The notes beneath the pieces were generated by a model, which worked only from the letters and a program-made list of their open reading frames with translations, ran no database searches and was not told where the DNA came from. 64,000 nucleotides of DNA from Nitrospinota bacterium (lineage in GTDB: Bacteria; Nitrospinota_A; UBA7883; JACRGQ01), in assembly GCA_029881495.1 (NCBI GenBank), contig JAOUMJ010000013.1:3954-67953 (forward strand), written 5' to 3'. Every line of letters starts with the position of its first letter. Positions within the stretch are counted from its first letter, which is position 1. Below are positions 1 to 64,000 of the stretch, one piece after another. The translations under genes and the position numbers were made by a program.

Positions 1-1
1 T

Positions 2-658
2 ACGAAGGAAGGAAGAGAGAATTTAAAAAAAGAGATAGAAGGGCGGCTTTGGTATTCAAGGCAATTAAATCATGAAAATAAAAGCGTACCCGCTACTGTT
101 GTCATAGATTCAGCTCATTATATGCGTATCGAATATGATTACTTGCAAGGAGTAAAGGCAGATTGCAGGAAAGGATTGGTTCCAAATGCCGGGATATTGG
201 AAAAACTTGTAGGGCATTACGCCAGTATATGGCCGTATAACAATGGTGAAAGTACAACGCTTCACGGAGATCTTTCAATTGATAACGTAATAGAAGGTGA
301 TGGCTGCATTCGCATTATTGATTGGGAGCACTTTCGTGAAAGTTCAACATTTTGGGGATATGATGCATTATACGCAATTTTTGAAACTTTATGGTTTGGG
401 ATGCGGGAGCGAGCCAAGCCACAATCAAGAGAAATAAAAATAATTAAAAAACTTATAAGTATTTTAAATTCAACATCTTTTTTACAACGAGACAACAAGG
501 ATAAACCCTTGATGTCAGTAATTGGATATTTGCAAAATAACAAGGCAATGTGGGGTGAACAACTAGAAAAATGCCCAAATAAACTTCCGGTTTTATTATA
601 CTCCAAAGAACAAGTGTCACTTATTGATCACATGATATCTGAAAAGGATAGTGATTAA
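2..658 (+). CDS. Phosphotransferase/kinase-family protein (APH/choline-kinase-like), 5' partial
   Basis: The frame stays open from the first base of the window to the annotated ATG, so the gene starts upstream of the window. It carries HGDLSIDNV and IIDWE motifs, which resemble the catalytic loop and Mg-binding motifs of aminoglycoside/choline-kinase-type phosphotransferases. Confidence 0.55.
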   Translation, partial: TKEGRENLKKEIEGRLWYSRQLNHENKSVPATVVIDSAHYMRIEYDYLQGVKADCRKGLVPNAGILEKLVGHYASIWPYNNGESTTLHGDLSIDNVIEGDGCIRIIDWEHFRESSTFWGYDALYAIFETLWFGMRERAKPQSREIKIIKKLISILNSTSFLQRDNKDKPLMSVIGYLQNNKAMWGEQLEKCPNKLPVLLYSKEQVSLIDHMISEKDSD

Positions 659-1412
659 CGTGAGACGGTTGTATCAACAAGAATGGCATGGGATACGATT
701 TGATTCTTTCGCAGAAGTTTCATCAAGCCACCTTGCAAATGGTGAATTCTATAAATTGTTTTATAGCGTCTTTTTTAAAAAATATCGCAATTGGCAGGAA
801 TTGGATGAAAATTGGGTCAAGCTTAAAAAGGAGACGATGAATTTTATCAAAAATCGTATTGGTTCGGATAAAAATAAATCAATTCTCTCAATTGGATGCG
901 GTCTCGGTCTCATAGAAGGTTGGTTGGTTGAGGATGGATATGAGAATTTGGAAATTTCAGAAATATCCGAAATTCCGATCTCCTGGATAAGCCAGAAAAT
1001 CCCAACCGAAAAGAGGCATATTGGTTTATTTCCAGCGTGTGTGCCTGAGAATAGAAAATATGATTATATTTTGCTAGTAGCAGTCGAATATTTTTACAAC
1101 GATAAAGAATTGAGAAAATTTCTGGCAGATGTTAAGAACCTTCTTGTACCAAGTGGGACATGTCTTCTTATTTCATTCCCGGATGAGGATAATGGCCTAC
1201 TTTATTTAATGATTGATACGGCGAAGGAGTATTTAAAACGCATCTTAGGAGTATTAGGTTTAAGAAATATTGGCCAATTTTGGGGATACGTTAGAACTCC
1301 TGCTGAACTCGAAGCCTCAATGAAGAGCGCAGGTTTTAACGACGTAACTGGAACCTTTATCGATACGAACACCTCTTGGAAAAATTATAGTGTTGTTGGA
1401 CGCAATAATTGA
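651..1412 (+). CDS. Class I SAM-dependent methyltransferase
   Basis: A GTG start overlaps the upstream stop. A glycine-rich SAM-binding motif (ILSIGCGLGLIEG) is followed by an acidic residue at the expected spacing. Confidence 0.5.
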   Translation: MINVRRLYQQEWHGIRFDSFAEVSSSHLANGEFYKLFYSVFFKKYRNWQELDENWVKLKKETMNFIKNRIGSDKNKSILSIGCGLGLIEGWLVEDGYENLEISEISEIPISWISQKIPTEKRHIGLFPACVPENRKYDYILLVAVEYFYNDKELRKFLADVKNLLVPSGTCLLISFPDEDNGLLYLMIDTAKEYLKRILGVLGLRNIGQFWGYVRTPAELEASMKSAGFNDVTGTFIDTNTSWKNYSVVGRNN

Positions 1413-1431
1413 ATAATAGAATGAATCGAAA

Positions 1432-2547
1432 ATGATCAGATTATCTAAGTCGATTGTCGGTCAGATTGAAGCTGAAGCAGTGGCAAAAGTAATTTGTGAA
1501 GACGGATACCTCGGCATGGGAAGCGAGGTGAAGCTTTTCGAGGAAGAGATAGCAACCTTCATAGGGGTCCCTGCGGAAAACATATGTTGTGTAAATTCAG
1601 GAACAGCAGCTTTGCATCTGGCAGTTCAAGCGGTAACAGAACCGGGCGATGAAGTGCTGGTTCAATCTTTAACTTTTGTTGCTTCCTTTCAGGCAATAAG
1701 CGGTGCTGGCGCTGTGCCGATACCTTGTGAAGTATTACCTGAAAGTATTACGCTAGATATTGAAGATGCCAGGAAGAGGCTTACAGAAAAGACAAAAGCT
1801 GTGATGCCGGTTCACTATGGCAGCAATCCCGGTAACCTTGACGCTATTTATGAATTCGCCGAAAAGGAAAACTTGCGCGTAATAGAAGACGCAGCACATG
1901 CATTTGGTTGTAAATACAAAGGGAGAAATATCGGTTCATTTGGTGATATTATCTGCTTCAGTTTCGATGGAATAAAAAATATAACGAGCGGAGAAGGGGG
2001 TGCTATTGTAACCTCTGACAGGAATGTTATGGCACTGGCAAAAGATGCACGACTCCTCGGTGTGGAGAAAGATACTGAAATGAGATTCAACGGTAAAAGG
2101 AGCTGGGAGTTTGACGTGAAACATCAAGGCTACCGTTTTCATATGAGCAATATATTTGCCGCAGTAGGGAGGGTTCAGCTTGGGCGGTTTATCAGTGAGT
2201 TCGCACCCAAGAGAGTGGCAATAGCTGAAAAGTACCGTGAGCTACTTGATGGAGTAAAAGGATTAAAGCTCCTTGAATCGGATTTACGATTCGTTGTGCC
2301 GCATATAATGCCGGTGAGGATTCTTGATGGTAACCGTGACGGGTTAAAGGATTATCTGGAGAAAAAAGGGATTCAGACAGGAATACACTACAAACCTAAT
2401 CACATGTTAAGCTTGTACGGAGATAGAGCCTATGACCTTGGCACTTCGGAAAAACTTTATAGCGAGCTTCTGAGCCTCCCGCTTCACCCTGAAGTAACAG
2501 AAGAACATGTAGTCAATATTTGTGAAAGTATTAAAAGCTATTTTTGA
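1432..2547 (+). CDS. DegT/DnrJ/EryC1/StrS-family PLP-dependent sugar aminotransferase or dehydratase
   Basis: The translation has the family-typical N-terminus (NSGTAALHLAV) and DAAHAFG motif, plus a lysine region that fits a PLP site. It sits next to rfbF and rfbG. Confidence 0.8.
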   Translation: MIRLSKSIVGQIEAEAVAKVICEDGYLGMGSEVKLFEEEIATFIGVPAENICCVNSGTAALHLAVQAVTEPGDEVLVQSLTFVASFQAISGAGAVPIPCEVLPESITLDIEDARKRLTEKTKAVMPVHYGSNPGNLDAIYEFAEKENLRVIEDAAHAFGCKYKGRNIGSFGDIICFSFDGIKNITSGEGGAIVTSDRNVMALAKDARLLGVEKDTEMRFNGKRSWEFDVKHQGYRFHMSNIFAAVGRVQLGRFISEFAPKRVAIAEKYRELLDGVKGLKLLESDLRFVVPHIMPVRILDGNRDGLKDYLEKKGIQTGIHYKPNHMLSLYGDRAYDLGTSEKLYSELLSLPLHPEVTEEHVVNICESIKSYF

Positions 2548-2566
2548 TGATTTATTAAGGAGTAAT

Positions 2567-3334
2567 ATGAAAGTAATTATTCTTTGTGGCGGGCTAGGAA
2601 CAAGGCTTAGCGAAGAGACGCAAATAAAACCGAAACCGATGGTCGAGATAGGTGGAGATCCTATTCTTAGGCATGTAATGAAAATATACGACAAGTACGG
2701 ATTCAATGAATTCGTTTTAGCCCTGGGATATAAGGGAGAATATATAAAGGACTACTTCCTCGATTACCATCCCCTTACGAGCGACGTAACTGTGCACCTC
2801 TCCTCAGGCAAGGTGGATTATGCAAACCCTACCGCGGAAGACTGGCATGTGAAGATGATAGATACCGGGAAGGACAGCATGACCGGCGGGAGACTTAATA
2901 GGTTGAAAAACGTGTTAAAGAATGAAAATACTTTCATGATGACATACGGTGATGGGGTTTCCGATGTAAACATAAAGTCATTGCTTGATTTCCATAAAAA
3001 GCATGGGCAGATAGCAACGGTAACGGCTGTGCGTCCACCTGCCAGATTTGGCGGAATGGTATTTGAAGGAGATAAGGTTGTCGACTTCAAGGAAAAACCG
3101 CAGACTGGAGAGGGGTGGATAAACGGAGGTTTTTTTGTTTTTGAGAAAAAGATTTTTGATTATCTGCATGGCGATAGTACAGTTCTGGAAAAAGAGCCGC
3201 TTGAAAATCTTGCGAAAGATGGGGAACTTATGGCTTACAAACATGAAGGCTTCTGGCAGTGCATGGACACTGTGCGGGACAGGAATTTCCTTGAATCCCT
3301 CCTTGAGCGCAATGAAGCGCCATGGACTAAATAG
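2567..3334 (+). CDS. rfbF: Glucose-1-phosphate cytidylyltransferase
   Basis: The N-terminus MKVIILCGGLGTRL...KPKPMVEIGG is the classic RfbF/DdhA signature. The true start at 2567 follows an AAGGAG RBS; the ORF-track start at 2522 is an upstream extension. Confidence 0.8.
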   Translation: MKVIILCGGLGTRLSEETQIKPKPMVEIGGDPILRHVMKIYDKYGFNEFVLALGYKGEYIKDYFLDYHPLTSDVTVHLSSGKVDYANPTAEDWHVKMIDTGKDSMTGGRLNRLKNVLKNENTFMMTYGDGVSDVNIKSLLDFHKKHGQIATVTAVRPPARFGGMVFEGDKVVDFKEKPQTGEGWINGGFFVFEKKIFDYLHGDSTVLEKEPLENLAKDGELMAYKHEGFWQCMDTVRDRNFLESLLERNEAPWTK

Positions 3335-3345
3335 GTAGAGCAGAT

Positions 3346-4434
3346 ATGTTTTCAGGTTTATATAGAGGCAAGCGTGTTTTTGTAACTGGGCATACAGGGT
3401 TTAAAGGTTCATGGCTTACTGCATGGCTATTAAATCTGGGTGCGGATGTCGGCGGATTTTCCATAGGTGTTCCAACAGAGCCTTCCAATTTCAAAGTTCT
3501 GGATTTGGAGAAGAGGATAACGCATTTCGCGGGAGATATCAGAGATAGAAAGTTGTTAGGCGATGCGATCGATAGCTTTAAGCCTGAAGCAATATTTCAT
3601 CTTGCCGCACAGCCGATTGTCAGGGAATCATTTGCTGATCCTGTAACAACATTTGAAACTAATGTTATGGGTACGATGAATGTTCTTGAATTGCTAAGAA
3701 CAAGGCCTTCAATTAAAGCTGGAATAATCATCACAAGTGATAAATGCTATAAAAATCTTGGCTGGACATGGGGATATAGGGAAAACGACACTCTTGGCGG
3801 GGGAGATCCATATAGTGCTTCAAAAGCCTGCGCCGAGCTGATATTTCACTCTTATTGTGAATCATTTTTGAAGATGGGGAGTACAAGAGTAGCGACTACG
3901 CGCGCTGGCAATGTAATTGGGGGTGGCGACTGGGCAGCAGACAGGATTGTACCTGATACGGTGAGAGCCTGGAGCAAAAAGAAATCAGTAACTGTACGGT
4001 ACCCAAAGGCTACTCGTCCTTGGCAACATGTCCTCGAACCGTTAGGCGGCTACCTTTGGCTTGGCGTAAAACTGCTGGAGGGCCAGGAAAATGTGAACTG
4101 TGAATCATTCAACTTTGGACCAATGGCTAGTGTTAACCAGCCTGTTGCTGCTCTTCTTGAAGAAATGAAAAAATATTGGTCAGTAGCTGAATGGGAAATT
4201 GAAAAAGTTGATGAATATCAGGAGGCTTCATTATTAAAGCTATCCTGCGATAAGGCTTTAAATGCGCTAGGGTGGGAAGCATCACTTTCATTTGCCGAGA
4301 CTGTCCGTATGACATGTGAATGGTATCAGGCGTATTATGAAAAAGGTGGTAAAGGAATTTACGATCTCACCATGGAGCAGATAAATAATTATGTAAGCAT
4401 TGCCTCGGACAAAGGGCTTGAATGGACAAAGTAA
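3346..4434 (+). CDS. rfbG: CDP-glucose 4,6-dehydratase
   Basis: VFVTGHTGFKGSWL is a Rossmann motif and YSASKA is the SDR catalytic YxxxK. The length and its position after rfbF fit RfbG/DdhB. Confidence 0.8.
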   Translation: MFSGLYRGKRVFVTGHTGFKGSWLTAWLLNLGADVGGFSIGVPTEPSNFKVLDLEKRITHFAGDIRDRKLLGDAIDSFKPEAIFHLAAQPIVRESFADPVTTFETNVMGTMNVLELLRTRPSIKAGIIITSDKCYKNLGWTWGYRENDTLGGGDPYSASKACAELIFHSYCESFLKMGSTRVATTRAGNVIGGGDWAADRIVPDTVRAWSKKKSVTVRYPKATRPWQHVLEPLGGYLWLGVKLLEGQENVNCESFNFGPMASVNQPVAALLEEMKKYWSVAEWEIEKVDEYQEASLLKLSCDKALNALGWEASLSFAETVRMTCEWYQAYYEKGGKGIYDLTMEQINNYVSIASDKGLEWTK

Positions 4435-4889
4435 CCGGGATGAACAAGAGCGGAATCGAAGGACTTCAAATAACACCCCTTAAGCAAATCGATGATGAAA
4501 GAGGCTCTGTGCTCCATATGTTGAGAAGCGATTCTGAGATTTATATAGGGTTTGGGGAGATATACTTTTCGTTTGTAAAGCAAGGGGTTGTGAAAGCCTG
4601 GAAACGGCATAAAGTGATGACTCAACATTTTGCAGTTCCTGTTGGGAGAATAAAACTTGTTCTATTCGATGACAGGAATGCAAGCAGTACAAAAGGAAAT
4701 ATAGAAATTATCGAGATAGGAAGACCGGACAAGTATGAACTCGTCAAAATCCCACCGCTTGTGTGGTATGGATTCAAGGGGATAGGCGAAGGGGAATCAA
4801 TGATAGCAAACTGTACTGATATTCCGCATGACCCTGAGGAAGTGGAACGATGCGACATTGATACCTCTGATATTTCTTATGCATGGTAA
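4422..4889 (+). CDS. RmlC-like cupin sugar epimerase/isomerase
   Basis: A small cupin whose pattern resembles dTDP-4-dehydrorhamnose 3,5-epimerase blocks (ERGSV ... KAWKRHK ... VPVGRIKLVLFDDR). Its start overlaps the rfbG stop, which suggests translational coupling. Confidence 0.5.
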   Translation: MDKVTGMNKSGIEGLQITPLKQIDDERGSVLHMLRSDSEIYIGFGEIYFSFVKQGVVKAWKRHKVMTQHFAVPVGRIKLVLFDDRNASSTKGNIEIIEIGRPDKYELVKIPPLVWYGFKGIGEGESMIANCTDIPHDPEEVERCDIDTSDISYAW

Positions 4890-5032
4890 GTAAAAACTCA
4901 TTTTTTCCAAATTACCTGGAACCACATGTTTTATTAAATGCATATGTATATGGGGATTAGATACATATTTTGTATTCATTTGATTAACTGTGCTATATGC
5001 ACAAAATGTATATAATTTAAAAGACGAAATAT

Positions 5033-6547
5033 ATGAGTATATTTAAGATCAGATTTTCAAGAATAATAATATTTGGCCTGTTAATTTTCTATGTTGTATG
5101 TGGATATATATATTTGAATGTTGAAAATGCGCATATAGTTGATACATATAGCATGGTATTGTTATTTATCATTATAGCGATACTGATTTTATTCCAAGTT
5201 GTCCCTAGCAAGTATGACAGGCCTCTTTTCCTTTTATTTTCAATATTCGTTTTCCAGAAGTACTGTTTGTCTATTTTATTTATGCTTTTGCTTCCAGAAT
5301 ATGGAAGGAAGGAAATGGTAGAGGCATATCAGGTATATGACTCTGCGCAATTTAATAGCATTCTTGTATATTGCATATTCGGAACAATATTGCTTGGGTT
5401 AGGAACAAAGATAGGCGGAAGCATCGCAAATAAAAAAGTATTTTATGAAAATATAAACTTTCTGGACAGGTTAATGCTGAAAATTAACCCGGCCGCAATA
5501 TTAATGATATTTCTTGTCTTGTCTTCGTATTCTTTATATTTGAACTACTATTATAGTATTGGAAGGCATTATTCTGCTTCTGTTGACACCGGATTAAACT
5601 TCCTCAATATATTCAAAAACACTTCGTGGATATTTTACATATCATTGGCTTACGTATCTTTCTTTTGGGGGATCTTAAAGAGATACCAAAAAAAAATTGT
5701 CATATTGACAATTGTATTAATAATAGCAAGTTCTATCGCACAAGGATCAAGGTCATATATTTACGTTTATTTTATTTTGGCAATTTTAATAAAAACTGTT
5801 ACGGGTGGTGACTTCAAGGTGGCATTTAAAAAAACCATATTTGCGATCTTGATTATAATCACCGCAATAACAAGTTATCCCATAGCTTTAGGTATTAGAA
5901 ATGCCGGAAGAGCGGAAAACTATTCAGTCGCAAATTTAGCAAAGCAGATTAAATATGCCTATTTTGCTAATGAAAATCCATATGGTGTTATGACAATGGA
6001 TATTATTTCTAGATTAACAATGATCGAACCGTCATTTAGAATATTAAACGATTTGGAAGTTAACAGCGTTGAAGATAATGTTACAGTAATCGGTGATATT
6101 AAAAGGATTATTAATGGAATGGTGCCAGGCGACTTATTTTCTGACGTTATATATCATACCAGACTATATGCATATGTATATCAAGGTAATTATATTCGAT
6201 ACAACACTGTTGAATGGGGATACTATGAATATTGCTATGCTCTTTTCGGTACTTTCGGTGGCCTGATATTTGTTTTGTTTATTTCGGCAGTGCTCGGTAG
6301 TATTTGGAAGCTCGCACTAATTAGGAATTATGGGTTTAAATCAATTTTGTTGGTATTTTTCATCATGATTTATTGGACAATGTTAAAAAACATGGGTATG
6401 TCATATGTAGTTGCAAATGCTGTTACCGAGATATTTGTATTCTTGTTTTACCTCCCGGTTGCATGGCTTTTATCGCAATTAATGGGCAAGTATTATCTAC
6501 GCAAAAAGTTATTAATTGTAAATAAAGAGAGAGTCGGACAATTTTGA
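5033..6547 (+). CDS. Polytopic membrane protein, probable O-unit polymerase (Wzy-like)
   Basis: A 504-aa, very hydrophobic, AT-rich ORF with about 10-12 predicted TM segments and one larger loop. It sits among glycosyltransferases. Confidence 0.45.
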   Translation: MSIFKIRFSRIIIFGLLIFYVVCGYIYLNVENAHIVDTYSMVLLFIIIAILILFQVVPSKYDRPLFLLFSIFVFQKYCLSILFMLLLPEYGRKEMVEAYQVYDSAQFNSILVYCIFGTILLGLGTKIGGSIANKKVFYENINFLDRLMLKINPAAILMIFLVLSSYSLYLNYYYSIGRHYSASVDTGLNFLNIFKNTSWIFYISLAYVSFFWGILKRYQKKIVILTIVLIIASSIAQGSRSYIYVYFILAILIKTVTGGDFKVAFKKTIFAILIIITAITSYPIALGIRNAGRAENYSVANLAKQIKYAYFANENPYGVMTMDIISRLTMIEPSFRILNDLEVNSVEDNVTVIGDIKRIINGMVPGDLFSDVIYHTRLYAYVYQGNYIRYNTVEWGYYEYCYALFGTFGGLIFVLFISAVLGSIWKLALIRNYGFKSILLVFFIMIYWTMLKNMGMSYVVANAVTEIFVFLFYLPVAWLLSQLMGKYYLRKKLLIVNKERVGQF

Positions 6548-6691
6548 AATGGAAAGTGATGTTCCAGCTAAGTTTGTTTGGAAATCCACAATCATTTAAA
6601 TATATTACTAATAATTAATTCGAACAAAATATATTTCCAGCATTAGATGTTTGTAAAAGTAGGTAGTCAGGCTAATTGATTATAGGAAACT

Positions 6692-7897
6692 ATGAAAAGT
6701 AATATATTCGCGGTTTTTGGATCAGTTTTTGCTGGGCTATTTGTTTTTATAATATCAACATATAACCTGCAAGATTTTAACTCGGAGGACATAGGGTTAG
6801 GAATAAATACCCAAAGTAAATCGGGCTATAGAGATAGCAGATTGATCTCCAGTAATGTGATGGAAGATGTGAACGAGATAGTAGATAATTTTAGATATTA
6901 CAAGAATAATAATAAATACCATACAGCGCTGCTGCTAGGTGCATCACAGCTACACGCGATTAATGCGTTGCAAGAAAGTGATCTGCTGGCTGTCGAAGTG
7001 GCAAATTCGAGAGCTTTTGAAAATTCAGATAGCCTTGTCTATTTTCAACTGTCTAAACCAAATGCAAATTTTCATGATGTGCTAGGGATGTACCTAGCCT
7101 TTACGCTGGAGAATAATGAACATCCGGATTATTTGGTTTTGCCATTTGTATACGATGACTTGAGAGAAACGGGAATGCAGAATGATGTTATTAAGCATTT
7201 GCCAAACAATATACAGGAGATATTGCCATTTGAATCCGAAGGGACTAATCAAATTATTTCCTTGGCAAACCTAGAAAATAATGCGGTTTCAATTGGAACT
7301 GACGATCCGGTTAAGGATATTACGATGAGTAACTCGCCTCAGGATGCAGTGGAAAAATATATTATTCGGTCCCTTGAGGGATTTTCAAAGTCGTATGAAA
7401 AACGCGGTAATTTGCAATCGTGGATTGAGTTTCAAATGAAATACTATTTCAGGAAAACAAAAATAGGAATTAAAAGGATCTACTTGGCTAGCACAAATAA
7501 ACATTATATGCCGATAGAACATATACAAGATAAGATCTCGCATTGGAATATAAAAGCCTTTATATCTTTATTGAAAATTACCAATTTTAACGGGGTAAAG
7601 GTATTTGTTTACCGTCAACCTCATAGGCCGGATAAGCCTGAGTATTTTATGCATAACAGGAAGGAGTATGATCGATACTTTGCTTACATCTCTGAATTAT
7701 GTATTGAAAATTGCCAGGTAATCGGTGATTTTGAATTGCTGGTTCCAAGTGAATACTATGGATTAAATATTGATGGTTTTCCAGATCCATTTCATTTCCA
7801 GGGGATTGGCCATAAGTTGCTTGGAGAGAAAATTCACACTTCCTTGAAAGCTCAAATTCAGCTTTCCTCAATAAATAGACACGTAGTATCTCGATGA
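6692..7897 (+). CDS. Membrane-anchored DltD/AlgJ-like (SGNH-like) protein, putative acyltransferase partner of the downstream MBOAT
   Basis: It has an N-terminal TM anchor, an LLLGASQL block and a C-terminal DPFHFQGIGHKLL block of D-x-x-H type. It lies immediately upstream of an MBOAT gene, as in dltD-dltB or algJ-algI arrangements. Confidence 0.4.
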   Translation: MKSNIFAVFGSVFAGLFVFIISTYNLQDFNSEDIGLGINTQSKSGYRDSRLISSNVMEDVNEIVDNFRYYKNNNKYHTALLLGASQLHAINALQESDLLAVEVANSRAFENSDSLVYFQLSKPNANFHDVLGMYLAFTLENNEHPDYLVLPFVYDDLRETGMQNDVIKHLPNNIQEILPFESEGTNQIISLANLENNAVSIGTDDPVKDITMSNSPQDAVEKYIIRSLEGFSKSYEKRGNLQSWIEFQMKYYFRKTKIGIKRIYLASTNKHYMPIEHIQDKISHWNIKAFISLLKITNFNGVKVFVYRQPHRPDKPEYFMHNRKEYDRYFAYISELCIENCQVIGDFELLVPSEYYGLNIDGFPDPFHFQGIGHKLLGEKIHTSLKAQIQLSSINRHVVSR

Positions 7898-7922
7898 TTT
7901 TATATAAGGGCGCTGCAAATTA

Positions 7923-9383
7923 ATGTTGTTTAACAGTATAACCTACATCCTGTTTTTATCGTTTGCAGTGTTTGCTTACTGGAATTTACCGTATAGATAT
8001 AGGATTACCTTTCTGTCCGGTATGAGCCTTTTGTTTTATTCCTTTTGGAGAGTAGAGTTTTGTCTATTAATTATATTTTCTGCAGGCGTAGATTTTATAG
8101 CGTCGCGAAAAATATATGGTTCTGAAGACGAAAGAAAAAGGAAGATTTATCTTGCAATAAGTCTTGTTACCAACCTAGGTCTGTTAGCAATATTTAAATA
8201 CACATACTTTGTATATGATAATATAAGCTTCATTGCAACTCAGGCAAATTATAGATTCCCTTCGTTTGATTCTATTGCGATTAAGATAATTTTGCCTCTA
8301 GGAATATCTTTTTATACTTTTCAAACTATTAGTTATACGATTGATGTCTTTCGGAAAATAGTGAAACCAATAGACAATTTTAATTTGTTTCTTGCTTATG
8401 TCATTTTTTGGCCGCAATTAATTGCAGGTCCTATCTTACGATTCGGTGAGGTAGTTCCTCAGCTTGTTGAAGAAAAGAAGTTTATGCCAGAATTGGCAAG
8501 TTCTGGAATTGTTTTAATTATTGTAGGGTTATTCAAAAAGGTAGTTTTGGCTGACAATTTAGCGATATTTGTTGACGCAGGTTTTGAAGCATCTGTATCT
8601 CAATTGAATGCTTTGGATATATGGTTGCTGTCTTTTATGTTTGGATTTCAAATATATTTTGATTTTTCAGCATATTCTGACATTGCTATAGGCTCTGCAA
8701 GACTTTTAGGTATATATTTTCCAGATAATTTCAACTGGCCCTATATGGCAGTATCACCAAAGGAGTTCTGGAATAGATGGCATATTTCACTTTCTTCATG
8801 GGTTCGTGATTATCTGTATCTGCCTATAATTGGAGAGAAATTTAGAACAGACAGTAAGGGCGGAATAGGAGAGGCGGCAGTATCAAAAAAAAGAGACAGA
8901 AATAAAGCTCTGTTTGTAACTTGGATGTTAATGGGATTGTGGCATGGAGCAAATTGGACATTTGTGCTATGGGGTATATATCATGCCGTCTTTATCTTTA
9001 TATACCGAGTGATCAAGATATTCAATTTTCTTGAACGGAAACTTCCGGTCATTTCGTGGTTATTTACTATTTTTGTAGTTATGGCAGGCTGGATTTTGTT
9101 TAGATCTGAAAATATTTCAGAATCAGCTGCCATGTATTCAATATTGCTAAATCCCAATAACTATTCGCTCAACGGGCGAATCTTTCCACTCCAGGATTAT
9201 TTCATGGTATTTGTGTTGATATCCACCATGGTTATCATGTATGAAATATGGAAGAAAAACATAAATAGATATTTTGATTCAATTGGTTGGGTTTTCACTA
9301 GATACGCGGCAATTGCTGTAATGATATTTTTTATTGCTGTCTATCTTAAGCCGGTTCAACAATTTATCTATTTTCAATTTTAA
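7923..9383 (+). CDS. MBOAT-family membrane-bound O-acyltransferase (AlgI/DltB-like)
   Basis: Multi-TM protein with the MBOAT hallmark WNRWHISLSSWVRDYLYLPI, which contains the conserved histidine. Confidence 0.8.
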   Translation: MLFNSITYILFLSFAVFAYWNLPYRYRITFLSGMSLLFYSFWRVEFCLLIIFSAGVDFIASRKIYGSEDERKRKIYLAISLVTNLGLLAIFKYTYFVYDNISFIATQANYRFPSFDSIAIKIILPLGISFYTFQTISYTIDVFRKIVKPIDNFNLFLAYVIFWPQLIAGPILRFGEVVPQLVEEKKFMPELASSGIVLIIVGLFKKVVLADNLAIFVDAGFEASVSQLNALDIWLLSFMFGFQIYFDFSAYSDIAIGSARLLGIYFPDNFNWPYMAVSPKEFWNRWHISLSSWVRDYLYLPIIGEKFRTDSKGGIGEAAVSKKRDRNKALFVTWMLMGLWHGANWTFVLWGIYHAVFIFIYRVIKIFNFLERKLPVISWLFTIFVVMAGWILFRSENISESAAMYSILLNPNNYSLNGRIFPLQDYFMVFVLISTMVIMYEIWKKNINRYFDSIGWVFTRYAAIAVMIFFIAVYLKPVQQFIYFQF

Positions 9384-9391
9384 TATATCAT

Positions 9392-10315
9392 ATGGCTCCC
9401 AAAGTAAGTGTCATCATAAACTGTCTTAACAGCGAAAAATATCTCCAAGAGGCGATAGACTCCGTTTATTCCCAAACATGTACTGATTGGGAAATTATAT
9501 TGTGGGATAATGCTTCTACCGATAAAACAGCGCAGATAGCAAACAGTTACAAAGAAAAACTCAGGTACTATAGAAGTGAGGTAACCACCACGCTTGGCCA
9601 GGCAAGAAACAATGCTTTGGAAAAGGCAAACGGAGAATTGATAGCGTTTTTGGATAGTGACGACATCTGGATGCCTGAAAAGCTGGAGAAGCAATTACCA
9701 TTGTTTGGAAATCCAAAAGTCGGGATTGTTTATTCTGATGCGCTATATTTTAACAGTAATGGTTATGCCAAGAGACAGCATGGCAACAAGATTCCAAAAC
9801 AGGGAATGGTTTGGGAAGAACTATTGAAAAATTATTCAATTACATTATCGACTGCTGTGGTTAGACGTTCAGCTATAAACACTTTGAGTTATTGTTTCGA
9901 TGAATCATTCAATTTTATTGAGGAATATGATCTTTTTCTACGTTTAGCGAAGAACTGGAATGTCTGCTATTCGCCAGAAATGTTATGCAAGTACCGAATG
10001 CATGAAAAGAATTATTCGTTTACGCATACAGAATTATTTGTAAAAGAAAAAATGGTATTATTACAAAAATACAAGGAAATATACGAGGATTTTAAGGGAA
10101 AGAATTATGAAAGAATGGCCGTTATCATCATGCGTACTGTAGCAAAAAATCAATGGGCAAGAGGTGATAGTAAAGGGGCACGATCGATAATAAAAGAAGT
10201 TATGTTTAAAGATGCCAAATCAATGATGTTATATTTTGCCTCATTTGTTTCCTACAAAATATATTTAGCTCTTAGAAAATATTTGTCTAAGCGCCCATTT
10301 CTAATTAATGATTAA
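9392..10315 (+). CDS. Family 2 glycosyltransferase
   Basis: VSVIINCLN ... DSVYSQT ... WEIILWDNASTD ... FLDSDDIW: the GT-A fold with DxD motif. Confidence 0.8.
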   Translation: MAPKVSVIINCLNSEKYLQEAIDSVYSQTCTDWEIILWDNASTDKTAQIANSYKEKLRYYRSEVTTTLGQARNNALEKANGELIAFLDSDDIWMPEKLEKQLPLFGNPKVGIVYSDALYFNSNGYAKRQHGNKIPKQGMVWEELLKNYSITLSTAVVRRSAINTLSYCFDESFNFIEEYDLFLRLAKNWNVCYSPEMLCKYRMHEKNYSFTHTELFVKEKMVLLQKYKEIYEDFKGKNYERMAVIIMRTVAKNQWARGDSKGARSIIKEVMFKDAKSMMLYFASFVSYKIYLALRKYLSKRPFLIND

Positions 10316-10460
10316 GTTGACTAGGCGTTTATGGTTCAGCGTATCTGGTATCATACTTGATTTTTAATCCTGGAACATTTACTATTCACGCGCTCGTGAA
10401 TAGAGTATTTATTGCGTTATAACCGGTTATATATCGATTGGGTATTGGAGAGATGTTTAT

Positions 10461-11420
10461 ATGAAGCAAATGATGATGGCAATGATACCTATATTTGACG
10501 TCGCCCTGTATTTGCTTATATATCCAGCAGCAATATTGTTGAAAATTGTTAGGCGCATTGGAGTGCAGCGTCTTCCTTTTTGCAAAAAGGCATTGCTACA
10601 TGTAGGAGTATTCCCAATCAGGAATCACTTTTATGAACCGTTGTTTGATCATAGGCAGTTAAAAAATTCACTGTTTCAGGACAGAGAACTCCCAGGGATA
10701 GATTTCAATGTTGGGGCGCAATTGGATCTATTGAATAGCTTCAATTACAGCGAAGAATTGAAGAAATTCCCTTTAGATGCAAAGGGGGAATTAAGTTATT
10801 TTTATAAAAATGGCAATTTTGAATTTGGTGATGCCGAATATTGGTACAGTCTGATTAGAATTAAAAAGCCGCGAAGAATAATTGAAATAGGGAGTGGATC
10901 CTCTACTTTGATGGCAATAGCCGCAGTAAAAAAGAATCAACAGGAAATGCCAAGCTATAAATGTGATCATATATGCATTGAACCATTTGGAGCGCCTTGG
11001 TTGGAAAAAACCGGTGTGTCGGTTGTGCGGAAAAAAGTAGAGGATGTTGGCAAGGATATATTTCTCGACCTAAAGGAAGATGACATACTATTTATCGATT
11101 CATCACATATTATCAGGCCTCAGGGTGACGTTCTGTTTGAATATTTAGAGTTGCTTCCAATACTTAATAAAGGAGTAATAGTTCACTTTCACGACATATT
11201 TTCACCAAAGGACTACCCTGAGAATTGGGTAGTTAATAAAGTGCATTTTTGGAATGAGCAGTATTTGTTGGAAGCGTTTTTAACTATGAACAGTGATTGG
11301 GAAGTGATTTGCAGCTTAAATTATCTTCGCCACCACCATTTTGAAGAACTAAAAAGCAGGTGTCCTTTTTTGACTGTCTCGACAGAGCCTGGCTCTTTCT
11401 ATATTAGAAAGAAAAATTGA
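10461..11420 (+). CDS. Putative SAM-dependent methyltransferase (TylF/CmcI-like fold), membrane-anchored
   Basis: IIEIGSGSSTL is a glycine-rich motif, and the protein also has DSSH and HFHD blocks. The N-terminus is hydrophobic. The assignment is tentative. Confidence 0.4.
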   Translation: MKQMMMAMIPIFDVALYLLIYPAAILLKIVRRIGVQRLPFCKKALLHVGVFPIRNHFYEPLFDHRQLKNSLFQDRELPGIDFNVGAQLDLLNSFNYSEELKKFPLDAKGELSYFYKNGNFEFGDAEYWYSLIRIKKPRRIIEIGSGSSTLMAIAAVKKNQQEMPSYKCDHICIEPFGAPWLEKTGVSVVRKKVEDVGKDIFLDLKEDDILFIDSSHIIRPQGDVLFEYLELLPILNKGVIVHFHDIFSPKDYPENWVVNKVHFWNEQYLLEAFLTMNSDWEVICSLNYLRHHHFEELKSRCPFLTVSTEPGSFYIRKKN

Positions 11421-11530
11421 CATTAGCAGATATATATATTTCTGAATAAATCTAATTATAGATGTTTCAGATACATGGATCGCAAAATTCATTTTTTTGC
11501 GATTAAATAAATCTATAGCGGAAAAATAAA

Positions 11531-12724
11531 ATGAACAAGAAATTAAAAATTCTAATATACGAACCGTATCCCTTTGGGCAAATATCTGGAAATTTAAGAT
11601 GTCAGTCCTACGTTATGAAGTTTATAGATAGAGAAAAATGTGATCTCTTGGTTGTCTCGCCTTTTGAGAGTGAATTTACAGAATATGTATTAAAAAAGGA
11701 TCATGGATTGGTAATTTTAAAACCGCCTTCCAGGCTAGGGAGGTACGGGAAAAAAAATCTGAAAGATAGTATTTACGGTAAACTATTAACGTTATTTGAC
11801 ATATTAAAATATAATGTTTCGCTCTATAAGCTCTTAAAAAAAGAAAAAGTCGATGCGCTTTACTGTAACGGCATGAGAGCACTCTTAACATGTTTTATAT
11901 CGGCAAAGCTTGCCAGAGTGCCAATTTTATTATTTGTAAAATCCGAACTTCAGACTAAATATATTGATCCGATAGGTTTTTTTGTGGCCGACAGGATTCT
12001 GTTTTTTTGTGAACAAAATAAAAACGATAAATACCCTTTTCTTGTAAAACTGTTTAATGAGAAAATCGGGATACTGAAAATTGGTATGGATATCGATGAA
12101 ATTGAGGAAGTGTTAAAAAAAGACAAGACTGAATTGAAAAAAGAATTGTGTATTAATGATAAAGATGTAAATATAATTTACTTAGGACAGATATATTCCC
12201 CCAAAGGTGTACACTTTCTACTTGAAGCGATGGGGACTCTTTTACCAAATTACCCAGAATTGAAGCTCTATGTTGTCGGGCACCATGTGCTTGAAGAGTA
12301 TGCAGGTTATCAATTGGAACTCGAAGAAATAGTTGATAAATACAAAATGAAAGATAGAGTTATTTTTACTGGGTGGAGAACAGATTCATTAGAAATAGTA
12401 TCTTTAATGGATATAATGATTCATCCTTCGCTTAAAGAAGGTTTTGGAAGATCTGTGTTAGAGGCAATGGCTATGGGCAAGATGGTTATTGCCTCTGCGG
12501 TTGGTGGTTTAAGAGAAGCTGTTCATGATGGTGAAAACGGCTACCTTGTCAAACCTGGTGATTCAAAAGGGATTGCCGAAAAATTAAAGCACGCTTTAGA
12601 TAATAAAGAAATCATTAAAAAGTATGGTGAAAAAGCTAAGGAAACTGTATATTCTGAGTACATCGCGGAAGAGTATATTTCAGGCTGGCAATGCGAAATT
12701 GAAAAGATGGTCAACAGGAAATAG
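11531..12724 (+). CDS. Family 4 (GT-B) glycosyltransferase
   Basis: The C-terminal EGFGRSVLEAMAMGKMVIAS...GENGYLV block is the GT1/GT4 signature. Confidence 0.8.
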   Translation: MNKKLKILIYEPYPFGQISGNLRCQSYVMKFIDREKCDLLVVSPFESEFTEYVLKKDHGLVILKPPSRLGRYGKKNLKDSIYGKLLTLFDILKYNVSLYKLLKKEKVDALYCNGMRALLTCFISAKLARVPILLFVKSELQTKYIDPIGFFVADRILFFCEQNKNDKYPFLVKLFNEKIGILKIGMDIDEIEEVLKKDKTELKKELCINDKDVNIIYLGQIYSPKGVHFLLEAMGTLLPNYPELKLYVVGHHVLEEYAGYQLELEEIVDKYKMKDRVIFTGWRTDSLEIVSLMDIMIHPSLKEGFGRSVLEAMAMGKMVIASAVGGLREAVHDGENGYLVKPGDSKGIAEKLKHALDNKEIIKKYGEKAKETVYSEYIAEEYISGWQCEIEKMVNRK

Positions 12725-12772
12725 TCCTGATTTAAAAACTTGCTACAAACAGATAAGGGTTGCATTTTTAAA

Positions 12773-13804
12773 ATGAAAATCAATTCAGATACAAAGAAAA
12801 ATCTTATTCTTCTATTCGTTACAATAATAATAACTCTAGTAATGTTTGAAGGTTTAATTCGGATAGTTTATGGCAATGTGAAAATATGGCAATTTCCACA
12901 GATGAGGCACATATCAACATCATATGGATATAAACTTGAACCAAATCAGACAGGAACATATACAACTGATTTCCCTATTACTACAAATTCATGGGGGTTT
13001 AGAGATGATGAGTGGAAAGTACCTAAGCCAAAAGGTGTAAAAAGGATTATGACACTGGGAGACTCTCTCACATTCGGGAATGGTGCTAAATATGAAGAGA
13101 TATTTCCTACTTTGTTGGAAAACAAACTGAAAAAGTTAAACAGCCAAGTAGAAGTGCTTAATACCTCTGCGATAGGATGGACGACATATAACGAAGTAGA
13201 TTTTTTTACCGAAGAAGGGATATCATACGAGCCTGATATTCTGATATTGTGCTTTTTTCAAAATGATTATGTCACTAGGCCGGAAAATGTTCAGATAACG
13301 CTTGATGACGATGGCAGAAGGGACGCAAGGCCTGAATGGTTGCAGTTTTTGCCATACAAATATATATTTTTGTTAAAAAGGTCTGCACTTATATCCTTTG
13401 TTAGGCTGCGACTAGGCGCATTTTTAAATGCAGATAAAAATCCAATAGACATAAGCAGTAAATCAACATTGGATTCACGGCAGGATATTACTGATACATA
13501 TTCTTATATCGCAGATTTGAAAGAATATTGTGATAAAAATAAAATTAAGCTTATTGTAGTTTATATTCCTGCAATTTCAAGATTTGCATTTCCAAAAGAT
13601 AAATCGATTTTACATTTGCACATGGCCGAAAATATGAAAAAAAATGGAATTACATTTTTTGATTTGGCGGAGCCCTTTTGGAATGAAAAAAAACCATTTA
13701 AATTGTACATGTACCCATGGGATAATCATTTGAACGCAAAAGGGCACAAACTAATCGCAGACCAACTATATACTATTTCAGTTAATGCACTTGAAGAAAG
13801 GTAA
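12773..13804 (+). CDS. SGNH/GDSL-family hydrolase or acyl-esterase, signal-anchored
   Basis: It has GDSLTFGNG (block I), a C-terminal DNHLNAKGH (block V, D-x-x-H) and an N-terminal TM segment. An alternative start lies at 12740. Confidence 0.65.
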   Translation: MKINSDTKKNLILLFVTIIITLVMFEGLIRIVYGNVKIWQFPQMRHISTSYGYKLEPNQTGTYTTDFPITTNSWGFRDDEWKVPKPKGVKRIMTLGDSLTFGNGAKYEEIFPTLLENKLKKLNSQVEVLNTSAIGWTTYNEVDFFTEEGISYEPDILILCFFQNDYVTRPENVQITLDDDGRRDARPEWLQFLPYKYIFLLKRSALISFVRLRLGAFLNADKNPIDISSKSTLDSRQDITDTYSYIADLKEYCDKNKIKLIVVYIPAISRFAFPKDKSILHLHMAENMKKNGITFFDLAEPFWNEKKPFKLYMYPWDNHLNAKGHKLIADQLYTISVNALEER

Positions 13805-13943
13805 GGGAGTTGCTGCAGTGTATGGCGCAATATGATTAAATAGTACATCTGAAAAATATTCATAATATAAACTGTTTTGTTGACTGTATGGATGTTTTGG
13901 AATGTGCTATCAATTAAACTTATATATAAGTTAAGGGAATAAG

Positions 13944-14609
13944 ATGGATTACGAAAAAGAAACAAAGAATGCGTACAAGAATATCGAAAAGGCGGAAGAT
14001 TATTTCTCAGGGTACAGCAAGGGCATCAAATGGAGACGCTACTCCACATGGAAACAAAATCAGAATCTGAAAAAGGCATTGGTAAAATGTAATTTGGATA
14101 AAAGTGATATTGTGTACGATATTCCATGCGGTACCGGTATTGCTGGCAGGATTTTCAAGGATTTTCCACCGGCTATTGTCGCATCCGATATTTCAATGGA
14201 GATGATGGCATACGCCAAAAATGAATACAGGAAGGAAGGTTTTTACGGCTTTCTTCAGTCGGATATTACAAACCTTCCGTTGAAATCAGGCACATCAAAG
14301 TGTGCCGTAGTTTTGAGTTTTATGCACCGGGTTCCAAGGGAGATAAGGACAGGTGCTCTCAAGGAACTAAACAGGCTCACCAATAGATATATCATAGTTA
14401 CATACGCAGTCGATAGTTTTGCGCAACGATTTAAAAAGGCGCTGATAAAAATCCTTAAACCGGGCTTTGTGCCTGCACCGTCGCCAACTGCGTACTCAGA
14501 AATAATCAAGGAATTTAGGGAAAATAACCTTAAGGTGCTAAGGGAATACAGAATAATGCCAATCCTTTCTTCTTCAATAATGTTTTTACTGGAAAAAGAT
14601 TCTAAATAA
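13944..14609 (+). CDS. Class I SAM-dependent methyltransferase
   Basis: VYDIPCGTGIAGRIF glycine-rich motif, acidic residue at VASDIS, and an RBS-like AAGGGAATAAG before the ATG. Confidence 0.65.
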   Translation: MDYEKETKNAYKNIEKAEDYFSGYSKGIKWRRYSTWKQNQNLKKALVKCNLDKSDIVYDIPCGTGIAGRIFKDFPPAIVASDISMEMMAYAKNEYRKEGFYGFLQSDITNLPLKSGTSKCAVVLSFMHRVPREIRTGALKELNRLTNRYIIVTYAVDSFAQRFKKALIKILKPGFVPAPSPTAYSEIIKEFRENNLKVLREYRIMPILSSSIMFLLEKDSK

Positions 14610-14812
14610 TTGGGTATATGGCTGAAATCCATGCAATATGCATGGATGGTATATTTATTTTACAGGCAATAATTATGGAAAGAATGAAGGGGATTTCAAT
14701 CCAGTTGAATAAACGGATTCGCAGTACGGATAAATATTCTGCTATAGAAAGACACTCACTCAGATAGCCGATAGTATGAATAATCAATCCTGAAAAGCAC
14801 AAAATTGGAAAA

Positions 14813-15889
14813 ATGTTGGATAATCTGTCAGTTCAGAAATACATAACCAGTTTTATAGAAAAGACGTTTTCGTCAAACGGAAGAAACACGGCTACTATTC
14901 AAGTTGGAGAAATAGAGATAAACGATTTTTCCATATGTTTCTGGGTGGAAATAGAACCCGAAAGCGGGAAATATGGGTTGTATGTAAAGCTTCCGAAGGA
15001 GGAAGTGGAAAAAACGGAAATGTGGAGGATCAACGAATCGGATAGAGAAATGGGTGAAAAGGAGTATGAGAGTCTTCAATTTCTTGATAAGAATTGGATC
15101 GAAGACGAGGATTCCGTAAAATTCATAAAACCGGTAGCTTATCTGCAAAAGTATAATGCCATTGTTACTGAACGGATTTATGCCAAGGGGATCCTGCCGG
15201 AATTCAGAGCATTGGATACGCTTAAGAGAATTATTCCATTTGTTTCTACCGAAAAATTTAAATATTACCTGGCAAATGTAGGGAGATCGTTACGCAAGTA
15301 TCACGACAGGGTAGGGGAACCGGTTGAATACGATCTTGCTAATACGGTAACGAAAATCAAAACTAGGCTTAAGTCCTTGGATATTCCATCCACTACTGGC
15401 AACGATACGAATGAATGGCACGTTCTTCTGGCCAAAATCTCTGGCCTGACGGAAAAAACGGTCATGACAAAAACATTAAAAGGGTTAGATATCAGAAATG
15501 TATTTATCGGTGATAGTGGGAAAATATATTTGCTTGATCCGGGTAGACTTAAAAACGATTGCCGGGAGGCCGATCTTGCAAGGTTTCTTGTCACGATCAG
15601 GATCCTTTACTGGGGGACGCTGAGATTTTTTCTTCGCTTGAAACCTTTAGAGGAATTTGAAAAATTCTTTCTCAAAGGATATTACGGAAGTGACAGCCAT
15701 GGCGGAATTTTGCTAAGAGTTTTTATTATTAAAGAGCTTGTAAAACACTGGGATATGGCATATTTTGCACTCTCCCTGAAATCATGGCCTAAACCGATCA
15801 AATATATTTTGAAAAACATCTATATTAATGGATATTATGAAAGTGAAATTTCAGCCCATTTCAGGAGATTGAAGGATGAAATTTCCTGA
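14813..15889 (+). CDS. Hypothetical protein, possibly kinase-like fold
   Basis: The LDIRNVFIGDSGKIYLLDPGRL region loosely resembles a catalytic-loop plus DFG-like arrangement of phosphotransferases. The match is weak. Confidence 0.3.
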   Translation: MLDNLSVQKYITSFIEKTFSSNGRNTATIQVGEIEINDFSICFWVEIEPESGKYGLYVKLPKEEVEKTEMWRINESDREMGEKEYESLQFLDKNWIEDEDSVKFIKPVAYLQKYNAIVTERIYAKGILPEFRALDTLKRIIPFVSTEKFKYYLANVGRSLRKYHDRVGEPVEYDLANTVTKIKTRLKSLDIPSTTGNDTNEWHVLLAKISGLTEKTVMTKTLKGLDIRNVFIGDSGKIYLLDPGRLKNDCREADLARFLVTIRILYWGTLRFFLRLKPLEEFEKFFLKGYYGSDSHGGILLRVFIIKELVKHWDMAYFALSLKSWPKPIKYILKNIYINGYYESEISAHFRRLKDEIS

Positions 15890-15931
15890 TATGCATTACA
15901 TCAGTATTGGCCAATTGAAGGAGAAGCTGCA

Positions 15932-17395
15932 GTGAATACAACCTACATCATAGATAAGGAAATTGGCTACGGAACCAGACCACCATTTAATCCGGATAAA
16001 AAATATCCGGAAATTGGTGGAAATATTGGAGAAGGCATTGGAGACAATCGTATATACGACATATTGAGAAGGATATTTGTATACAAAAAAATGGATGAAG
16101 CCAATTTCGGAACCGTGAACTGGAACCCTTTTGGTGAATTCATCAAGCCTGGGGATCGAGTGGTGCTAAAGCCAAACTGGGTAACGGAAATAAGAGGGCG
16201 GAAGTATTACCAGGAGCAGTTGATTACGCATCCATCTGTAATTAGGGTGGTACTGGATTATGTGATAATTGCCTTAAAGGGGAAGGGCGATATAACCATA
16301 TGTGACGCGCCAATGCAATATTCATCGTTCAGCGCGCTGGTGAAGGAGAGCTATCTTGAAGAGATTCTAAATAATTATTCCCTGCCTAAAGAAATAAGTC
16401 TCAAATATATGGACCTCAGGCAGGAGGAAGTGGAGCTGGATGAAACTCGGTCGCAAATAATAAAAAGAACGCGGCTTGAAGGCGATCCTTTGGGATATAC
16501 CGAGATTGATCTGGGAGATAAGTCGTACCTGGAGGAATTGTGTATTGAAAACACCAACATAAGGTTTGCTGTAAGCGACTACGATGAAGAAATTACAAGA
16601 ACAAATCAGAGGAGAGGGATTCACAAATATCTGATTCCGAACACAATATTAAGTTCAGACGTTTTCATAAACCTACCAAAAATGAAAACTCACAGAAGAA
16701 CCGGCATTACCGGTGCGATGAAGAATCTAATCGGAATTAACGGCTCCAAGGCATATCTTGTGCATTATTCCAAAGGGAGTCCGAACGAAATGGGTGACGA
16801 GTACCAGAATTATACGACGATGAAGGGGATTGCATCCTACGTTGATTACAAACTGAAGCCCTATATACCGAACGTGATCTGGAAAATAATCAGATATTTC
16901 TGGATGATATATAAAACAAGCGTGCAAAAGAAGGCCAAATCCGGACAGTCGACCGACCTGTCATTTATGACAAGTAATGGTTGTTGGCCTGGTAATAGAA
17001 CTATCTGGAGAACCATATTCGATCTGAACATGATACTTTTATTAGCGGATAAAAGTGGTGAATTAAAGACAACCAGACAGAGAAAATACCTGGGAATTGT
17101 TGATGGAATTGTCGGTATGGAGGGGGAAGGGCCTATAAAAGGGGACCCGCGAGATACCGGGACGATAATCATGGGTGACGATCCCGTTTCGTTGGATGCC
17201 TGCATGGCAGATCTGATGGGCTTCGATATAGAGAAAATCCCTTCAGTCAGCAATGTTCGAAACATAAACAAGAAGTTCAGTTTTTCGTCATACAATATGA
17301 AAAATGACTATCAGAATGTAACTAATGATAAAATATCACGACCATTTAACCCGCCTATGACATGGAAAGGTCATCTGGAAAAAAATAGTGAATAA
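15932..17395 (+). CDS. DUF362 domain-containing protein
   Basis: Starts at a GTG after an AAGGAG RBS. The motif KTHRRTGITGAMKNLIG matches the DUF362 K-T-H ... K-N-L-x-G signature, and a conserved CDAP cysteine lies upstream. Confidence 0.55.
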   Translation: MNTTYIIDKEIGYGTRPPFNPDKKYPEIGGNIGEGIGDNRIYDILRRIFVYKKMDEANFGTVNWNPFGEFIKPGDRVVLKPNWVTEIRGRKYYQEQLITHPSVIRVVLDYVIIALKGKGDITICDAPMQYSSFSALVKESYLEEILNNYSLPKEISLKYMDLRQEEVELDETRSQIIKRTRLEGDPLGYTEIDLGDKSYLEELCIENTNIRFAVSDYDEEITRTNQRRGIHKYLIPNTILSSDVFINLPKMKTHRRTGITGAMKNLIGINGSKAYLVHYSKGSPNEMGDEYQNYTTMKGIASYVDYKLKPYIPNVIWKIIRYFWMIYKTSVQKKAKSGQSTDLSFMTSNGCWPGNRTIWRTIFDLNMILLLADKSGELKTTRQRKYLGIVDGIVGMEGEGPIKGDPRDTGTIIMGDDPVSLDACMADLMGFDIEKIPSVSNVRNINKKFSFSSYNMKNDYQNVTNDKISRPFNPPMTWKGHLEKNSE

Positions 17396-18755
17396 AGAAA
17401 TTATCTATAACTATTCGCCATATTGGCTGAGAAACTTGTGGATTTCCCTGTTTGGATATAAGCTGGCAAAAGAGCGGTATGGGAAGTCGTATTTGGAGCA
17501 TTTCGATCTCTATAAAAAAATACAGTTCGACTCTGTTGAGCAGATACATGAAAGACAAAACGGAATGTTCAGGGAATTTGTCTCATTTGCCGCTAGCAAT
17601 TCCCCTTTCTACAGGGAATTTTATAAAGATTGCAATCTTCCAGGAAATATATCTGAGATATCTAACCTGCCTATCCTGACAAAGGAGCTACTTAGGAAAA
17701 ATGATGAAAAGTTAAGAACTGGGGAGTTGGGAAGCGACAAGATATGCATACATACTAGCGGTACAACAGGGACACCGTTAACGTACTACTTCGCTAAAGA
17801 AGATTTTCAGGCGAGAATCGCGCTTCTCGATAGTTACAAGGAGTGGTTCGGTGTAAAAAGGGGCGATAAAAGGGCATCCTTCACGGGAAGGATAATAAAA
17901 CCGGCAAACAGCAGATCAAAAAAGTTCTGGCAGATGAATTTCATGATAAATCAGAGGCTGTATTCCACGTATCATTTGTCGAAGGACAACTTAAAATATT
18001 ACATTGAGGATCTGGAAAAATATCAGCCGGTCTTCATGGATGGATACCCATCGGCCTTTCTTGTTCTGGCAAAATACTTTCTCGCCGGAAATACAAAGCC
18101 TGGGTTCAGGCCAAAGGTTATTTTCACTACAGCGGAAACGATAAAGCCATATGAAAAGGAATTGATAGAAAAGGCTTTCGGTTGCCCGTTGAGCGATCAC
18201 CATGGCTCTTCAGAAGGAGCGCCGGTTACTGCGCAATGCGAATATGGCAAGTATCATTTTTTGTCATTTCTTGGCGTTATGGAAGTGTTGGATGAGAACA
18301 ACAGGCCGGCAAATGCCGGGAGAGCGGTGCTTACATGCTTTAATACGAGGTTCATGCCGTTGATAAGGTACGACATCGGTGATTACGTGAAGCTCTCTGA
18401 TGAAAAATCGTGTAGTTGCGGGCGGAATTATCCGATTGTTGAAAGCGTTCTCGGAAGGGAAGAAGATTATATCGTGACCACGGAAAGAGGGAAGGTTGGA
18501 AGGCTTGACCCTATTTTTAAAAACAGCCCTTCTACAATTATTAAAACGCAGATTGTACAAAATGAAATTGACAAAGTTGATGTGCTGTACGTTCCTGACG
18601 AACTCAAATTCAAGAGCGAACATCTGGATGTGATAAAGGATCAGCTTCTCGCAAGAATAGGCTCAAACACTGAAGTACGTTTTAACAAGGTTATGGATAT
18701 TCCCGTGGGTAAAAACGGGAAATTCAAGGCAGTTATCAGCAATGTTGGCAAGTAA
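17388..18755 (+). CDS. Adenylate-forming enzyme, phenylacetate-CoA ligase / CapK / F390-synthetase-like
   Basis: It has the AMP-binding P-loop IHTSGTTGTP and an overall length and pattern like PaaK/CapK proteins of capsule loci. The GTG start overlaps the upstream stop. Confidence 0.7.
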   Translation: MNKEIIYNYSPYWLRNLWISLFGYKLAKERYGKSYLEHFDLYKKIQFDSVEQIHERQNGMFREFVSFAASNSPFYREFYKDCNLPGNISEISNLPILTKELLRKNDEKLRTGELGSDKICIHTSGTTGTPLTYYFAKEDFQARIALLDSYKEWFGVKRGDKRASFTGRIIKPANSRSKKFWQMNFMINQRLYSTYHLSKDNLKYYIEDLEKYQPVFMDGYPSAFLVLAKYFLAGNTKPGFRPKVIFTTAETIKPYEKELIEKAFGCPLSDHHGSSEGAPVTAQCEYGKYHFLSFLGVMEVLDENNRPANAGRAVLTCFNTRFMPLIRYDIGDYVKLSDEKSCSCGRNYPIVESVLGREEDYIVTTERGKVGRLDPIFKNSPSTIIKTQIVQNEIDKVDVLYVPDELKFKSEHLDVIKDQLLARIGSNTEVRFNKVMDIPVGKNGKFKAVISNVGK

Positions 18756-18816
18756 TTTAGCCGATGCTTTCATGCTCCGTCCATTTGGCATTTTCCACTG
18801 ACAAGGGATTGAATAT

Positions 18817-20010
18817 ATGAACTACGCGCTTGTATCCCCTTGCGATTTATCTACAAAAATATTCAACAAGGGTTTTTCAAAAATTCTGTCAAAAGATGCC
18901 GGGAACAAGGTATACACTATTGGCCCGGTAACATGGGGATACGTCGAGGAGATAGAGTCTGCGGGCTCCAGGCATATACCCATAAAGATGTCCAGGTTCA
19001 TAAATCCTATAAGCGATATTTTATATATCCTCAGATTAGCCTGGATATTAAAGACAAAAAAGGTCGACATTCTCATTACATGGACTACGAAACCAAACTT
19101 GTACGGACCATTTGCGGGATTGATCGCCGGGGTTCCGGTAAGGATTTGCGCAATAAGAGGGCTTGGCAGAATATTTTCGAATCCGAACAGGATTTCCGAA
19201 AAACTTTTACAGTGGGTGGTTGAAGAACTATATCGGTTTTCCTCGGGACTCAGCGATCTTGTATGGTTCACGAATCCGAATGATTTGAGCTATTTCCTGG
19301 AAAGGAAAATAGTGGATGAAAATAAGACCTTGTTGACAAAGAACGGCATAGACATGAGCTTCTATAGCATGAATGCCGTCAACCAGTCCATTATCACTGA
19401 GACGCGAAAAGAGCTAGGGTTAAAGGATGGCGAGAAGGCAGTTTTAATGATAGGGCGAATGATATGGCCGAAGGGTGTTGAGGATTTTATCCTGGCATCC
19501 GAGATAGTTCACAAAAAGATGAACAATGTAAAATTCATTCTCGTCGCGCCTTTTGAAAAAAGCAGCCCTTTGGGTATTCCCAGAGAATACCTGGATGAAA
19601 AACTGAAAAACGGAACATTCATATACAGGGATTTCATAAAAGATATAAGAGGTGTGTACGCAGTATGCGATATCTCTGTTCTTCCTTCTTACTATAAAGA
19701 AGGAGGGTATCCGAGGGCATTGCTCGAAGCGATGTCGTTCGGGAAACCGGTGATCACTACTGATACGCCCGGTTGCCGAGGGGCCGTTGATGACGGGAAA
19801 AACGGATTCCTGGTTCCGGCCAAGGATCCCGAAAAATTGGCCGAAGCTGTAATGAAAATACTTTCGGACAGCCAGACTGCGGAGAAATTCGGCGCGCATA
19901 GCATTGAAAAGGTAAAAGCGGAATTCGATGAAAACATATTCATACGAAAGGTGCTGGAAAAGCTTGAAAACATCACAAATGCAAACAACATACGACAAAG
20001 TGGTATTTGA
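18817..20010 (+). CDS. Family 4 (GT-B) glycosyltransferase
   Basis: EGGYPRALLEAMSFGKPVITTD...GKNGFLV signature. Confidence 0.8.
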   Translation: MNYALVSPCDLSTKIFNKGFSKILSKDAGNKVYTIGPVTWGYVEEIESAGSRHIPIKMSRFINPISDILYILRLAWILKTKKVDILITWTTKPNLYGPFAGLIAGVPVRICAIRGLGRIFSNPNRISEKLLQWVVEELYRFSSGLSDLVWFTNPNDLSYFLERKIVDENKTLLTKNGIDMSFYSMNAVNQSIITETRKELGLKDGEKAVLMIGRMIWPKGVEDFILASEIVHKKMNNVKFILVAPFEKSSPLGIPREYLDEKLKNGTFIYRDFIKDIRGVYAVCDISVLPSYYKEGGYPRALLEAMSFGKPVITTDTPGCRGAVDDGKNGFLVPAKDPEKLAEAVMKILSDSQTAEKFGAHSIEKVKAEFDENIFIRKVLEKLENITNANNIRQSGI

Positions 20011-20044
20011 GTACCGGAGCCTTAAATATTTTATCGGAAGCATT

Positions 20045-20647
20045 ATGGCAAAACGAATATTTGACGTGATCTTTTCGATTATCATCATTACATTAACCTC
20101 TCCGATACTGATACTCGTTGCCATAGGTATTATGCTTACCTCCAGGGGGCCTGTTATTTACAAAGGCAATCGAACGGGATACAAGGGAAAACCGTTTAAT
20201 ATCTATAAGTTCAGAACGATGGTAGTTAACGCTGAAAAGATCGGAGGCGGCACAACTGGGTTGAACGATCCTCGGGTAACAGCTGTGGGAAAATATTTGC
20301 GGAAATTGAAGTTCGACGAGCTTCCGCAGTTCTTCAATGTAATTAAAGGGGAGATGAGCGTAGTTGGCCCAAGGCCGGAACTTCCCCAATATACGGATCT
20401 ATTCGAAGGGGAGGAAAAAATTATCCTCGATGTAAAGCCCGGCATCACAGATTATAGTTCTATCGAATTCAGCGAGTTGCATAAGGTAGTTGGTGCGCAT
20501 GATGTTGACAGGATGTTTGAGGAAAACGTCCTTAAAAAGAAAAATGCCCTCAGGGTCAAATACGTTCGCGAACAGGGGTTTTTTACTGATTTGAAAATAA
20601 TTTGGATGACAATAGCAAAATTGATGAAAATGCTTTTTTCAAGGTGA
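20045..20647 (+). CDS. Initiating sugar transferase (polyprenyl-phosphate hexose-1-phosphate transferase, PglC/WbaP C-terminal type)
   Basis: MAKRIFDVIFS..., one TM segment, KFRTM and DELPQFFNVIKGEMSVVGPRPE are hallmarks of the bacterial sugar transferase family. The ORF-track start at 19928 overlaps the previous gene; the ATG at 20045 is the likely start. Confidence 0.8.
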   Translation: MAKRIFDVIFSIIIITLTSPILILVAIGIMLTSRGPVIYKGNRTGYKGKPFNIYKFRTMVVNAEKIGGGTTGLNDPRVTAVGKYLRKLKFDELPQFFNVIKGEMSVVGPRPELPQYTDLFEGEEKIILDVKPGITDYSSIEFSELHKVVGAHDVDRMFEENVLKKKNALRVKYVREQGFFTDLKIIWMTIAKLMKMLFSR

Positions 20648-20651
20648 TCAA

Positions 20652-21596
20652 ATGGAATTCGTAAAAGCGGGTCAAACGGATCAGTTGGTATCGAGGCTCG
20701 GTTTTGGCGGTTGCCCGATGGGGAAACATGGATGGGGAGAAGTCAGCGAAAAAAATCTGCTCGAAGCGATCGACTATGCAATCGAAAACGGAGTGACACT
20801 TTTCGATACTGCCGATGTGTACGGCTTGGGTGAATCGGAAAAACTGCTGGGCGCAGGATTGAAAAAAAGAAGGAAGAGGGCTGTTATTGCCACAAAATTC
20901 GGTGTGAGGTTCGATTCAAAAATGAAGGCGTATTACGATAACAGCGAAAAATGGATGAGGCACTCGATAGAGAATAGCCTTAATAATTTCGGAACGGATT
21001 ATATAGACATTTACCAGGTTCACAACCTGGACCGCGTAACACCTCTTGCTGACGTTATAGGAAATCTTTTGCGGCTTAAGGAAGAGGGAAAGCTGAGGTA
21101 CATCGGGTTGTCGAACATCACATACCAAGATGTGGAACAGATTGTGTTGCCAAAAGAGGTTGTTAGTTTCCAGGTGGAATATTCTCTCGCAAACAGGAAT
21201 AACGAGAGTGACATAAGGGAAATCACCAAAAATAAAAAATTGAATTTATGGTCGTGGGGTAGTCTTGCCCAGGGTCTATTAAGCGGAAAATACGATGAAA
21301 ATTCGGTATTCGATGAAAAGGATAGAAGAAACAGGCCGGAATATGTTAATTTCCACGGTGAAAAACTTAAAAAAAATCTTGAAATAATTAAAAAAATGAA
21401 AGAGATATCGAAAATAACCGGTATGCAATTATCACAGATAGCTGTAAAATGGATTGCCGAATACATGGAAAAGAGCGTAGTCCTAGTTGGGATCAAAAGA
21501 GTTGAACAGATCAAGTCCTGCATAGATGCTTTCAGGGAACCGCTAAACAGGGAACATGTTCAGATGCTTGATGAGATTTCAAAAGTATATTCCTAG
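20652..21596 (+). CDS. Aldo/keto reductase
   Basis: GVTLFDTADVYGLGESEKLLG and the remaining AKR blocks. Confidence 0.8.
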   Translation: MEFVKAGQTDQLVSRLGFGGCPMGKHGWGEVSEKNLLEAIDYAIENGVTLFDTADVYGLGESEKLLGAGLKKRRKRAVIATKFGVRFDSKMKAYYDNSEKWMRHSIENSLNNFGTDYIDIYQVHNLDRVTPLADVIGNLLRLKEEGKLRYIGLSNITYQDVEQIVLPKEVVSFQVEYSLANRNNESDIREITKNKKLNLWSWGSLAQGLLSGKYDENSVFDEKDRRNRPEYVNFHGEKLKKNLEIIKKMKEISKITGMQLSQIAVKWIAEYMEKSVVLVGIKRVEQIKSCIDAFREPLNREHVQMLDEISKVYS

Positions 21597-21751
21597 CGGG
21601 ATATTTTTTTATCGTAAACGCTTTTATTCAAACTTCAAATGTCATCCGGGTTTTCGGTGGCATCTCAGGGTGGCAATATGAGTGTATTGACAGGCGGAAA
21701 CGCCAGTAGGAAAGGGTAAATAGTAATTTGGAAATTATTTGGGATAGAAAG

Positions 21752-22834
21752 ATGTTTGGCAAAAAACTGCTGGAAAAATTCGTTTCGGAACTGGGACCGC
21801 TGGTAAATCCGGAAAATGAAACGCACAAGATAGATATAAGCGGGATATCTGCCAAGGATCTTCTTAAGATGCTAGAACTGATGTTAATTATCCGTTATAC
21901 GGAAGAGGCAATAGGAGACCTTATCAAGAGCGGTTACGCAAAATGCCCCTGCCATCTGGGAATAGGGCAGGAAGCCGTTGCGGTAGGGATTTCTCATCAC
22001 CTCACCGGTGAGGACAAGATATTCAGCGGGCATCGTTCGCATCCGCATTTCCTCGCGCTGGGAACGGAAGTTGACCTGCTTTTATGTGAAGTACTTGGGA
22101 AGGAGAACGGCAGTTCGCACGGTATGGGTGGGTCTCAGCATCTTGTTGCTTTGGACAAGGGCTTTGTCGGTTCGGTTCCTATTGTGGCAGGAACTATACC
22201 TCTGGCCGTTGGGGCCGCTCTCGCTACCAAATTCGACGGGAAAGGGAATATTGCTGTTGCATATTTCGGAGACGGTGCCTCTGAAGAGGGTGGACTGCAT
22301 GAATCACTGAATTTTGCCTCGAAGATGTCGCTACCAGTTCTATTCGTTTGCGAGAACAACCTCTTCGCAAGTCATCTCGACATAAGCTACCGTCAACCAA
22401 GCGACAGGATATCTCGCTTTGCCGATGCTCATAAGGTTCCTAGCATAGTAGTGGACGGTAATGACGTTGCCGCCGTTTCAAAAGCGGCTGGACAATTCAT
22501 TTCGAACTGCAGGCAGGGAAAGGGGCCCGGTTTTATAGAGGCGATAACCTACAGATGGAAAGGGCATGTCGGCTATGAAGAAAATATCGACGTAGGTTTG
22601 AGAAGGAAAGAAAAAGATTTGATAGCCTGGAAAAAGCGCGACCCGATAATGCGATTGAAGGAAGCACTGATAGCAGATGGAAAATTAACCGCGCAGGAAT
22701 ATCAGAGTATTCAGGGAAAACAAAAGATGAAAGTGGACAAGGCTGTTGTAAAAGCAAAGGAATCGAACTATCCGGAGGACTCGGCACTTCTCGATATGGT
22801 GTATGTGAACAGGAATAAAAATGACGGGAAATAA
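21752..22834 (+). CDS. TPP-dependent 2-oxoacid/acetoin dehydrogenase E1 component, alpha subunit
   Basis: YFGDGASEEGGLHESLNFAS...VLFVCENNLFA is the TPP-binding GDG...N motif of E1 alpha. An alternative TTG start lies at 21728. Confidence 0.8.
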   Translation: MFGKKLLEKFVSELGPLVNPENETHKIDISGISAKDLLKMLELMLIIRYTEEAIGDLIKSGYAKCPCHLGIGQEAVAVGISHHLTGEDKIFSGHRSHPHFLALGTEVDLLLCEVLGKENGSSHGMGGSQHLVALDKGFVGSVPIVAGTIPLAVGAALATKFDGKGNIAVAYFGDGASEEGGLHESLNFASKMSLPVLFVCENNLFASHLDISYRQPSDRISRFADAHKVPSIVVDGNDVAAVSKAAGQFISNCRQGKGPGFIEAITYRWKGHVGYEENIDVGLRRKEKDLIAWKKRDPIMRLKEALIADGKLTAQEYQSIQGKQKMKVDKAVVKAKESNYPEDSALLDMVYVNRNKNDGK

Positions 22835-23816
22835 GGTGAACTACGGCTCAGCTATAAGGGAAGGATTTGCCTACCTGCTAAAAAATTATCCTGAGGTCTT
22901 TATATTGGGGCAAGGGCTCTGGAGTCCGTGGTATGTCGGGAATTCAATGACCGGACTTGAAAAGGAATTCGGCGAGGAAAAGATAATTGATACGCCCGTG
23001 TCGGAACTTGCATGTACGGGAGCTGCCATCGGCGCATCGCTGTGTGGCTACAGGCCTGTTGTAGTCCATCCGAGGATGGATTTCATGATCCTTGCAGCAG
23101 ATCAAATAGTGAATCAGGCAGCCAAGTGGAGGCACATGCTTGGTGGGCAATCATCACCTTCAGTAACTATACGCGCTATTATCAACCGTGGAGGAGAGCA
23201 GGGAGCACAGCATTCACAGGCGCTTCATTCATGGTTTGCGCACATACCCGGACTTCGGGTGGTAATGCCGACTACGGTACAGGATGCAAGGGATCTCTTG
23301 ATCGCCTCGGTGCTCTGCGACGATCCGGTCATGTATATCGACGACAGGTGGTTGTACGACCTGGAGGACGATCTCCCCGAACCCAAAGAACTGGTTCTTG
23401 CTGATGTATATCCGCAAATACTTAAAGACGGGAAGGATGTGACAATTGTTGCGGCAGGTTATTCGGTCCGTATGGCGCTTGAAGCTGCAGCTGAGCTTGA
23501 GCAAAAGGGTGTTGCCGCGGAAGTGATCGACTTGCGTGTTATAAACCCGCTGGATGAAACCGTAATGGTTAACTCCGTGAAAAAAACCGGCCGACTTTTG
23601 GCTGTAGACGGTGGATGGCAGACATGCGGTCTGGCAGGAGAGATCATCGCATGCATCATGGAAAAGATAGACGTGTCAAAGATGAAATCCTCTCCTGGGA
23701 GAATAACATTGCCCCATGCTCCGGCGCCGACAAGCAAGCCGCTTGAGGAGATTTACTATCCGAAGGCCAGTGCGATAACAGATATGGCGATGAAACAGGT
23801 ACAAAGGCGGATATAA
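22821..23816 (+). CDS. TPP-dependent dehydrogenase E1 component, beta subunit (transketolase-like Pyr and C-terminal domains)
   Basis: Typical E1 beta architecture. Its start overlaps the alpha-subunit stop, suggesting translational coupling. Confidence 0.8.
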   Translation: MTGNKVNYGSAIREGFAYLLKNYPEVFILGQGLWSPWYVGNSMTGLEKEFGEEKIIDTPVSELACTGAAIGASLCGYRPVVVHPRMDFMILAADQIVNQAAKWRHMLGGQSSPSVTIRAIINRGGEQGAQHSQALHSWFAHIPGLRVVMPTTVQDARDLLIASVLCDDPVMYIDDRWLYDLEDDLPEPKELVLADVYPQILKDGKDVTIVAAGYSVRMALEAAAELEQKGVAAEVIDLRVINPLDETVMVNSVKKTGRLLAVDGGWQTCGLAGEIIACIMEKIDVSKMKSSPGRITLPHAPAPTSKPLEEIYYPKASAITDMAMKQVQRRI

Positions 23817-23871
23817 CAGCTCCTCGAAATTCCAATATTTCCCGCGCCATGCAGGCACGATAGATCAAAAT

Positions 23872-24462
23872 ATGAATTCCAATAATCAAAAAGCTGTTTT
23901 CCTGGATCGCGACGGGACGATAAACGTAGAGAAAAACTACATTAAGTCTCCGGAAGAAATACAGCTTATACCAGGTTCGTCAGATGCAATAGCAATGTTC
24001 AACAGAGCCGGCTACCTTGTGTTCGGCATTACTAACCAGTCGGGTGTTGCAAGAGGCTATTTTAAAGTTGAGGACGTACTTAAAGTGAACGCTAGGGTTT
24101 CGGAGCTTGTATCCGGTGAGGGAGGGGAGATAAAGGAAATTTTCTTCTGTCCTCATCATACTGAAGGAAAGATACCGGAGTACACGATAAAGTGCGAATG
24201 CCGCAAGCCAGGGAAGGGGATGATAATTAGCGCCGCAGAAAAATACTCCCTTGACCTTGACGGGATGATTGTCATCGGGGACAAGATATGCGACGTTGAA
24301 CTTGGCTACAGAATGAACGCGAAAACCGCCATGGTTGGCACAGGGTATGGAAACGAAGAGTATAAAGCGCTTCTCGCTTCGGGAAGCAGGTTGCCGGATG
24401 TTTACGCCAAAGATCTCCTGGAAGCGGCTAAGACCTTTCTTGGTCAGAAACCAGGCGAATAG
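23872..24462 (+). CDS. gmhB: D-glycero-D-manno-heptose 1,7-bisphosphate phosphatase (HAD-IIIA)
   Basis: FLDRDGTIN motif I, FGITNQSG motif II, and CxC plus PHH zinc-site residues typical of GmhB. Confidence 0.75.
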   Translation: MNSNNQKAVFLDRDGTINVEKNYIKSPEEIQLIPGSSDAIAMFNRAGYLVFGITNQSGVARGYFKVEDVLKVNARVSELVSGEGGEIKEIFFCPHHTEGKIPEYTIKCECRKPGKGMIISAAEKYSLDLDGMIVIGDKICDVELGYRMNAKTAMVGTGYGNEEYKALLASGSRLPDVYAKDLLEAAKTFLGQKPGE

Positions 24463-24510
24463 CCGATATGGGGCGAGTACGATGATCAAGGCCGGTTGGA
24501 ATCGAAAAAA

Positions 24511-24587
24511 TGGTGCCGGTGGAGGGACTCGAACCCCCGACTCCGTGAATATGAGTCACGTGCTCTAACCACCTGAGCTACACCGGC
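24511..24587 (-). tRNA. tRNA-Met (anticodon CAT), elongator-type acceptor stem
   Basis: Reverse complement: GCCGGTGTAGCTCAGGTGGTTAGAGCACGTGACTCATATTCACGGAGTCGGGGGTTCGAGTCCCTCCACCGGCACCA. It has a 7-bp acceptor stem, GTTCGAGTC T-arm, anticodon loop CTCATAT and an encoded CCA. Confidence 0.85.
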
Positions 24588-24767
24588 AATATCTCTCCAT
24601 ACAGTCGGCTATCAATCCAACCACCTTCCAGTTTCAATCTCTTCAGCGATCCCCTGATTGAATCCCTTCTCCGTATGGAACATGTGATTATGAAACCTCA
24701 TGATTTTCATGTCAATATGTAAAAACCGTTTCTGCCAATCTTGGTTCAAAATGATATAATTCCCAGG

Positions 24768-25448
24768 ATGAAAAGGGTATTAGTGGCTATCGTCCTCGCA
24801 GTGGGGATACTCTACGCTTCAGACTCATTTTCACTAAATCACATGATATCCATTCAAAATAGAATGATACATGCCTCGGGCAGTACCATGAAAACACCCC
24901 CTCCCACTTCCCCGTCGGGGGCACAGCCGTCTTCCAGAGGGAAGTCGGTCAGGCAGATGCCGAGAGTATCTTCGGGGAAAAAGGGGGGCAAAAGCGGGGA
25001 TAACGGCTCCGGGGTATCATCCTATACAATCAAGGGCAAAGCTTCGGGCCAGCCTGGCGTGCCGGGCTTTTCCACCCAGGATGAGGACGTAGAGGATCTA
25101 ATTGACAGGCTTGCCGAAGTCCAGGAGCGAAGAAGGATCGCCGTGGTCGCCGATAACGGCAGTACCAGATTCGAGGCGGAGGGGATGTTTTCGGGGATAG
25201 ACGACCAGCTCCGGTTCGAGACCGAATCTGGCCGGGTCTTTGTGGATATTGATTCGATTAGCTCTATTGTTTTCGGGGAAAAAGATCTGAACATGCTCCC
25301 GGTCACGGTCCATATGGTCAATGGCAAGGCAATTCGCGGGAATATATATGTCAAATATGTTTTGGAGTTTCTCAGCGAGGACACTGTCATTGCCACCTAC
25401 GCCAGCCAGCTGAATTCCGTCCGGTTTCTGGATTCAGGCTCACAGTAG
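24768..25448 (+). CDS. Hypothetical secreted protein with a Gly/Ser/Pro-rich N-terminal region
   Basis: Signal-peptide-like N-terminus MKRVLVAIVLAVGILYAS followed by a low-complexity tract. No recognisable domain. An alternative TTG start lies at 24741. Confidence 0.4.
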   Translation: MKRVLVAIVLAVGILYASDSFSLNHMISIQNRMIHASGSTMKTPPPTSPSGAQPSSRGKSVRQMPRVSSGKKGGKSGDNGSGVSSYTIKGKASGQPGVPGFSTQDEDVEDLIDRLAEVQERRRIAVVADNGSTRFEAEGMFSGIDDQLRFETESGRVFVDIDSISSIVFGEKDLNMLPVTVHMVNGKAIRGNIYVKYVLEFLSEDTVIATYASQLNSVRFLDSGSQ

Positions 25449-25456
25449 GCTCAACA

Positions 25457-26038
25457 ATGGGGCGGAAAAAACCTGTAATTGTGCTGGCTATTTCCGGCGC
25501 CTCCGGGAGCCTTTACGGGAAAGAGATTTTTGAGGCACTTTTTTCGGTCGGCATCGAAATTCACCTGATAATCACAGATACCGCAACCAAGATCATGAAG
25601 GATGAGATATCCCTTGATCTATCCTTCTTCAGCAAACCCGGCGTCATTTGCCATGACAACCACAGATTCGATGTTCCGGTCGCTTCCGGCTCTTTCCTGA
25701 CCTCCGGAATGGTGATTGCCCCCTGTTCCATGGGGTGCCTTGGCAGGATCGCCTCAGGGGTCTCTTCAGACCTCCTGACAAGGGTGGCCGATGTCCACCT
25801 CAAGGAGGGGCGCAAACTCATCCTCCTGCCGCGTGAAACCCCCTTATCAGCCATCCATCTGGAAAATATGTTCAAGCTCTCTCGAGCTGGAGCGACAATC
25901 ATGCCCCCAATGCCCCCCCACACCAGCAGGCCCGCTTCAGTAGCCGATATGGCCAAAATAATGGCCAGCAGGGTGCTGGATCAACTAGGGATTGAAAACG
26001 ACCTCTCCCCACGTTACGAAGGGGCCCAAAGGGCTTAA
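25457..26038 (+). CDS. ubiX: Flavin prenyltransferase UbiX (prenyl-FMN synthase)
   Basis: KPVIVLAISGASGSLYG ... IEIHLIITDTA matches the UbiX/Pad1 flavoprotein family. Confidence 0.8.
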   Translation: MGRKKPVIVLAISGASGSLYGKEIFEALFSVGIEIHLIITDTATKIMKDEISLDLSFFSKPGVICHDNHRFDVPVASGSFLTSGMVIAPCSMGCLGRIASGVSSDLLTRVADVHLKEGRKLILLPRETPLSAIHLENMFKLSRAGATIMPPMPPHTSRPASVADMAKIMASRVLDQLGIENDLSPRYEGAQRA

Positions 26039-26049
26039 AATGACCCGGA

Positions 26050-26832
26050 ATGGCTGAAATAAGAGTGCTTTTCCTGGGAAGCGGCACATCAACGGGTGTC
26101 CCGATGATAGGATGCGATTGCGCCACATGCAAATCGGTCAACCCCAAGGACAAAAGGCTCCGATCCTCTGTTCTCATGCGGTGGGAGGATGGGGGTATTG
26201 AAAGGAGTGTGCTTATAGACACCTCTACCGACCTGCGTCAGCAGGCTTTGAACAATGACCTCAAGCGGATAGATTCAGTCCTCTTTACCCATGCACACGC
26301 CGACCATATTCATGGCATCGATGAACTCCGCAGTTTCAATTATCTGCAGAATCAGATCATCCCATGCTACGGCTCTGAACATACGCTCTCGCGCATTAAA
26401 ACGATGTTCGATTATATCTTTACCGGTACGGAGCCGGGGGGAGGGAAACCGCGCCTCTCCCTGCACCCAGTTTCGGGCGGCTTCGACCTTTTCGGCAGAA
26501 GGGTGGAGTCGCTCCCAGCGATGCACGGAAAGCTCGAGGTCTTCGGGTATCGGGTTGGCTCGGTCGCGTATATAACAGACTGCAATTTCATCCCTGAAAC
26601 GACTTTGAAAAAGATGGAAGGGGTGAAACTTCTGGTCATCGGCGCGGTGCAGATATCAAGGCATGTTACTCATTTCAAGATCGACGAAGCGATTGATATA
26701 TCCAGGAGGGTAGGGGCCGAAAAAACCTACCTGACACATCTGAACCATCAGATAAAGCATGATGTTGTTTCTTGTACACTTCCTGAAAATGTGTTCCTTG
26801 CGTACGATGGCCTCGAAAAGGTATCGGGTTAA
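26050..26832 (+). CDS. MBL-fold metallo-hydrolase
   Basis: HAHADHIHGIDEL is the HxHxDH zinc motif. Confidence 0.7.
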   Translation: MAEIRVLFLGSGTSTGVPMIGCDCATCKSVNPKDKRLRSSVLMRWEDGGIERSVLIDTSTDLRQQALNNDLKRIDSVLFTHAHADHIHGIDELRSFNYLQNQIIPCYGSEHTLSRIKTMFDYIFTGTEPGGGKPRLSLHPVSGGFDLFGRRVESLPAMHGKLEVFGYRVGSVAYITDCNFIPETTLKKMEGVKLLVIGAVQISRHVTHFKIDEAIDISRRVGAEKTYLTHLNHQIKHDVVSCTLPENVFLAYDGLEKVSG

Positions 26833-26859
26833 GAGTGGGCTTTAAGCAGATATAATTGC

Positions 26860-27447
26860 ATGATGAAGAAAACGAAAGTGGCTTTTCTGGACCGCGACGG
26901 TACGATCAACGAGGAAAAGGGGTATATAAAGGAGCCCTCCGAAATAGAGATCATCTCGGGTTCGGCCGGTGCAGTGGAAAAACTGAACAAGGCCGGTTAT
27001 CTGGTTTTCGGAATTTCAAATCAGTCGGGAATTGCGCGGGGATATTTTTCAGTTGATGACGTTTTGAAAGTCAACCGCAGAACGATCGAACTGGTCGGCG
27101 AAGGGGGCGGTGAAATTATCGAGATATTCTTTTGCCCCCATCATCCGGAAGGGAGTGTTCCTGAATATTCCATGAAGTGTGGATGCAGAAAGCCCGGCAC
27201 CAACCTGATAACCGAGGCTTCGGAAAAGTACGGTTTGGAATTTACCGAAAAGATCGTGATCGGTGACAAGATCTGTGACTTGGAACTAGGGAAAAGGATT
27301 GGCGCCGTAACGGTATTGGTTGCCACAGGCTATGGGGCATCCGAGCGGAAGAATCTGGAAGAGATGCAGATGGCTGGTCCTGATCTCCATGCGGAAAACC
27401 TTGCTCAAGCCGTGGATCTGATTCTTGGAAATTCCAACTCCGGCTAA
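26860..27447 (+). CDS. gmhB: D,D-heptose 1,7-bisphosphate phosphatase paralog (HAD-IIIA)
   Basis: About 60 percent identical, by eye, to the 23872-24462 product. It shares FLDRDGTIN, FGISNQSG, FFCPHHPEG and CGCRKPG. Confidence 0.75.
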   Translation: MMKKTKVAFLDRDGTINEEKGYIKEPSEIEIISGSAGAVEKLNKAGYLVFGISNQSGIARGYFSVDDVLKVNRRTIELVGEGGGEIIEIFFCPHHPEGSVPEYSMKCGCRKPGTNLITEASEKYGLEFTEKIVIGDKICDLELGKRIGAVTVLVATGYGASERKNLEEMQMAGPDLHAENLAQAVDLILGNSNSG

Positions 27448-27487
27448 AAGATATGTCTCACAGTACCAACGAACGGATAGAAAGCCG

Positions 27488-29026
27488 CTAAAAGACCGAT
27501 ATCTCAAAGCGGTCCGGGGGGAGTTCGGACGATTCTTTTATCGTTAGGCTGAAGCCGTGATCCTTCTCCAGTTTTGCGATAAATTCGCTTTCATCTTCAG
27601 CGAGTGTTGCGGATACTTCCGGCGGTACTTCTACTATGATCCTCCGAACCTTTGGAATTTGCGCAAGCGATTTCTTTATCGCGCGGAATATCTCGTAGCT
27701 GATAGTTTCCGGTGATTTCGTGACCCCCTTACCGTCGCAGCATGGGCATGCGTTACACATGATCTTGTTGAGGCTGTCCCTGGTCCGTTTTCGCGTCATC
27801 TCCACAAGGCCGAGCTCGGAAACCTGCAGGATCTTGGTTCTCGACCTGTCCTGCTTTAAGGTCAGCTCAAGTATGTTGAATACTTTCTTCTTGTTCTCCT
27901 CTTTCTCCATATCGATAAAATCGATAATTATCAGGCCGCCGATATTCCTTACCCTCAACTGTGAAACTATCTCCTTAACAGCCTCGATATTTGTCTTCAA
28001 TATCGTATCTTCCTGGGACTCCTTGCCGACGAACTTGCCGGTGTTCACGTCTATCGCGGTCAGCGCTTCGGTTTGATCGATAATTATATAGCCCCCCGAT
28101 TTCAGCCAGACCTTTCGCCCGAGCGCTCTTTCTATCTCAACTTCAAGGCCAAATACCTCGAAGATCGGTTCCGACTGCGTGTATAGTTCCACTTCCAGAT
28201 TCTTGCTCTCCAGATAGGAGCCGGCAAATTCCAAAATCCTGTCGTGCTCATCGCTGTTGTCGATGGTGATCCTCCCTACCTCTGGGAGGTAAAGGTCGCG
28301 TATGGATCTAAGGACGATGTCCAAATCCCTGTGGAGAAGGGAAGGGGTTGCCGCTCTCTCATTTTTATTGACGATCGTTTCCCACATTTTTTCCAGGAAT
28401 CTGATATCGCTCAGAAGTTCCTCTTCCGATACGTTCTCGGCGGCGGTTCTTATAATGTAGCCTCGCCCGTTCGACCTGAGTTTCTTTACAAGTGATTTCA
28501 GCCTTGTCGTTTCATCCTGGTTTTCAATGCGCCTGGAAATCCCGATCTGGTTTACCATCGGCATATAGACAAGATATCTCCCCGGCATTGTAATGTATGT
28601 GGTTATCCTTGCCCCCTTGGACCCCATAGGGTCCTTGTTTACCTGGACCATAAGTTCCTGTCCTTCGGAGAGGAAGTTTTCAATGTTGGGGGAGTCCTCC
28701 CCTGAACCATGATGTGCCGAGTATGGGGTCAAAAACTCATCTCCGTTTTCCGTTCCGGTATTTGGAGTAGTGAAAAATGTTGTTATCGAGTTATCCCTGT
28801 TTGGATTGATATCCCGCTGGTGGAGGAAACCGGCTTTTTCCAGGCCGATATCCACGAAGGCGACCTGCATGCCTGGCAGGATCTTGGTTACGCGCCCCTT
28901 GTATATATTCCCGGCTATCCCCTTACTGTCTTTTCTTTCGACAAATATTTCGGCGAGATTCCTGTTCTCAAGAAGAGCGACCCTTGTTTCAAAAGGGCTC
29001 ACATTGATTACGATTTCCTTGCTCAT
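27488..29026 (-). CDS. rng: Ribonuclease G (RNase E/G family)
   Basis: N-terminal S1 domain (GNIYKGRVTKILPGMQVAFVDIG) followed by an RNase E/G catalytic core. The length suits Rng/CafA. Confidence 0.85.
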   Translation of the reverse strand: MSKEIVINVSPFETRVALLENRNLAEIFVERKDSKGIAGNIYKGRVTKILPGMQVAFVDIGLEKAGFLHQRDINPNRDNSITTFFTTPNTGTENGDEFLTPYSAHHGSGEDSPNIENFLSEGQELMVQVNKDPMGSKGARITTYITMPGRYLVYMPMVNQIGISRRIENQDETTRLKSLVKKLRSNGRGYIIRTAAENVSEEELLSDIRFLEKMWETIVNKNERAATPSLLHRDLDIVLRSIRDLYLPEVGRITIDNSDEHDRILEFAGSYLESKNLEVELYTQSEPIFEVFGLEVEIERALGRKVWLKSGGYIIIDQTEALTAIDVNTGKFVGKESQEDTILKTNIEAVKEIVSQLRVRNIGGLIIIDFIDMEKEENKKKVFNILELTLKQDRSRTKILQVSELGLVEMTRKRTRDSLNKIMCNACPCCDGKGVTKSPETISYEIFRAIKKSLAQIPKVRRIIVEVPPEVSATLAEDESEFIAKLEKDHGFSLTIKESSELPPDRFEISVF

Positions 29027-29154
29027 TTTATGGGGGATATTTTAACGTATTTTACTGGCTGAATATTATGTTTTGCCAACTTTCAGGAAACATGGACAAA
29101 TACATGGAAAGTAATTGCTTGTTTTGTCTCTTTTTGTAAATTATCATTATAACT

Positions 29155-29358
29155 ATGTTTAATTTTGGTATCTGGGAACTACTGATAATTCTGGTAATCA
29201 TAGTGCTCCTTTTTGGTGTTAAAAGGATTCCACAACTCGGTACAAGTCTGGGTGAAGGGATCAAGAACTTCACGAAATCATTCAAATCCGAAGATGCCAA
29301 TAGCGAAAAAAAAGAACCGCTTGAAAGCAGCGACAACAGTAAAAATAATACCACGTGA
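29155..29358 (+). CDS. tatA: Twin-arginine translocase subunit TatA/E
   Basis: [29 protein letters not shown] is the TatA TM segment plus hinge; the protein has 67 aa. Confidence 0.75.
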
Positions 29359-29438
29359 GTAACAGTCGTTGAACCATATTTCCTTCCCAATAACGGGAAG
29401 TTTCGCAGGATGTAACAACACGGAAAGCTGAGTTTGCG

Positions 29439-29693
29439 ATGTTTGGATTGGGATTCACTGAACTGCTGGTTATAATGGTCATAGCCCTTATTTTCATCGG
29501 GCCGAGCAAACTGCCTGAAGTTGCGAGATCCGTTGGCAGAGGATACAGGGAGCTTCAAAGGGCCATTTCAGGCATTAAGGACGAAGTGGAAGATTTCAAT
29601 CAGGAACTTAAAAAAGAGGAAAAAACCGGGCCGGAAAAGCAGGCTGAAAAAAGTGGAACAGGCGAAGCAGAAAACAGTGAGAAGAAGCTGTAA
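29439..29693 (+). CDS. tatB: Twin-arginine translocase subunit TatB/TatA-type
   Basis: MFGLGFTELLVIMVIALIFIGPSKLPEVARSVGRGYRELQRA, 84 aa. It is a second, tandem Tat A/B-family gene. Confidence 0.65.
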   Translation: MFGLGFTELLVIMVIALIFIGPSKLPEVARSVGRGYRELQRAISGIKDEVEDFNQELKKEEKTGPEKQAEKSGTGEAENSEKKL

Positions 29694-29798
29694 GCCATAG
29701 GGAATTGGCCGAATTTTTGAAACGTTTTCTGATATATTGAATCTAACATTTTGGTATTAGTTATTTTAAAATTACGAAATTTGTAGTTGGAGGTTTTA

Positions 29799-30125
29799 AT
29801 GTCTGAATCGGTTGATGTTTATACGGATGATAATTTCAATACAAAGGTGGAAAAAGCTGATTCCCTGACGATAGTGGACTTCTGGGCGGAATGGTGCGCC
29901 CCGTGCCGGATGCTCAGCCCGACCGTGGCGGAGCTGGCAGAAGAAAACAAGGGGGTCATTAACGTTGGGAAGCTTAACGTCGATGAGAATCCTCAGACCG
30001 CCTCAAAATTCGGAATACGTGGGATACCGACGATCCTGTTTTTCAAAAACGGAGAGGTTAAGGAACAGCTGGTAGGCGTCAGGCCGAAAACCGAGATACA
30101 GGCTGTTATAAACAAGCATAAATAA
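29799..30125 (+). CDS. trxA: Thioredoxin
   Basis: WAEWCAPCRM active site, 108 aa, and a GGAGG RBS ahead of the ATG at 29799. Confidence 0.85.
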   Translation: MSESVDVYTDDNFNTKVEKADSLTIVDFWAEWCAPCRMLSPTVAELAEENKGVINVGKLNVDENPQTASKFGIRGIPTILFFKNGEVKEQLVGVRPKTEIQAVINKHK

Positions 30126-30131
30126 AATTGA

Positions 30132-30190
30132 CTGAGAATCCCGGACGGCTATCGAAAGGCTGTTTGGGATATCTCTCAGGATTTTATATC
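30132..30190. terminator. Possible bidirectional stem-loop terminator between the convergent trxA and flgF/G-like genes
   Basis: CTGAGAATCCC ... GGGATatcTCTCAG forms an interrupted stem of about 11 bp with a long loop, followed by GATTTTATAT. It overlaps the last codons of the minus-strand gene. Confidence 0.3.
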
Positions 30191-30883
30191 GAGAACGGTA
30201 CCGAGCATTTCGTCAGCGGTTTTAACGGCCTTTGCGTTCGCGCTGAACCCATGTTTCCCGGTAATTGTATTTACCAGTTCCTTGGTCAAGTCGCTGTTTG
30301 AGCTTTCGCGAGAGCCTTGAAGGATCGGGCCAAATCCGCCGGCAGAAGGCATTCCCAAAAGAGGCGCACCGCTTGAGGCAGTTTCAAAGAAGATTCCATT
30401 TTCCTCTGTCAGGCCGTCCGGATTGATGAATCTGGCGAGCTCAATTCTGCCGATATCCCTCGTTTGACCGTCAACTGTTGTCTTAACGGAACCATCCGGC
30501 TTTATTGTCACGCTGTTTGAATCATTGGGGAGAAAGATTTCCGGTTTTAGGCTGTTCCCCTTGGCATCGGTCAATCGGCCACGGCTGTCTTTCTGAAAGG
30601 CCCCATTTCTGGTAAATCCGGCTTTTCCTTCGGGAGTGGTTACCTTAAAAAAACCGTCCCCGTTTATTGCGGCATCCAGCGGATTTCCAGTTGTTTCAAA
30701 GGACCCTGCGCCATGATTCTGCCGCGTTGAAGTAATAACGCCTGAGTTTTTTGTTTCCAGCTGAACGGTTTCAAGGCTCTTAAAGGAGTTGGTGTTCAGG
30801 TTGGAGAGGTTATGGGATGCAGTCCCGACCTTTTTAATGCCGGCTTTCATTCCGTTTAGTCCGGAGTTTATACCGTAAATCAT
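30176..30883 (-). CDS. Flagellar basal-body rod protein (FlgF/FlgG family)
   Basis: N-terminal flagellar rod signature (GMKAGIKKVGTASHNLSNLNTNSFK), a C-terminal conserved rod domain, 235 aa. Confidence 0.6.
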   Translation of the reverse strand: MIYGINSGLNGMKAGIKKVGTASHNLSNLNTNSFKSLETVQLETKNSGVITSTRQNHGAGSFETTGNPLDAAINGDGFFKVTTPEGKAGFTRNGAFQKDSRGRLTDAKGNSLKPEIFLPNDSNSVTIKPDGSVKTTVDGQTRDIGRIELARFINPDGLTEENGIFFETASSGAPLLGMPSAGGFGPILQGSRESSNSDLTKELVNTITGKHGFSANAKAVKTADEMLGTVLDIKS

Positions 30884-30950
30884 AATAGTTATCCCTTACC
30901 GCCTATTTTATCGGATATCTTTTGGAAAACTTTAATTTATTTTTCGGAGC

Positions 30951-30977
30951 TAAAGTTATCCCCCCCTTAACCGAAAA
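30951..30977 (+). promoter_or_regulatory. Sigma-28 (FliA)-like promoter upstream of the flagellin gene
   Basis: TAAA at 30951, a 15-nt spacer and aCCGAAAA at 30970 match the consensus TAAA-N15-GCCGATAA at 6 of 8 positions in the -10 element. It lies about 120 nt upstream of the flagellin ATG, which has a strong AGGAGG RBS. Confidence 0.45.
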
Positions 30978-31096
30978 TAGATACAGGGAAAATAAACCCT
31001 GCGGGTACGGCCGCTAACACTTTGAAGGTGAAGGTCACAGCTACGTGACTTTCACCTGAGAATTGAACGTAACAGAACTATTTATAGGAGGCTAAA

Positions 31097-31951
31097 ATGG
31101 CACTGAGGATTTACAACAACCTGCACTCGAATACAGCGCAGAAAAACCTGGGGAGAAACAACGAACTCCTGACCCGTTCGTTGGAAAGACTTTCCTCCGG
31201 TTTGCGCATCAACCGCGCCACAGACGACAGCGCGGGTCTATCCATATCGGGAAAATTAAGAGCGGACATCAGCGCTATGGGTCAGGCGATTCGAAACACC
31301 AACGACGGTATCGCACTCTTGAACACTGCTGAAGGAGCCCTGCAGGAGCAGTCCGACATCTTTATCAGAATGAGAGAGCTTGCTTCGCAGGCGGCAACGG
31401 GAACCGTAGGCTCGACAGAGCGCGCTACTCTTAACAATGAGTTTAACGTGCTAAGGGCCGAGGTTGACCGGATCACCGCGGTAGCGTCGTTTGGTAGCGT
31501 TAACCTGCTCGATGGTTCGCTTTCAACAGCTGCGGGCGTTTCTTCTCTCGTTATCCAGATCGGTATCGGTGGCTCGACCAACGACAGAATTAACCTCAAT
31601 CAGCAGGTTGATCTTACGGCTATGAACTCTACCGCTCTTGGGCTTGATACGCTTTCGATCAGCTCTGTTGGTGGTGCTCTTAGCGCTTTGACCTCTATCG
31701 GGTCGTCGATAGCCATAGTTGCGGCTGGACGCGGTCGCTTGGGCGCTGTTCAGAACAGGCTTTCGCATTCCGTTAACAACCTTACAACAATGGAAGAAAA
31801 CATCAAGGCGGCGGAATCACAGATACGCGACGCAGATTACTCCAAAGAGGTTTCGGAATTTACCAAGAATCAGATTTTGGTGCAGGCTTCTACGGCGGCA
31901 TTGGCCCAGGCAAATCTTGTTCCGCAGTCGGTTCTTCAACTCCTCGCATAG
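31097..31951 (+). CDS. fliC: Flagellin (short, 284 aa; conserved D0/D1 only)
   Basis: N-terminal MALRIYNN...LSSGLRINRATDDSAGLSISGKLR and C-terminal LGAVQNRLSHSVNNL...LAQANLVPQSVLQLL are canonical flagellin termini. Confidence 0.9.
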   Translation: MALRIYNNLHSNTAQKNLGRNNELLTRSLERLSSGLRINRATDDSAGLSISGKLRADISAMGQAIRNTNDGIALLNTAEGALQEQSDIFIRMRELASQAATGTVGSTERATLNNEFNVLRAEVDRITAVASFGSVNLLDGSLSTAAGVSSLVIQIGIGGSTNDRINLNQQVDLTAMNSTALGLDTLSISSVGGALSALTSIGSSIAIVAAGRGRLGAVQNRLSHSVNNLTTMEENIKAAESQIRDADYSKEVSEFTKNQILVQASTAALAQANLVPQSVLQLLA

Positions 31952-31996
31952 TGTGCAGAAATGAATGCTTGGAGTTATTTGTCGGAGGTATGAAAA

Positions 31997-32392
31997 ATGA
32001 TTGAGAATGTTTCTGAACAGGTGAATAAAATGATGCGTAACTACTTTCTTGAAAGTGGGGGCAAGATCAAAGGAAGCATTGAACGGCAAATGGAAAACTC
32101 AATGGAGACGGTGAAGAATCCTTCAAGGGAGGCAAGCAGTCCAGGAAGGGATACTGAAGGAGCTAAAAGCCCGGATGATGTGAGGGCTGCGGCTGGAAAA
32201 GTGAGCGAAAAGCTGGATGAGATCGGCTCACCGTACGACCTTACAGTAGATCCGGACACAAACAGGGTTTTGATAAAGGTAAAAAACGATACAGGCGGCG
32301 GCGAGGCAAGGCAAATACCCCAGAAAGTGATACTTGAAATGGCCAAAAGGCTTGATGATCTGACCGGGGCGATAATCGATTCAAAAAGCTGA
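31997..32392 (+). CDS. flaG: FlaG-family flagellar protein
   Basis: It lies immediately downstream of flagellin. The C-terminal block NRVLIKVKNDTGGGEARQIPQKVILEMAKRL matches the FlaG family pattern. GGAGG RBS. Confidence 0.6.
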   Translation: MIENVSEQVNKMMRNYFLESGGKIKGSIERQMENSMETVKNPSREASSPGRDTEGAKSPDDVRAAAGKVSEKLDEIGSPYDLTVDPDTNRVLIKVKNDTGGGEARQIPQKVILEMAKRLDDLTGAIIDSKS

Positions 32393-32515
32393 GCGGAAAT
32401 AGCATGGCCTGTGATGAGCCAACATCACAGGTATATGGCACTTTTTGAATCACTGGCAAAATCGCGTGAAGGTTGTTTTCGCTTTTTGCCCTAATCCCTT
32501 TAGAATAGAGGGATT

Positions 32516-35500
32516 ATGAAAAAGTTTAGTCGGACGTTTTTACCCTATGTCGTCGCTGTCCTGCTGGGGGGGATTGCGCTTTTCGCATGGGAAAAGAGCT
32601 CTGAGCTGGCTACTGGAGAATTGCAAAGCAAGCTGGAAGCGGTTCTCCAGGAAAAATTTGGCGCACAATATGAATTGAGGGAATTCAAGTTTTCTTTTTT
32701 CCCTCAATTGGAATTCACGGTTCGTGATGCCGTCCTGGTGTCGGGAGATATAAAAGTTTCTACGGAACGTGTATCTGTTCATATCCCTCTGGTCTCAATA
32801 ATTTTAGGAAGAGCTATCATTTCGGATGTTCAGCTTTTCCGCCCAAAGGTAAAGATCATCAGGAACCGGGACGGGCACTGGAACTTCCCCCCAATAGCAA
32901 TCATTGGAGTTGGAGCAGGCAAAGACGACCTCAGCGATGGTCCGGGCAATGTTGCATTAAAACGGATATCAATTATTGACGGTGAAATATCATTTACAGA
33001 TGAGTCAATTATCGGACAGCCTGAACGTATTCTGAAAATAACGACGGCAAACTACAATGCCGCCGGAGTTCTGGCGCCTGCAACCATAAACATGTCTGGT
33101 GTACTGATTGCAGATGGAAAAAGTTCGAAAACAAGCGTCTCTTTTTCCTGGATCGAGGGAGAGGATAAGGTTTCCTTCAAGGATTTGGAGGTGCAGGGCG
33201 ATATTAGGATTTCATCACTTACCTCGGACTTGGTTAAACCGTACATGGAGGGATTCTTTCCTGAATGGCTGGATGAGAAATTTCTGTCGGTCGAGTTGTC
33301 TTTTTCCGGGAATATAGAACAGCATTTTGACTTTTTTGGCAGATTTGCTCTTAATCCTGAGCAGGTGGCTTTTGAGAACCTCAAGGAGGAGACCTTAAGC
33401 CCGGATTCCAAATGGATTGAAGTGAAGGGGAATCTCAAAGGGGAAAGACTCTCAATGAGCAGATTCAAGCTTCATCTGCCGGAAATTGATTTCCAGGGCA
33501 ATATGGAGATCGAGAACATATGGCAGAAGGATCCAGTGGTAAGGCTAGGCATAGGGTCGTCACTTGCGGAGGTTCCAAGGCTTATCGCGCTACTGCCGCA
33601 GGAGTTATACCCGAAATTTCTTGAAACTTTTTCCCTGGAATCTATTGAGGGGGGGAGTATACGGTTAATTGATTTCAACTTTTCAGGAAAGTATAGCGAC
33701 GCGTTTAAAGCTCCAGAAAAGGGGGAAAAAGGGGCCTATACCGGCAGGCTTGAAGTGCGCGATCTTGCGGTTAAGCCGGTCATGGCCAAACATTCAATTT
33801 CCGAGATGAACGGGATTCTGGCGGTTGAACCGAAGGATATTATTTTTAAAAAGATTTCAGCAAGGTACGGAGCATCCCAGCTGAAAAATGTCAGCGGCGT
33901 TATCGAAGATTTCTGGGACAATCCCGTTTTTCTTGCGAAATTTGTCGCCGATTTGAACCTGAAGGAGTTCCACGAGGAATTAATCGATAATATAGGTTCA
34001 AAGCAGCTTTATGATATTTTAAAACCAATCCACAAATTCAGCGGAAACATAGGATTTGAATTCCTCCTTCAGTACGATATCGCTGGGGGAAAGCTGATGG
34101 AATTTTTCGGAAATTTCGATTTTAGAAACATAGGCTTTACTCACGAACTTTTCGAGAATCCTGTGGAGGACCTAAATGGAACAGTTTTCATTAACCAGGA
34201 ATTGATCGAAATAACAGAGTTGGAACTGGTTACCGGCACAAGCATTTTCAGGACTACGGGCACGGTCTATAATTATCTTAAAGAGGACTACCTCTTTGAG
34301 CTCACATTGGACGCGTCCGGCGATACTGCCGAGTTTGCGAGTACCGTATTTTATACCTATCCATACCTCAACAGCCTTAAAGGCTATTTCGGCTCCAAGC
34401 TGGAGGTGGAGGGAACCCTCGATGATATGACTTTCAGACAGTGGAGCGATTTTACTGAAGCAGAGTATAGATTTCAGGATAAGTTTTTCAAGCCTGTCGG
34501 AGTGCTTTCCCAGGCTATGGCAAATGGACGTATAGTGGGTATGGAGAGGGTTATTATCGATAAAGTCGATATAAAACTTGGTGAGTCACAGTTATTGCTC
34601 TCAGGATATGTCGACAATTTCCTGCAGATACGCAATTTTAAGTTTGATTTGAGTGTGATCTCTCTGAATCTTGACGACACCCAGCATTTTCTCAAGATGT
34701 TCAAGCCGGGCGAGATCAAAGGGAAAATAAAAGGGAATTTGAGCCTTTCGGAAACAGACGGCGAAAGTACCTATGATTACGATTTCCAATTGGATGTCAA
34801 AAAGATAAGACTGAATCGTTTGGAGAAACTTGGCGGATTATTTGAAAAGTTGAAGCTGAAAGGAAACGTCTCCGGGCTGGTTTATCTGAAGGGTGCGAGC
34901 GGCAAGAATCCATCAATGACAGGGGAGATTACAGGCAAAGGGATTGGTTTCAAGACTGTTCTTGCCAGGCCTATCTTTGGTTTAACCGGCAAGATACTTC
35001 TTAGCGGGGACAGGATCAGTATTCAGGATGTGCGCGCCGGAATGGGTAGATCAAAAGGGATGGTGTCCCTTGATATGGATGTCTCCACAACTCCACACAT
35101 TATCCTTACAATAGATGGCGACGAGATATATCTTGAGGACATCGTCAAGCATGCAAGCGAAACCGATGGAGAAACGGATATTGCAGATAGCCCTGAGCCG
35201 CCGGGCGAGGAGAGGAAAAAGTTTATTGATCCGAGCTGGGAAATTCACGTCAAGTCAAAAAAGGGGACGATCAACACGATTACATATAATGACCTTGAGG
35301 CTTCACTCGCGATTGCGGACGATCAGTTCGAATTCAGCAAACTCAAATTCGGGGGGTATGCCGGGGAGTGGGATATCGCAGGCAATCTGGATATACGCGA
35401 CGGGAATCAGCTTTTTTCGGTAAAACTGAAAGTGGATAATGTTGACATGAAACCGTTTTTTCATGATGTCATTCCTGATGTAAACAGAATAGGCGGGCAC

Positions 35501-36082
35501 ATGGATCTGCGGGGGGAGGTAAGTGGAAACGGATTGTCATGGGATATGTTCAGAAAAAATCTCTCCGGGCGGATGGATATTGAAATGCGCGACGGCATGG
35601 TAGAGAAATTCGGCGGCGTCTCCCAGGTTTTTGCCTATATCAACGTGTTGCCGTTGTTCAAGAAACGGCATGTCGATATGGTTGGAAAGGGATTGCCATT
35701 CAATACGGTCAAGGGAACATTCAGCCTGAAAGATGGTGTGGGGAATACGGAAAACCTTACCATGGAAGGGGACGTTCTCAGACTCTCCATGCTAGGGGAC
35801 GTTAATCTTGCTGAAGGGAAACTCGACCTGTTACTAGGATTAAAACCGTTTACTACGATAGATAAGGTAGTATCCAGCATCCCTCTTGCGGGGAAGATCC
35901 TTGCGGGGGACGAAAAGAGCCTTATTATCAGCTATTACCGACTAGGGGGGACATTTGATAATCCTGACTCCAGGGCGGTTCCGGCTGAATCTGTTGCCAG
36001 GACAATGATAGGGATTGTTCAAAGAATTCTTGAAGCACCTGCCAAGGCGCTTTCCACAACAGGAAATTCTCAAAATGAATAG
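32516..36082 (+). CDS. AsmA-family large envelope protein (TamB/AsmA-like)
   Basis: 1188 aa with an N-terminal TM anchor and an AsmA-like N-domain (FPQLEF..., VSGDIKVSTERVSVHIPLVSIILGRAIISDVQL). The rest is long and beta-rich. Confidence 0.55.
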   Translation: MKKFSRTFLPYVVAVLLGGIALFAWEKSSELATGELQSKLEAVLQEKFGAQYELREFKFSFFPQLEFTVRDAVLVSGDIKVSTERVSVHIPLVSIILGRAIISDVQLFRPKVKIIRNRDGHWNFPPIAIIGVGAGKDDLSDGPGNVALKRISIIDGEISFTDESIIGQPERILKITTANYNAAGVLAPATINMSGVLIADGKSSKTSVSFSWIEGEDKVSFKDLEVQGDIRISSLTSDLVKPYMEGFFPEWLDEKFLSVELSFSGNIEQHFDFFGRFALNPEQVAFENLKEETLSPDSKWIEVKGNLKGERLSMSRFKLHLPEIDFQGNMEIENIWQKDPVVRLGIGSSLAEVPRLIALLPQELYPKFLETFSLESIEGGSIRLIDFNFSGKYSDAFKAPEKGEKGAYTGRLEVRDLAVKPVMAKHSISEMNGILAVEPKDIIFKKISARYGASQLKNVSGVIEDFWDNPVFLAKFVADLNLKEFHEELIDNIGSKQLYDILKPIHKFSGNIGFEFLLQYDIAGGKLMEFFGNFDFRNIGFTHELFENPVEDLNGTVFINQELIEITELELVTGTSIFRTTGTVYNYLKEDYLFELTLDASGDTAEFASTVFYTYPYLNSLKGYFGSKLEVEGTLDDMTFRQWSDFTEAEYRFQDKFFKPVGVLSQAMANGRIVGMERVIIDKVDIKLGESQLLLSGYVDNFLQIRNFKFDLSVISLNLDDTQHFLKMFKPGEIKGKIKGNLSLSETDGESTYDYDFQLDVKKIRLNRLEKLGGLFEKLKLKGNVSGLVYLKGASGKNPSMTGEITGKGIGFKTVLARPIFGLTGKILLSGDRISIQDVRAGMGRSKGMVSLDMDVSTTPHIILTIDGDEIYLEDIVKHASETDGETDIADSPEPPGEERKKFIDPSWEIHVKSKKGTINTITYNDLEASLAIADDQFEFSKLKFGGYAGEWDIAGNLDIRDGNQLFSVKLKVDNVDMKPFFHDVIPDVNRIGGHMDLRGEVSGNGLSWDMFRKNLSGRMDIEMRDGMVEKFGGVSQVFAYINVLPLFKKRHVDMVGKGLPFNTVKGTFSLKDGVGNTENLTMEGDVLRLSMLGDVNLAEGKLDLLLGLKPFTTIDKVVSSIPLAGKILAGDEKSLIISYYRLGGTFDNPDSRAVPAESVARTMIGIVQRILEAPAKALSTTGNSQNE

Positions 36083-36186
36083 AGCCGAATTTTGACTAAC
36101 TAATTAAATAATCGCATTTTAGAAACAAATGCTATATTATTTCCAAAGATGGGAAAACATTGATTTCTTAACTGGAGATAAGGAAA

Positions 36187-37017
36187 TTGGGAATTGATAA
36201 TAATATTCTTGGTTCCGACGACGGGTCTCTTGCCGATTTTGAAGAAGAGCTTTTAACACAGCAGAAGACCAAGTCATACAGGAACCTGTTTTTTGTACTG
36301 CTTCTGCTAGCTCTTTTCTCAAGCATTGGATTTTACGCCTGGAAAAAGGGGAAAATCTCCACCGACATCGTTTCAAAATTAAGAAAGTCCGAGGATAAGA
36401 AGGGGATGGCGGATTCCGCCCTGAAAGCGGATGAAACCGGAAAAGCACCATCGGACAAAAAGGGCAAAAAGGATATTGATATAGAGAGGATCGAGCCTGA
36501 TTCCGTGAAAACTTCCTCGACGTATAAAATAAAGGTGCAACCGGGTGAAGCTAGGTCGGGAAAATATTTCCTCCAGGTCGGCATTTTCGCTGAAAAGAAG
36601 AATGCTGAAAAAGTCCTGAAGATGCTCGAAAAGGCGGGTCTAGACCCAAGATCATCCGATACAATGATCCCGTCGAAAAGGGTGAGGGTGGTTGTCGGTC
36701 ATTTCCCTTTCAGGGAGCTTGCCATGGATGAAGCGGCGGCCCTTCGGAACAAGGGATTCAAGCCTAAGGTGCAGATCATGGCCCCTGGCGTCTATTCGCT
36801 CATCATGGGGAATTTCGCCACGGTCAAGGAAGCAAAAAAGCTGATCAGCGAGCTGGAAGACAAGGGGATACCTGTCAGGACAGATTATAAACTTACGAGA
36901 GATTTCATGATCCCAGCTACTGTTGTATACCTTAAGGATATCGAGGCTGGGGATTCACTCGACAAGGCTGAAGCTCTTCTTAAGAGAAACAAGATAGAGT
37001 ACACACTGCGAAAGTAG
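36187..37017 (+). CDS. SPOR-domain protein (septal peptidoglycan binding), membrane-anchored
   Basis: TTG start and an N-terminal TM segment. Two SPOR-like repeats: KYFLQVGIFAEKKNAEKVLKMLEKAG and YSLIMGNFATVKEAKKLISELEDKG. Confidence 0.6.
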   Translation: MGIDNNILGSDDGSLADFEEELLTQQKTKSYRNLFFVLLLLALFSSIGFYAWKKGKISTDIVSKLRKSEDKKGMADSALKADETGKAPSDKKGKKDIDIERIEPDSVKTSSTYKIKVQPGEARSGKYFLQVGIFAEKKNAEKVLKMLEKAGLDPRSSDTMIPSKRVRVVVGHFPFRELAMDEAAALRNKGFKPKVQIMAPGVYSLIMGNFATVKEAKKLISELEDKGIPVRTDYKLTRDFMIPATVVYLKDIEAGDSLDKAEALLKRNKIEYTLRK

Positions 37018-37028
37018 AGGCTCACGCC

Positions 37029-37060
37029 AGCCTTTGAGATATTGAGAGCAGGCTCTTTTT
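37029..37060 (+). terminator. Weak candidate terminator after the SPOR gene
   Basis: AGCCT...AGGCT forms a 5-bp stem with a 16-nt loop, followed by CTTTTTAT. Marginal. Confidence 0.2.
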
Positions 37061-37074
37061 ATGAAGCCGCCTCT

Positions 37075-37278
37075 TTAAGCGACAATGTTTATGGTATTCC
37101 CTTTAAGAGTTTCTTTCCGGATTTCGTTGTTTTTCTCGATTTTCTGTTCGGCGATTTGGTCATCCGCGGCCCTGTTTTGGAGTTCAACGTTTGGATTTAC
37201 CCCTTTTGAGGAGTCGGGCGTGCCGAACTGAACCTGATTTACCTTGTCTTGAAAGACGCCTATTGCTACAGGATCCAT
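37075..37278 (-). CDS. Hypothetical small protein (67 aa)
   Basis: Hydrophilic ORF, divergent from lepA, with a plausible AGGT RBS. No recognisable family. Confidence 0.25.
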   Translation of the reverse strand: MDPVAIGVFQDKVNQVQFGTPDSSKGVNPNVELQNRAADDQIAEQKIEKNNEIRKETLKGNTINIVA

Positions 37279-37388
37279 TTCTTTTACCTAATAAATACCT
37301 TATTTCTCAATGATACACTTTCACATGAAAATAATCTACTTTCCATCCAGTTTCTCCGGCAAGTATGCTATCATTCCTATTCACTTAT

Positions 37389-39170
37389 ATGGAAAACATC
37401 AGGAACTTTTCAATTATCGCCCATGTAGACCATGGAAAATCGACTCTGGCCGATCGGATGCTGGAATTTACCGGCGCGCTCACTAGCCGTGAAATGAAGG
37501 ATCAGGTGCTGGACAAGATGGACCTTGAGCGGGAACGGGGCATCACCATCAAGGCTCAGGCCGTAAGGCTGAAATATAAGGCCAAGAACGGCCAAGAATA
37601 TATGCTGAACCTGATCGACACACCTGGACATGTCGATTTTTCTTACGAAGTCTCCAGAAGTCTTGGCGCGTGCGAAGGGGGGATCCTTCTGGTAGATGCC
37701 TCGCAGGGGATCGAGGCCCAAACCATCGCCAATTTCCATCTCGCTTCAGACCTCGGTTTGGAGGTAATTCCGGTTATAAACAAGATCGACCTTCCGGCAG
37801 CTGACCCGGTAATGGCAAAACAGCAGATCGAGGATATCCTTTGCATCGACGCCTCGGAAGCGGTTCTAGCTTCGGCAAAGAAGGGGGTCGGTGTAGAGGA
37901 TGTGCTGGAGGCGGTAGTAAACAAAATCCCTCCTCCAAAAGGGGACAGAAACGCCCCTTTGAAGGCCCTCCTGCTTGATTCATGGTACGACCCGTATAAA
38001 GGGGTAGTTGTGCTGACGAGGATCTATGACGGCGTTATAAGGCCAAACATGAAGATATGGCTAATGCGGTCGGATAAGGAGTATGTAATAACACAGCTTG
38101 GGGTTTCCACGCCAGCCGACCTCGACCTGAAGGAAGCTGGCCCGGGAGAGGTTGTCTTTTTTACGGCGGCAATTAAAACGGTTGCCGATACGAACGTGGG
38201 GGACACCATTACCGAATATAGGAGACCCACGACAGAGCCGTTAGCCGGTTTCAAGGAATCGAAGCCGATGGTTTTCTCGGGCCTCTATCCTGTGGAAGGG
38301 GACAGCTACGAAGCGCTTAGGGAGGCTCTTGAGAAGCTTCACCTGAACGATGCTTCTTTCCAATATGAACCGGAAACGTCCGCCGCGCTCGGTTTTGGAT
38401 TCAGGTGCGGATTTCTTGGATTACTGCATATGGAAATTATCAGGGAGCGGCTTGAGCGGGATTTTGACCTTACTTTGATAAGCACATCCCCTTCTGTTAA
38501 CTACAGAGTGACGCTCCAGGATGGAACCACGGTCATGGTGGATAATCCGTCCAGGCTCCCGAAGATGTATAACTTCATTGAGGAGCCGATAATGAAGGCG
38601 ACGATCATATCACCAGACAGTTACATTGGCGACATCTACAAGCTTGTGGAAGAAAAGCGCGGCGTTCAGGAAAAGATGGAATACATTGGGTCGGGAAGGG
38701 TGATGCTCGTATATCATGTTCCGCTCAATGAAGTTGTGCTCGATTTTTTCGACAAACTGAAGTCCGCCACGCGCGGGTATGCTTCCGTCGATTTCGAGGA
38801 TGCCGGATTCCAGAAGGGGAAGCTGGTTAAGCTCGACCTGATGGTGAACGGAGAGGCTGTAGACGCTCTCAGCTTTATTGTTCATTCCGACAAGGCTTAT
38901 ACTGTGGGGCGAGACCTCGCCGCCAGAATGAAGGAGCTTATTCCGAGGCAGATGTTTGAAATAGCTATTCAGGCCTCAATAGGGAGCAGGGTAATAGCCC
39001 GGGAGAGCATTAAGGCGATGAGGAAGAACGTCACAGCCAAGTGCTACGGCGGAGATATCTCCAGAAAGAGAAAGCTTCTGGAAAAGCAGAAAGCCGGAAA
39101 GAAAAAGATGAAACAGATAGGAAACGTGGAAATACCGCAAAACGCATTTATGGCTATTTTGAAGAAGTAG
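37389..39170 (+). CDS. lepA: Elongation factor 4 (LepA)
   Basis: [24 protein letters not shown]1 motif and DTPGHVDF G3 motif, and the full LepA length. The start at 37389 is preferred over the upstream ATG at 37365. Confidence 0.9.
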
Positions 39171-39174
39171 GAAA

Positions 39175-39765
39175 ATGGATAAAACTCAAAAATCGCTTTC
39201 ACGGGAATACATTGAGGCAATAATCCTCGCCCTTATTTTCGCGCTTGTCATAAGATCTTTCGTTGTGCAGGCATTCAAGATACCGTCGGGCTCAATGGTG
39301 CCTACTCTCCTGGTGGGGGATCAGATACTGGTGGACAAGCTTGTATACAAATTCCGCGAGCCGAAAAGAGGGGACATCATGGTTTTCAAATACCCGCAGG
39401 ATCCGTCGCGGGATTTCATCAAAAGACTGGTCGGTCTCCCAGGCGAGAAGATAGAGGTGCGTGACCGTATTGTATATATCAACGATATGCCGCTGGACGA
39501 TTCCATGTATGCCTATCACGAAAGCGGGCTGGAAGGATACTTCCCGGTCGTGCCGAGAGACAATTTCAATCCAGTGATAATTCCTGAAGGGAAATACTTC
39601 ATGATGGGGGATAACAGGGAGAACAGCATGGACAGCAGGTGGTGGGGATTCCTGGACAGGGAAGCGGTCGTCGGCAGGGCTTTCACTATCTACTGGTCGC
39701 GCGATATATACCGTATGCTCCCTCTAGGGATGCGGTGGGACCGCTTTGGCAAACTCATTCACTAG
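39175..39765 (+). CDS. lepB: Signal peptidase I
   Basis: SGSMVPTL (catalytic Ser), GDNRENSMDSR, and the conserved lepA-lepB gene order. Confidence 0.85.
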   Translation: MDKTQKSLSREYIEAIILALIFALVIRSFVVQAFKIPSGSMVPTLLVGDQILVDKLVYKFREPKRGDIMVFKYPQDPSRDFIKRLVGLPGEKIEVRDRIVYINDMPLDDSMYAYHESGLEGYFPVVPRDNFNPVIIPEGKYFMMGDNRENSMDSRWWGFLDREAVVGRAFTIYWSRDIYRMLPLGMRWDRFGKLIH

Positions 39766-39784
39766 CGGGTATCGGTAAACGGGG

Positions 39785-40573
39785 TTATTTCCCCTTCTTC
39801 TCCTCCAGCTGTTCAAGCATTTGGGCGAATTGCGTCACCGGAATATCCTCCGCCCTCCCTTTTTCCGCTATGCCTGATGAGGCGAGAGCTTTGTCGATAG
39901 ATACGGCTGTGTATATCGCCTTGAGGTTGTTTTTCAGCGTTTTCCTCTTTTGGCTGAACGCGATAGTTACTAGCCGGAAGAGACTCTTTTCATCACACTC
40001 AACCGGAGGTTTCGCCCGGGGAATGAATGTGAGCACAACGGAATGAACCTTGGGAGGTGGGGTAAATGACCCCGGTTTCACAGTAAAGGCATTCTCAATC
40101 TCCCAGTGGAAATTCGCAAAGACCGATAGAGAGCCGTAATGACGACTGCCAGGGGGGGAAGATAACCGTTCACCTACCTCTTTCTGGAACATCAGAACCA
40201 TTCTTGAAATATATGGCCTATATGTCGTGCATTGTTTGAAGATAGGGATAGAGGCGAAGTAAGGGAGATTCGATACTACCAATAGCGGTGCGGGGAGGGT
40301 GGAAAAGTCGACCCTTTCTGCCTTTGAGTGGATGACCTCCGCATCCGGCATTATTTTTTCCAGCTTTAACGCGAGTTTTTCATCGGCCTCAATGAGGGTA
40401 AGGGTTTTCCCCTTGCCGTAGAGGAGGTTCGTAAGCGCCCCTTTTCCCGGCCCGATCTCGAGGATGTTCGAGTCGTATGAAATTCCGGCTAGTGAGACTA
40501 TCTGTTCCTTTACACTCTCGTCGCTTAGGAAGTGCTGGCCAAGTTTCTGTCTGCCATGTTTAATAATGCTCAT
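39785..40573 (-). CDS. rsmA: 16S rRNA (adenine1518/1519-N6)-dimethyltransferase
   Basis: LGQHFL, ILEIGPGKGALT and NLPY motifs of KsgA/RsmA. Confidence 0.85.
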   Translation of the reverse strand: MSIIKHGRQKLGQHFLSDESVKEQIVSLAGISYDSNILEIGPGKGALTNLLYGKGKTLTLIEADEKLALKLEKIMPDAEVIHSKAERVDFSTLPAPLLVVSNLPYFASIPIFKQCTTYRPYISRMVLMFQKEVGERLSSPPGSRHYGSLSVFANFHWEIENAFTVKPGSFTPPPKVHSVVLTFIPRAKPPVECDEKSLFRLVTIAFSQKRKTLKNNLKAIYTAVSIDKALASSGIAEKGRAEDIPVTQFAQMLEQLEEKKGK

Positions 40574-40631
40574 TCATGGCAGTCTCGCAGAGAGAGGGGG
40601 AAACATCAAGGCATTTGGGGAGCGAAGAGGA

Positions 40632-42995
40632 TTATTGCGGGGAGGTAGCGGCCGGGTCGGCGCTCCACGAACCTGATCGAACTCTTCCCCCTTTGACGTA
40701 GTGAACCGAATCGTTCACGATTACTGCCCTGCTGTTGCCATCCAGCCAGTCATAAGTCTCAGTTGCGCTCCGCTCCTTTACGATCATTTTCCCCTTTAGG
40801 TCTATTTTTCCGAGGTTGGTAGGCGGATTCAGGTCGAAAAGGTAAAGTCCCGTATGCGTCCATTCGTAGTAGGCGAATGGTTCGTTGGCGTCAAACCACT
40901 CGCTGTATGTGGGAGTTGTGTCATGCAGAAGGATGTTTATCGCAAGCCTTGCCGGCTTGGCTTCAGTCGCCGGGAGATAGGTGATCGCCTTGTGGTCCAT
41001 TAGAGCGTCCGAGGAGGTGCCCCGCTTGCCGATAATATAGCTATCGGATTCCGTCGGATTTTCCGGGTTGGTAATATCAAAGAGTGAGAGTTTGACCCCT
41101 TGGTACCACGCCCCTCGTCCGTCTCCCCAGCTTGAGGAGGTATCGGGCACGGTATCCTTCCCAATGCCGAGGAGAAGGTTCTCGTTCACGAGGTGAAGGT
41201 AATCCGAGTAGCCGTCAATTTGAAGTTCCCCGGCGATATAGGGGTCGACGGGGTTCGAGAGGTCGAGAATATAGAGCGGGTCGGTGACTTTGAAGGTTAC
41301 CAGGAAACCCCGCTCCCCCATGAATCGCGCAGAGTAGAGCCGCTCACCTGGTTTTCCTATTGCTCCGGGACGGCCGGTGTTTGGTAGGCGTGAAATCTCC
41401 TTTAACACGGAGATTCCGCTCTCCATCGACTCTCCCAATACCGTTAGTCGGGTTGTTGAAGTATTGTTCCAGGTATCTCCAAGCGAGGTCACTATTCTCA
41501 GGTAGCCGTTATGCTCCCCCATGCGGAACGATTTTTTATCCTGCTCCCAGCCGAGATGCCCATCCACAATCCCCGAACAGCAGTAGGAAGGGAGCGAATT
41601 ACCAAGTGAGAACTTGTGCAAGTCGGTGTAAACCATCGGCTCGGTATAGGTGACCATCTCGACGCTTTTGGAGGTGCCGGATGAAGCGTCCAGCATGACA
41701 GAGGTTGAAGCAACGTTATAGTTATATCGTGTGGTCGCTAGGTATAGAGAGGTTTGGGAGACGTAAACCGTTTCCGATTGGCCTATGATACAGCTTGACC
41801 TTGGGGTGTCGGGTAGCGCGAGGTTTATTGCCGTCACAGTTATTACTGTCTGAGTGGTAATTTCATCGTTTGGGGTAGGGGGGAGGTAGCAATCCTCGGC
41901 ATCGGTAAGAGGTCCCGCATCAGCTCCATCTATCCTGTAACCGGGGAGGAGATCGGACAGTGTTGCCGCTTCAAGTAGCGCAGTGTTATTGTTCTTTTGC
42001 GCGTCGTCTGCAGGGTACATTTCATAACCGTCAATGCTCGGTGTGAATCGTGTAACAAGATAAAGAGTCTCCCCGATGCGTCTGCTCGAAATTACCTGTC
42101 CGTCGATAGAGATGTTTTTCAGGTTAGCGGGGGAGGCCGGATCACTCACATCAACAAGGTCGATGCTGGTAGTCGAATTCACCCCATACCAGGGATTGAA
42201 CCAGTAGCCGTAATCGAAATTGGAACCTGTTGCGATGATTGCCAGGAGGTCTGGCTTGTTTGCTCTTCCGGTAACCAGATAAAAATCGTTTATTCCATGG
42301 GAATTGTCCGTAATCGGTATTACGGATGTTTCGGTTGCGCCTGGTGTAGCCGTTGAAAGCTTCATCACCCTTATTTTATTTTTGTAGCTGTTAATGAAGG
42401 CGGAATCGTCGATTATAGATGTGGACGTTTCAGTTGAAGTAGAGGTTGATGTATCATTTGTGCTATCCGTGCTGGTTGTAGCGGTATCCGGGCTTACCGC
42501 ATCTGTTGCGGTTCCTCCGCTGCCAACTGCTTCATTGGTTGCGGGAGCAACGTCTGAAATTCCGATATCCCACCCGCTGTGGTACATGTAAGAATCAGGG
42601 ACAGCGATGTACAGGTAATCTCCATCTGTTTTTACGAGGTCGGCCTCGTCAACTCCGGCTTCCTGAAGATTTGTCGTCGAGAAGACAGTGGCAGACTGGG
42701 TCCCAGTACCCGCATCAGCGGCAGTGGCCGTGCCGTTTGTTTCCGGTACGCCGGTATCGAGAAAGTACCTCCCCTGGCTGGAATTATCGGTTGATCTTTT
42801 AATGCTCTCCTTCAGGTACTCCTCCAGTTTTGACGGTGTCTGGAAGCGGGCGAGGGAGGCCTTTGATCTCCTGTTCTCTATGAAGTCGGTAGCTTTAGGA
42901 TCGTCCGGCGGATTCCCCGATTTTATGGCGTCGCAACCGGCAAGAATGAAAGATAGAAGTATAAAAGTTCCTGAAAGGAATCCGGATTTCTTCAT
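40632..42995 (-). CDS. Large lipoprotein with Ser/Thr-rich low-complexity linker, function unknown
   Basis: Lipobox (LSFILAGC) after a signal peptide, and an S/T-rich tract (DTATTSTDSTNDTSTSTSTETSTS). The rest is beta-rich and 787 aa in total. Confidence 0.6.
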   Translation of the reverse strand: MKKSGFLSGTFILLSFILAGCDAIKSGNPPDDPKATDFIENRRSKASLARFQTPSKLEEYLKESIKRSTDNSSQGRYFLDTGVPETNGTATAADAGTGTQSATVFSTTNLQEAGVDEADLVKTDGDYLYIAVPDSYMYHSGWDIGISDVAPATNEAVGSGGTATDAVSPDTATTSTDSTNDTSTSTSTETSTSIIDDSAFINSYKNKIRVMKLSTATPGATETSVIPITDNSHGINDFYLVTGRANKPDLLAIIATGSNFDYGYWFNPWYGVNSTTSIDLVDVSDPASPANLKNISIDGQVISSRRIGETLYLVTRFTPSIDGYEMYPADDAQKNNNTALLEAATLSDLLPGYRIDGADAGPLTDAEDCYLPPTPNDEITTQTVITVTAINLALPDTPRSSCIIGQSETVYVSQTSLYLATTRYNYNVASTSVMLDASSGTSKSVEMVTYTEPMVYTDLHKFSLGNSLPSYCCSGIVDGHLGWEQDKKSFRMGEHNGYLRIVTSLGDTWNNTSTTRLTVLGESMESGISVLKEISRLPNTGRPGAIGKPGERLYSARFMGERGFLVTFKVTDPLYILDLSNPVDPYIAGELQIDGYSDYLHLVNENLLLGIGKDTVPDTSSSWGDGRGAWYQGVKLSLFDITNPENPTESDSYIIGKRGTSSDALMDHKAITYLPATEAKPARLAINILLHDTTPTYSEWFDANEPFAYYEWTHTGLYLFDLNPPTNLGKIDLKGKMIVKERSATETYDWLDGNSRAVIVNDSVHYVKGGRVRSGSWSADPAATSPQ

Positions 42996-43059
42996 AAAAA
43001 CATGTTAGCAGAAGATTTGATATTGATACAAATTGTTTGCAGGAGAGAAGGAGTACGGT

Positions 43060-44271
43060 TTACGTTGTGCTCAGGGCTTCCTTGGACCATTTCCTGAAAC
43101 CTTCGGCCAGCCCCATCATGAAGGTGAGCTGTGCCCACACAACCTCGGCGCCGAAATTGTATTCAAAGATACCCGCTATTGCGAGGTTAATGTAACAACC
43201 GAAAAGCCCTATGTATATCGCTCCGAGGTAGGGATTTCTTTCCTTTTCCTCCTTGAAAAGGGTCAGATACTTGCGCATGAAGTACACGAAGAGGAACAGC
43301 ATGATGAGGAGGCCGATCACCCCCCCTTCCGCAAGTTCCTGCAGGTAGAGGTTATGCGCGTGGGAAGGGTTGTGAATGATCCCCTCTGCCGAAAACTTCT
43401 TCAGGATAAAGGTTAACTGGTTGTATCCGACGCCGAAAAACGGGTTGTCCTTGAAGGTATCCCAGGCAATTTCCCAATATTTCAGCCGTGAGGCGAAATC
43501 CACCTCGAATATCCTCTCCATCCTGTTCCTGAAACCGGAAAAGGCAAAGAAATAAACTGCAAACAGGGTCGGGATAATCATTAAGGATGAGACGAAAAAT
43601 TTTCGTGATTTAAAGGGAGTTATCAGGATAACGGTGAGAGCGACGCTGAGGAAGTAGCTCCTCGATCCGGAATAAACCAGACCTGTCAGCAGGAGCGGGA
43701 GGTAATAGGCATACTCCTTTTTGTAAAAGATGGAGAGCGTCAGGCAGACCATGAATACAAGAGATATGTACCCCCCGTAATGGAGTGGATGCCCGAAATA
43801 CCCGATAAGCCTCTCTTCGAACATTTCAACCCAGAGCCTTTGGAAAATATACGGAGCGCCAAAATATTTCTGCAGGATCGCCCAGCATATAAGGAGGTTG
43901 TTGGTCATGAAGAGAGTATGAAGCGTCTTGTCGAGCACGTCCTTTGCAATAGAGAATCGTCCGATTAGTATGTACAGGAATTTATCCCATATTTCCCTTA
44001 TTTCAACGAAAAAGCTGAAGACGCCGTTTATCAGGACGGTAATCCCTTTCCAAGAGTAGACCAGGGCAAAAAGGGAGAAATCGACATCTATATTTTTCCA
44101 CTCTTTTGTCTTGTAGAGATCGTAAAGGAAGAGAATGGTGAAGATCGCGATTACCGCATTGATACCGGCTATGGAAATTGAGGATGTAAATGCTCCAAGG
44201 TAGAGGATATAGGGAATCACCCTCCCTAGATCAATTACCTTCAAGCGATTATCCATCGTAGTGTCATGCAT
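43060..44271 (-). CDS. O-antigen ligase (Wzy_C) family membrane protein (WaaL / O-oligosaccharyltransferase / EPS-ligase type)
   Basis: About 10-12 TM helices with one large periplasmic loop. The region containing NLYLQELAEGGVIGLLIMLF is typical of the Wzy_C domain. Confidence 0.6.
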   Translation of the reverse strand: MHDTTMDNRLKVIDLGRVIPYILYLGAFTSSISIAGINAVIAIFTILFLYDLYKTKEWKNIDVDFSLFALVYSWKGITVLINGVFSFFVEIREIWDKFLYILIGRFSIAKDVLDKTLHTLFMTNNLLICWAILQKYFGAPYIFQRLWVEMFEERLIGYFGHPLHYGGYISLVFMVCLTLSIFYKKEYAYYLPLLLTGLVYSGSRSYFLSVALTVILITPFKSRKFFVSSLMIIPTLFAVYFFAFSGFRNRMERIFEVDFASRLKYWEIAWDTFKDNPFFGVGYNQLTFILKKFSAEGIIHNPSHAHNLYLQELAEGGVIGLLIMLFLFVYFMRKYLTLFKEEKERNPYLGAIYIGLFGCYINLAIAGIFEYNFGAEVVWAQLTFMMGLAEGFRKWSKEALSTT

Positions 44272-44408
44272 TGCTTAATTCTATTAAAGTAAATCTGTTT
44301 CCAAATAATATAAGTAAAAAATCGGTTACTAACTTCAACCTTGAAACTATACCGTAATCCGGCAATTTATTGAAATAGTATTGGCGGTTAAATTATGAAA
44401 ATAACAGC

Positions 44409-45554
44409 TTAAAGCAGGCTACAGCATCTGCTACAGGCTGCCAAAGCCCCCTCCCGCTGGATCAGCTTCCGCCACTCCCTCATTTTAGGGCCGTTCCAAA
44501 GCTCTTTTATCGGTGTCTGGTTAATATTGCCGATTTGGAGGGGAAAACATCTCTGTGAGCCGGTGAGTTCGCCGTTTGCCAGAAGCTGTATTTCGGTCCA
44601 GAATACCCGGCACCTGTCGTTCCCGATGAATTTTTCAGGATGTCGATACCATTCGCCAAGCTCTTCTGAGCTCCTCAGGTAAGGTTTCCAGCGGATATTC
44701 AGGTCGATGCCGGCGTTTTCCACCCGTTCTATCTCTTCGGCGAGTTTTTTTATATCTACCTTGCCGGGATCGGATAATCCCGACGAGATCGCAGTTACTG
44801 GGTACATGCCATATTTTCGGTTATGTTCCTCAGCCTGTTTCTCCGTGATGAACTGCAGGTGGTGGAGCATAACTTCATCGATTGCTATCCCTGAGTCGGC
44901 AAGAAATCGTAGCAAGTCCAAAATCGACCCCTGGTTGGAGTGGAAGATGGTGCCAACCACATTTAACGAAGGCCTGGAAGAGCCGTTCTGGATCTTCAAT
45001 TCATGAAGTCTCCTTAGCCCGGCGACCGCTTTTTCGAAGCATCCCGGTATCCCTCGAATAGAGTCATGGATATCTCCCGGTCCATCAAGAGATACCCAAA
45101 CCGATCCTATACCGGCCTTAAACAGATCGTCTGCCAGCTTTGGGAGGAGTAGCCCGTTTGTGGTGATCTGCGTCTCCATCCCGAGGGATGTTGCCGCCAT
45201 GATCGCTTCCGGCAGTGGTTTCCAGAGTGTCGGTTCGACGCCGTTAAAGGCGATAAGCGGCTTTTCTACGGCAAGCTCCTCCATCAGCTCCTTTACCTTT
45301 GATAAAGAAAGCTCGTGGTTCCCGTCCCCTATCATGGTCTGGTAGAACATGCTGTCGGTGGCCTGGATCCCTACGTCACACTGGCTGCACCTTGCGTTAC
45401 ACCGGCTGTTTACATTGATAAAGAGCCGGAGGGGGGGGAGGCTGGCGCCGTTGGTAATATACCTGGAATTGGCCCATCTAAGACACCAGCTGATTATTTT
45501 CGAGGGGGTGACCTTTTTCTTCCTTAATTTGTAATAGATATTTCCAGGTCCCAT
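44409..45554 (-). CDS. Radical SAM protein with C-terminal SPASM/twitch-like cysteine cluster
   Basis: CNARCSQC is the CxxxCxxC radical SAM motif. The C-terminal IKELWNGPKMREWR...CSRCCS resembles a SPASM domain. Confidence 0.7.
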   Translation of the reverse strand: MGPGNIYYKLRKKKVTPSKIISWCLRWANSRYITNGASLPPLRLFINVNSRCNARCSQCDVGIQATDSMFYQTMIGDGNHELSLSKVKELMEELAVEKPLIAFNGVEPTLWKPLPEAIMAATSLGMETQITTNGLLLPKLADDLFKAGIGSVWVSLDGPGDIHDSIRGIPGCFEKAVAGLRRLHELKIQNGSSRPSLNVVGTIFHSNQGSILDLLRFLADSGIAIDEVMLHHLQFITEKQAEEHNRKYGMYPVTAISSGLSDPGKVDIKKLAEEIERVENAGIDLNIRWKPYLRSSEELGEWYRHPEKFIGNDRCRVFWTEIQLLANGELTGSQRCFPLQIGNINQTPIKELWNGPKMREWRKLIQREGALAACSRCCSLL

Positions 45555-45868
45555 ATAGACTTATAGTAATCTGTTCTTCTCTTCTGGTAAACACGACTTT
45601 CCTGAAAATGAGAATTCATTGGCAAAGGGGTAATATGTAATCGGCATGAGGAGAATGGCAACAAGAAGTATCCCTGAAAAACGAGAGGATGGCGCCTGGG
45701 GGGCGAGAAGCCGGTCTTTGGCAGGGTATCCGGCTCTGAGGCGAGAAAATTATGTACATCAAGGAATCTTTTTATGCTAAAATTCGCACTGTAATATTAA
45801 CGCGCCGGAGTTTCAGAGCATGGTGCTCATGTCCTCTATGGCCGAACCCTAGCCTAATAGGAGGTAAC

Positions 45869-46192
45869 ATGGGTAAAAAATTGTATGTAGGTAATCTTCC
45901 TTTCACGGTGAGTGATTCAGCTCTGGAAGCGGCTTTTGCCGAAGTCGGTGCTGTTGAATCCGCCAAGGTCATAACAGACCGCGATACAGGCAGAAGCAAA
46001 GGCTTCGGGTTTGTTGAAATGGGAAGCGACGAAGATGCGGCTAGCTGTATCGAGAAGCTGAACGGCTCAAACCTGGCCGGACGTGATATCACGGTTGCAG
46101 AGGCAAGACCTCAGGCTCCACGCGAAGGTCGCGGCGGCGGTAGAGGCGGCTTCGGCGGCGGCGGCGGTGGCGGTGGGAGAAACCGCTACTAA
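45869..46192 (+). CDS. RRM-type RNA-binding protein with Gly/Arg-rich tail
   Basis: KLYVGNLPF (RNP2) and KGFGFVEM (RNP1), then a GGGRGGFGGGGGGGGRNRY tail. GGAGG RBS. The ORF-track start at 45752 is an upstream extension. Confidence 0.8.
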   Translation: MGKKLYVGNLPFTVSDSALEAAFAEVGAVESAKVITDRDTGRSKGFGFVEMGSDEDAASCIEKLNGSNLAGRDITVAEARPQAPREGRGGGRGGFGGGGGGGGRNRY

Positions 46193-46389
46193 TAAAGTAG
46201 AGATTAAACGGTCTTGTCCTTTGGGATGCCGTTTTCCAGATTATGAAACTGCTAATATGAAATTCTATTCTTCCATGTTTCAGAAATGCGCCTTGCGTGC
46301 GATTTTTGAGAACTTTCAGAATATATAAATTACATATCCCCAAAATATATCAAATGTTGTCTTTAGCTATTTCAATAAAAGAAGTGGGT

Positions 46390-46496
46390 AAAACCGTTGT
46401 TATTGTTTCGGGACTAGCTGTTTCGTCCGAAAATCTGCCTTATTAACAGTTGCCCGGAAGCCAAACCGTTTTAATAACGGTTCTGGTTTCCGGGCC
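46390..46496 (+). promoter_or_regulatory. Repeated AAACCGTT-containing motifs with a perfect palindrome (AACCGTTttaataAACGGTT) upstream of the 46521 gene
   Basis: Two similar ~25-30-nt elements at 46390-46415 and 46463-46496, each AAACCGTT...GTTTC(C)GGG. The second contains the palindrome at 46464-46482. A candidate operator. Confidence 0.25.
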
Positions 46497-46520
46497 TGTT
46501 TTTGTGGAGAGGGGGGATAA

Positions 46521-48959
46521 ATGAAAGTTCCGTCGCAAAAGGAGCTTTTGAATTCGCCTCTTTTTGCGGTTGGTCTTATCTTCCTCGCAATAAACCTTAC
46601 TACCTCACATATCTTCTATGAAGTATCAGACTATAAAACTCTTCTAGCCCTTGCAGGCGCTGCTTTTCTGGTAGTCTGGTACGATATCATTCATAGAGAA
46701 AAAGATTCGGGTGAAGAGCCGTGGGAAATGTGGCTTATTCTATCGCTCCTCCCTTTGGCGACCATCCCGGGATACTTTGTCCAGGCAGGTCACTACAACT
46801 ACTTTCTGTTCATGGAGTTTTCCATAACCTTGGCTGTAATCGTCTATGCCGGATATATCTATAGAAATATAAAAGAAATGAATGATATCTCACCCCTTAT
46901 TTTCTTGATAGGGATAACTGTTATCTATGTGAGCCTTTGGGGGTTAATTGAGAATATTCTTGTCTCAAACGGCTTCGCCAGAATATTTTTTCAGAATAGA
47001 GTTCAATCAACATTCGGGAATCCAAATTATTTTGCCGGTTTCCTGAATCTGCTCTTGCCCATTTTCTTTGCCCTTTTTCTGGGATCGTTGTCATTGGCAA
47101 AAACGAATAACGTGCATATCAAACTCAAGTTTGATAGAAATAACGGCTTCTGGCTGGCTGTGCTCTTTTTTGGGTTGATGGGACTTTCCCTTACAGGCAC
47201 CAGAGCCGCTATCGCTGGTTGTTTCATCGGGATCATGTTCTCAGGGTTTCTTTATTCACTCTATGTTCTGGCAAAGCGGGAGCGTAGATCGGTATTTAAA
47301 ATCACATCGGTTGCTTTGATAGTGTTGGTTTTAACGGCAATCATCTTCTCGCTTATAGCAAATATAAATATAGAACATAACCGGTTCGCTAAATTGCTAA
47401 ATATTGAAACATGGACGCCTCGTTTGATTCCGTGGAAGGCGGCAGTCGATTCCATATCTGCCTCACCTTTATTCGGGTACGGGCTTGGTAGTTCTCATCA
47501 GCTTTACCAGGAGTTTGTTGATCCATCCGTAAGGATATATGTATCCTCCGTGGCATACGGCCATGTCCATTCCGAAATATTGGAATATATGCAGGAAGCG
47601 GGATTTTTTGGCTTGGTGACCTATCTTTTCGTATGGGGTTATATAATCGCAAAGCTTGTAAAGGTATTACGGTCATCAAAGCATAACGCCGGGGTGCGAA
47701 TATTGGCGATCGGGATATCTGGAGGATTCCTCGGCTATCACATACAAAGCCTTGCCTCTCTCGTGCCGCGGATGATGGTAGTAAAACTACCGCTGTTCAT
47801 GATGATCAGCATCGTCTTTACTCTAAAGAGGCTGTCAGTTAACGACGTCTCAAGGCAAAAAACAGCTGTTCAAACTGGCAAAAGTGCGGTTGCCCTGACT
47901 TCAATTGTTATGGTAACGGTTGCCTGTTTCACTTTTTTCCCCTGGGTTGTTACGCAATATCGTTATCAGGCAGCAATAGAAATGAGGTCGATCTCATCTC
48001 AAATCGAGGAATTGAGTAATTCGGTTGCCATAAAACCGGATATAAATTCACTGAACATGCTTGCGAAACTTCTTGTAGTAACCAGGGATGTGGAGAAGCT
48101 GGAAAAGACAGTGGCGATCATAGACCAGAGAGTTCCAGGCATGAGGAACTTGGGATTTATCAAGGCCTCCCTTGCTTTTATTGAAGGGGATCTTGAGAAA
48201 TCCAAACGTCTTGCGCTGGAATTTCAGGAAAAAGACAATTTCTTCGATCCAAGCATGGATTTGCTATTTCATCTGGCGGTTGATACAGGTGATGCCGACC
48301 TGTTTTATAGAGAGATGAATACCCTTGTAAGGAAGCATTTGCTGAAAAACAGATTGTTAGCTCCGCGTAGCCCGATACTTTTCAAAACTTCGGAGGGAGG
48401 TTATGCAAGCAGGGTTGTGTTTGAACAAAGCAGTGACGAGATGATAGTTATATGGGACAAGGCTTTTGTGGAAAGATTATTTCAGAAGGCAAGAAGGAAC
48501 TGGCTTGAAAAAATAGATGCCTCCCTGGAAAAGGAAGAGACTTTTGTTGAGTTATGGACATCGATTTCCGACAATGAATATTTCAAGCTGGCTGTTAAGG
48601 AGACTGCTGGTGAAAAAGAACTTGCAGTTATCAGGGAGGTTGAAGAAAGGTATTTTGAAAAAAATCGCGCGCGCGAACAAAAGCTGAAATATCTTGAGAT
48701 GGCTTTTGAAAATAGCATGAGCAATGGCAAAGACGACGATGAAGCATTTATCCGTGAGAAATACAGACAGGATATAAGAAAGGTAAATATCCAGTTTGCG
48801 GATGATCTGGAATCGTACGAAAAATATCTTTCAGAAAGAACTGATTGGCCTATCTACAAGGCCAAAGTTAAATTTATTAACAGTTTTGTGCTGGAACTTG
48901 TTGCGCATGTTCATATGGGGAGCAGTTTCTACCCAGTGGTTGGGTACACATCACCTTAA
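46521..48959 (+). CDS. Wzy_C (O-antigen ligase family) membrane domain fused to a ~400-aa C-terminal helical/TPR-like soluble domain
   Basis: The N-terminal ~450 aa are polytopic with a Wzy_C-like loop; the C-terminal half is hydrophilic and helix-rich. 812 aa in total. Confidence 0.55.
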   Translation: MKVPSQKELLNSPLFAVGLIFLAINLTTSHIFYEVSDYKTLLALAGAAFLVVWYDIIHREKDSGEEPWEMWLILSLLPLATIPGYFVQAGHYNYFLFMEFSITLAVIVYAGYIYRNIKEMNDISPLIFLIGITVIYVSLWGLIENILVSNGFARIFFQNRVQSTFGNPNYFAGFLNLLLPIFFALFLGSLSLAKTNNVHIKLKFDRNNGFWLAVLFFGLMGLSLTGTRAAIAGCFIGIMFSGFLYSLYVLAKRERRSVFKITSVALIVLVLTAIIFSLIANINIEHNRFAKLLNIETWTPRLIPWKAAVDSISASPLFGYGLGSSHQLYQEFVDPSVRIYVSSVAYGHVHSEILEYMQEAGFFGLVTYLFVWGYIIAKLVKVLRSSKHNAGVRILAIGISGGFLGYHIQSLASLVPRMMVVKLPLFMMISIVFTLKRLSVNDVSRQKTAVQTGKSAVALTSIVMVTVACFTFFPWVVTQYRYQAAIEMRSISSQIEELSNSVAIKPDINSLNMLAKLLVVTRDVEKLEKTVAIIDQRVPGMRNLGFIKASLAFIEGDLEKSKRLALEFQEKDNFFDPSMDLLFHLAVDTGDADLFYREMNTLVRKHLLKNRLLAPRSPILFKTSEGGYASRVVFEQSSDEMIVIWDKAFVERLFQKARRNWLEKIDASLEKEETFVELWTSISDNEYFKLAVKETAGEKELAVIREVEERYFEKNRAREQKLKYLEMAFENSMSNGKDDDEAFIREKYRQDIRKVNIQFADDLESYEKYLSERTDWPIYKAKVKFINSFVLELVAHVHMGSSFYPVVGYTSP

Positions 48960-49159
48960 TGCTTGTCAGGAAATACGGTTGCCTTGTATTTATTCACCAG
49001 TTGTCAGAATTATCACTTGAAAATATGATTACCTTGTGGTAGCATCACCACGTCGTAAATAAAGCGGGATGCATACGATATTTACCTAAATATTGTTTGC
49101 GCCTGCATTGCAAAAAGCCGGGCAACGTCGAGGTTATTGAAATATCTGGGGAGGTATCT

Positions 49160-49732
49160 ATGGACTGGAAGGAAATCGGTAAATCGCTTGTTTCGCAGGG
49201 TGTTCCGTTGCTAGGAGGCATACTTGGAGGGCCTGCCGGCGCTGTCGCAGGAAAGATGGTCGCGGGCATTTTCGATTCAAACCCGAGCAATCCCGAGGAA
49301 CTGTTGAACGCGATACAATCTGATCCCGAAGCAATCACAAAACTGCGAGAATTTGAAATGACGCACAAACAGAAACTGCAGGAACTTCAGCTTGAGGAGA
49401 CGAAGGCATTTTTAGCGGATATGGATTCGGCGCGTTCACGTGAAGTCGCTCTCGCAAAAGCGACCGGCAAGGGGAACAATCATCTTTATGTGATGGCATA
49501 TATTGTCCTTGGAAGTTTTTTTGGCATAGCTGGGTATCTTTTTTACAAAGTCATCTTTATTAGCAGTGATCCATCGATTGACAAGGGGGTTATGGAGAAG
49601 CTGAACAACAATCCCATATTAATGATTATTATAGGCGCGCTAATATCCGGCTTCACGCAGGTGCTATCATATTTCTTTGGAAGCTCGAAAGGTTCATCGG
49701 ATAAAAACTCTATGATGCAGTCAAAAGGCTAG
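49160..49732 (+). CDS. Holin-like protein (3-TM holin for gene-transfer release, GTA-holin-like architecture)
   Basis: Gly-rich N-terminus (LLGGILGGPAGAVAGKMVAG), a conserved-looking EETKAFLADMDSARSRE block and two or three C-terminal TM segments. Strong GGGGAGG RBS. The ORF-track start at 49097 is an upstream extension. Confidence 0.45.
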   Translation: MDWKEIGKSLVSQGVPLLGGILGGPAGAVAGKMVAGIFDSNPSNPEELLNAIQSDPEAITKLREFEMTHKQKLQELQLEETKAFLADMDSARSREVALAKATGKGNNHLYVMAYIVLGSFFGIAGYLFYKVIFISSDPSIDKGVMEKLNNNPILMIIIGALISGFTQVLSYFFGSSKGSSDKNSMMQSKG

Positions 49733-49741
49733 ACACGCCCA

Positions 49742-51079
49742 ATGATAGCCGAAGGAAGCGTAAGCGTTTCCAGCCTGAATATGAGGTTTTCTCCGGGAGG
49801 GCCGGTTATCAAACTCCTCCCGCTTGGTACGGAGCTGGAAATACTGGCGCGGGAGGGTTCATGGTTTTACGTTCGGGCAAGCGGGCTCACAGGCTTTGTC
49901 GGTTCGAAGTATATCAATGTAAAGCGGCAGGAGAATAAACAGCCTGACACCCATGTTGAGGTTGTTAAACGTTCTGGAAACGTAAATATAGATCTCCTGA
50001 ATATGAGGATGAGTCCGGGCGGGGAGATAATCTCAAGGCTTCCGAGAAATACCACTGTAAACATCCTTGAGGATGAGGGGAGCTGGCTGAAGGTGCAGGC
50101 GAATGGACTCACCGGTTACGTTACAGAGGAATATATTACTCTTGAAAAACTTACCACACTCCCTCCGCCACAGAAGAAGGAGGATGTAGCCGGTTTCAAA
50201 TACGAGGACGAAAGGGCTTACGCTCCGGATGGCACCAAATTCGGCAAGAAATACAAGCTTGGTATATATAATGCCGGTTCCACCTCAATTGCGGAATTTA
50301 TCCAGAAAAACAAGTCGAGGTTCAAAAATATCTCACAATCTCTACTGAACGTCATGAAAGCGGTTTCCGAAAATGAGGGGAAATTCGAGTCGATTAATAC
50401 ATGGGACAACTGTTTTCTTTCCGCCGGCGTTTTCCAGTGGACCACCGGGCCAGGAAGTGAAGCTGGTGAGCTTGCAGCCGTACTTGAAAAACTCAAAGAA
50501 AGGTTTCCCGACTCATATGAAAAATATTTTGGCAGGTACGGGCTTGTTCCGGAAGGGGTGCGGTACAGGGAAGGGGCCACACCAGTAGGATATTTCAAAA
50601 TTGGCGGGGTGCTACTTGGAGATTCAACACAGAAAAATACCTTGCGTTCGCTTCCGTGGGCATACCGTTTTTGGCTGGCGGGGCATGACGACGATATGCG
50701 TGAGATACAGACACTCCATGCCGCCAGCAGAATTGATCTGTTTTACAAGCAGGATAAAAAGAAAATCGGGGAATTCCATGTATGCGATTACATAACTTCA
50801 GAATACGGCGTTGCCTTGTTGCTAGACCAGCATGTAAACAGGCCGGGACATGTCCCTCGCATTTTGGGTGACGCGGTAAATGAGTTGTCCGGCAAACTTG
50901 ATATAAAAAATCCGCAAAAATGGAAAGACGATGATGAGAGAATGTTGATAGAAAAATACCTGGAACTCCGCACCAAGACGAGCATGACACATCCGACACA
51001 TCGTGCGGAAACTGTTTTCAAACAGGTAAAAGCTGGGGTCATCTCCGACAAAAGGGGTACGTTCAAACTTTCTGTATAA
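49742..51079 (+). CDS. Two-SH3b-domain cell-wall hydrolase-like protein (putative endolysin, lytic-transglycosylase-like C-domain)
   Basis: Two bacterial SH3-like repeats (LNMRFSPGG...GSWFYVRASGLTGFV and LNMRMSPGG...GSWLKVQANGLTGYV). The C-terminal domain has an E-N-E-G ... SAGVFQWT pattern reminiscent of the GH23 E-S ... GLMQ signature. It lies immediately after the holin-like gene. Confidence 0.5.
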   Translation: MIAEGSVSVSSLNMRFSPGGPVIKLLPLGTELEILAREGSWFYVRASGLTGFVGSKYINVKRQENKQPDTHVEVVKRSGNVNIDLLNMRMSPGGEIISRLPRNTTVNILEDEGSWLKVQANGLTGYVTEEYITLEKLTTLPPPQKKEDVAGFKYEDERAYAPDGTKFGKKYKLGIYNAGSTSIAEFIQKNKSRFKNISQSLLNVMKAVSENEGKFESINTWDNCFLSAGVFQWTTGPGSEAGELAAVLEKLKERFPDSYEKYFGRYGLVPEGVRYREGATPVGYFKIGGVLLGDSTQKNTLRSLPWAYRFWLAGHDDDMREIQTLHAASRIDLFYKQDKKKIGEFHVCDYITSEYGVALLLDQHVNRPGHVPRILGDAVNELSGKLDIKNPQKWKDDDERMLIEKYLELRTKTSMTHPTHRAETVFKQVKAGVISDKRGTFKLSV

Positions 51080-51172
51080 CGCTGTTCCTGTACAGCATCG
51101 TTTTCGCAATTCTGCCTCGATGAGGTATTCTTTAAGTGAGTATAACGTTTAGCTGAAACAAGGTATTTTACC

Positions 51173-51883
51173 ATGCAAAAGATACTTTACCGGTCTCACA
51201 CAAGAGGCTACGCGGATCATGGATGGCTAAGGAGTTATCACACTTTCAGCTTTGCCGATTACCATAACCCCGAGAGGATGGGATTTGGCCTCCTCAGAGT
51301 ATTCAACGATGATGTGATCGAACCGGCACAAGGTTTTGGAATGCACTCCCACAGGAACATGGAAATTGTTTCGGTCCCTATCAGCGGTGAACTTAGGCAC
51401 GAAGACAGCATGGGCAACAGATATGTAATCAAGAAAAATGAAATTCAGAAGATGTCCGCCGGTTCTGGCGTCATGCATTCTGAATACAATAATTCTGAAA
51501 CGGAGCCGGCAAACTTTTTGCAAATATGGATTTTGGCCAAAGATATGAATATAGAACCGTTTTACGGGCAAAAGTCCTTTGAAGAATCTGAAAAGGCCAA
51601 CCGCTTGCAGATTGTCGCCTCGCCGGATGAAAGGGAAGGGTCGATTTGGATGAACCAGAATTCATTTCTTTCTCTTGCCAATCTGGACGCCGGGATGCCG
51701 CTGGAATACAAGATGATGCGCCCCGGGAATGGTGTTTTTGCATTCGTGATCTCAGGGGAGTCCGAAATCGACGGTGAAAGGGTCGGCCCGAGAGACGCAA
51801 TAGGGATTCTGGAAACTGAAACAATCCGTATCACGGCAAAGGAAGATTCCGAGTTCCTTTTCATAGAAGTTCCGATGAAGTGA
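51173..51883 (+). CDS. Pirin-family cupin protein
   Basis: FGMHSHRNMEIVSVPISGE metal-binding His region and a two-cupin length. Confidence 0.75.
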   Translation: MQKILYRSHTRGYADHGWLRSYHTFSFADYHNPERMGFGLLRVFNDDVIEPAQGFGMHSHRNMEIVSVPISGELRHEDSMGNRYVIKKNEIQKMSAGSGVMHSEYNNSETEPANFLQIWILAKDMNIEPFYGQKSFEESEKANRLQIVASPDEREGSIWMNQNSFLSLANLDAGMPLEYKMMRPGNGVFAFVISGESEIDGERVGPRDAIGILETETIRITAKEDSEFLFIEVPMK

Positions 51884-51905
51884 CGTTCCTGGTACGAGGT
51901 CAAAG

Positions 51906-52220
51906 TCAGTTCACAACCTTATGTGCAGCCACTTTCGGATGGCGGTGAACCTTCTCCATTGCCATCCGTACCGACGAATCGATTTCCTCGTCTGAAAGTG
52001 ATGTCGGCTTGCCTATATGATGGATTACCGCATTTTCGTACCGTGGCGGAAGATAGTTTAGAGCAAGGCAGAATATGTTATCCAGACACTGTCCGCAAAT
52101 GCAGAGACCGGGCAATGTCTTCCAAAGTTCCCTAATTTTTGCAATTACTCTGTTTTCATTTTCATTGATGCTCCTTTCGCGGAATTCATGATGTCGAATT
52201 ATCTCTTCACCCTTGCTCAT
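51906..52220 (-). CDS. ComFB-like (late competence development) protein
   Basis: CICGQCLDNIFCLALNYLPPRY matches the ComFB cysteine motif followed by the LPPRY block. Confidence 0.45.
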   Translation of the reverse strand: MSKGEEIIRHHEFRERSINENENRVIAKIRELWKTLPGLCICGQCLDNIFCLALNYLPPRYENAVIHHIGKPTSLSDEEIDSSVRMAMEKVHRHPKVAAHKVVN

Positions 52221-52237
52221 AACTACCTCCTGTTTTG

Positions 52238-53635
52238 CTACTTCGCCACTTTAAAATTGTTTGTGAACCTGAGAAAGGTATACCCAAGCGTACCGGAAAT
52301 CAGCGAACCGAAAAGGATTCCCAGTTTTGCATATGCAAGGTATTCCGGCATTCCTCTGTAAGCGAGACCAGCTATGAACATCGACATGGTAAAACCCATT
52401 CCGGCAAGGAATGCGCCTCCGAGGGCATGGCGCATCGTCATTTTTGAAGGGAGTTTGGCGATGCCGAGCTTTACCGAAATAAGTATAGAAAGAAGAACGC
52501 CGAAAAATTTTCCAACTATCAGACCGAAGAATACCCCAAGCGTAATGCCGCTGGAAAATCCGTTACCGATCGATTCCGGATCGATAATAATTCCGGCATT
52601 CGTGAATGCGAAGATCGGCATCACTACAAACGCCACAGGAAAAGTCAAATCGTAGTGGAGCCGATGCAACGGAGACTCCATCAGATACGCGTGGTTTTTA
52701 AGCATCTGAAGGAACGAGTGCCTTTTGATAGCCTGTTCCTCCCCGGTTGGCGGGACAGGCAGTTTATCTATGTCATCCTTGATTTCCATTATCCGGTTTG
52801 AAAGTTCGCCGATGTACTGAAGGAAATAAAACGGGTTGCTCTTGGGCTTCGACGGTATGGTAAAAGCAATAATAACGCCAGCCATTGTTGCATGTATGCC
52901 GGACTTGAGCATTGCGAACCAGAGGAAGGCGCCGAATGCTAGGTATGGGAGATAATTCCTTATGCCGATAAGATTGAAGGCTATCAGGAGGACTAGTATG
53001 ACCGCACCTTTTGCGAGGTAGGCAAATGAAATCTCCTTTGCGTAAAAGATGGCGATTATCATGATCGCCCCCAGGTCGTCAACCACAGCGAGAGTAATCA
53101 GGAAAATGTAAAAAGACTTCGGGATCCTCTCCCCTAGGAGAGCGAGCACACCGATAACAAATGCGATATCGGTTGCTACGGGAATTGCCCAGCCCCTGTT
53201 GGCGGGAGCGTCCGAATTGAGTGTTGAAAAAATAATTGCCGGAAAGGCGATTCCGCCAAGCGCGGCAAAAACGGGGAGTGCCGCTTTGCGGGGGGATGAA
53301 AGTTCTCCGAAAAGGATCTCGCGTTTTATTTCAAGACCGACCATGAGGAAAAATATCCCCATCAGACCGTCGGAAACCCAGAGTTGCAACGTCTCTTTCA
53401 TTTCCCAAGTGCCGACCTGGTAATGTATGTCCACATTAACGACTTGAAGATACAGCTCCGATAGCGGAGAATTCACGGCGATTATCGCAATGGTTGTGAA
53501 TATGAAAAGGACTATGCCGCTTGCTTTCTTTTGGTGAATGAACGCTTCAACAGGCGTACGGATATTATAGAACGCCCGTTCAAAAGGAGCGTTGAACCTT
53601 CTCTCCCTGCCGGGAACCGAGGATGTAACCGTCAT
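52238..53635 (-). CDS. nhaA: Na+/H+ antiporter NhaA
   Basis: Polytopic, with NhaA-specific segments (FFLMVGLEIKREILFGEL, AVVDDLGAIMIIAIFY). Confidence 0.85.
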   Translation of the reverse strand: MTVTSSVPGRERRFNAPFERAFYNIRTPVEAFIHQKKASGIVLFIFTTIAIIAVNSPLSELYLQVVNVDIHYQVGTWEMKETLQLWVSDGLMGIFFLMVGLEIKREILFGELSSPRKAALPVFAALGGIAFPAIIFSTLNSDAPANRGWAIPVATDIAFVIGVLALLGERIPKSFYIFLITLAVVDDLGAIMIIAIFYAKEISFAYLAKGAVILVLLIAFNLIGIRNYLPYLAFGAFLWFAMLKSGIHATMAGVIIAFTIPSKPKSNPFYFLQYIGELSNRIMEIKDDIDKLPVPPTGEEQAIKRHSFLQMLKNHAYLMESPLHRLHYDLTFPVAFVVMPIFAFTNAGIIIDPESIGNGFSSGITLGVFFGLIVGKFFGVLLSILISVKLGIAKLPSKMTMRHALGGAFLAGMGFTMSMFIAGLAYRGMPEYLAYAKLGILFGSLISGTLGYTFLRFTNNFKVAK

Positions 53636-53875
53636 GGTATCATCCGCCTTCCGGTAAAGCCCTTGTTTACGAGGATCGATAATCTTGATTTGCCGCAGAA
53701 CCTTGATGTTTCTACGGGTGCGGGCTAACCATTTTTATCGAAAATATCAGCTGTTTGCCTCGTTCAGAACAAAAACCTTTCTCTAATTATTTTACACTTT
53801 TTAAAGTTTTTGTGTAAGACAGATGAATTTTTCTGAACTGTTTGAACTGTAATATCGCAGGGGGTTTAAAAAGAT

Positions 53876-53950
53876 GAAGCGGGGTTTCCATCACTTTTTA
53901 GTGACCATGGAGGCCTCTATTTTCTTAATATTATTAAGGAACCCCGCTTC
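53876..53950. other. Nested inverted repeats in the nhaA/cupin intergenic region
   Basis: GAAGCGGGGTT (53876-53886) pairs with AACCCCGCTTC (53940-53950), an 11-bp perfect stem. Inside are the palindromes TCACTttttAGTGA and TTAATATTATTAA. Confidence 0.3.
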
Positions 53951-54162
53951 TCTAGTGATAAGCCTACAAAAGTATTTTCCGTTTTAATAGTCTGGTAATA
54001 TAAAAAAAATAATAGTAAACTGATTTGAAATTTATATTTTATAGATGGATCCGTAAATCCCAGGGGCGGGGAGAATAAATCCTGTTTTCCCTATCCGGCT
54101 TGGCAAATCCATCAGTCTGCATATTGGCCCAATATACAACCTGTACAATCAAGGAGCAAAAA

Positions 54163-54462
54163 GTGGAAAAGATCAATCTCAACAAGAGAGCGGAATTTAA
54201 TACGGAGTTCAGACCCCAGATACTAAAGGTAGGCGCCAACTATAAAACCCCCCTAATATGCATGAATCCGGGCCAGGAGATACCGCCGCATCCAAGCGGG
54301 ACAGGGGTTTTCTATTTTGTAAGCGGAAAAGGGGTAATGACCATCGATGGAGTTGCTCACGAAGTTGGCGCGGGTGATATGGTTTTTGTGGAAAAAGGGG
54401 AGAGCAGGGGAATTCTTGCCTTGGATCCGCTTACCGCATTTGCCGTACATATTACTGAATAG
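54163..54462 (+). CDS. Cupin-domain protein
   Basis: GTG start after an AAGGAG RBS. Cupin motifs PPHPSGTGVFYFVSG and GDMVFV. Confidence 0.6.
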   Translation: MEKINLNKRAEFNTEFRPQILKVGANYKTPLICMNPGQEIPPHPSGTGVFYFVSGKGVMTIDGVAHEVGAGDMVFVEKGESRGILALDPLTAFAVHITE

Positions 54463-54688
54463 ATTTCACTCTTTATAATTCAATCTCATAGCATCATAGT
54501 ATAATGTGGAATGACACATTACGAAAAGCATGGTTAACCTGCTGATTTTTAAGAAATGAGAGTTCGTTGAGGAAAAATGAAGTCATTTTGTGATAAATTC
54601 TGTTTTGATGATAAATGATTTTGACAATTTTTGTTATTATATCTAATCTTTAGAACATAACAGAAACTCTATTTTTCGGGGGCGTTTT

Positions 54689-56383
54689 TTGAACGATTTG
54701 GCATCAATAGCTACGAAGTTTATCGAAAACTCCCATGATGGCTTCATCGTAGCCGATAAAACCGGAACGATTCTATTCGTTAACGGATCATTCTCCGAAA
54801 TAACCGGCTATTCCGTGGATGAGGTGCTCGGTAAAAATCCGCGAATTCTGAAGTCTGGCAAGCACGACCAGGAATTTTATAAAAATATGTGGGGTAGCAT
54901 AAATACAGACGGCTTCTGGAGTGGAGAAATATGGAACAAACGGAAGAATGGAGAAATCTATCCCCAGAGAGTGTCAATAAACATGGTGAAGGATTCTCAA
55001 AAAGCGCCCGGCATTTACTACGTAGCGATTTTTCACGATATCACCGAGTCGAAGAAGAGCGAGGACGAGTTTCGCCACAGGGCTTATCATGACCGTCTGA
55101 CGGGGCTTCCAAACCGCCATCTGTTCTATGACAGGCTGAACCAGGCGATAGGGAGGGCGAGCCGTAATAAGAGCACATGCGCCGCGCTTTTCATAGATCT
55201 CGACAATTTCAAATACATCAACGATTCATTCGGGCACGATGTAGGCGATCTCCTGCTGAAGGAGATCGCGAACAGGCTCAAGCAGTGCGCGCGTGATGTT
55301 GATACCGTTTCTCGTATTGGCGGTGATGAATTTACGATCATCCTGGACACCCTGACAGACAAGGAAGAATCGGCCATAGTGGCAAAGAGGGTCTTGGCAT
55401 CAATTTCGAAGGAACTCGGCATACACGAACAGGAACTGTATATCACCGTCAGCATCGGTATTGCCATATATCCTGAAAACGGCAAGGATGCCGCCGAGCT
55501 TGTGAAGAACGCCGATACAGCTATGTATCACGCTAAGGAGAAGGGTAAAAACGCCTATTTCTATTTTACCGACGCCCTGAACGTAAAGGCAAAAAAGAGG
55601 ATGGAACTGGAGATAAATCTCCGCAAGGCGATAAACGAGCGGAAGCTGATCGCTTTCTACCAGCCGAAGCTCAATATAAATACCGGCAAGATAGTCGGCA
55701 TGGAGGCCCTGTCGAGGTGGCCTATGGCGGATGGCAAATTCCTCTCCCCTGCGGAGTACATACCGGTTGCAGAGCAGACCGGCATGGTGATCGATATGGA
55801 CAGTCTGATGTTCGAGAAATCGTGCGAATTCACAAAAAGGCTGAAGGAGTATATCCCTTCAGAGAACGGCTTTAAGGTTTCGGTAAACCTTTCAAGCCTC
55901 AATTTTGAATCAAAGGGGCTTTCCGCAAGTATTTTCAATATTATCAAAAAATACGGCCTTAGCCCGAAGGATGTGGAGCTGGAAGTTACAGAGACGCTGA
56001 TAATACGGAACATCGAATCGACGATCCAAATACTCAATTCGCTTGATTCAAAAGGGCTGAAAATTTCGATAGACGATTTCGGCACGGGCTATTCATCACT
56101 AAGTTATCTGACGCAATTTCCGTTCAGCACTCTAAAAATTGATCAATCCTTCGTCCACAATCTGGCAACAGATGCGAACTCGCGAACGATAGCAACAGCG
56201 ATCATTTCCATTGCCAAAGGTTTGAACGTGGAGGTCATCGCGGAAGGGGTCGAGAACAAGGAACAGCTAGACATCCTTCTTGAAATGGGGTGCGACCAGA
56301 TACAGGGTTACCTTTTCAGCCGTCCCCTCCCCGAAGAAGAAATGGTTGCGCTGATGAAAGAGAACAAAACATATTTCCTATAA
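54689..56383 (+). CDS. PAS-GGDEF-EAL signalling protein (c-di-GMP turnover)
   Basis: N-terminal PAS domain, RIGGDEF GGDEF motif, and an EAL domain with GMEALSRW and DDFGTGYSSL. TTG start. Confidence 0.85.
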   Translation: MNDLASIATKFIENSHDGFIVADKTGTILFVNGSFSEITGYSVDEVLGKNPRILKSGKHDQEFYKNMWGSINTDGFWSGEIWNKRKNGEIYPQRVSINMVKDSQKAPGIYYVAIFHDITESKKSEDEFRHRAYHDRLTGLPNRHLFYDRLNQAIGRASRNKSTCAALFIDLDNFKYINDSFGHDVGDLLLKEIANRLKQCARDVDTVSRIGGDEFTIILDTLTDKEESAIVAKRVLASISKELGIHEQELYITVSIGIAIYPENGKDAAELVKNADTAMYHAKEKGKNAYFYFTDALNVKAKKRMELEINLRKAINERKLIAFYQPKLNINTGKIVGMEALSRWPMADGKFLSPAEYIPVAEQTGMVIDMDSLMFEKSCEFTKRLKEYIPSENGFKVSVNLSSLNFESKGLSASIFNIIKKYGLSPKDVELEVTETLIIRNIESTIQILNSLDSKGLKISIDDFGTGYSSLSYLTQFPFSTLKIDQSFVHNLATDANSRTIATAIISIAKGLNVEVIAEGVENKEQLDILLEMGCDQIQGYLFSRPLPEEEMVALMKENKTYFL

Positions 56384-56436
56384 GCAATATCCCTTATTCC
56401 ACTTTCGCATTTCAGGTATGATCTGGGGCGGTCATC

Positions 56437-57696
56437 ATGACTGAAGAACCTATTCATATTGAGGCCCTGAAGTCGGTTCCGCCTCCGTCTGAAAAGCGGA
56501 TTTCAATACAGGTAACCGCTTCGGCGCAGAGGCATGTTCGTAGCGGGCATCCTTGGCTGTTTGAAAACTCCATAACAAAACAGGGGAGGGAAGGGGCGCC
56601 GGGCGACCTGGCTGTAATATACGACAGAAACAACAAGTTCCTCGCTGTTGGGCTATACGATCCACTCTCCCTTATACGTGTGCGAATCCTTCAGCATAGA
56701 AAAAGCGCCGATATAAACCTGGCCTGGTATCTGGCAAAGCTCTGCGAAGCCGCGGAGATCCGCAAACCGCTTTCCGCCGGAAATACGGATGGTTATCGTC
56801 TGGCGCATGGCGAGAACGACTCCCTTCCGGGATTGATAATTGACAGGTACGCCGAAACGGCGGTTGTGAAGATTTACACACCCTCATGGGTTCCGCATCT
56901 TTCCGATGTGGTATCGGCGCTTATTGAGGTAATACCGGTTCGGCGCGTGGTTTTGCGAATGAACCGGATCACAAAGAATGAAAAAAAATATCTTTACGGT
57001 CTTGCCGACGGAGGGGTGGTATATGGTCCGCCGCTGGAGGGCCCTGTAGTATTCAGGGAAAATGGGATCCTTTTTGAATCCGATCCTGTGAATGGACAGA
57101 AAACAGGCTTCTTCCTTGATCAGCGGGAGAACCGGGAACGTGTGGAGAAGCTGGCAAAGGACAAAACAGTTCTGAATGTATTCTCATATACCGGCGGGTT
57201 TTCACTATACGCGTCGAGGGGAGGGGCGAAGTCGGTTACGAGCGTCGATGTATCAAAGCCGGCGATTGAGGCAGGAAAGCGGAATTTCGAACTGAACAAG
57301 GGGGATGATCGAATCGCAAGGACTCCTCAGGAGTATATCGCCGAAGACGCATTTAAGGCGATGGAACGTATGCGTAATGAGAAAAGGTTCTTCGACATGG
57401 TAATAATAGACCCTCCTGCCCTTGCAAAGAGCGAGGGGGAGGTGGCCGGGGCGCTTATCGCATACGCCAGGCTTGTTAAGCTGGGATTGAGCCTGTTGCG
57501 AAGGGGGGGGGTGCTTGTTATGGCTTCCTGTTCAAGCCGGGTAAAGGGAAGCGAGTTTTACCAGACGGTTTTCAAAACAGCCGCAAACTCCGAAAGACCG
57601 CTTGAAGAGATAGAACGTACACAACATCCGGTTGACCACCCGATAGGTTTTCCAGAAGGGGCGTACCTGAAATGTCTCTTCGCGGTCGCAAAATAG
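56437..57696 (+). CDS. rlmI: 23S rRNA (cytosine-C5)-methyltransferase RlmI-like (PUA + class I MTase)
   Basis: VLNVFSYTGGFSLYA SAM motif and DMVIIDPP motif IV, with an N-terminal PUA-like region. Confidence 0.65.
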   Translation: MTEEPIHIEALKSVPPPSEKRISIQVTASAQRHVRSGHPWLFENSITKQGREGAPGDLAVIYDRNNKFLAVGLYDPLSLIRVRILQHRKSADINLAWYLAKLCEAAEIRKPLSAGNTDGYRLAHGENDSLPGLIIDRYAETAVVKIYTPSWVPHLSDVVSALIEVIPVRRVVLRMNRITKNEKKYLYGLADGGVVYGPPLEGPVVFRENGILFESDPVNGQKTGFFLDQRENRERVEKLAKDKTVLNVFSYTGGFSLYASRGGAKSVTSVDVSKPAIEAGKRNFELNKGDDRIARTPQEYIAEDAFKAMERMRNEKRFFDMVIIDPPALAKSEGEVAGALIAYARLVKLGLSLLRRGGVLVMASCSSRVKGSEFYQTVFKTAANSERPLEEIERTQHPVDHPIGFPEGAYLKCLFAVAK

Positions 57697-57824
57697 AAAA
57701 GCCTGAACTATGTGATGGCTTTTGATTCTGCGGGAAGTGAAGTTTTTGCCACAAGAGATACGTCATCCAGCGAAAAAAGGTCGCATGAATCCGCTCTTGG
57801 GGCAGAAGAATATTTCTTGAAAAG

Positions 57825-58625
57825 TTAATGGACCCTTTGGGCTAGAAGGATTTGAGTCTTGCCGTAGAGCTTCCCGTTTTTCGACTTTTTCCTGGATAGG
57901 TATTTGTCAAGTTTCCATAAAATCTTGTTTGGCAGGACGCGTCTGAGAAAACTGCTCCTTGATAGCTGATGCGAGTTCACTACTATATGCTCCATAGGGA
58001 CAAACCCGGCTTCCCGGACTATCTCCTTTAGTTCCCTCATTTTAAATTCGCATACATGGTTTCCCCAATTGTTGGCAAGTTTTACATTGCGCTCATGCTT
58101 GTCTTTGACTTCTTCCCATGAAGGCTCCTCGCATTTTAAATAATCGCCGTTAGGGGTGGTCAGGCAGATTATTCCGCCGGTCACAAGGTTTTCGCGTAGA
58201 TTGGCCAATGTCTTTACCGGGTATGCCATATGCTCTATCCCTTCCCCAAAAAAGATGCCAAAATATTTCTTCTCCGACACATGTGATGACGAATCGGCAT
58301 GTATGAAATTGAAATCCCCATGTGTTGCCTTGAGCTTTATGTAGTCGAAAAAATTCTTTTCATTGTCAAGGAAGTCCACTTTATACCCCTCTTCGGCAAA
58401 GAGAAGCCCCAGATTGCCGTTGCCGCAGGCAAAATCCGCAATAGGTATCTCCTTGTTGTCAGGAAGGTATTTTTTCATCAAATCAAATGAGGTATGAATT
58501 CGATGGCGAGTCAGGAACTTCTGGTTGGCGCCCCAACGCGGGCATAAGTACTGCTTTTTATCATCTTCCCTTATCAGGTTCAAGAGCGGATTGTTTTTGC
58601 AGGCTTCTTTTGGTGGTAATTTCAT
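57825..58625 (-). CDS. Class I SAM-dependent methyltransferase
   Basis: IADFACGNGNLGLLFAEEGYKVDFLD: glycine motif and acidic residue. Confidence 0.6.
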   Translation of the reverse strand: MKLPPKEACKNNPLLNLIREDDKKQYLCPRWGANQKFLTRHRIHTSFDLMKKYLPDNKEIPIADFACGNGNLGLLFAEEGYKVDFLDNEKNFFDYIKLKATHGDFNFIHADSSSHVSEKKYFGIFFGEGIEHMAYPVKTLANLRENLVTGGIICLTTPNGDYLKCEEPSWEEVKDKHERNVKLANNWGNHVCEFKMRELKEIVREAGFVPMEHIVVNSHQLSRSSFLRRVLPNKILWKLDKYLSRKKSKNGKLYGKTQILLAQRVH

Positions 58626-58753
58626 TGGTTAGTTAGTCTACCCATCGATCCAAAAGCCGTCAAGGCCAAAAAAATGGTACTTTTCGCATTATTTTCCCGA
58701 TGAGTTAAATCATTCTTTGTCACGCAAGACCAGACGACTGATATAATCACACA

Positions 58754-60049
58754 ATGCCGAAAAGGAAAAAACTGCTTAAAAAACTCGTGATCATTGGCGG
58801 GGGGTTCGGCGGTCTATACGCCGCGAAGAAGATGGGGCACGAGGAGTTCGAAATCACCCTCGTGGATAAAACGAATCATCACCTCTTCCAGCCGCTGCTA
58901 TACCAGGTGGCGACAGCGGCGCTATCCCCGGCGGACATCGGCACACCGATCAGGAAGATAATAAGCCATCAGGAAAATACGCTTGTTCTCATGAGCCGTG
59001 TCACGAAAATAGACAAGGTGAACCGCGAGATACATCTTCACAACCACTTGCCGATACCGTATGACTATCTGATCGTAGCCACAGGGGTTCGCCATTCCTA
59101 TTTCGGGCACGACGAATGGGAGAAATACGCGCCGGGGTTGAAGACGCTGAACGACGCTCTGACGATAAGGGACAAGCTCCTTTTCAATTTCGAAAAGGCT
59201 GAGCTTTGCGACCGCTATTCCGATGCCGAGAAGTACCTCAGCTTCATCGTAGTCGGCGGAGGGCCGACAGGCGTGGAGCTTGCCGGGGCGGTAGCGGAGA
59301 TAGCGAATCATACGATGATCCGAAACTTCAAAAGGATAGATCCGACAAGAACAAAGATATATCTTGTCGAAGCGGCTGAGAACCTTCTTCCGTCAATGCC
59401 GAAAAGGATGGGGAACAGGGCAAGAAAGGATCTTGAACATCTAGGGGTTGAAGTAATAACAGGCAAGGCGGTAACCGATATTAATTCAAACGGGGTGCAG
59501 GTCGGCGACAGATTCATAAAGGCAACGAACACCATATGGGCAGCGGGAACCGAGGCATCTTCCCTTCTTAAAACACTTGATGTGCCTCTTGATAAGGTAG
59601 GGCGCGTTATCGTGGAGCCGGATTTGAGCATACCTGGATACCCGGAGGTGTTTGTCATTGGAGATGCGGCCCATGTGAAAGGAACCGATGGAGTTCCGCT
59701 ACCGGCTGTCGCGCCGGTCGCAATGCAGGAGGCTGTCTACGTTACCAAACTGATCAAAAATAAACAGATAGGGAAACCCCACAAACGGTTTTCATATATA
59801 GACCTCGGAACAATGGCAACCATAGGGAGAAGCAGGGCGGTTGCGCAGATCAGGGGACTTTATTTTTCAGGAATCGTTGCATGGGCCATTTGGTCGGTTG
59901 TTCATCTCATGCATGTTATCCTTTACCGCAACAGGCTAAAGGTTTTAGGAGATTGGGTTCTCGGTTACATCACGGGCCATCGCGGCGCGCGTCTGATACG
60001 AAATCCTTCGGAAGAAGATTTCCGCGAAGAACTGAATAGGGATAAGTAA
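58754..60049 (+). CDS. ndh: Type II NADH dehydrogenase (NDH-2) / FAD-dependent pyridine nucleotide-disulfide oxidoreductase
   Basis: KLVIIGGGFGGLYAAKK and IVVGGGPTGVELAGA dinucleotide-binding motifs, and a C-terminal membrane-anchoring helix region. Confidence 0.75.
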   Translation: MPKRKKLLKKLVIIGGGFGGLYAAKKMGHEEFEITLVDKTNHHLFQPLLYQVATAALSPADIGTPIRKIISHQENTLVLMSRVTKIDKVNREIHLHNHLPIPYDYLIVATGVRHSYFGHDEWEKYAPGLKTLNDALTIRDKLLFNFEKAELCDRYSDAEKYLSFIVVGGGPTGVELAGAVAEIANHTMIRNFKRIDPTRTKIYLVEAAENLLPSMPKRMGNRARKDLEHLGVEVITGKAVTDINSNGVQVGDRFIKATNTIWAAGTEASSLLKTLDVPLDKVGRVIVEPDLSIPGYPEVFVIGDAAHVKGTDGVPLPAVAPVAMQEAVYVTKLIKNKQIGKPHKRFSYIDLGTMATIGRSRAVAQIRGLYFSGIVAWAIWSVVHLMHVILYRNRLKVLGDWVLGYITGHRGARLIRNPSEEDFREELNRDK

Positions 60050-60107
60050 ACTGGCCTCTCTTTTGTCAATCCATCAAAGGATGGGCTGAACGGTCACTGA
60101 AGAATTG

Positions 60108-60509
60108 CTAGCTGATTATCCGGTTGTATTCGGCGTAAATGCTGTTTTCCTCGTTATGTATCCGGTACAAAAGCGTCTTGAATAGCTCCTTGAAATCATC
60201 AATATACTGTTCATCCGAAATGTTGTTCTCGCATTTTTCAAAGAATCTGGTTGCCATGCCGGCCACGTCATCTATTTCGGCAGCCGATTCGGATATCAAG
60301 GTTTTCAGCTTTTCATCATTCACGGATGCCTTTTTAAGAACCGGGTACAGGTAAGTATCTTCATTCTGAAGATGTTCAAGGAGCACTGATTTTGCTTCCA
60401 GAAGTTTTTTTCTTGCTTCCCTGGATGTAATACCAAGAGACCTTGCGCTGGACAAGGTCTGGATAATCATCTCGTGTTCCTTTTCCAGTTTTTCAATCCG
60501 CTTAAACAT
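60108..60509 (-). CDS. Hemerythrin-like metal-binding domain protein (tentative)
   Basis: H-x-x-x-E spacing in LEHLQNEDTYL and LYRIHNEENSIY. Helical, 133 aa. Confidence 0.35.
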   Translation of the reverse strand: MFKRIEKLEKEHEMIIQTLSSARSLGITSREARKKLLEAKSVLLEHLQNEDTYLYPVLKKASVNDEKLKTLISESAAEIDDVAGMATRFFEKCENNISDEQYIDDFKELFKTLLYRIHNEENSIYAEYNRIIS

Positions 60510-60762
60510 CCTTTATCCCCCCAATCCCCTTTTACAGGTTCGTATAACGCGCGATGAATGATTTTCTCTGTGATTAATATTTTACCCGAAACAGGAATTG
60601 TCATGTGAAAAAATGCCGAAAGTCTTAAATTATCAGCATGATGTAGTTGGCATCTTCTATTTAAATTTTAAACTTTAATGTAACCTTGCGTTTGGTAGAA
60701 ATGATTATGGGTGAAAAGATATTAAAAAGACCAAGTGTAAGTATGAGCTTCACCCCCAACCG

Positions 60763-61431
60763 TCATTCAGCATAATCTTCCGTTCTGTGGCGTATAAGTT
60801 CCCCCTCGACCATGAATACGACATCCTCGGCAATGTTCGTGCTTAGATCGGCAATTCTTTCAAGATGCCTTGAGGTTGACAGGAGGTGCACTGCCCGTTC
60901 TATTGAATCCGAATTTTCCTTCATCTCTTTTTGAAGCACTACGTACATTTCGCGGTTGATGTCATCCACTTCGTCATCCATCGAAAGCACCTTTCTCGCC
61001 TGTCTCGTATCCATGTTTATAAGCGAGTTCAAGCTCTCCTTGACCATTCGTTGAACACATTCAACCATGCGCGGAAAATCAAGCTCCAATCCGAGACTCT
61101 TTATGGAAGAGAGATACGACGCCCGTTCGGCGATATTTACCGCAAGGTCGCCCATCCGTTCAAGATCGCTGTTCACTTTCAAAATGGTAATGATGAAACG
61201 AAGATCCGCAGCTACCGGCTGGTGGAGAGCGAGTATTTTCAGGCACTCCTCTTCAATAGCGACCTCTTTTTCGTCGATGGCGTCGTCGCCGTTTATCACT
61301 TCCTCGGAAAGGTCGATTCTTCTGTCCACAAGGGCGATGATCGCCTTGTTGATGGTGCTGGACACCATCGAGCCAAGGATCAGCGTATCTTTTTTCAGGT
61401 TGTCCAGATCCCTTTGCAAATGTCTCGGCAT
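60763..61431 (-). CDS. phoU: Phosphate signalling complex protein PhoU
   Basis: Two PhoU repeats, with typical N-terminal and D-x-x-x-E-x-x-x-D patterns. It is the last gene after pstB. Confidence 0.85.
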   Translation of the reverse strand: MPRHLQRDLDNLKKDTLILGSMVSSTINKAIIALVDRRIDLSEEVINGDDAIDEKEVAIEEECLKILALHQPVAADLRFIITILKVNSDLERMGDLAVNIAERASYLSSIKSLGLELDFPRMVECVQRMVKESLNSLINMDTRQARKVLSMDDEVDDINREMYVVLQKEMKENSDSIERAVHLLSTSRHLERIADLSTNIAEDVVFMVEGELIRHRTEDYAE

Positions 61432-61440
61432 ATATCTCTC

Positions 61441-62241
61441 CTAGCCAAATCGTCCGGTTACATAATCTTCTGTTCTTTTGTTTTTCGGCCTGGTAAATAC
61501 CTTGACCGTGTTGTCGAATTCGACAAGTGTTCCGTTTTCCATGAAAGCGGTGTAGTCGGATATTCGGGATGCCTGCTGCATATTGTGCGTTACAATGACT
61601 ATCGTATAGCGTTTCTTTAATTCAAACATAAGATCTTCGATCTTGGCGGTAGACACGGGATCAAGCGCAGAACAAGGCTCGTCCATCAATATGATCTCCG
61701 GCTCCATCGCAAGGGCCCTTGCTATACACAAACGCTGTTGTTGTCCGCCTGAAAGATTAAGCGCGGAGGTGTAAAGGCGTTCTTCCTTTATCTCCTCCCA
61801 GAGTGCCGCTTTCTCCAGCGATTTTTCGACAAGTTCGTTCAGGTCGGTTTTAATCCCGTTTATCGAGGGACCCCAAGAAATATTCTCGTAAATCGTTTTC
61901 GGGAAGGGATTGGGTTTCTGAAAAACCATCCCTATGGATCGGCGGATATCTACCGGATCGATATCTTTCGAATAAATATCTACATCCCCAAAATATATAT
62001 TTCCCATCATCGATGCATTTGGAATGAAATCGTTCATTCTGTTAAAGGCTCGAAGCAGTGTGCTTTTGCCACAGCCGGACGGGCCGATTATAGAAGTAAT
62101 ACGATTTTTATGTATGGAAAGAGAGACGTCTTTCACCGCCTGATTCGCGCCATAGCATATAGTTACGTTCTTTGCGGTAAGGACAGGTTTTTCCATCTGG
62201 ACGTTGGCGGTCGTTGATTGTTGCATCGTCTTGAGTGTCAT
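61441..62241 (-). CDS. pstB: Phosphate ABC transporter ATP-binding protein
   Basis: Walker [25 protein letters not shown] signature and [11 protein letters not shown] Walker B. Confidence 0.9.
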
Positions 62242-63068
62242 TTATGCTTCCTTTCAGCACTCTCCCTTATATATACGGCAAGAGAGTTCATAGCAAAGAG
62301 AACAGCCAGTAGCACGATTATTGCCCCGGCAGCGAGCTGATGGAACTCCTCCTGGGGGCGCGAAGCCCAGTTGAATATCTGTATCGGTAGAGCGGTAAAG
62401 GAGTCCATCGGCCCCTCGGGAACGAAAGCAACATAGGCAAGGGCTCCTATCATCACCAGCGGCGCCGTTTCCCCCAGCGCGCGGGAGAAGGCTAGAATAA
62501 TTCCTGTAAGGATACCTGGCATGGCGGCAGGTATCACATGAGACTTTACAGTCTGCCATTTCGTGGCGCCCAGCGCGTATGCCGCATGGCGTATGGAACC
62601 TGGCACCGCGCGGATAGCTTCCCTGGAAGCGATGATAATCACAGGGAGGATAAGGAGTGACATGGTGAGGCTTCCAGAGAGTACGCTCCTGTCGAATCCG
62701 CAAAAGCGGACGAACATTGTAAGACCGAGAATTCCGTAAACGATAGAGGGAACACCTGCGAGATTCGAGATATTGATATCGATAAAACTATTAACAGCCC
62801 CTTTTTGCGCGTACTCCTCCAGGTAGATTGCCGCGCCGACCCCAATAGGGATCGAAAAAAGGGCAGTAAGGGATATCAGCCATATGGTTCCCCAAAGCGC
62901 CGATTTTATACCAGCCTTTTCGGGAAATCGCGAAGGGAATGACTCAAGGAATTGAACGTCCACCCAGCGTAACCCTTCCCTGAAGATGTGAAAGAGAACT
63001 ATAACAAGGACTATAACACCCAGAGTGGTGACCGCTGCGCAGAAGATCTTGAATAATCGGGCGGTCAT
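62238..63068 (-). CDS. pstA: Phosphate ABC transporter permease PstA
   Basis: Six-TM permease with an EAA-like loop. The start is chosen at the internal ATG (MTARLFKIF...). The 140-codon upstream extension in the ORF track overlaps pstC out of frame and is rejected. Confidence 0.8.
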
Positions 63069-63094
63069 ATGTCTGCGGGAGAGGTTGTCCTGTT

Positions 63095-63964
63095 TCAATC
63101 GTACATCTCCTGGAACTTGCGGAGAATCCTGTTTGCGGCGACGTTCATGCAAAACGTTATTAGGAACAGCAGTGATGCGACAGCGAAGATGGTCTGGTAT
63201 TCCACCCCTCCCGCCGGCGTATCGCCAAGGCTTACCTGGACGATGTAGGCTGTCATCGTCTGTATACTCTCCATAAAACTTAAAGTGAGGTTGGGGGTCG
63301 CCCCGGCCGCCAGGGTAACTATCATGGTTTCTCCAATCGCGCGGGAGAGAGCGAGCACGAAAGAGGCCATGATGCCGGACAGGGCCGCAGGAACGATGAT
63401 TTTCGCGGTTACTTCGAAGTGGGTCGCCCCAAGCGCGTATCCGCCGTGACGGAGGGAATCGGGTACCGCCCGCATGGCATTGTCGCACAGCGAGGCGATC
63501 ATCGGGAGGATCATGATACCGACCACGATGGAAGCGCTCGCGGCGTTAAATACCTTCAGGTGCGGAATCACCGATGAGAGCATCGGAGTGATAAATGTCA
63601 AAGCGATATAGCCGTACACAACGGTAGGTATCCCCGCAAGCGTTTCAAGAACCGGCTTTACAGCGGAACGAGTTCTTTCCGAAGCGTATTCGCTGAGGTA
63701 GATGGCGGTAGCAAGTCCCGCAGGAAGGGCGATGACAGCCGATCCGAAAACGATAAGGAACGTACCGCTTACCAGCGGCAGTACTCCAAAGGAGCGCGGC
63801 TCCAGCAAAGGGGCCCATCTCACGCCAAAAAGAAATTCGGAAACATTCACATGTGTGAAAAATATCGACGTCTCCTTTACCAGCACGAAAATGATGGAGA
63901 TTGTGGTGACAACGGAAATCATGGCGCACAAAAAGAGTATGAAACGTATGGCATTTTCGCGCAA
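63095..63964 (-). CDS. pstC: Phosphate ABC transporter permease PstC
   Basis: Polytopic permease at the canonical position upstream of pstA and pstB. pstS would lie beyond the window end. Confidence 0.8.
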   Translation of the reverse strand: MRENAIRFILFLCAMISVVTTISIIFVLVKETSIFFTHVNVSEFLFGVRWAPLLEPRSFGVLPLVSGTFLIVFGSAVIALPAGLATAIYLSEYASERTRSAVKPVLETLAGIPTVVYGYIALTFITPMLSSVIPHLKVFNAASASIVVGIMILPMIASLCDNAMRAVPDSLRHGGYALGATHFEVTAKIIVPAALSGIMASFVLALSRAIGETMIVTLAAGATPNLTLSFMESIQTMTAYIVQVSLGDTPAGGVEYQTIFAVASLLFLITFCMNVAANRILRKFQEMYD

Positions 63965-64000
63965 TCTCCTCCTCGGCGCTGTAAACCAAACGGAGGGGGA

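Follow-up and report, generated by a model that had tools for sequence, protein, structure and literature searches.

A conserved MBOAT-SGNH gene pair in a Nitrospinota glycan cluster probably encodes a two-protein O-acyltransferase

The described bacterial MBOAT-SGNH systems are Dlt, PatAB, PatA1B1, AlgIJFX and WssHIFG/CcsHI. Non-Dlt bacterial MBOATs carry extra C-terminal helices and an FXYXXF motif, and the study that defined this motif reported in its tyrosine acetylation experiment that PatA Tyr445 is auto-acetylated from acetyl-CoA and that the acetyl-peptide serves PatB (PMC12148441). DltB lacks the motif and requires DltX and DltC (PMC12148441). PatA/PatB, the peptidoglycan O-acetyltransferase of Gram-negative bacteria such as Neisseria and Campylobacter, is encoded by two genes, an MBOAT and an SGNH partner, and operates without a carrier protein or microprotein (PMC12148441). 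The AlgI/AlgJ/AlgF/AlgX system for alginate and the WssH/WssI/WssF/WssG system for cellulose combine an MBOAT with a membrane-anchored SGNH-like protein and modify exopolysaccharide in the periplasm (PMC4148444, PMC12148441). Circular permutation places D-x-H ahead of the Ser block in AlgJ and AlgX (PMC4148444).

The window, a 64 kb stretch of Nitrospinota DNA analyzed as a whole, contains a gene pair that can be compared with these systems. The first product is termed X.

6692..7897, + strand: X, 401 aa, predicted membrane-anchored extracytoplasmic SGNH-fold protein, proposed acyl-transfer partner of the MBOAT
7923..9383, + strand: MBOAT, 486 aa, starting 25 nt after X; PF03062, E 3.9e-19
8781..8783, + strand: MBOAT His287 (WHISL), aligned with the first conserved His of DltB (8jem_A alignment)
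8943..8945, + strand: MBOAT His341 (WHGA), aligned with GFWHG of DltB; equivalent of the universally conserved MBOAT catalytic His
9363..9380, + strand: MBOAT C-terminal hexapeptide FIYFQF, aa 481-486, with Tyr483; FXYXXF acyl-shuttle motif, from sequence

The MBOAT matches the DltB structures 8jem and 6bug with E-values of about 1e-30. Alignment coordinates place His341 at about residue 336 of 6bug, which we take to be the catalytic His336 of DltB. The sole NCBIfam match is the DltB model TIGR04091, at 164 bits against a cut-off of 375. Two extra hydrophobic segments (aa 420-438 and 457-475) are followed by the terminal FIYFQF, and a tail of this type ends 72 of the 75 reading frames of X-linked MBOAT orthologues. 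The corresponding tail of NgPatA is FIYANF (PMC12148441). These features identify the protein as a PatA/AlgI-type rather than a DltB-type MBOAT. The initial annotation of this DNA had called it an AlgI/DltB-type MBOAT with the conserved His; the MBOAT assignment and both histidines stand, and the DltB type falls with the low model score and the FIYFQF tail.

The features of X were located by hydropathy, structural modeling and conservation.

6698..6763, + strand: N-terminal transmembrane anchor of X, aa 3-24, SNIFAVFGSVFAGLFVFIISTY; hydropathy and AF2 helix, translation checked
6932..6952, + strand: Block I, LLGASQL, aa 81-87, with putative nucleophile Ser85; invariance across homologues
7052..7066, + strand: SKPNA motif with S121 and N124, candidate oxyanion-hole block; conservation
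7154..7168, + strand: DDLRE motif with D155, D156, R158 and E159, after strand 147-152; conservation
7784..7795, + strand: Block V, D365-P-F-H368, putative triad acid and base; conservation

X has a single hydrophobic segment (aa 5-23, hydropathy peak 2.34), and its AF2 model (pLDDT 87.9, pTM 0.87) places a helix at aa 2-24, in line with the membrane anchor first assigned to the 6692 ORF. This single N-terminal anchor suggests that X is extracytoplasmic. Among 141 homologues S85 and R158 are invariant, and G83, S121, N124, D155, D156, E159, D365 and H368 are at least 90% conserved. In a 114-sequence alignment the last two do not vary at all, and the C-terminal D-x-x-H block of the initial annotation (DPFH, aa 365-368) is thereby borne out. 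The SKPNA motif may form the oxyanion-hole block, judging by its place in the SGNH fold. The serine block had been described as degenerate. LLGASQL is present as reported, but it is a family signature (consensus GNSQLHAIN) and not a decayed motif, given the invariant S85 and a G83 kept in at least 90% of the homologues.

The X family comprises 1140 clusters at 50% identity and has no name; the source records that give one read 'hypothetical protein' in all but one case. Its signature motifs are GNSQLHAIN, SxPNA, DDxRE and DFMHFxxGH. Members occur in Bacteroidota, Planctomycetota, Alpha-, Gamma- and Deltaproteobacteria-type lineages, SAR11, Myxococcota, Nitrospinota and others, and the hosts belong mostly to Gram-negative phyla. 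Weak Pfam matches among 114 members were to Lipase_GDSL_2 (40/114, best 9e-7), Lipase_GDSL (22) and DUF1574 (8/114). The X of the window had zero Pfam, NCBIfam or PDB sequence matches, and it did not match Lipase_GDSL_2 (PF13472) or DUF1574 (PF07611) even at E <= 1. It is a divergent member: the family profile gives it 233 bits and most other members more than 350, and it has Ala at position 84, where at least 90% of the family have Asn84.

A fold comparison of the 6692 product with DltD and PatB had been proposed at the outset, and it returned an SGNH domain. When the model of X was searched against the PDB with Foldseek, the DltD structures 7dxm, 3bma, 6pfx and 6o93 ranked first, followed by GDSL esterases and PatB (7tjb, rank 7). 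The best full-length match was DltD 7dxm_A (E 1.7e-4, 379 aligned columns, TM 0.43). DltD structures were the top matches with both models of X, at TM-scores of only about 0.4. All 14 significant matches (E <= 0.001) have the SGNH fold and none is non-SGNH. A large helical insert spans aa 154-299 of X.

X and DltD of the Gram-positive DltABCDX system are alike in length, N-terminal membrane anchor, DltB-like MBOAT partner and motif style (GSSEL in DltD and G(N/A)SQL in X; DTIHLGWKGW in DltD and D(F/P)(M/F)HFQxxGH in X). Membership of X in the DltD family was nevertheless rejected: hhalign against four PDB DltD sequences gave a probability of 1.2% over a local match of only 51 columns, a 141-sequence X profile did not find any DltD chain in the PDB, and the DltD Pfam family is absent among the 25 families listed for 114 X-family members. 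The model thus points to a protein that is DltD-like in fold only. Unlike in Dlt, the partner MBOAT of X bears its own shuttle motif and the hosts are mostly Gram-negative; dltA, dltC and dltX are absent from the 64 kb window. We count as points against our main reading, set out below, that the DltD similarity is modest, that profile-profile comparison does not detect it, and that the X of the window is divergent, with Ala in place of Asn84.

The comparison with PatA/PatB is closer in layout. Both consist of two genes, with extra C-terminal helices ending in FXYXXF on the MBOAT and an SGNH partner beside it. PatB, like X, has a possible single N-terminal helix anchor and the canonical order Ser...Asp-x-x-His. 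There is no sequence-level similarity between X and PatB, and X, at about 400 aa with its large helical insert, is structurally nearer to DltD (TM normalized to query 0.43 versus 0.28 for PatB). Unlike in PatA/PatB, the SGNH gene precedes the MBOAT gene, and the locus is a heteropolysaccharide cluster and not a peptidoglycan O-acetylation locus. The alginate and cellulose systems share with this locus the MBOAT and the membrane-anchored SGNH-like protein. X differs from AlgJ and AlgX in its canonical order, with Ser85 first and D365-x-x-H368 last. There were no AlgX or AlgJ structures among the best 50 Foldseek matches of X, and no ALGX Pfam match (PF16822) for X or among the families listed for 114 members. 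An AlgJ/AlgX identity was discarded on the non-permuted order and the missing Pfam match. The X-MBOAT pair is not accompanied by a further conserved gene, third or fourth, that resembles AlgF or WssF/G.

Gene order was compared across X loci. A full-length MBOAT orthologue with 41-55% identity lies directly 3' of X in 78 of 80 genomes from many phyla, and in these it starts between roughly 10 nt before and 180 nt after the end of the X match. The same order was found on three metagenome contigs. The pairing is therefore not a local coincidence, and the MBOAT gene that the initial annotation placed immediately after the 6692 ORF is in its orthologous position. Together with the E-values, this conserved order excludes chance. 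The analysis shows directly which folds and domains are present, which residues are conserved, the tail motif of the MBOAT, the obligate pairing of the two genes and the lack of a carrier protein. No third gene conserved with the pair was found in the X loci compared; carbamoyltransferase genes are linked to the cassette in about half of the genomes. The locus thus has the composition of a bacterial MBOAT-SGNH pair: an MBOAT domain with its catalytic His, a C-terminal FXYXXF, and an adjacent SGNH partner with a Ser/His/Asp triad.

The genes around the pair are co-directional and AT-rich, and they encode an NDP-sugar pathway, a GT2, two GT4s, methyltransferases and a Bac_transf initiating transferase. 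The first assignment of the pair to an AT-rich glycan island agrees with this content and direction.

5033..6547, + strand: multi-pass membrane protein, 504 aa, upstream of X; no Pfam match, context only
9392..10315, + strand: GT2 glycosyltransferase, 8 nt after the MBOAT gene; PF00535, E 2e-34
10382-10403: terminator-like hairpin between the GT2 gene and the second SGNH gene
12773..13804, + strand: second membrane-anchored SGNH/GDSL protein, 343 aa; PF13472, 46.6 bits against a cut-off of 32.9
17388..18755, + strand: PaaK/F390-type adenylate-forming enzyme ('CapK-like'); all NCBIfam matches below family cut-offs

The GT2 gene is probably in the same transcription unit as the MBOAT gene. The 5033..6547 product might possibly be a Wzy-like polymerase, a weak suggestion from its hydrophobic sequence and position. 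The PROSITE carrier site PS00012 is absent from all six frames of the 64 kb window, and tblastn of the window with AcpP and DltC probes returned nothing below E 0.3. These searches agree with the earlier statement that no carrier-protein gene was found, and the MBOAT's own shuttle motif accounts for this result.

X and the MBOAT probably constitute a self-contained, PatA/PatB-type two-protein O-acyltransferase that decorates an extracytoplasmic glycan, most likely the polysaccharide of the surrounding cluster and most likely with acetyl. The chemical steps, acyl group, acceptor and topology proposed here follow the analogy with PatA/PatB and DltB/X/D. The MBOAT would take acyl-CoA, probably acetyl-CoA, on the cytoplasmic face, and His341, with His287, would acylate the protein's own Tyr483 in the FIYFQF tail, on the outer face of the membrane. 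The acyl-tyrosine tail would then swing to the active site of X, which would be held by its one N-terminal helix with the SGNH domain in the periplasm. Ser85, activated by His368 and Asp365, would accept the acyl group, and X would hand it to a glycan hydroxyl. The acyl group is assumed to be acetyl since the characterized FXYXXF MBOAT uses acetyl-CoA. The initial annotation had left the layout open between O-acetylation and D-alanylation. O-acylation from acyl-CoA is favored because the MBOAT carries its own FXYXXF, as PatA-type proteins do; D-alanylation is disfavored by the lack of a carrier in the window and the subthreshold DltB model score.

The acceptor could instead be a conserved envelope polymer (peptidoglycan, LPS core or lipid A, or another common glycan), with the pair still acting as an O-acyltransferase. 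This is unlikely in view of the glycan-biosynthesis genes present in 54 of 62 long X loci (46 with two or more kinds), the occurrence of GT4-X fusion proteins in the family, and the position of the pair within the co-directional glycan cluster, with a GT2 gene starting 8 nt after it. The loci inspected also have no Ape-type O-acetyl-peptidoglycan esterase gene beside the pair, yet a membrane-anchored SGNH esterase gene lies 3.4 kb downstream in the window. An envelope acceptor would fit the high MBOAT identity across distant phyla, with its almost invariant FIYFQF tail, and the eight long loci (8/62) in which the pair is outside any glycan cluster, so that the acceptor need not come from neighboring genes. 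In L005, which among genomes holds the nearest relative of the window's X, the pair lies between lexA and a histidine kinase gene. It adjoins housekeeping genes in L016 and L033, and its neighbors in L030 are an O-antigen-ligase-like gene and a gene for a lipid A acyltransferase.

Transferase and esterase activities of X are indistinguishable at the level of sequence. X is paired strictly one to one with an MBOAT that carries FXYXXF, and no other gene is conserved alongside them; this is the layout of the PatA/PatB transferase (PMC12148441). It makes quite unlikely that X is a hydrolase (a de-O-acylase or an editing/recycling esterase) and that the final transfer falls to the MBOAT or, in a relay like that from AlgJ to AlgX, to the SGNH protein encoded at 12773. 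SGNH proteins are mostly esterases, as are most Foldseek matches after DltD; two SGNH-like proteins, AlgJ and AlgX, act in alginate acetylation (PMC4148444), and another membrane-anchored SGNH protein, its Ser, Asp and His intact, is indeed encoded in the window. However, only 1 of 80 X loci has a 12773-type protein close to the pair, its close homologues have no MBOAT within 7 kb, and the hairpin between the two units adds a weak argument for separating them. The resemblance of X to DltD among solved structures, the DltB model as sole NCBIfam match of the MBOAT, and an adenylate-forming enzyme 8 kb downstream, a potential source of non-acetyl acyl-CoA provided that it is a true CoA ligase, would suit a Dlt-like aminoacylation or an unusual acylation in which the CapK-like enzyme activates an acid that the MBOAT and X place on the glycan. 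This is very improbable given the missing carrier protein, the hhalign failure of X against DltD, the subthreshold DltB score and the fused FXYXXF tail, which DltB lacks (PMC12148441). Only 3 of 80 X loci have a homologue of the ligase, and the ligase gene itself lies elsewhere in the island, where it overlaps a DUF362 gene. A link between the ligase and the module is not supported, and the earlier suggestion that it provides the acyl or aminoacyl donor is not retained.

The two-protein O-acyltransferase reading belongs to a known kind of mechanism, MBOAT plus SGNH acylation; the SGNH partner family X is what is new. The balance tips slightly toward a wider interpretation, in which X is a previously unrecognized SGNH family with DltD-like architecture and no Pfam model, and the obligate partner of one MBOAT clade with a near-invariant FIYFQF tail. 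The two genes would then be a mobile cassette that suffices for acylation and has an acceptor specificity of its own, and they would add a sixth type to the five bacterial MBOAT-SGNH systems named above.

The second SGNH protein had been grouped with the module and credited with GDS(L) and DxxH blocks. GDSL is present (13058-13069), but the C-terminal block is D-x-H, not D-x-x-H (D-N-H within W-D-N-H, 13721-13729), and this spacing is invariant in 33 homologues. The same homologues all have G96, S98, D165, D317 and H319 (P0213 numbering), and at least 90% of them have N164. The protein is probably independent of the X-MBOAT module because the glycan clusters of its close homologues lack an MBOAT, and its near absence from X loci likewise speaks against the grouping. 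Its reading frame is open from TTG 12740; ATG 12773 is the more likely start, and the product from this codon is identical to the NCBI-annotated protein.

X, the 401-residue product of the ORF at 6692-7897 (+), is identical to NCBI protein OEY64_07195, and the window is part of a Nitrospinota MAG. As the initial annotation described, the protein has a membrane anchor (a single hydrophobic segment, aa 5-23), an LLGASQL block (aa 81-87) and a DPFH block (aa 365-368). Pfam and NCBIfam scans with X gave no match, and nothing relevant was found when PDB sequences were searched with the single sequence or with a 141-sequence profile. A word-indexed search returned only four relatives; an exhaustive profile search extended the family to 1140 representatives of 50%-identity clusters, with E <= 1e-30 for 607. 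Homologue alignments define the family signatures GNSQLHAIN with an invariant S85 (numbered on window X), SxPNA with N124 at least 90% conserved, DDxRE, and DFMHFxxGH, in which D365 and H368 are invariant or nearly so. Window X is a divergent member with Ala where the family usually has Asn84, and its score against the family profile is 233 bits, where most members exceed 350. Of the source records that carry a name, only one departs from hypothetical or uncharacterised; a record from cultured Magnetococcus marinus MC-1 is among those so labelled. When 114 members were scanned singly, 40 matched Lipase_GDSL_2 weakly, 22 Lipase_GDSL, 8 DUF1574 and 4 DUF459, all of which are SGNH-clan families, and DltD was absent among the 25 families listed. 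The family was not found described in the searchable literature by its motifs or as 'DltD-like'. Some homologues are longer apparent fusions with a C-terminal X domain, preceded by a GT4 glycosyltransferase in P0013 and P0098 and by an S37/S28 peptidase-like domain in P0044.

An AlphaFold model of X built from 141 sequences (pLDDT 87.9, pTM 0.87) replaced a five-sequence model (pLDDT 65.8). The model runs from a TM helix through a small beta subdomain, the motif-bearing beta-strand/helix units and a helical insert (aa 154-299) to a long C-terminal helix. The SGNH fold that had been proposed was borne out by Foldseek comparison with the PDB, which ranked DltD first (7dxm_A; E 1.7e-4, TM 0.43, 379 columns), followed by DltD entries 3bma, 6pfx and 6o93 and then GDSL esterases. 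PatB (7tjb) ranked seventh, no AlgX or AlgJ structure was in the top 50, and the poorer five-sequence model gave a similar outcome. AlgJ and AlgX are circularly permuted, with the D-x-H ahead of the serine (PMC4148444), and X is not of this type. Membership of the DltD family was rejected: when the X family was compared by hhalign with four DltD sequences, collected from PDB alignments with a B. subtilis DltD as bait only, the result was a probability of 1.2% and only a 51-column local match. The DltD-like structural matches and the failed profile comparison thus identify X, on the predicted model, as an SGNH-fold protein of DltD-like architecture outside the DltD family. DltD is the nearest structural look-alike of X, and PatA/PatB is the functional look-alike of the X-MBOAT pair.

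The MBOAT gene (7923-9383, +; 486 aa) starts 25 nt past X, and its assignment as an MBOAT was confirmed. The product gives E 3.9e-19 with PF03062 and about 1e-30 with crystal structures of DltB. Its WHISL (H287) and WHGA (H341) motifs align with both conserved DltB histidines, and H341 corresponds by alignment coordinates to the catalytic histidine, His336 of S. thermophilus DltB. The chain continues past the DltB-like core with two additional hydrophobic segments and ends in FIYFQF. This type of ending recurs in the MBOAT orthologues linked to X: 72 of 75 reading frames have it, 70 of them as exactly FIYFQF. FXYXXF is the "acyl shuttle" motif defined by Anderson et al. (PMC12148441). It is carried by the microprotein DltX in the Dlt system and is fused to the MBOAT via two additional TM helices in all other bacterial MBOAT pathways, which use neither a carrier protein nor DltX (PMC12148441). 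The motif Tyr of PatA is auto-acetylated from acetyl-CoA, and the acetyl-peptide (NgPatA FIYANF) is the donor with which PatB acetylates its glycan substrate (PMC12148441). The lack of a carrier-protein gene in the initial annotation is explained by this arrangement. No PS00012 pattern occurs in the six frames of the window, AcpP and DltC probes gave no significant tblastn match in it, and the list of all ORFs of at least 30 aa in 4.8-21 kb contained no candidate.

A scan for linkage in one genome per GTDB species confirmed 126 X loci. The 80 retained for analysis represent Bacteroidota, Planctomycetota, Alpha-, Beta- and Gammaproteobacteria including SAR11, Myxococcota, Desulfobacterota-type lineages, Leptospirillia, Chloroflexota and one MAG labelled Methanosarcinales. 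A full-length MBOAT orthologue (41-55% identical) lies directly past X in 78 of the 80, starting roughly -10 to +180 nt from the end of the X match. Of the two exceptions, one is a contig that stops just past X and the other has its MBOAT upstream. Three short metagenome contigs have the same junction, and no third gene is conserved alongside the pair among the X loci. Apparent X-MBOAT fusion ORFs in loci L058, L064 and L069 were rejected as artefacts of a simple ORF caller, because the MBOAT frame is open upstream in GC-rich DNA. Second MBOAT paralogues in L025 and L069 had no partners identifiable by Pfam. Carbamoyltransferase genes (PF02543 + PF16861), absent from the window, occur in 40/80 X-MBOAT loci (L006, L008, L009, L014, L021, L025, L032, L035, L040, L047, L048, L051, L054, L062, L063, L079-L081 and others, with the genes beside the match at about 8001-10600), at most two genes from the pair in 29, often with a small GT2 gene next. 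This raw count may reflect a recurrent larger decoration module or merely genes common in glycan clusters.

Every gene from ~0.1 to 24 kb of the window is on the + strand, and this co-directional stretch is a polysaccharide biosynthesis island. G+C drops to 32-36% at about 5 to 14 kb, compared with 45-52% further along. Pfam and NCBIfam scans identified the genes as follows.

Genes of the glycan island (start or range, strand, identity and basis)
651, +, methyltransferase (Pfam/NCBIfam)
1432, +, DegT aminotransferase (Pfam/NCBIfam)
2522, +, sugar nucleotidyltransferase (Pfam/NCBIfam)
3346, +, NDP-sugar 4,6-dehydratase (Pfam/NCBIfam)
4422, +, 3,5-epimerase-like protein (Pfam/NCBIfam)
5033, +, multi-pass membrane protein, 504 aa, possibly Wzy-like (no Pfam match)
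6692, +, X (no Pfam or NCBIfam match)
7923, +, MBOAT (PF03062)
9392, +, GT2 (Pfam/NCBIfam)
10461, +, Methyltransf_24 (Pfam/NCBIfam)
11531, +, GT4 (Pfam/NCBIfam)
12740/12773, +, SGNH protein (PF13472)
13944, +, methyltransferase (Pfam/NCBIfam)
14813-15889, +, 358-aa protein (no Pfam match)
15932, +, DUF362 protein, 487 aa (overlaps the PaaK/F390-type gene)
17388, +, PaaK/F390-type adenylate-forming enzyme (NCBIfam, below family cut-offs)
18817, +, GT4 (Pfam/NCBIfam)
19928, +, Bac_transf initiating transferase (Pfam/NCBIfam)
3' of Bac_transf, aldo-keto reductase, E1 dehydrogenase/transketolase-like pair, HAD phosphatase (Pfam/NCBIfam)

MBOAT-SGNH pairs place acyl groups on bacterial surface polymers and so alter recognition by phages, the immune system and enzymes. 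To our knowledge, Dlt and PatAB are the only two such pairs whose mechanism is established, and few SGNH partner types have names. By analogy, the MBOAT would use acyl-CoA, probably acetyl-CoA, at the cytoplasmic face, with His341 catalysing acyl transfer to Tyr483; its tail would hand the group to Ser85 of membrane-anchored, periplasmic X, which would pass it on to a hydroxyl group of the glycan. The polysaccharide made by the island itself is the most likely acceptor, because the pair runs in the same direction as the glycan genes and ends 8 nt before the GT2 gene, glycan genes are present in 54 of the 62 long X loci, and X is apparently fused to GT4 in some homologues. The acceptor may nevertheless be more general, since the pair stands amid unrelated genes in the other 8 long loci and is thus a self-contained unit. 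These include L005, the closest genome relative of window X, whose pair sits outside glycan genes. At L005:7920-10614 it is flanked by lexA/bifunctional nuclease and histidine kinase genes, and poly-gamma-glutamate (CapB/CapC-like) genes lie 3 kb from it. The L016 and L033 pairs likewise lie outside any recognisable glycan cluster, as does that of L030, which adjoins a Wzy_C O-antigen-ligase-like gene and a lipid A acyltransferase gene.

The initial finding is real and its interpretation essentially right. The mechanism is already known; the novelty lies in a widespread SGNH partner family, so far unnamed, in which a DltD-like fold goes together with a PatA-type MBOAT carrying its own shuttle motif. 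A large, phylogenetically wide 'hypothetical' family becomes a further SGNH partner type and leaves the known principle unchanged. Naming it would improve the annotation of roughly a thousand protein clusters and draw attention to O-acylated glycans in, for example, SAR11 and Nitrospinota. With only two genes, the pair would also be a simple system for testing the acyl-tyrosine shuttle model in Gram-negative and environmental lineages.

The second SGNH protein most likely starts at ATG 12773 (12773-13804, +; 343 aa, as annotated by NCBI). It clears the PF13472 threshold and its Ser/Asp/His set is intact and invariant, but the DxxH reported for it is incorrect: block V is D-N-H. Its family has the canonical GDS first and a C-terminal D-x-H whose spacing is invariant in 33 homologues. 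A role as MBOAT partner or second relay enzyme was rejected, because only 1/80 X loci has a homologue close to the pair and no MBOAT occurs within 7 kb of its close relatives (44-50% identical), which sit beside GT2, GT4, AsnB and sulfate-activation genes. It is best viewed as a probably independent glycan esterase or transferase. In loci L085-L090 its close homologues share a conserved set of neighbours (GT2 or another glycosyltransferase, GT4, and genes for asparagine synthase, ATP-sulfurylase and APS kinase), a hint that sulfated glycans are involved.

The CapK-like ligase (17388-18755, +) is a real adenylate-forming enzyme, but its suggested role as donor supplier was discarded; homologues occur in only 3/80 X loci and leave a link to the module unsupported. 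The DUF362 gene overlaps it by 8 nt (15932-18755), which suggests a translationally coupled pair.

Terminator-like hairpins with 9-bp stems lie exactly in the intergenic gaps 3' of the GT2 gene (10382-10403) and of the 13944 methyltransferase gene (14627-14647). The former may, tentatively, place the 12773 gene in a different transcription unit from the pair. Over the whole scan there were 12 terminator-like sites where 5.4 were expected, and promoter sites showed no excess over chance (42 against 49 expected). By-eye motifs in the proteins at 122-658 (HGDLSIDNV...IDWE) and 14813-15889, both without a Pfam match, recall aminoglycoside/choline-kinase-like phosphotransferases that may phosphorylate or otherwise decorate the glycan. 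The E1-dehydrogenase alpha-like and transketolase-like beta genes at 21728-23816 may act in adding a two-carbon branch to a sugar; a similar split transketolase pair adjoins homologues of the 12773 SGNH protein in L089 and L090.

Follow-up and report, generated by a model that had tools for sequence, protein, structure and literature searches.

Holin-endolysin gene pairs that have escaped from phages are emerging as devices for secretion and altruistic lysis, with type 10 secretion and GTA release as examples. Those known so far were described in a few cultured pathogens and in Rhodobacterales. Three groups of described systems are relevant to the locus presented here. Vibrio phage ICP1 encodes the holin TeaA (gp137), which collapses the proton motive force and brings about dinitrophenol-triggered lysis (PMC7182436); TeaA works with the antiholin ArrA. 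The family PF11351 (GTA_holin_3TM, formerly DUF3154) is named after the Rhodobacter capsulatus GTA (RcGTA) holin rcc00556, which is partnered by the endolysin rcc00555. Finally, the type 10 secretion systems, which include Serratia ChiWXYZ, the Salmonella TtsA and chitinase systems and the Yersinia entomophaga lysis cassette, consist of phage-derived holin and peptidoglycan-hydrolase genes that reside on the chromosome under host control.

Here we describe two adjacent genes, A and B, in a 64-kb stretch of DNA from a Nitrospinota bacterium (the window). On balance, we consider it probable that this pair is a domesticated, self-contained chromosomal holin-endolysin cassette.

The gene pair and its surroundings

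ORF A and ORF B are co-directional, with 9 intergenic nt between the end of ORF A at 49732 and the start of ORF B at 49742 (Table 1), in agreement with the two tightly spaced, same-strand ORFs of the preliminary description. The ATG at 49160, with a GGAGG upstream, is favoured as the start of ORF A. A longer version from a TTG at 49097 is possible, without support. The last codons of A contain an AAAGG that resembles a Shine-Dalgarno (SD) sequence, and such an element lies within the end of A, 6–18 nt 5' of the B start, in 7/7 loci that carry the pair, which suggests translational coupling of A and B. The pair is probably transcribed as one bicistronic unit. Since the upstream promoter-like site is a consensus match only, and shuffles of the region upstream of ORF A hold more such sites than the region itself, it lends weak support to a promoter at this position.

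Pfam annotation of the window covered most of its large ORFs, outside ~19.4–21.6 kb and up to ~61 kb, and several of these had no match. Every match obtained was cellular: no phage-related family appeared among the annotated ORFs, no capsid, tail, terminase or integrase gene was found near the pair, and no GTA gene was found across the 64 kb. The earlier statement that this stretch has no capsid, tail, terminase or integrase genes holds for the annotated ORFs. A mobile-element origin of the pair was rejected, as the pair has neither flanking direct or inverted repeats nor a GC anomaly. Assignment to a defence system was also rejected, given that neither the pair nor the gene on each side of it matched a PADLOC model.

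Table 1. Features of the A–B locus, in window positions.
Feature	Position	Strand	Description
Promoter-like site TTGTCA-17-TATGAT	49001..49029	+	10/12 consensus match, in the 200-nt gap downstream of a Wzy_C gene
Shine-Dalgarno GGAGG	49150..49154	+	5 nt 5' of the ORF A ATG, read from sequence
ORF A	49160..49732	+	190 aa, TeaA-family (phrog_1544) holin by profile match, distant PF11351 relative
A residues 14-37, glycine-zipper segment (GVPLLGGILGGPAGAVAGKMVAGI)	49199..49270	+	common to PF11351 proteins; possible first membrane segment
A residues 107-136, first strong transmembrane helix	49478..49567	+	hydropathy and AlphaFold helix 107-136
A residues 152-173, second strong transmembrane helix	49613..49678	+	hydropathy, AlphaFold
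A residues 171-182, YFFGSSKGSSDK	49670..49705	+	near-invariant C-terminal motif of the TeaA/phrog_1544 branch (family alignment)
SD-like AAAGG in last ORF A codons (AAAGGCTAG)	49721..49732	+	precedes the ORF B start
ORF B	49742..51079	+	445 aa, signal-less, 2xSH3b and predicted lysozyme-superfamily hydrolase, endolysin-like
SH3b domain 1, B residues ~6-60	49757..49921	+	SH3_3 match
SH3b domain 2, B residues ~78-133	49973..50140	+	SH3_3 match, DNA repeat
Catalytic domain, B residues 137-445	50150..51076	+	chitosanase/VgrG3-like lysozyme fold (model), no sequence-family match
Glu212 codon	50375..50377	+	candidate general acid, invariant, C-terminal end of helix 199-211
Asp222 codon	50405..50407	+	candidate second catalytic acid, invariant, beta-hairpin after Glu212
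Two terminator-like hairpins	51081..51127 (51081-51096, 51113-51127)	+	directly 3' of ORF B, consensus match only

Family relationships and domains of the two proteins

Profile evidence places A in a holin family, within the TeaA / GTA_holin_3TM lineage. In a PHROGs profile search it matched phrog_1544 with an E-value of 2.2e-28, and residues 1-187 of A aligned with positions 1-193 of the 200-position profile. TeaA of ICP1 falls in the same family (E 4.6e-54). Direct comparison by tblastn gave 27% identity to TeaA (E 3e-4), with the N-terminal 33 residues outside the alignment, while hhalign of the A-family alignment against TeaA reached 98.5% probability (E 3.6e-15) and included the FFGSxKGSxDK motif, which reads FFGSTKGSKDK in TeaA. 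The link to PF11351 was reached via an intermediate phage protein and profile-profile comparison, in which the A family aligned with 15 PF11351-annotated proteins over A residues 1 to ~133 only (hhalign 99.9%, E 1e-31). These profile comparisons join ICP1 TeaA, the PF11351 'GTA holin' family and the cellular A clade in one lineage.

The preliminary description had assigned A the architecture of three-transmembrane (3-TM) GTA-release holins. Its holin-family part stands through phrog_1544, TeaA and the PF11351 proteins, but the Pfam PF11351 HMM itself matched neither A (E up to 1), nor 48 family members (E up to 0.1), nor TeaA (E up to 10), and none of the curated holin models scored A. The topology is clear for two transmembrane helices. 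In segment 14-37, hydrophobicity is weak, and AlphaFold builds this segment as two short helices forming a helical hairpin; given the two strong helices and this weaker segment, three transmembrane segments are plausible but not certain. By its family relationships, A is predicted to form holes in the membrane.

Protein B gave two SH3_3 matches in Pfam (E 3e-19), and an internal DNA repeat (49774-49810 / 49996-50032) lies within its ORF, bearing out the two SH3b repeats previously proposed for this 445-aa protein. B has no signal peptide, transmembrane segment or hydrophobic N-terminus, and secretion signals are absent in all 120 of its closest family members. Searches of Pfam, NCBIfam and the PDB, with the single sequence and with a profile, found no sequence match for the catalytic domain and recovered the SH3 domains only; PHROGs gave one match, confined to the SH3 region. 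The model of this C-terminal domain (pLDDT 95.9) adopts a lysozyme-superfamily fold, whose nearest counterparts are GH46/GH80 chitosanases and the Vibrio cholerae peptidoglycan hydrolase VgrG3. The likeness to GH46/GH80 is at the fold level only, with no sequence-family membership in Pfam or the PDB, and a Foldseek search of the domain against the PDB found nothing.

A pattern resembling that of lytic transglycosylases, E...S/AG...Q, had also been noted in this domain. The pattern is present (E212 ... S227-A228-G229 ... Q232), and E212, G229 and Q232 do not vary among 60 homologs, but B neither matches the SLT (GH23) family profile nor has SLT as its closest fold. By analogy with Glu11 of T4 lysozyme and Glu22 of GH46, Glu212 is the candidate general acid, and Asp222 may serve as the second catalytic acid. 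In other proteins, the B catalytic domain is fused to LysM or PG_binding_1 in place of SH3_3, and its family comprises ~780 cluster representatives. Taken with the holin partner, these peptidoglycan-binding fusions argue for peptidoglycan as the substrate. Because the closest folds are chitosanases and the domain is assigned by fold only, another amino-sugar polymer could in principle be the substrate. With its SH3b modules, lack of a signal and modelled lysozyme-superfamily fold, B looks like an endolysin and is predicted to cleave peptidoglycan. We also considered an elongasome context, with PBP2 and RodA as multi-TM neighbours of longer B-family members, and rejected it, as Pfam assigned these genes to PASTA/FecR and to NrfD/ActD of alternative complex III, or left them without a known family.

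Recurrence of the pair and its possible functions

The A–B pair recurs in seven distinct loci, distributed over Nitrospinota, Gamma- and Deltaproteobacteria, Flavobacteriales and Methylococcales. Both ORFs are intact in all seven, with a gap of 6-18 nt between them. A and B are under purifying selection (dN 0.17-0.32 for A and 0.41-0.59 for B, with dS saturated), and the GC content of the pair follows that of each host. No phage genes lie within ~10 kb on either side in the six other contexts. Since the pair is conserved in unrelated lineages without phage genes within this distance, it looks host-owned. The earlier proposal of a stand-alone lysis-type cassette is supported: A matches a holin family, B has a cell-wall-hydrolase-type fold, and the two recur as an intact pair on chromosomes away from phage genes. 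The seven contexts share no third gene beside the pair, and neither a spanin nor any other gene for outer-membrane disruption is conserved there. In diderm hosts such as these, the absence of a spanin fits non-lytic export as well as lysis. A shared regulator was rejected, given that no upstream motif is common to the seven loci. Nor could the pair be connected with a cargo, a regulator or genes for a particle. Approximately 70 of 80 B-family genome loci have no A-type holin alongside, indicating that the B enzyme family does not generally depend on one.

The A family is abundant in viruses, with at least 510 IMG/VR relatives (retrieved with the C-terminal motif) and 174 phage records. On 80 viral contigs, A homologs lie directly beside endolysin genes of diverse catalytic classes, namely GH108, CHAP, Phage_lysozyme, M15, amidases and the PHROG endolysin families 894, 28234 and 315. 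In Aeromonas phages 4_D05 and KLEA5, Alteromonas phage P24 and Burkholderia phage Maja, the A homolog lies beside a lysozyme or in a spanin/endolysin region. Viral homologs share at most 45% identity with A in one search and at most 41% among the IMG/VR relatives; members of the cellular A clade share at least 52% and are always followed by B. The B catalytic domain was found in three phage records and one BFVD match, and pattern scans of IMG/VR returned no relatives; the B catalytic family is essentially cellular. An apparent phage copy of the A-to-B arrangement was rejected because its B-like ORF matches via the SH3 domain only.

[quoted passage not shown] Lacking a secretion signal, B would be made in the cytoplasm, cross the membrane through these holes and dock on peptidoglycan via its two SH3b domains, whereupon its lysozyme-superfamily domain would cut glycan strands using the predicted catalytic residues Glu212 and Asp222. 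We infer that the most likely outcome would be lysis, or at least cell-wall breaching, of the producer, probably in a subpopulation.

The same lack of a conserved spanin can be read in favour of a non-lytic use, in which the holin would pass B, and perhaps other signal-less proteins, across the inner membrane without killing the cell. B would then either make a local opening in the sacculus through which cargo passes, or be secreted to attack neighbouring bacteria, similar to type 10 secretion or to the holin-dependent release of SH3b muralytic bacteriocins. The literature documents both secretion systems built from a holin and a peptidoglycan hydrolase and SH3b bacteriocins linked to holins (PMC9527704; PMC10847048, PMC10109510), the closest peptidoglycan-active fold match of B, VgrG3, is an interbacterial toxin, and degradative enzymes (Peptidase_S8, penicillin amidase, patatin) adjoin the pair in some loci. 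However, none of these neighbours is conserved across the pair loci, the patatins are lipoproteins whose own signal peptides mean that they need no holin, no immunity-like gene is conserved, and the nearest relative of A to have been tested, TeaA, causes lysis by itself (PMC7182436). We regard a non-lytic use as credible but unlikely. Improbable, in our judgement, is that the pair serves to release a GTA, a tailocin or another particle whose genes lie elsewhere in the genome. This arrangement has a precedent in R. capsulatus, where the rcc00555-rcc00556 lysis locus lies apart from the structural genes with housekeeping genes on both sides (PMC5026251), and A is a distant homolog of the family named after the RcGTA holin. 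Yet A has its nearer relative in the phage holin TeaA and is more distant from PF11351 proteins, the gene order is opposite to that of RcGTA (holin first here), the pair is present in phyla without a known GTA, and particle genes were found neither in the 64-kb window nor within ~10 kb in the six other contexts.

Decaying prophages often leave lysis cassettes, and the abundance of the A family in viruses would suit an inert remnant of this kind with no present function. The conservation data make such a remnant very improbable: both ORFs are intact, with spacing and coupling kept in 7/7 loci, dN is low against saturated dS, and GC is matched to each host. Additionally, the cellular A clade is separate from viral sequences in its identity to A, and viruses almost entirely lack the B catalytic domain. 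The source annotation in GenBank names A a 'chloride channel protein', which would make it an ordinary membrane transporter and a chance neighbour of B, itself a housekeeping autolysin. A has a weak Voltage_CLC match of 22.6 bits, under the Pfam cut-off of 24.8 bits, that covers 72 residues of transmembrane helix against a 346-position model and is found in 1/48 family members only. Given this sub-threshold match to a transmembrane helix only, holin-family evidence that is orders of magnitude stronger, and the conserved pairing of A and B, we rejected the name and consider the transporter explanation extremely improbable.

Returning to the holin-endolysin cassette, a wider formulation can be put forward tentatively, as a possibility that we would not rate as probable. 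A and B may constitute an old, host-owned, phage-independent module, spread across phyla, for controlled self-lysis or holin-gated export, in which a domesticated holin of the TeaA/GTA lineage is translationally coupled to an undescribed family of lysozyme-superfamily enzymes. If so, the module could release DNA, vesicles, public goods or new particles in environmental bacteria such as Nitrospinota, and the holin-less B-family members in many other lineages may use other unconventional export routes. The clade is conserved, and selection maintains it in uncultured members of several phyla, among them Nitrospinota, a phylum of marine nitrite oxidisers. The pair is thereby a specific candidate, ready for cloning, for lysis or export under host control in organisms of this kind. 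B also defines a predicted lysozyme-superfamily catalytic domain that is without sequence matches in Pfam, NCBIfam or the PDB and could represent a new class of muralytic enzyme.

Comparison with described holins and hydrolases

Like A, TeaA belongs to phrog_1544 and combines a helical linker and two transmembrane helices with the FFGSxKGSxDK motif at the C terminus, and members of its family usually lie beside endolysin genes. Unlike A, TeaA is phage-borne and paired with ArrA, and no ArrA-like gene adjoins A, which belongs to a separate, purely cellular clade with ~27% identity to TeaA. PF11351 proteins share the N-terminal glycine zipper and the helical region with A, and their first transmembrane helix is homologous. 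The C-terminal third differs, with WRPFxGF...ASWFRGK in PF11351 proteins and YFFGSSKGSxDK in A. At the level of gene organization, rcc00555-rcc00556 resembles A–B as a stand-alone chromosomal holin/endolysin locus flanked by cellular genes (PMC5026251), although the gene order is reversed and no GTA genes were seen near A–B.

Type 10 systems share the general composition of A–B but use different holin and enzyme families. They adjoin cargo and usually regulators, some also with spanins, whereas none of these is conserved beside A–B; a linked signal-less cargo, by which type 10 systems are recognized, was not found, as no neighbour is conserved among the seven contexts.

For the modelled catalytic domain of B, the closest folds are the C-terminal hydrolase of VgrG3 (PDB 4NOO, 4NSO) and GH46/GH80 chitosanases (1QGI, 7C6D, 4OLT, 5B4S). 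In B, an invariant Glu at a helix end is followed by an invariant Asp in a beta-hairpin. Identity is 10-17%, without a sequence-level match, and Foldseek misses the likeness. B differs from VgrG3 in that it has SH3b domains and a holin partner and carries no attached T6SS spike and no apparent immunity gene. With canonical SH3b phage endolysins, B shares a predicted cytoplasmic location, the lack of a signal, a modular combination of binding domains with a muralytic domain, predicted in the case of B, and an adjacent holin gene; it is set apart from them by its N-terminal binding domains, its C-terminal catalytic domain and a catalytic family that is essentially cellular.

Layout and genomic setting of the pair

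Two co-directional ORFs, 9 nt apart, lie on the plus strand at the site given in the preliminary description, which a model made from sequence alone. The promoter-like site upstream of ORF A and the hairpins that follow ORF B would fit an independent bicistronic unit.

Features of the pair and its surroundings in the window
Feature	Position	Strand	Description
Polysaccharide biosynthesis cluster	1-22 kb		Large, O-antigen or EPS type (Pfam)
Second Wzy_C gene	43060-44271	minus	
Wzy_C protein gene	46521-48959		812 aa; immediately upstream of ORF A
Promoter-like site	49001-49029	+	Within 200-nt gap 3' of preceding gene; consensus match only
ORF A	49160-49732	+	190 aa; preferred start ATG at 49160, GGAGG five bases upstream
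ORF B	49742-51079	+	445 aa
Two terminator-like hairpins	Directly 3' of ORF B	+	Consensus match only

Pfam annotation, from recorded gene calls or direct scans, covered most, not all, large ORFs of the window, and several ORFs matched no family. The polysaccharide cluster, which has low GC (0.34-0.39) across about 4-16 kb, encodes a DegT aminotransferase, an NTP transferase, an epimerase, a dTDP-sugar isomerase, an MBOAT protein, several glycosyltransferases and methyltransferases, a GDSL lipase, DUF362 and CapK-like genes. It is followed by genes for an E1 dehydrogenase, RNase G, FlgG, flagellin, YhdP/AsmA, a SPOR protein, LepA, LepB and KsgA and, nearer the pair, a beta-propeller protein, a Wzy_C protein, a radical-SAM/SPASM enzyme and an RRM protein. 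The product of the gene adjoining ORF A has 11 transmembrane segments, a Wzy_C (O-antigen ligase/polymerase) domain and a soluble C-terminal extension of ~350 aa; this neighbor is not conserved at other loci that carry the pair. Downstream of ORF B lie pirin, ComFB, NhaA, cupin, PAS-GGDEF-EAL, methyltransferase, NDH-2, hemerythrin, PhoU and ABC ATPase genes. The window has a single RNA gene, for tRNA-Met, at 24.5 kb. Among the Pfam-annotated ORFs there is no phage, GTA, tailocin or integrase family, in agreement with the earlier claim that the 64 kb contain no capsid, tail, terminase or integrase genes. The pair shows no GC anomaly, and no flanking repeats were found.

Holin-family features of ORF A

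Curated libraries, including the HMM of PF11351 (Pfam GTA_holin_3TM), gave no above-threshold match for A. In PHROGs, A matches phrog_1544 over its full length (E 2e-28). The same family contains TeaA, the holin of Vibrio phage ICP1 and the closest characterized relative of A; relatives of A occur in 174 of 50,697 phage records searched by tblastn, among them every ICP1 isolate, whose copies are annotated as teaA, holin. TeaA aligns with the A-family profile at 98.5% probability, with a C-terminal FFGSxKGSxDK motif inside the alignment. Expressed alone, TeaA dissipates the proton motive force and gives dinitrophenol-triggered lysis, and its authors linked it to PF11351 through remote homology (PMC7182436). 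Consistent with that link, comparison of the A-family profile with that of PF11351-annotated proteins gave 99.9% probability (E 1e-31). The alignment spans the glycine zipper, the extended helical linker and transmembrane helix 1; over the C-terminal third the two families differ. A is thus distantly related to PF11351, yet falls below that family's own HMM threshold.

Viral gene neighborhoods point the same way. Burkholderia phage Maja carries an A homolog in its spanin/endolysin region, and among the relatives of this protein are at least 15 with a PF11351 annotation, the source of the profile compared above, as well as a member of the cellular A clade. The A homologs of Aeromonas phages 4_D05 and KLEA5 and of Alteromonas phage P24 directly adjoin a gene for a lysozyme or lytic transglycosylase. 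Across 80 IMG/VR contigs, the genes directly next to the A homolog frequently encode peptidoglycan hydrolases, which range over many unrelated types (GH108, CHAP, Phage_lysozyme, M15, amidases, and PHROG endolysin families 894, 28234 and 315). Since a constant small membrane protein with changing adjacent enzymes is a holin signature, these comparisons support the assignment of A as a holin-family protein. The holin call in the preliminary description therefore stands through phrog_1544, TeaA and profile comparison with PF11351 proteins, although the PF11351 HMM itself gave no score.

The proposed three-transmembrane architecture is plausible. Two strong transmembrane helices lie at about residues 107-136 and 152-173, preceded by a 45-residue helix (residues 58-102), whereas the N-terminal glycine-zipper segment is only a possible third membrane span. 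Judging by the basic C-terminal tail, the C-terminus would face inward. The public GenBank name of A, 'chloride channel protein', is almost certainly a mis-annotation: its Voltage_CLC match is sub-threshold (22.6 bits against a 24.8-bit cut-off) and covers 72 residues, the transmembrane helix only.

Domains and catalytic family of ORF B

B has two SH3b domains, as first described, at residues of about 6-60 and 78-133, and neither a signal peptide nor a transmembrane segment. Residues 137-445 matched nothing in Pfam, NCBIfam or PDB sequences, including by profile search of the latter, and the PHROGs match is confined to the SH3 region. An AlphaFold model of these residues, built with 60 homologs, reached a pLDDT of 95.9. 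Foldseek found nothing for it in the PDB; a viral structure library returned one true relative, and the hits that came after it were weak, to a viral chitosanase, a 'VgrG-like protein/endolysin' and a PlyB-like endolysin. By fold, B is a lysozyme-superfamily member close to the chitosanases and VgrG3, and it fits no described sequence family.

Invariant Glu212 lies at a helix end, and invariant Asp222 follows ten residues on in a beta-hairpin, an arrangement resembling the paired Glu and Asp of T4 lysozyme and of GH46 enzymes. Because of this layout, we suggest that B is an inverting hydrolase and not a single-acid lytic transglycosylase. Further invariant residues are G229, Q232 and W233; E212, G229 and Q232 of the E...S/AG...Q pattern noted earlier are therefore retained, whereas its reading as lytic-transglycosylase-like is not favored. 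In other proteins the catalytic domain is fused to one SH3b domain, LysM or PG_binding_1, which supports peptidoglycan as the substrate.

The family is rather small, with 779 representatives (E up to 1e-3) among 1.84 billion, and is almost wholly cellular, with three phage records and no relatives of the domain in IMG/VR by pattern scan. A crude 10-residue hydropathy test of the 120 closest members revealed no credible signal peptide; the one protein flagged (P0022) has an internal hydrophobic stretch only. B thus resembles an endolysin, and its catalytic domain represents an undescribed family.

Conservation and possible function of the pair

A search with the B domain, taking one genome per species, yielded 80 loci in many phyla. 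At these loci, an A-family HMM found a partner only in the subclade of two-SH3, 440-460-aa B proteins, always directly upstream of B with a gap of 6-18 nt. About 70 of the 80 loci have no adjoining A-type holin; their products are peptidoglycan-binding, lysozyme-fold proteins. Together with metagenome look-ups, the genome search gave seven distinct pair loci: the window (Nitrospinota), L001 (Gammaproteobacteria), L003 (on a contig >0.5 Mb), L010/L171 (Deltaproteobacteria), L016 (Flavobacteriales), L018 (Methylococcales, 2-Mb contig) and L172. About 44 A protein clusters are at least 52% identical to the window protein, and many of these lie on contigs whose lengths match those of contigs with B homologs. 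At all pair loci A terminates with the codons AAAGGxTAR, which puts a Shine-Dalgarno-like element ahead of B and points to translational coupling. The loci share no upstream motif and no third gene, neighbors vary at each, and PADLOC gave no match.

Several loci depart from this arrangement or carry additional genes. Two members of the two-SH3 subclade (L012, 9566-10885; L013, 2523-3875) have no upstream A homolog, indicating that B proteins of this type can lose their holin or have it replaced; in L013, B is followed after 40 nt by a gene for a DUF454 protein of 127 aa that has three transmembrane segments. In L003 (3698-5304) and L171 (11549-13160), a 72-75-aa protein and a lipoprotein patatin-like phospholipase (460-466 aa) are encoded beside the pair. 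These units, absent from the window, belong to unrelated lineages, are 43% and 32% identical and lie on opposite sides of the pair; they might represent an accessory membrane-attacking partner, or coincidence. DUF4332 proteins a few genes away (L001, 12912-13338; JGI 3300075153 contig, genes 774-1712), once with HHH_5 and once with PASTA, may well be there by chance. In four Saprospiraceae loci (L072, L075, L078, L080), the gene for a 517-553-aa B-family protein precedes a co-directional gene for a 1154-1203-aa protein; in L072 (B-family gene 3659-5260, next gene 5315-8776) the latter protein has caspase (Peptidase_C14), DUF7379 and alpha/beta-hydrolase regions. This arrangement could be a cell-death or defense-type module with a peptidoglycan hydrolase.

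The anatomy of the pair fits a holin-endolysin cassette point for point, in keeping with the lysis-type cassette originally proposed. Given that a holin-family protein appears coupled to a cytoplasmic, peptidoglycan-binding enzyme of lysozyme fold, we consider it moderately likely that A would gate the access of B to the cell wall. Lysis of a subpopulation would be the default outcome for the cell, since the nearest tested holin, TeaA, is lytic by itself. The main rival is non-lytic export, as in type 10 secretion, which would accord with the lack of a conserved spanin beside the pair at any of its loci, with the likeness between B and an interbacterial toxin, and with published cases of SH3b bacteriocins linked to holins. 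The pair could also be a release module for a GTA or tailocin encoded remotely, for which the Rhodobacter capsulatus gene transfer agent (RcGTA) is a precedent, but the available flanks lend this no support.

Chance adjacency of a transporter to B is unlikely for a pair that recurs in this order. A dead prophage remnant is unlikely as well: synonymous sites are saturated among the pair loci, dN is low (0.17-0.32 for A, 0.41-0.59 for B) and GC tracks the host from 0.41 to 0.54, indicating purifying selection on both genes and long residence in their hosts, as opposed to recent prophage debris. Holins usually diverge fast. At the seven pair loci A is instead better conserved than B (62-78% against 42-54% pairwise identity), which may reflect some constraint on A in addition to merely forming holes.

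A holin with a muralytic enzyme is a known kind of system, and the principle is itself unsurprising. What is new is the form, a cellular, cross-phylum two-gene clade without a spanin or linked cargo and with an undescribed catalytic family. Judged from sequence, the pair is a solid, testable candidate for such a system and adds a putative new enzyme family.
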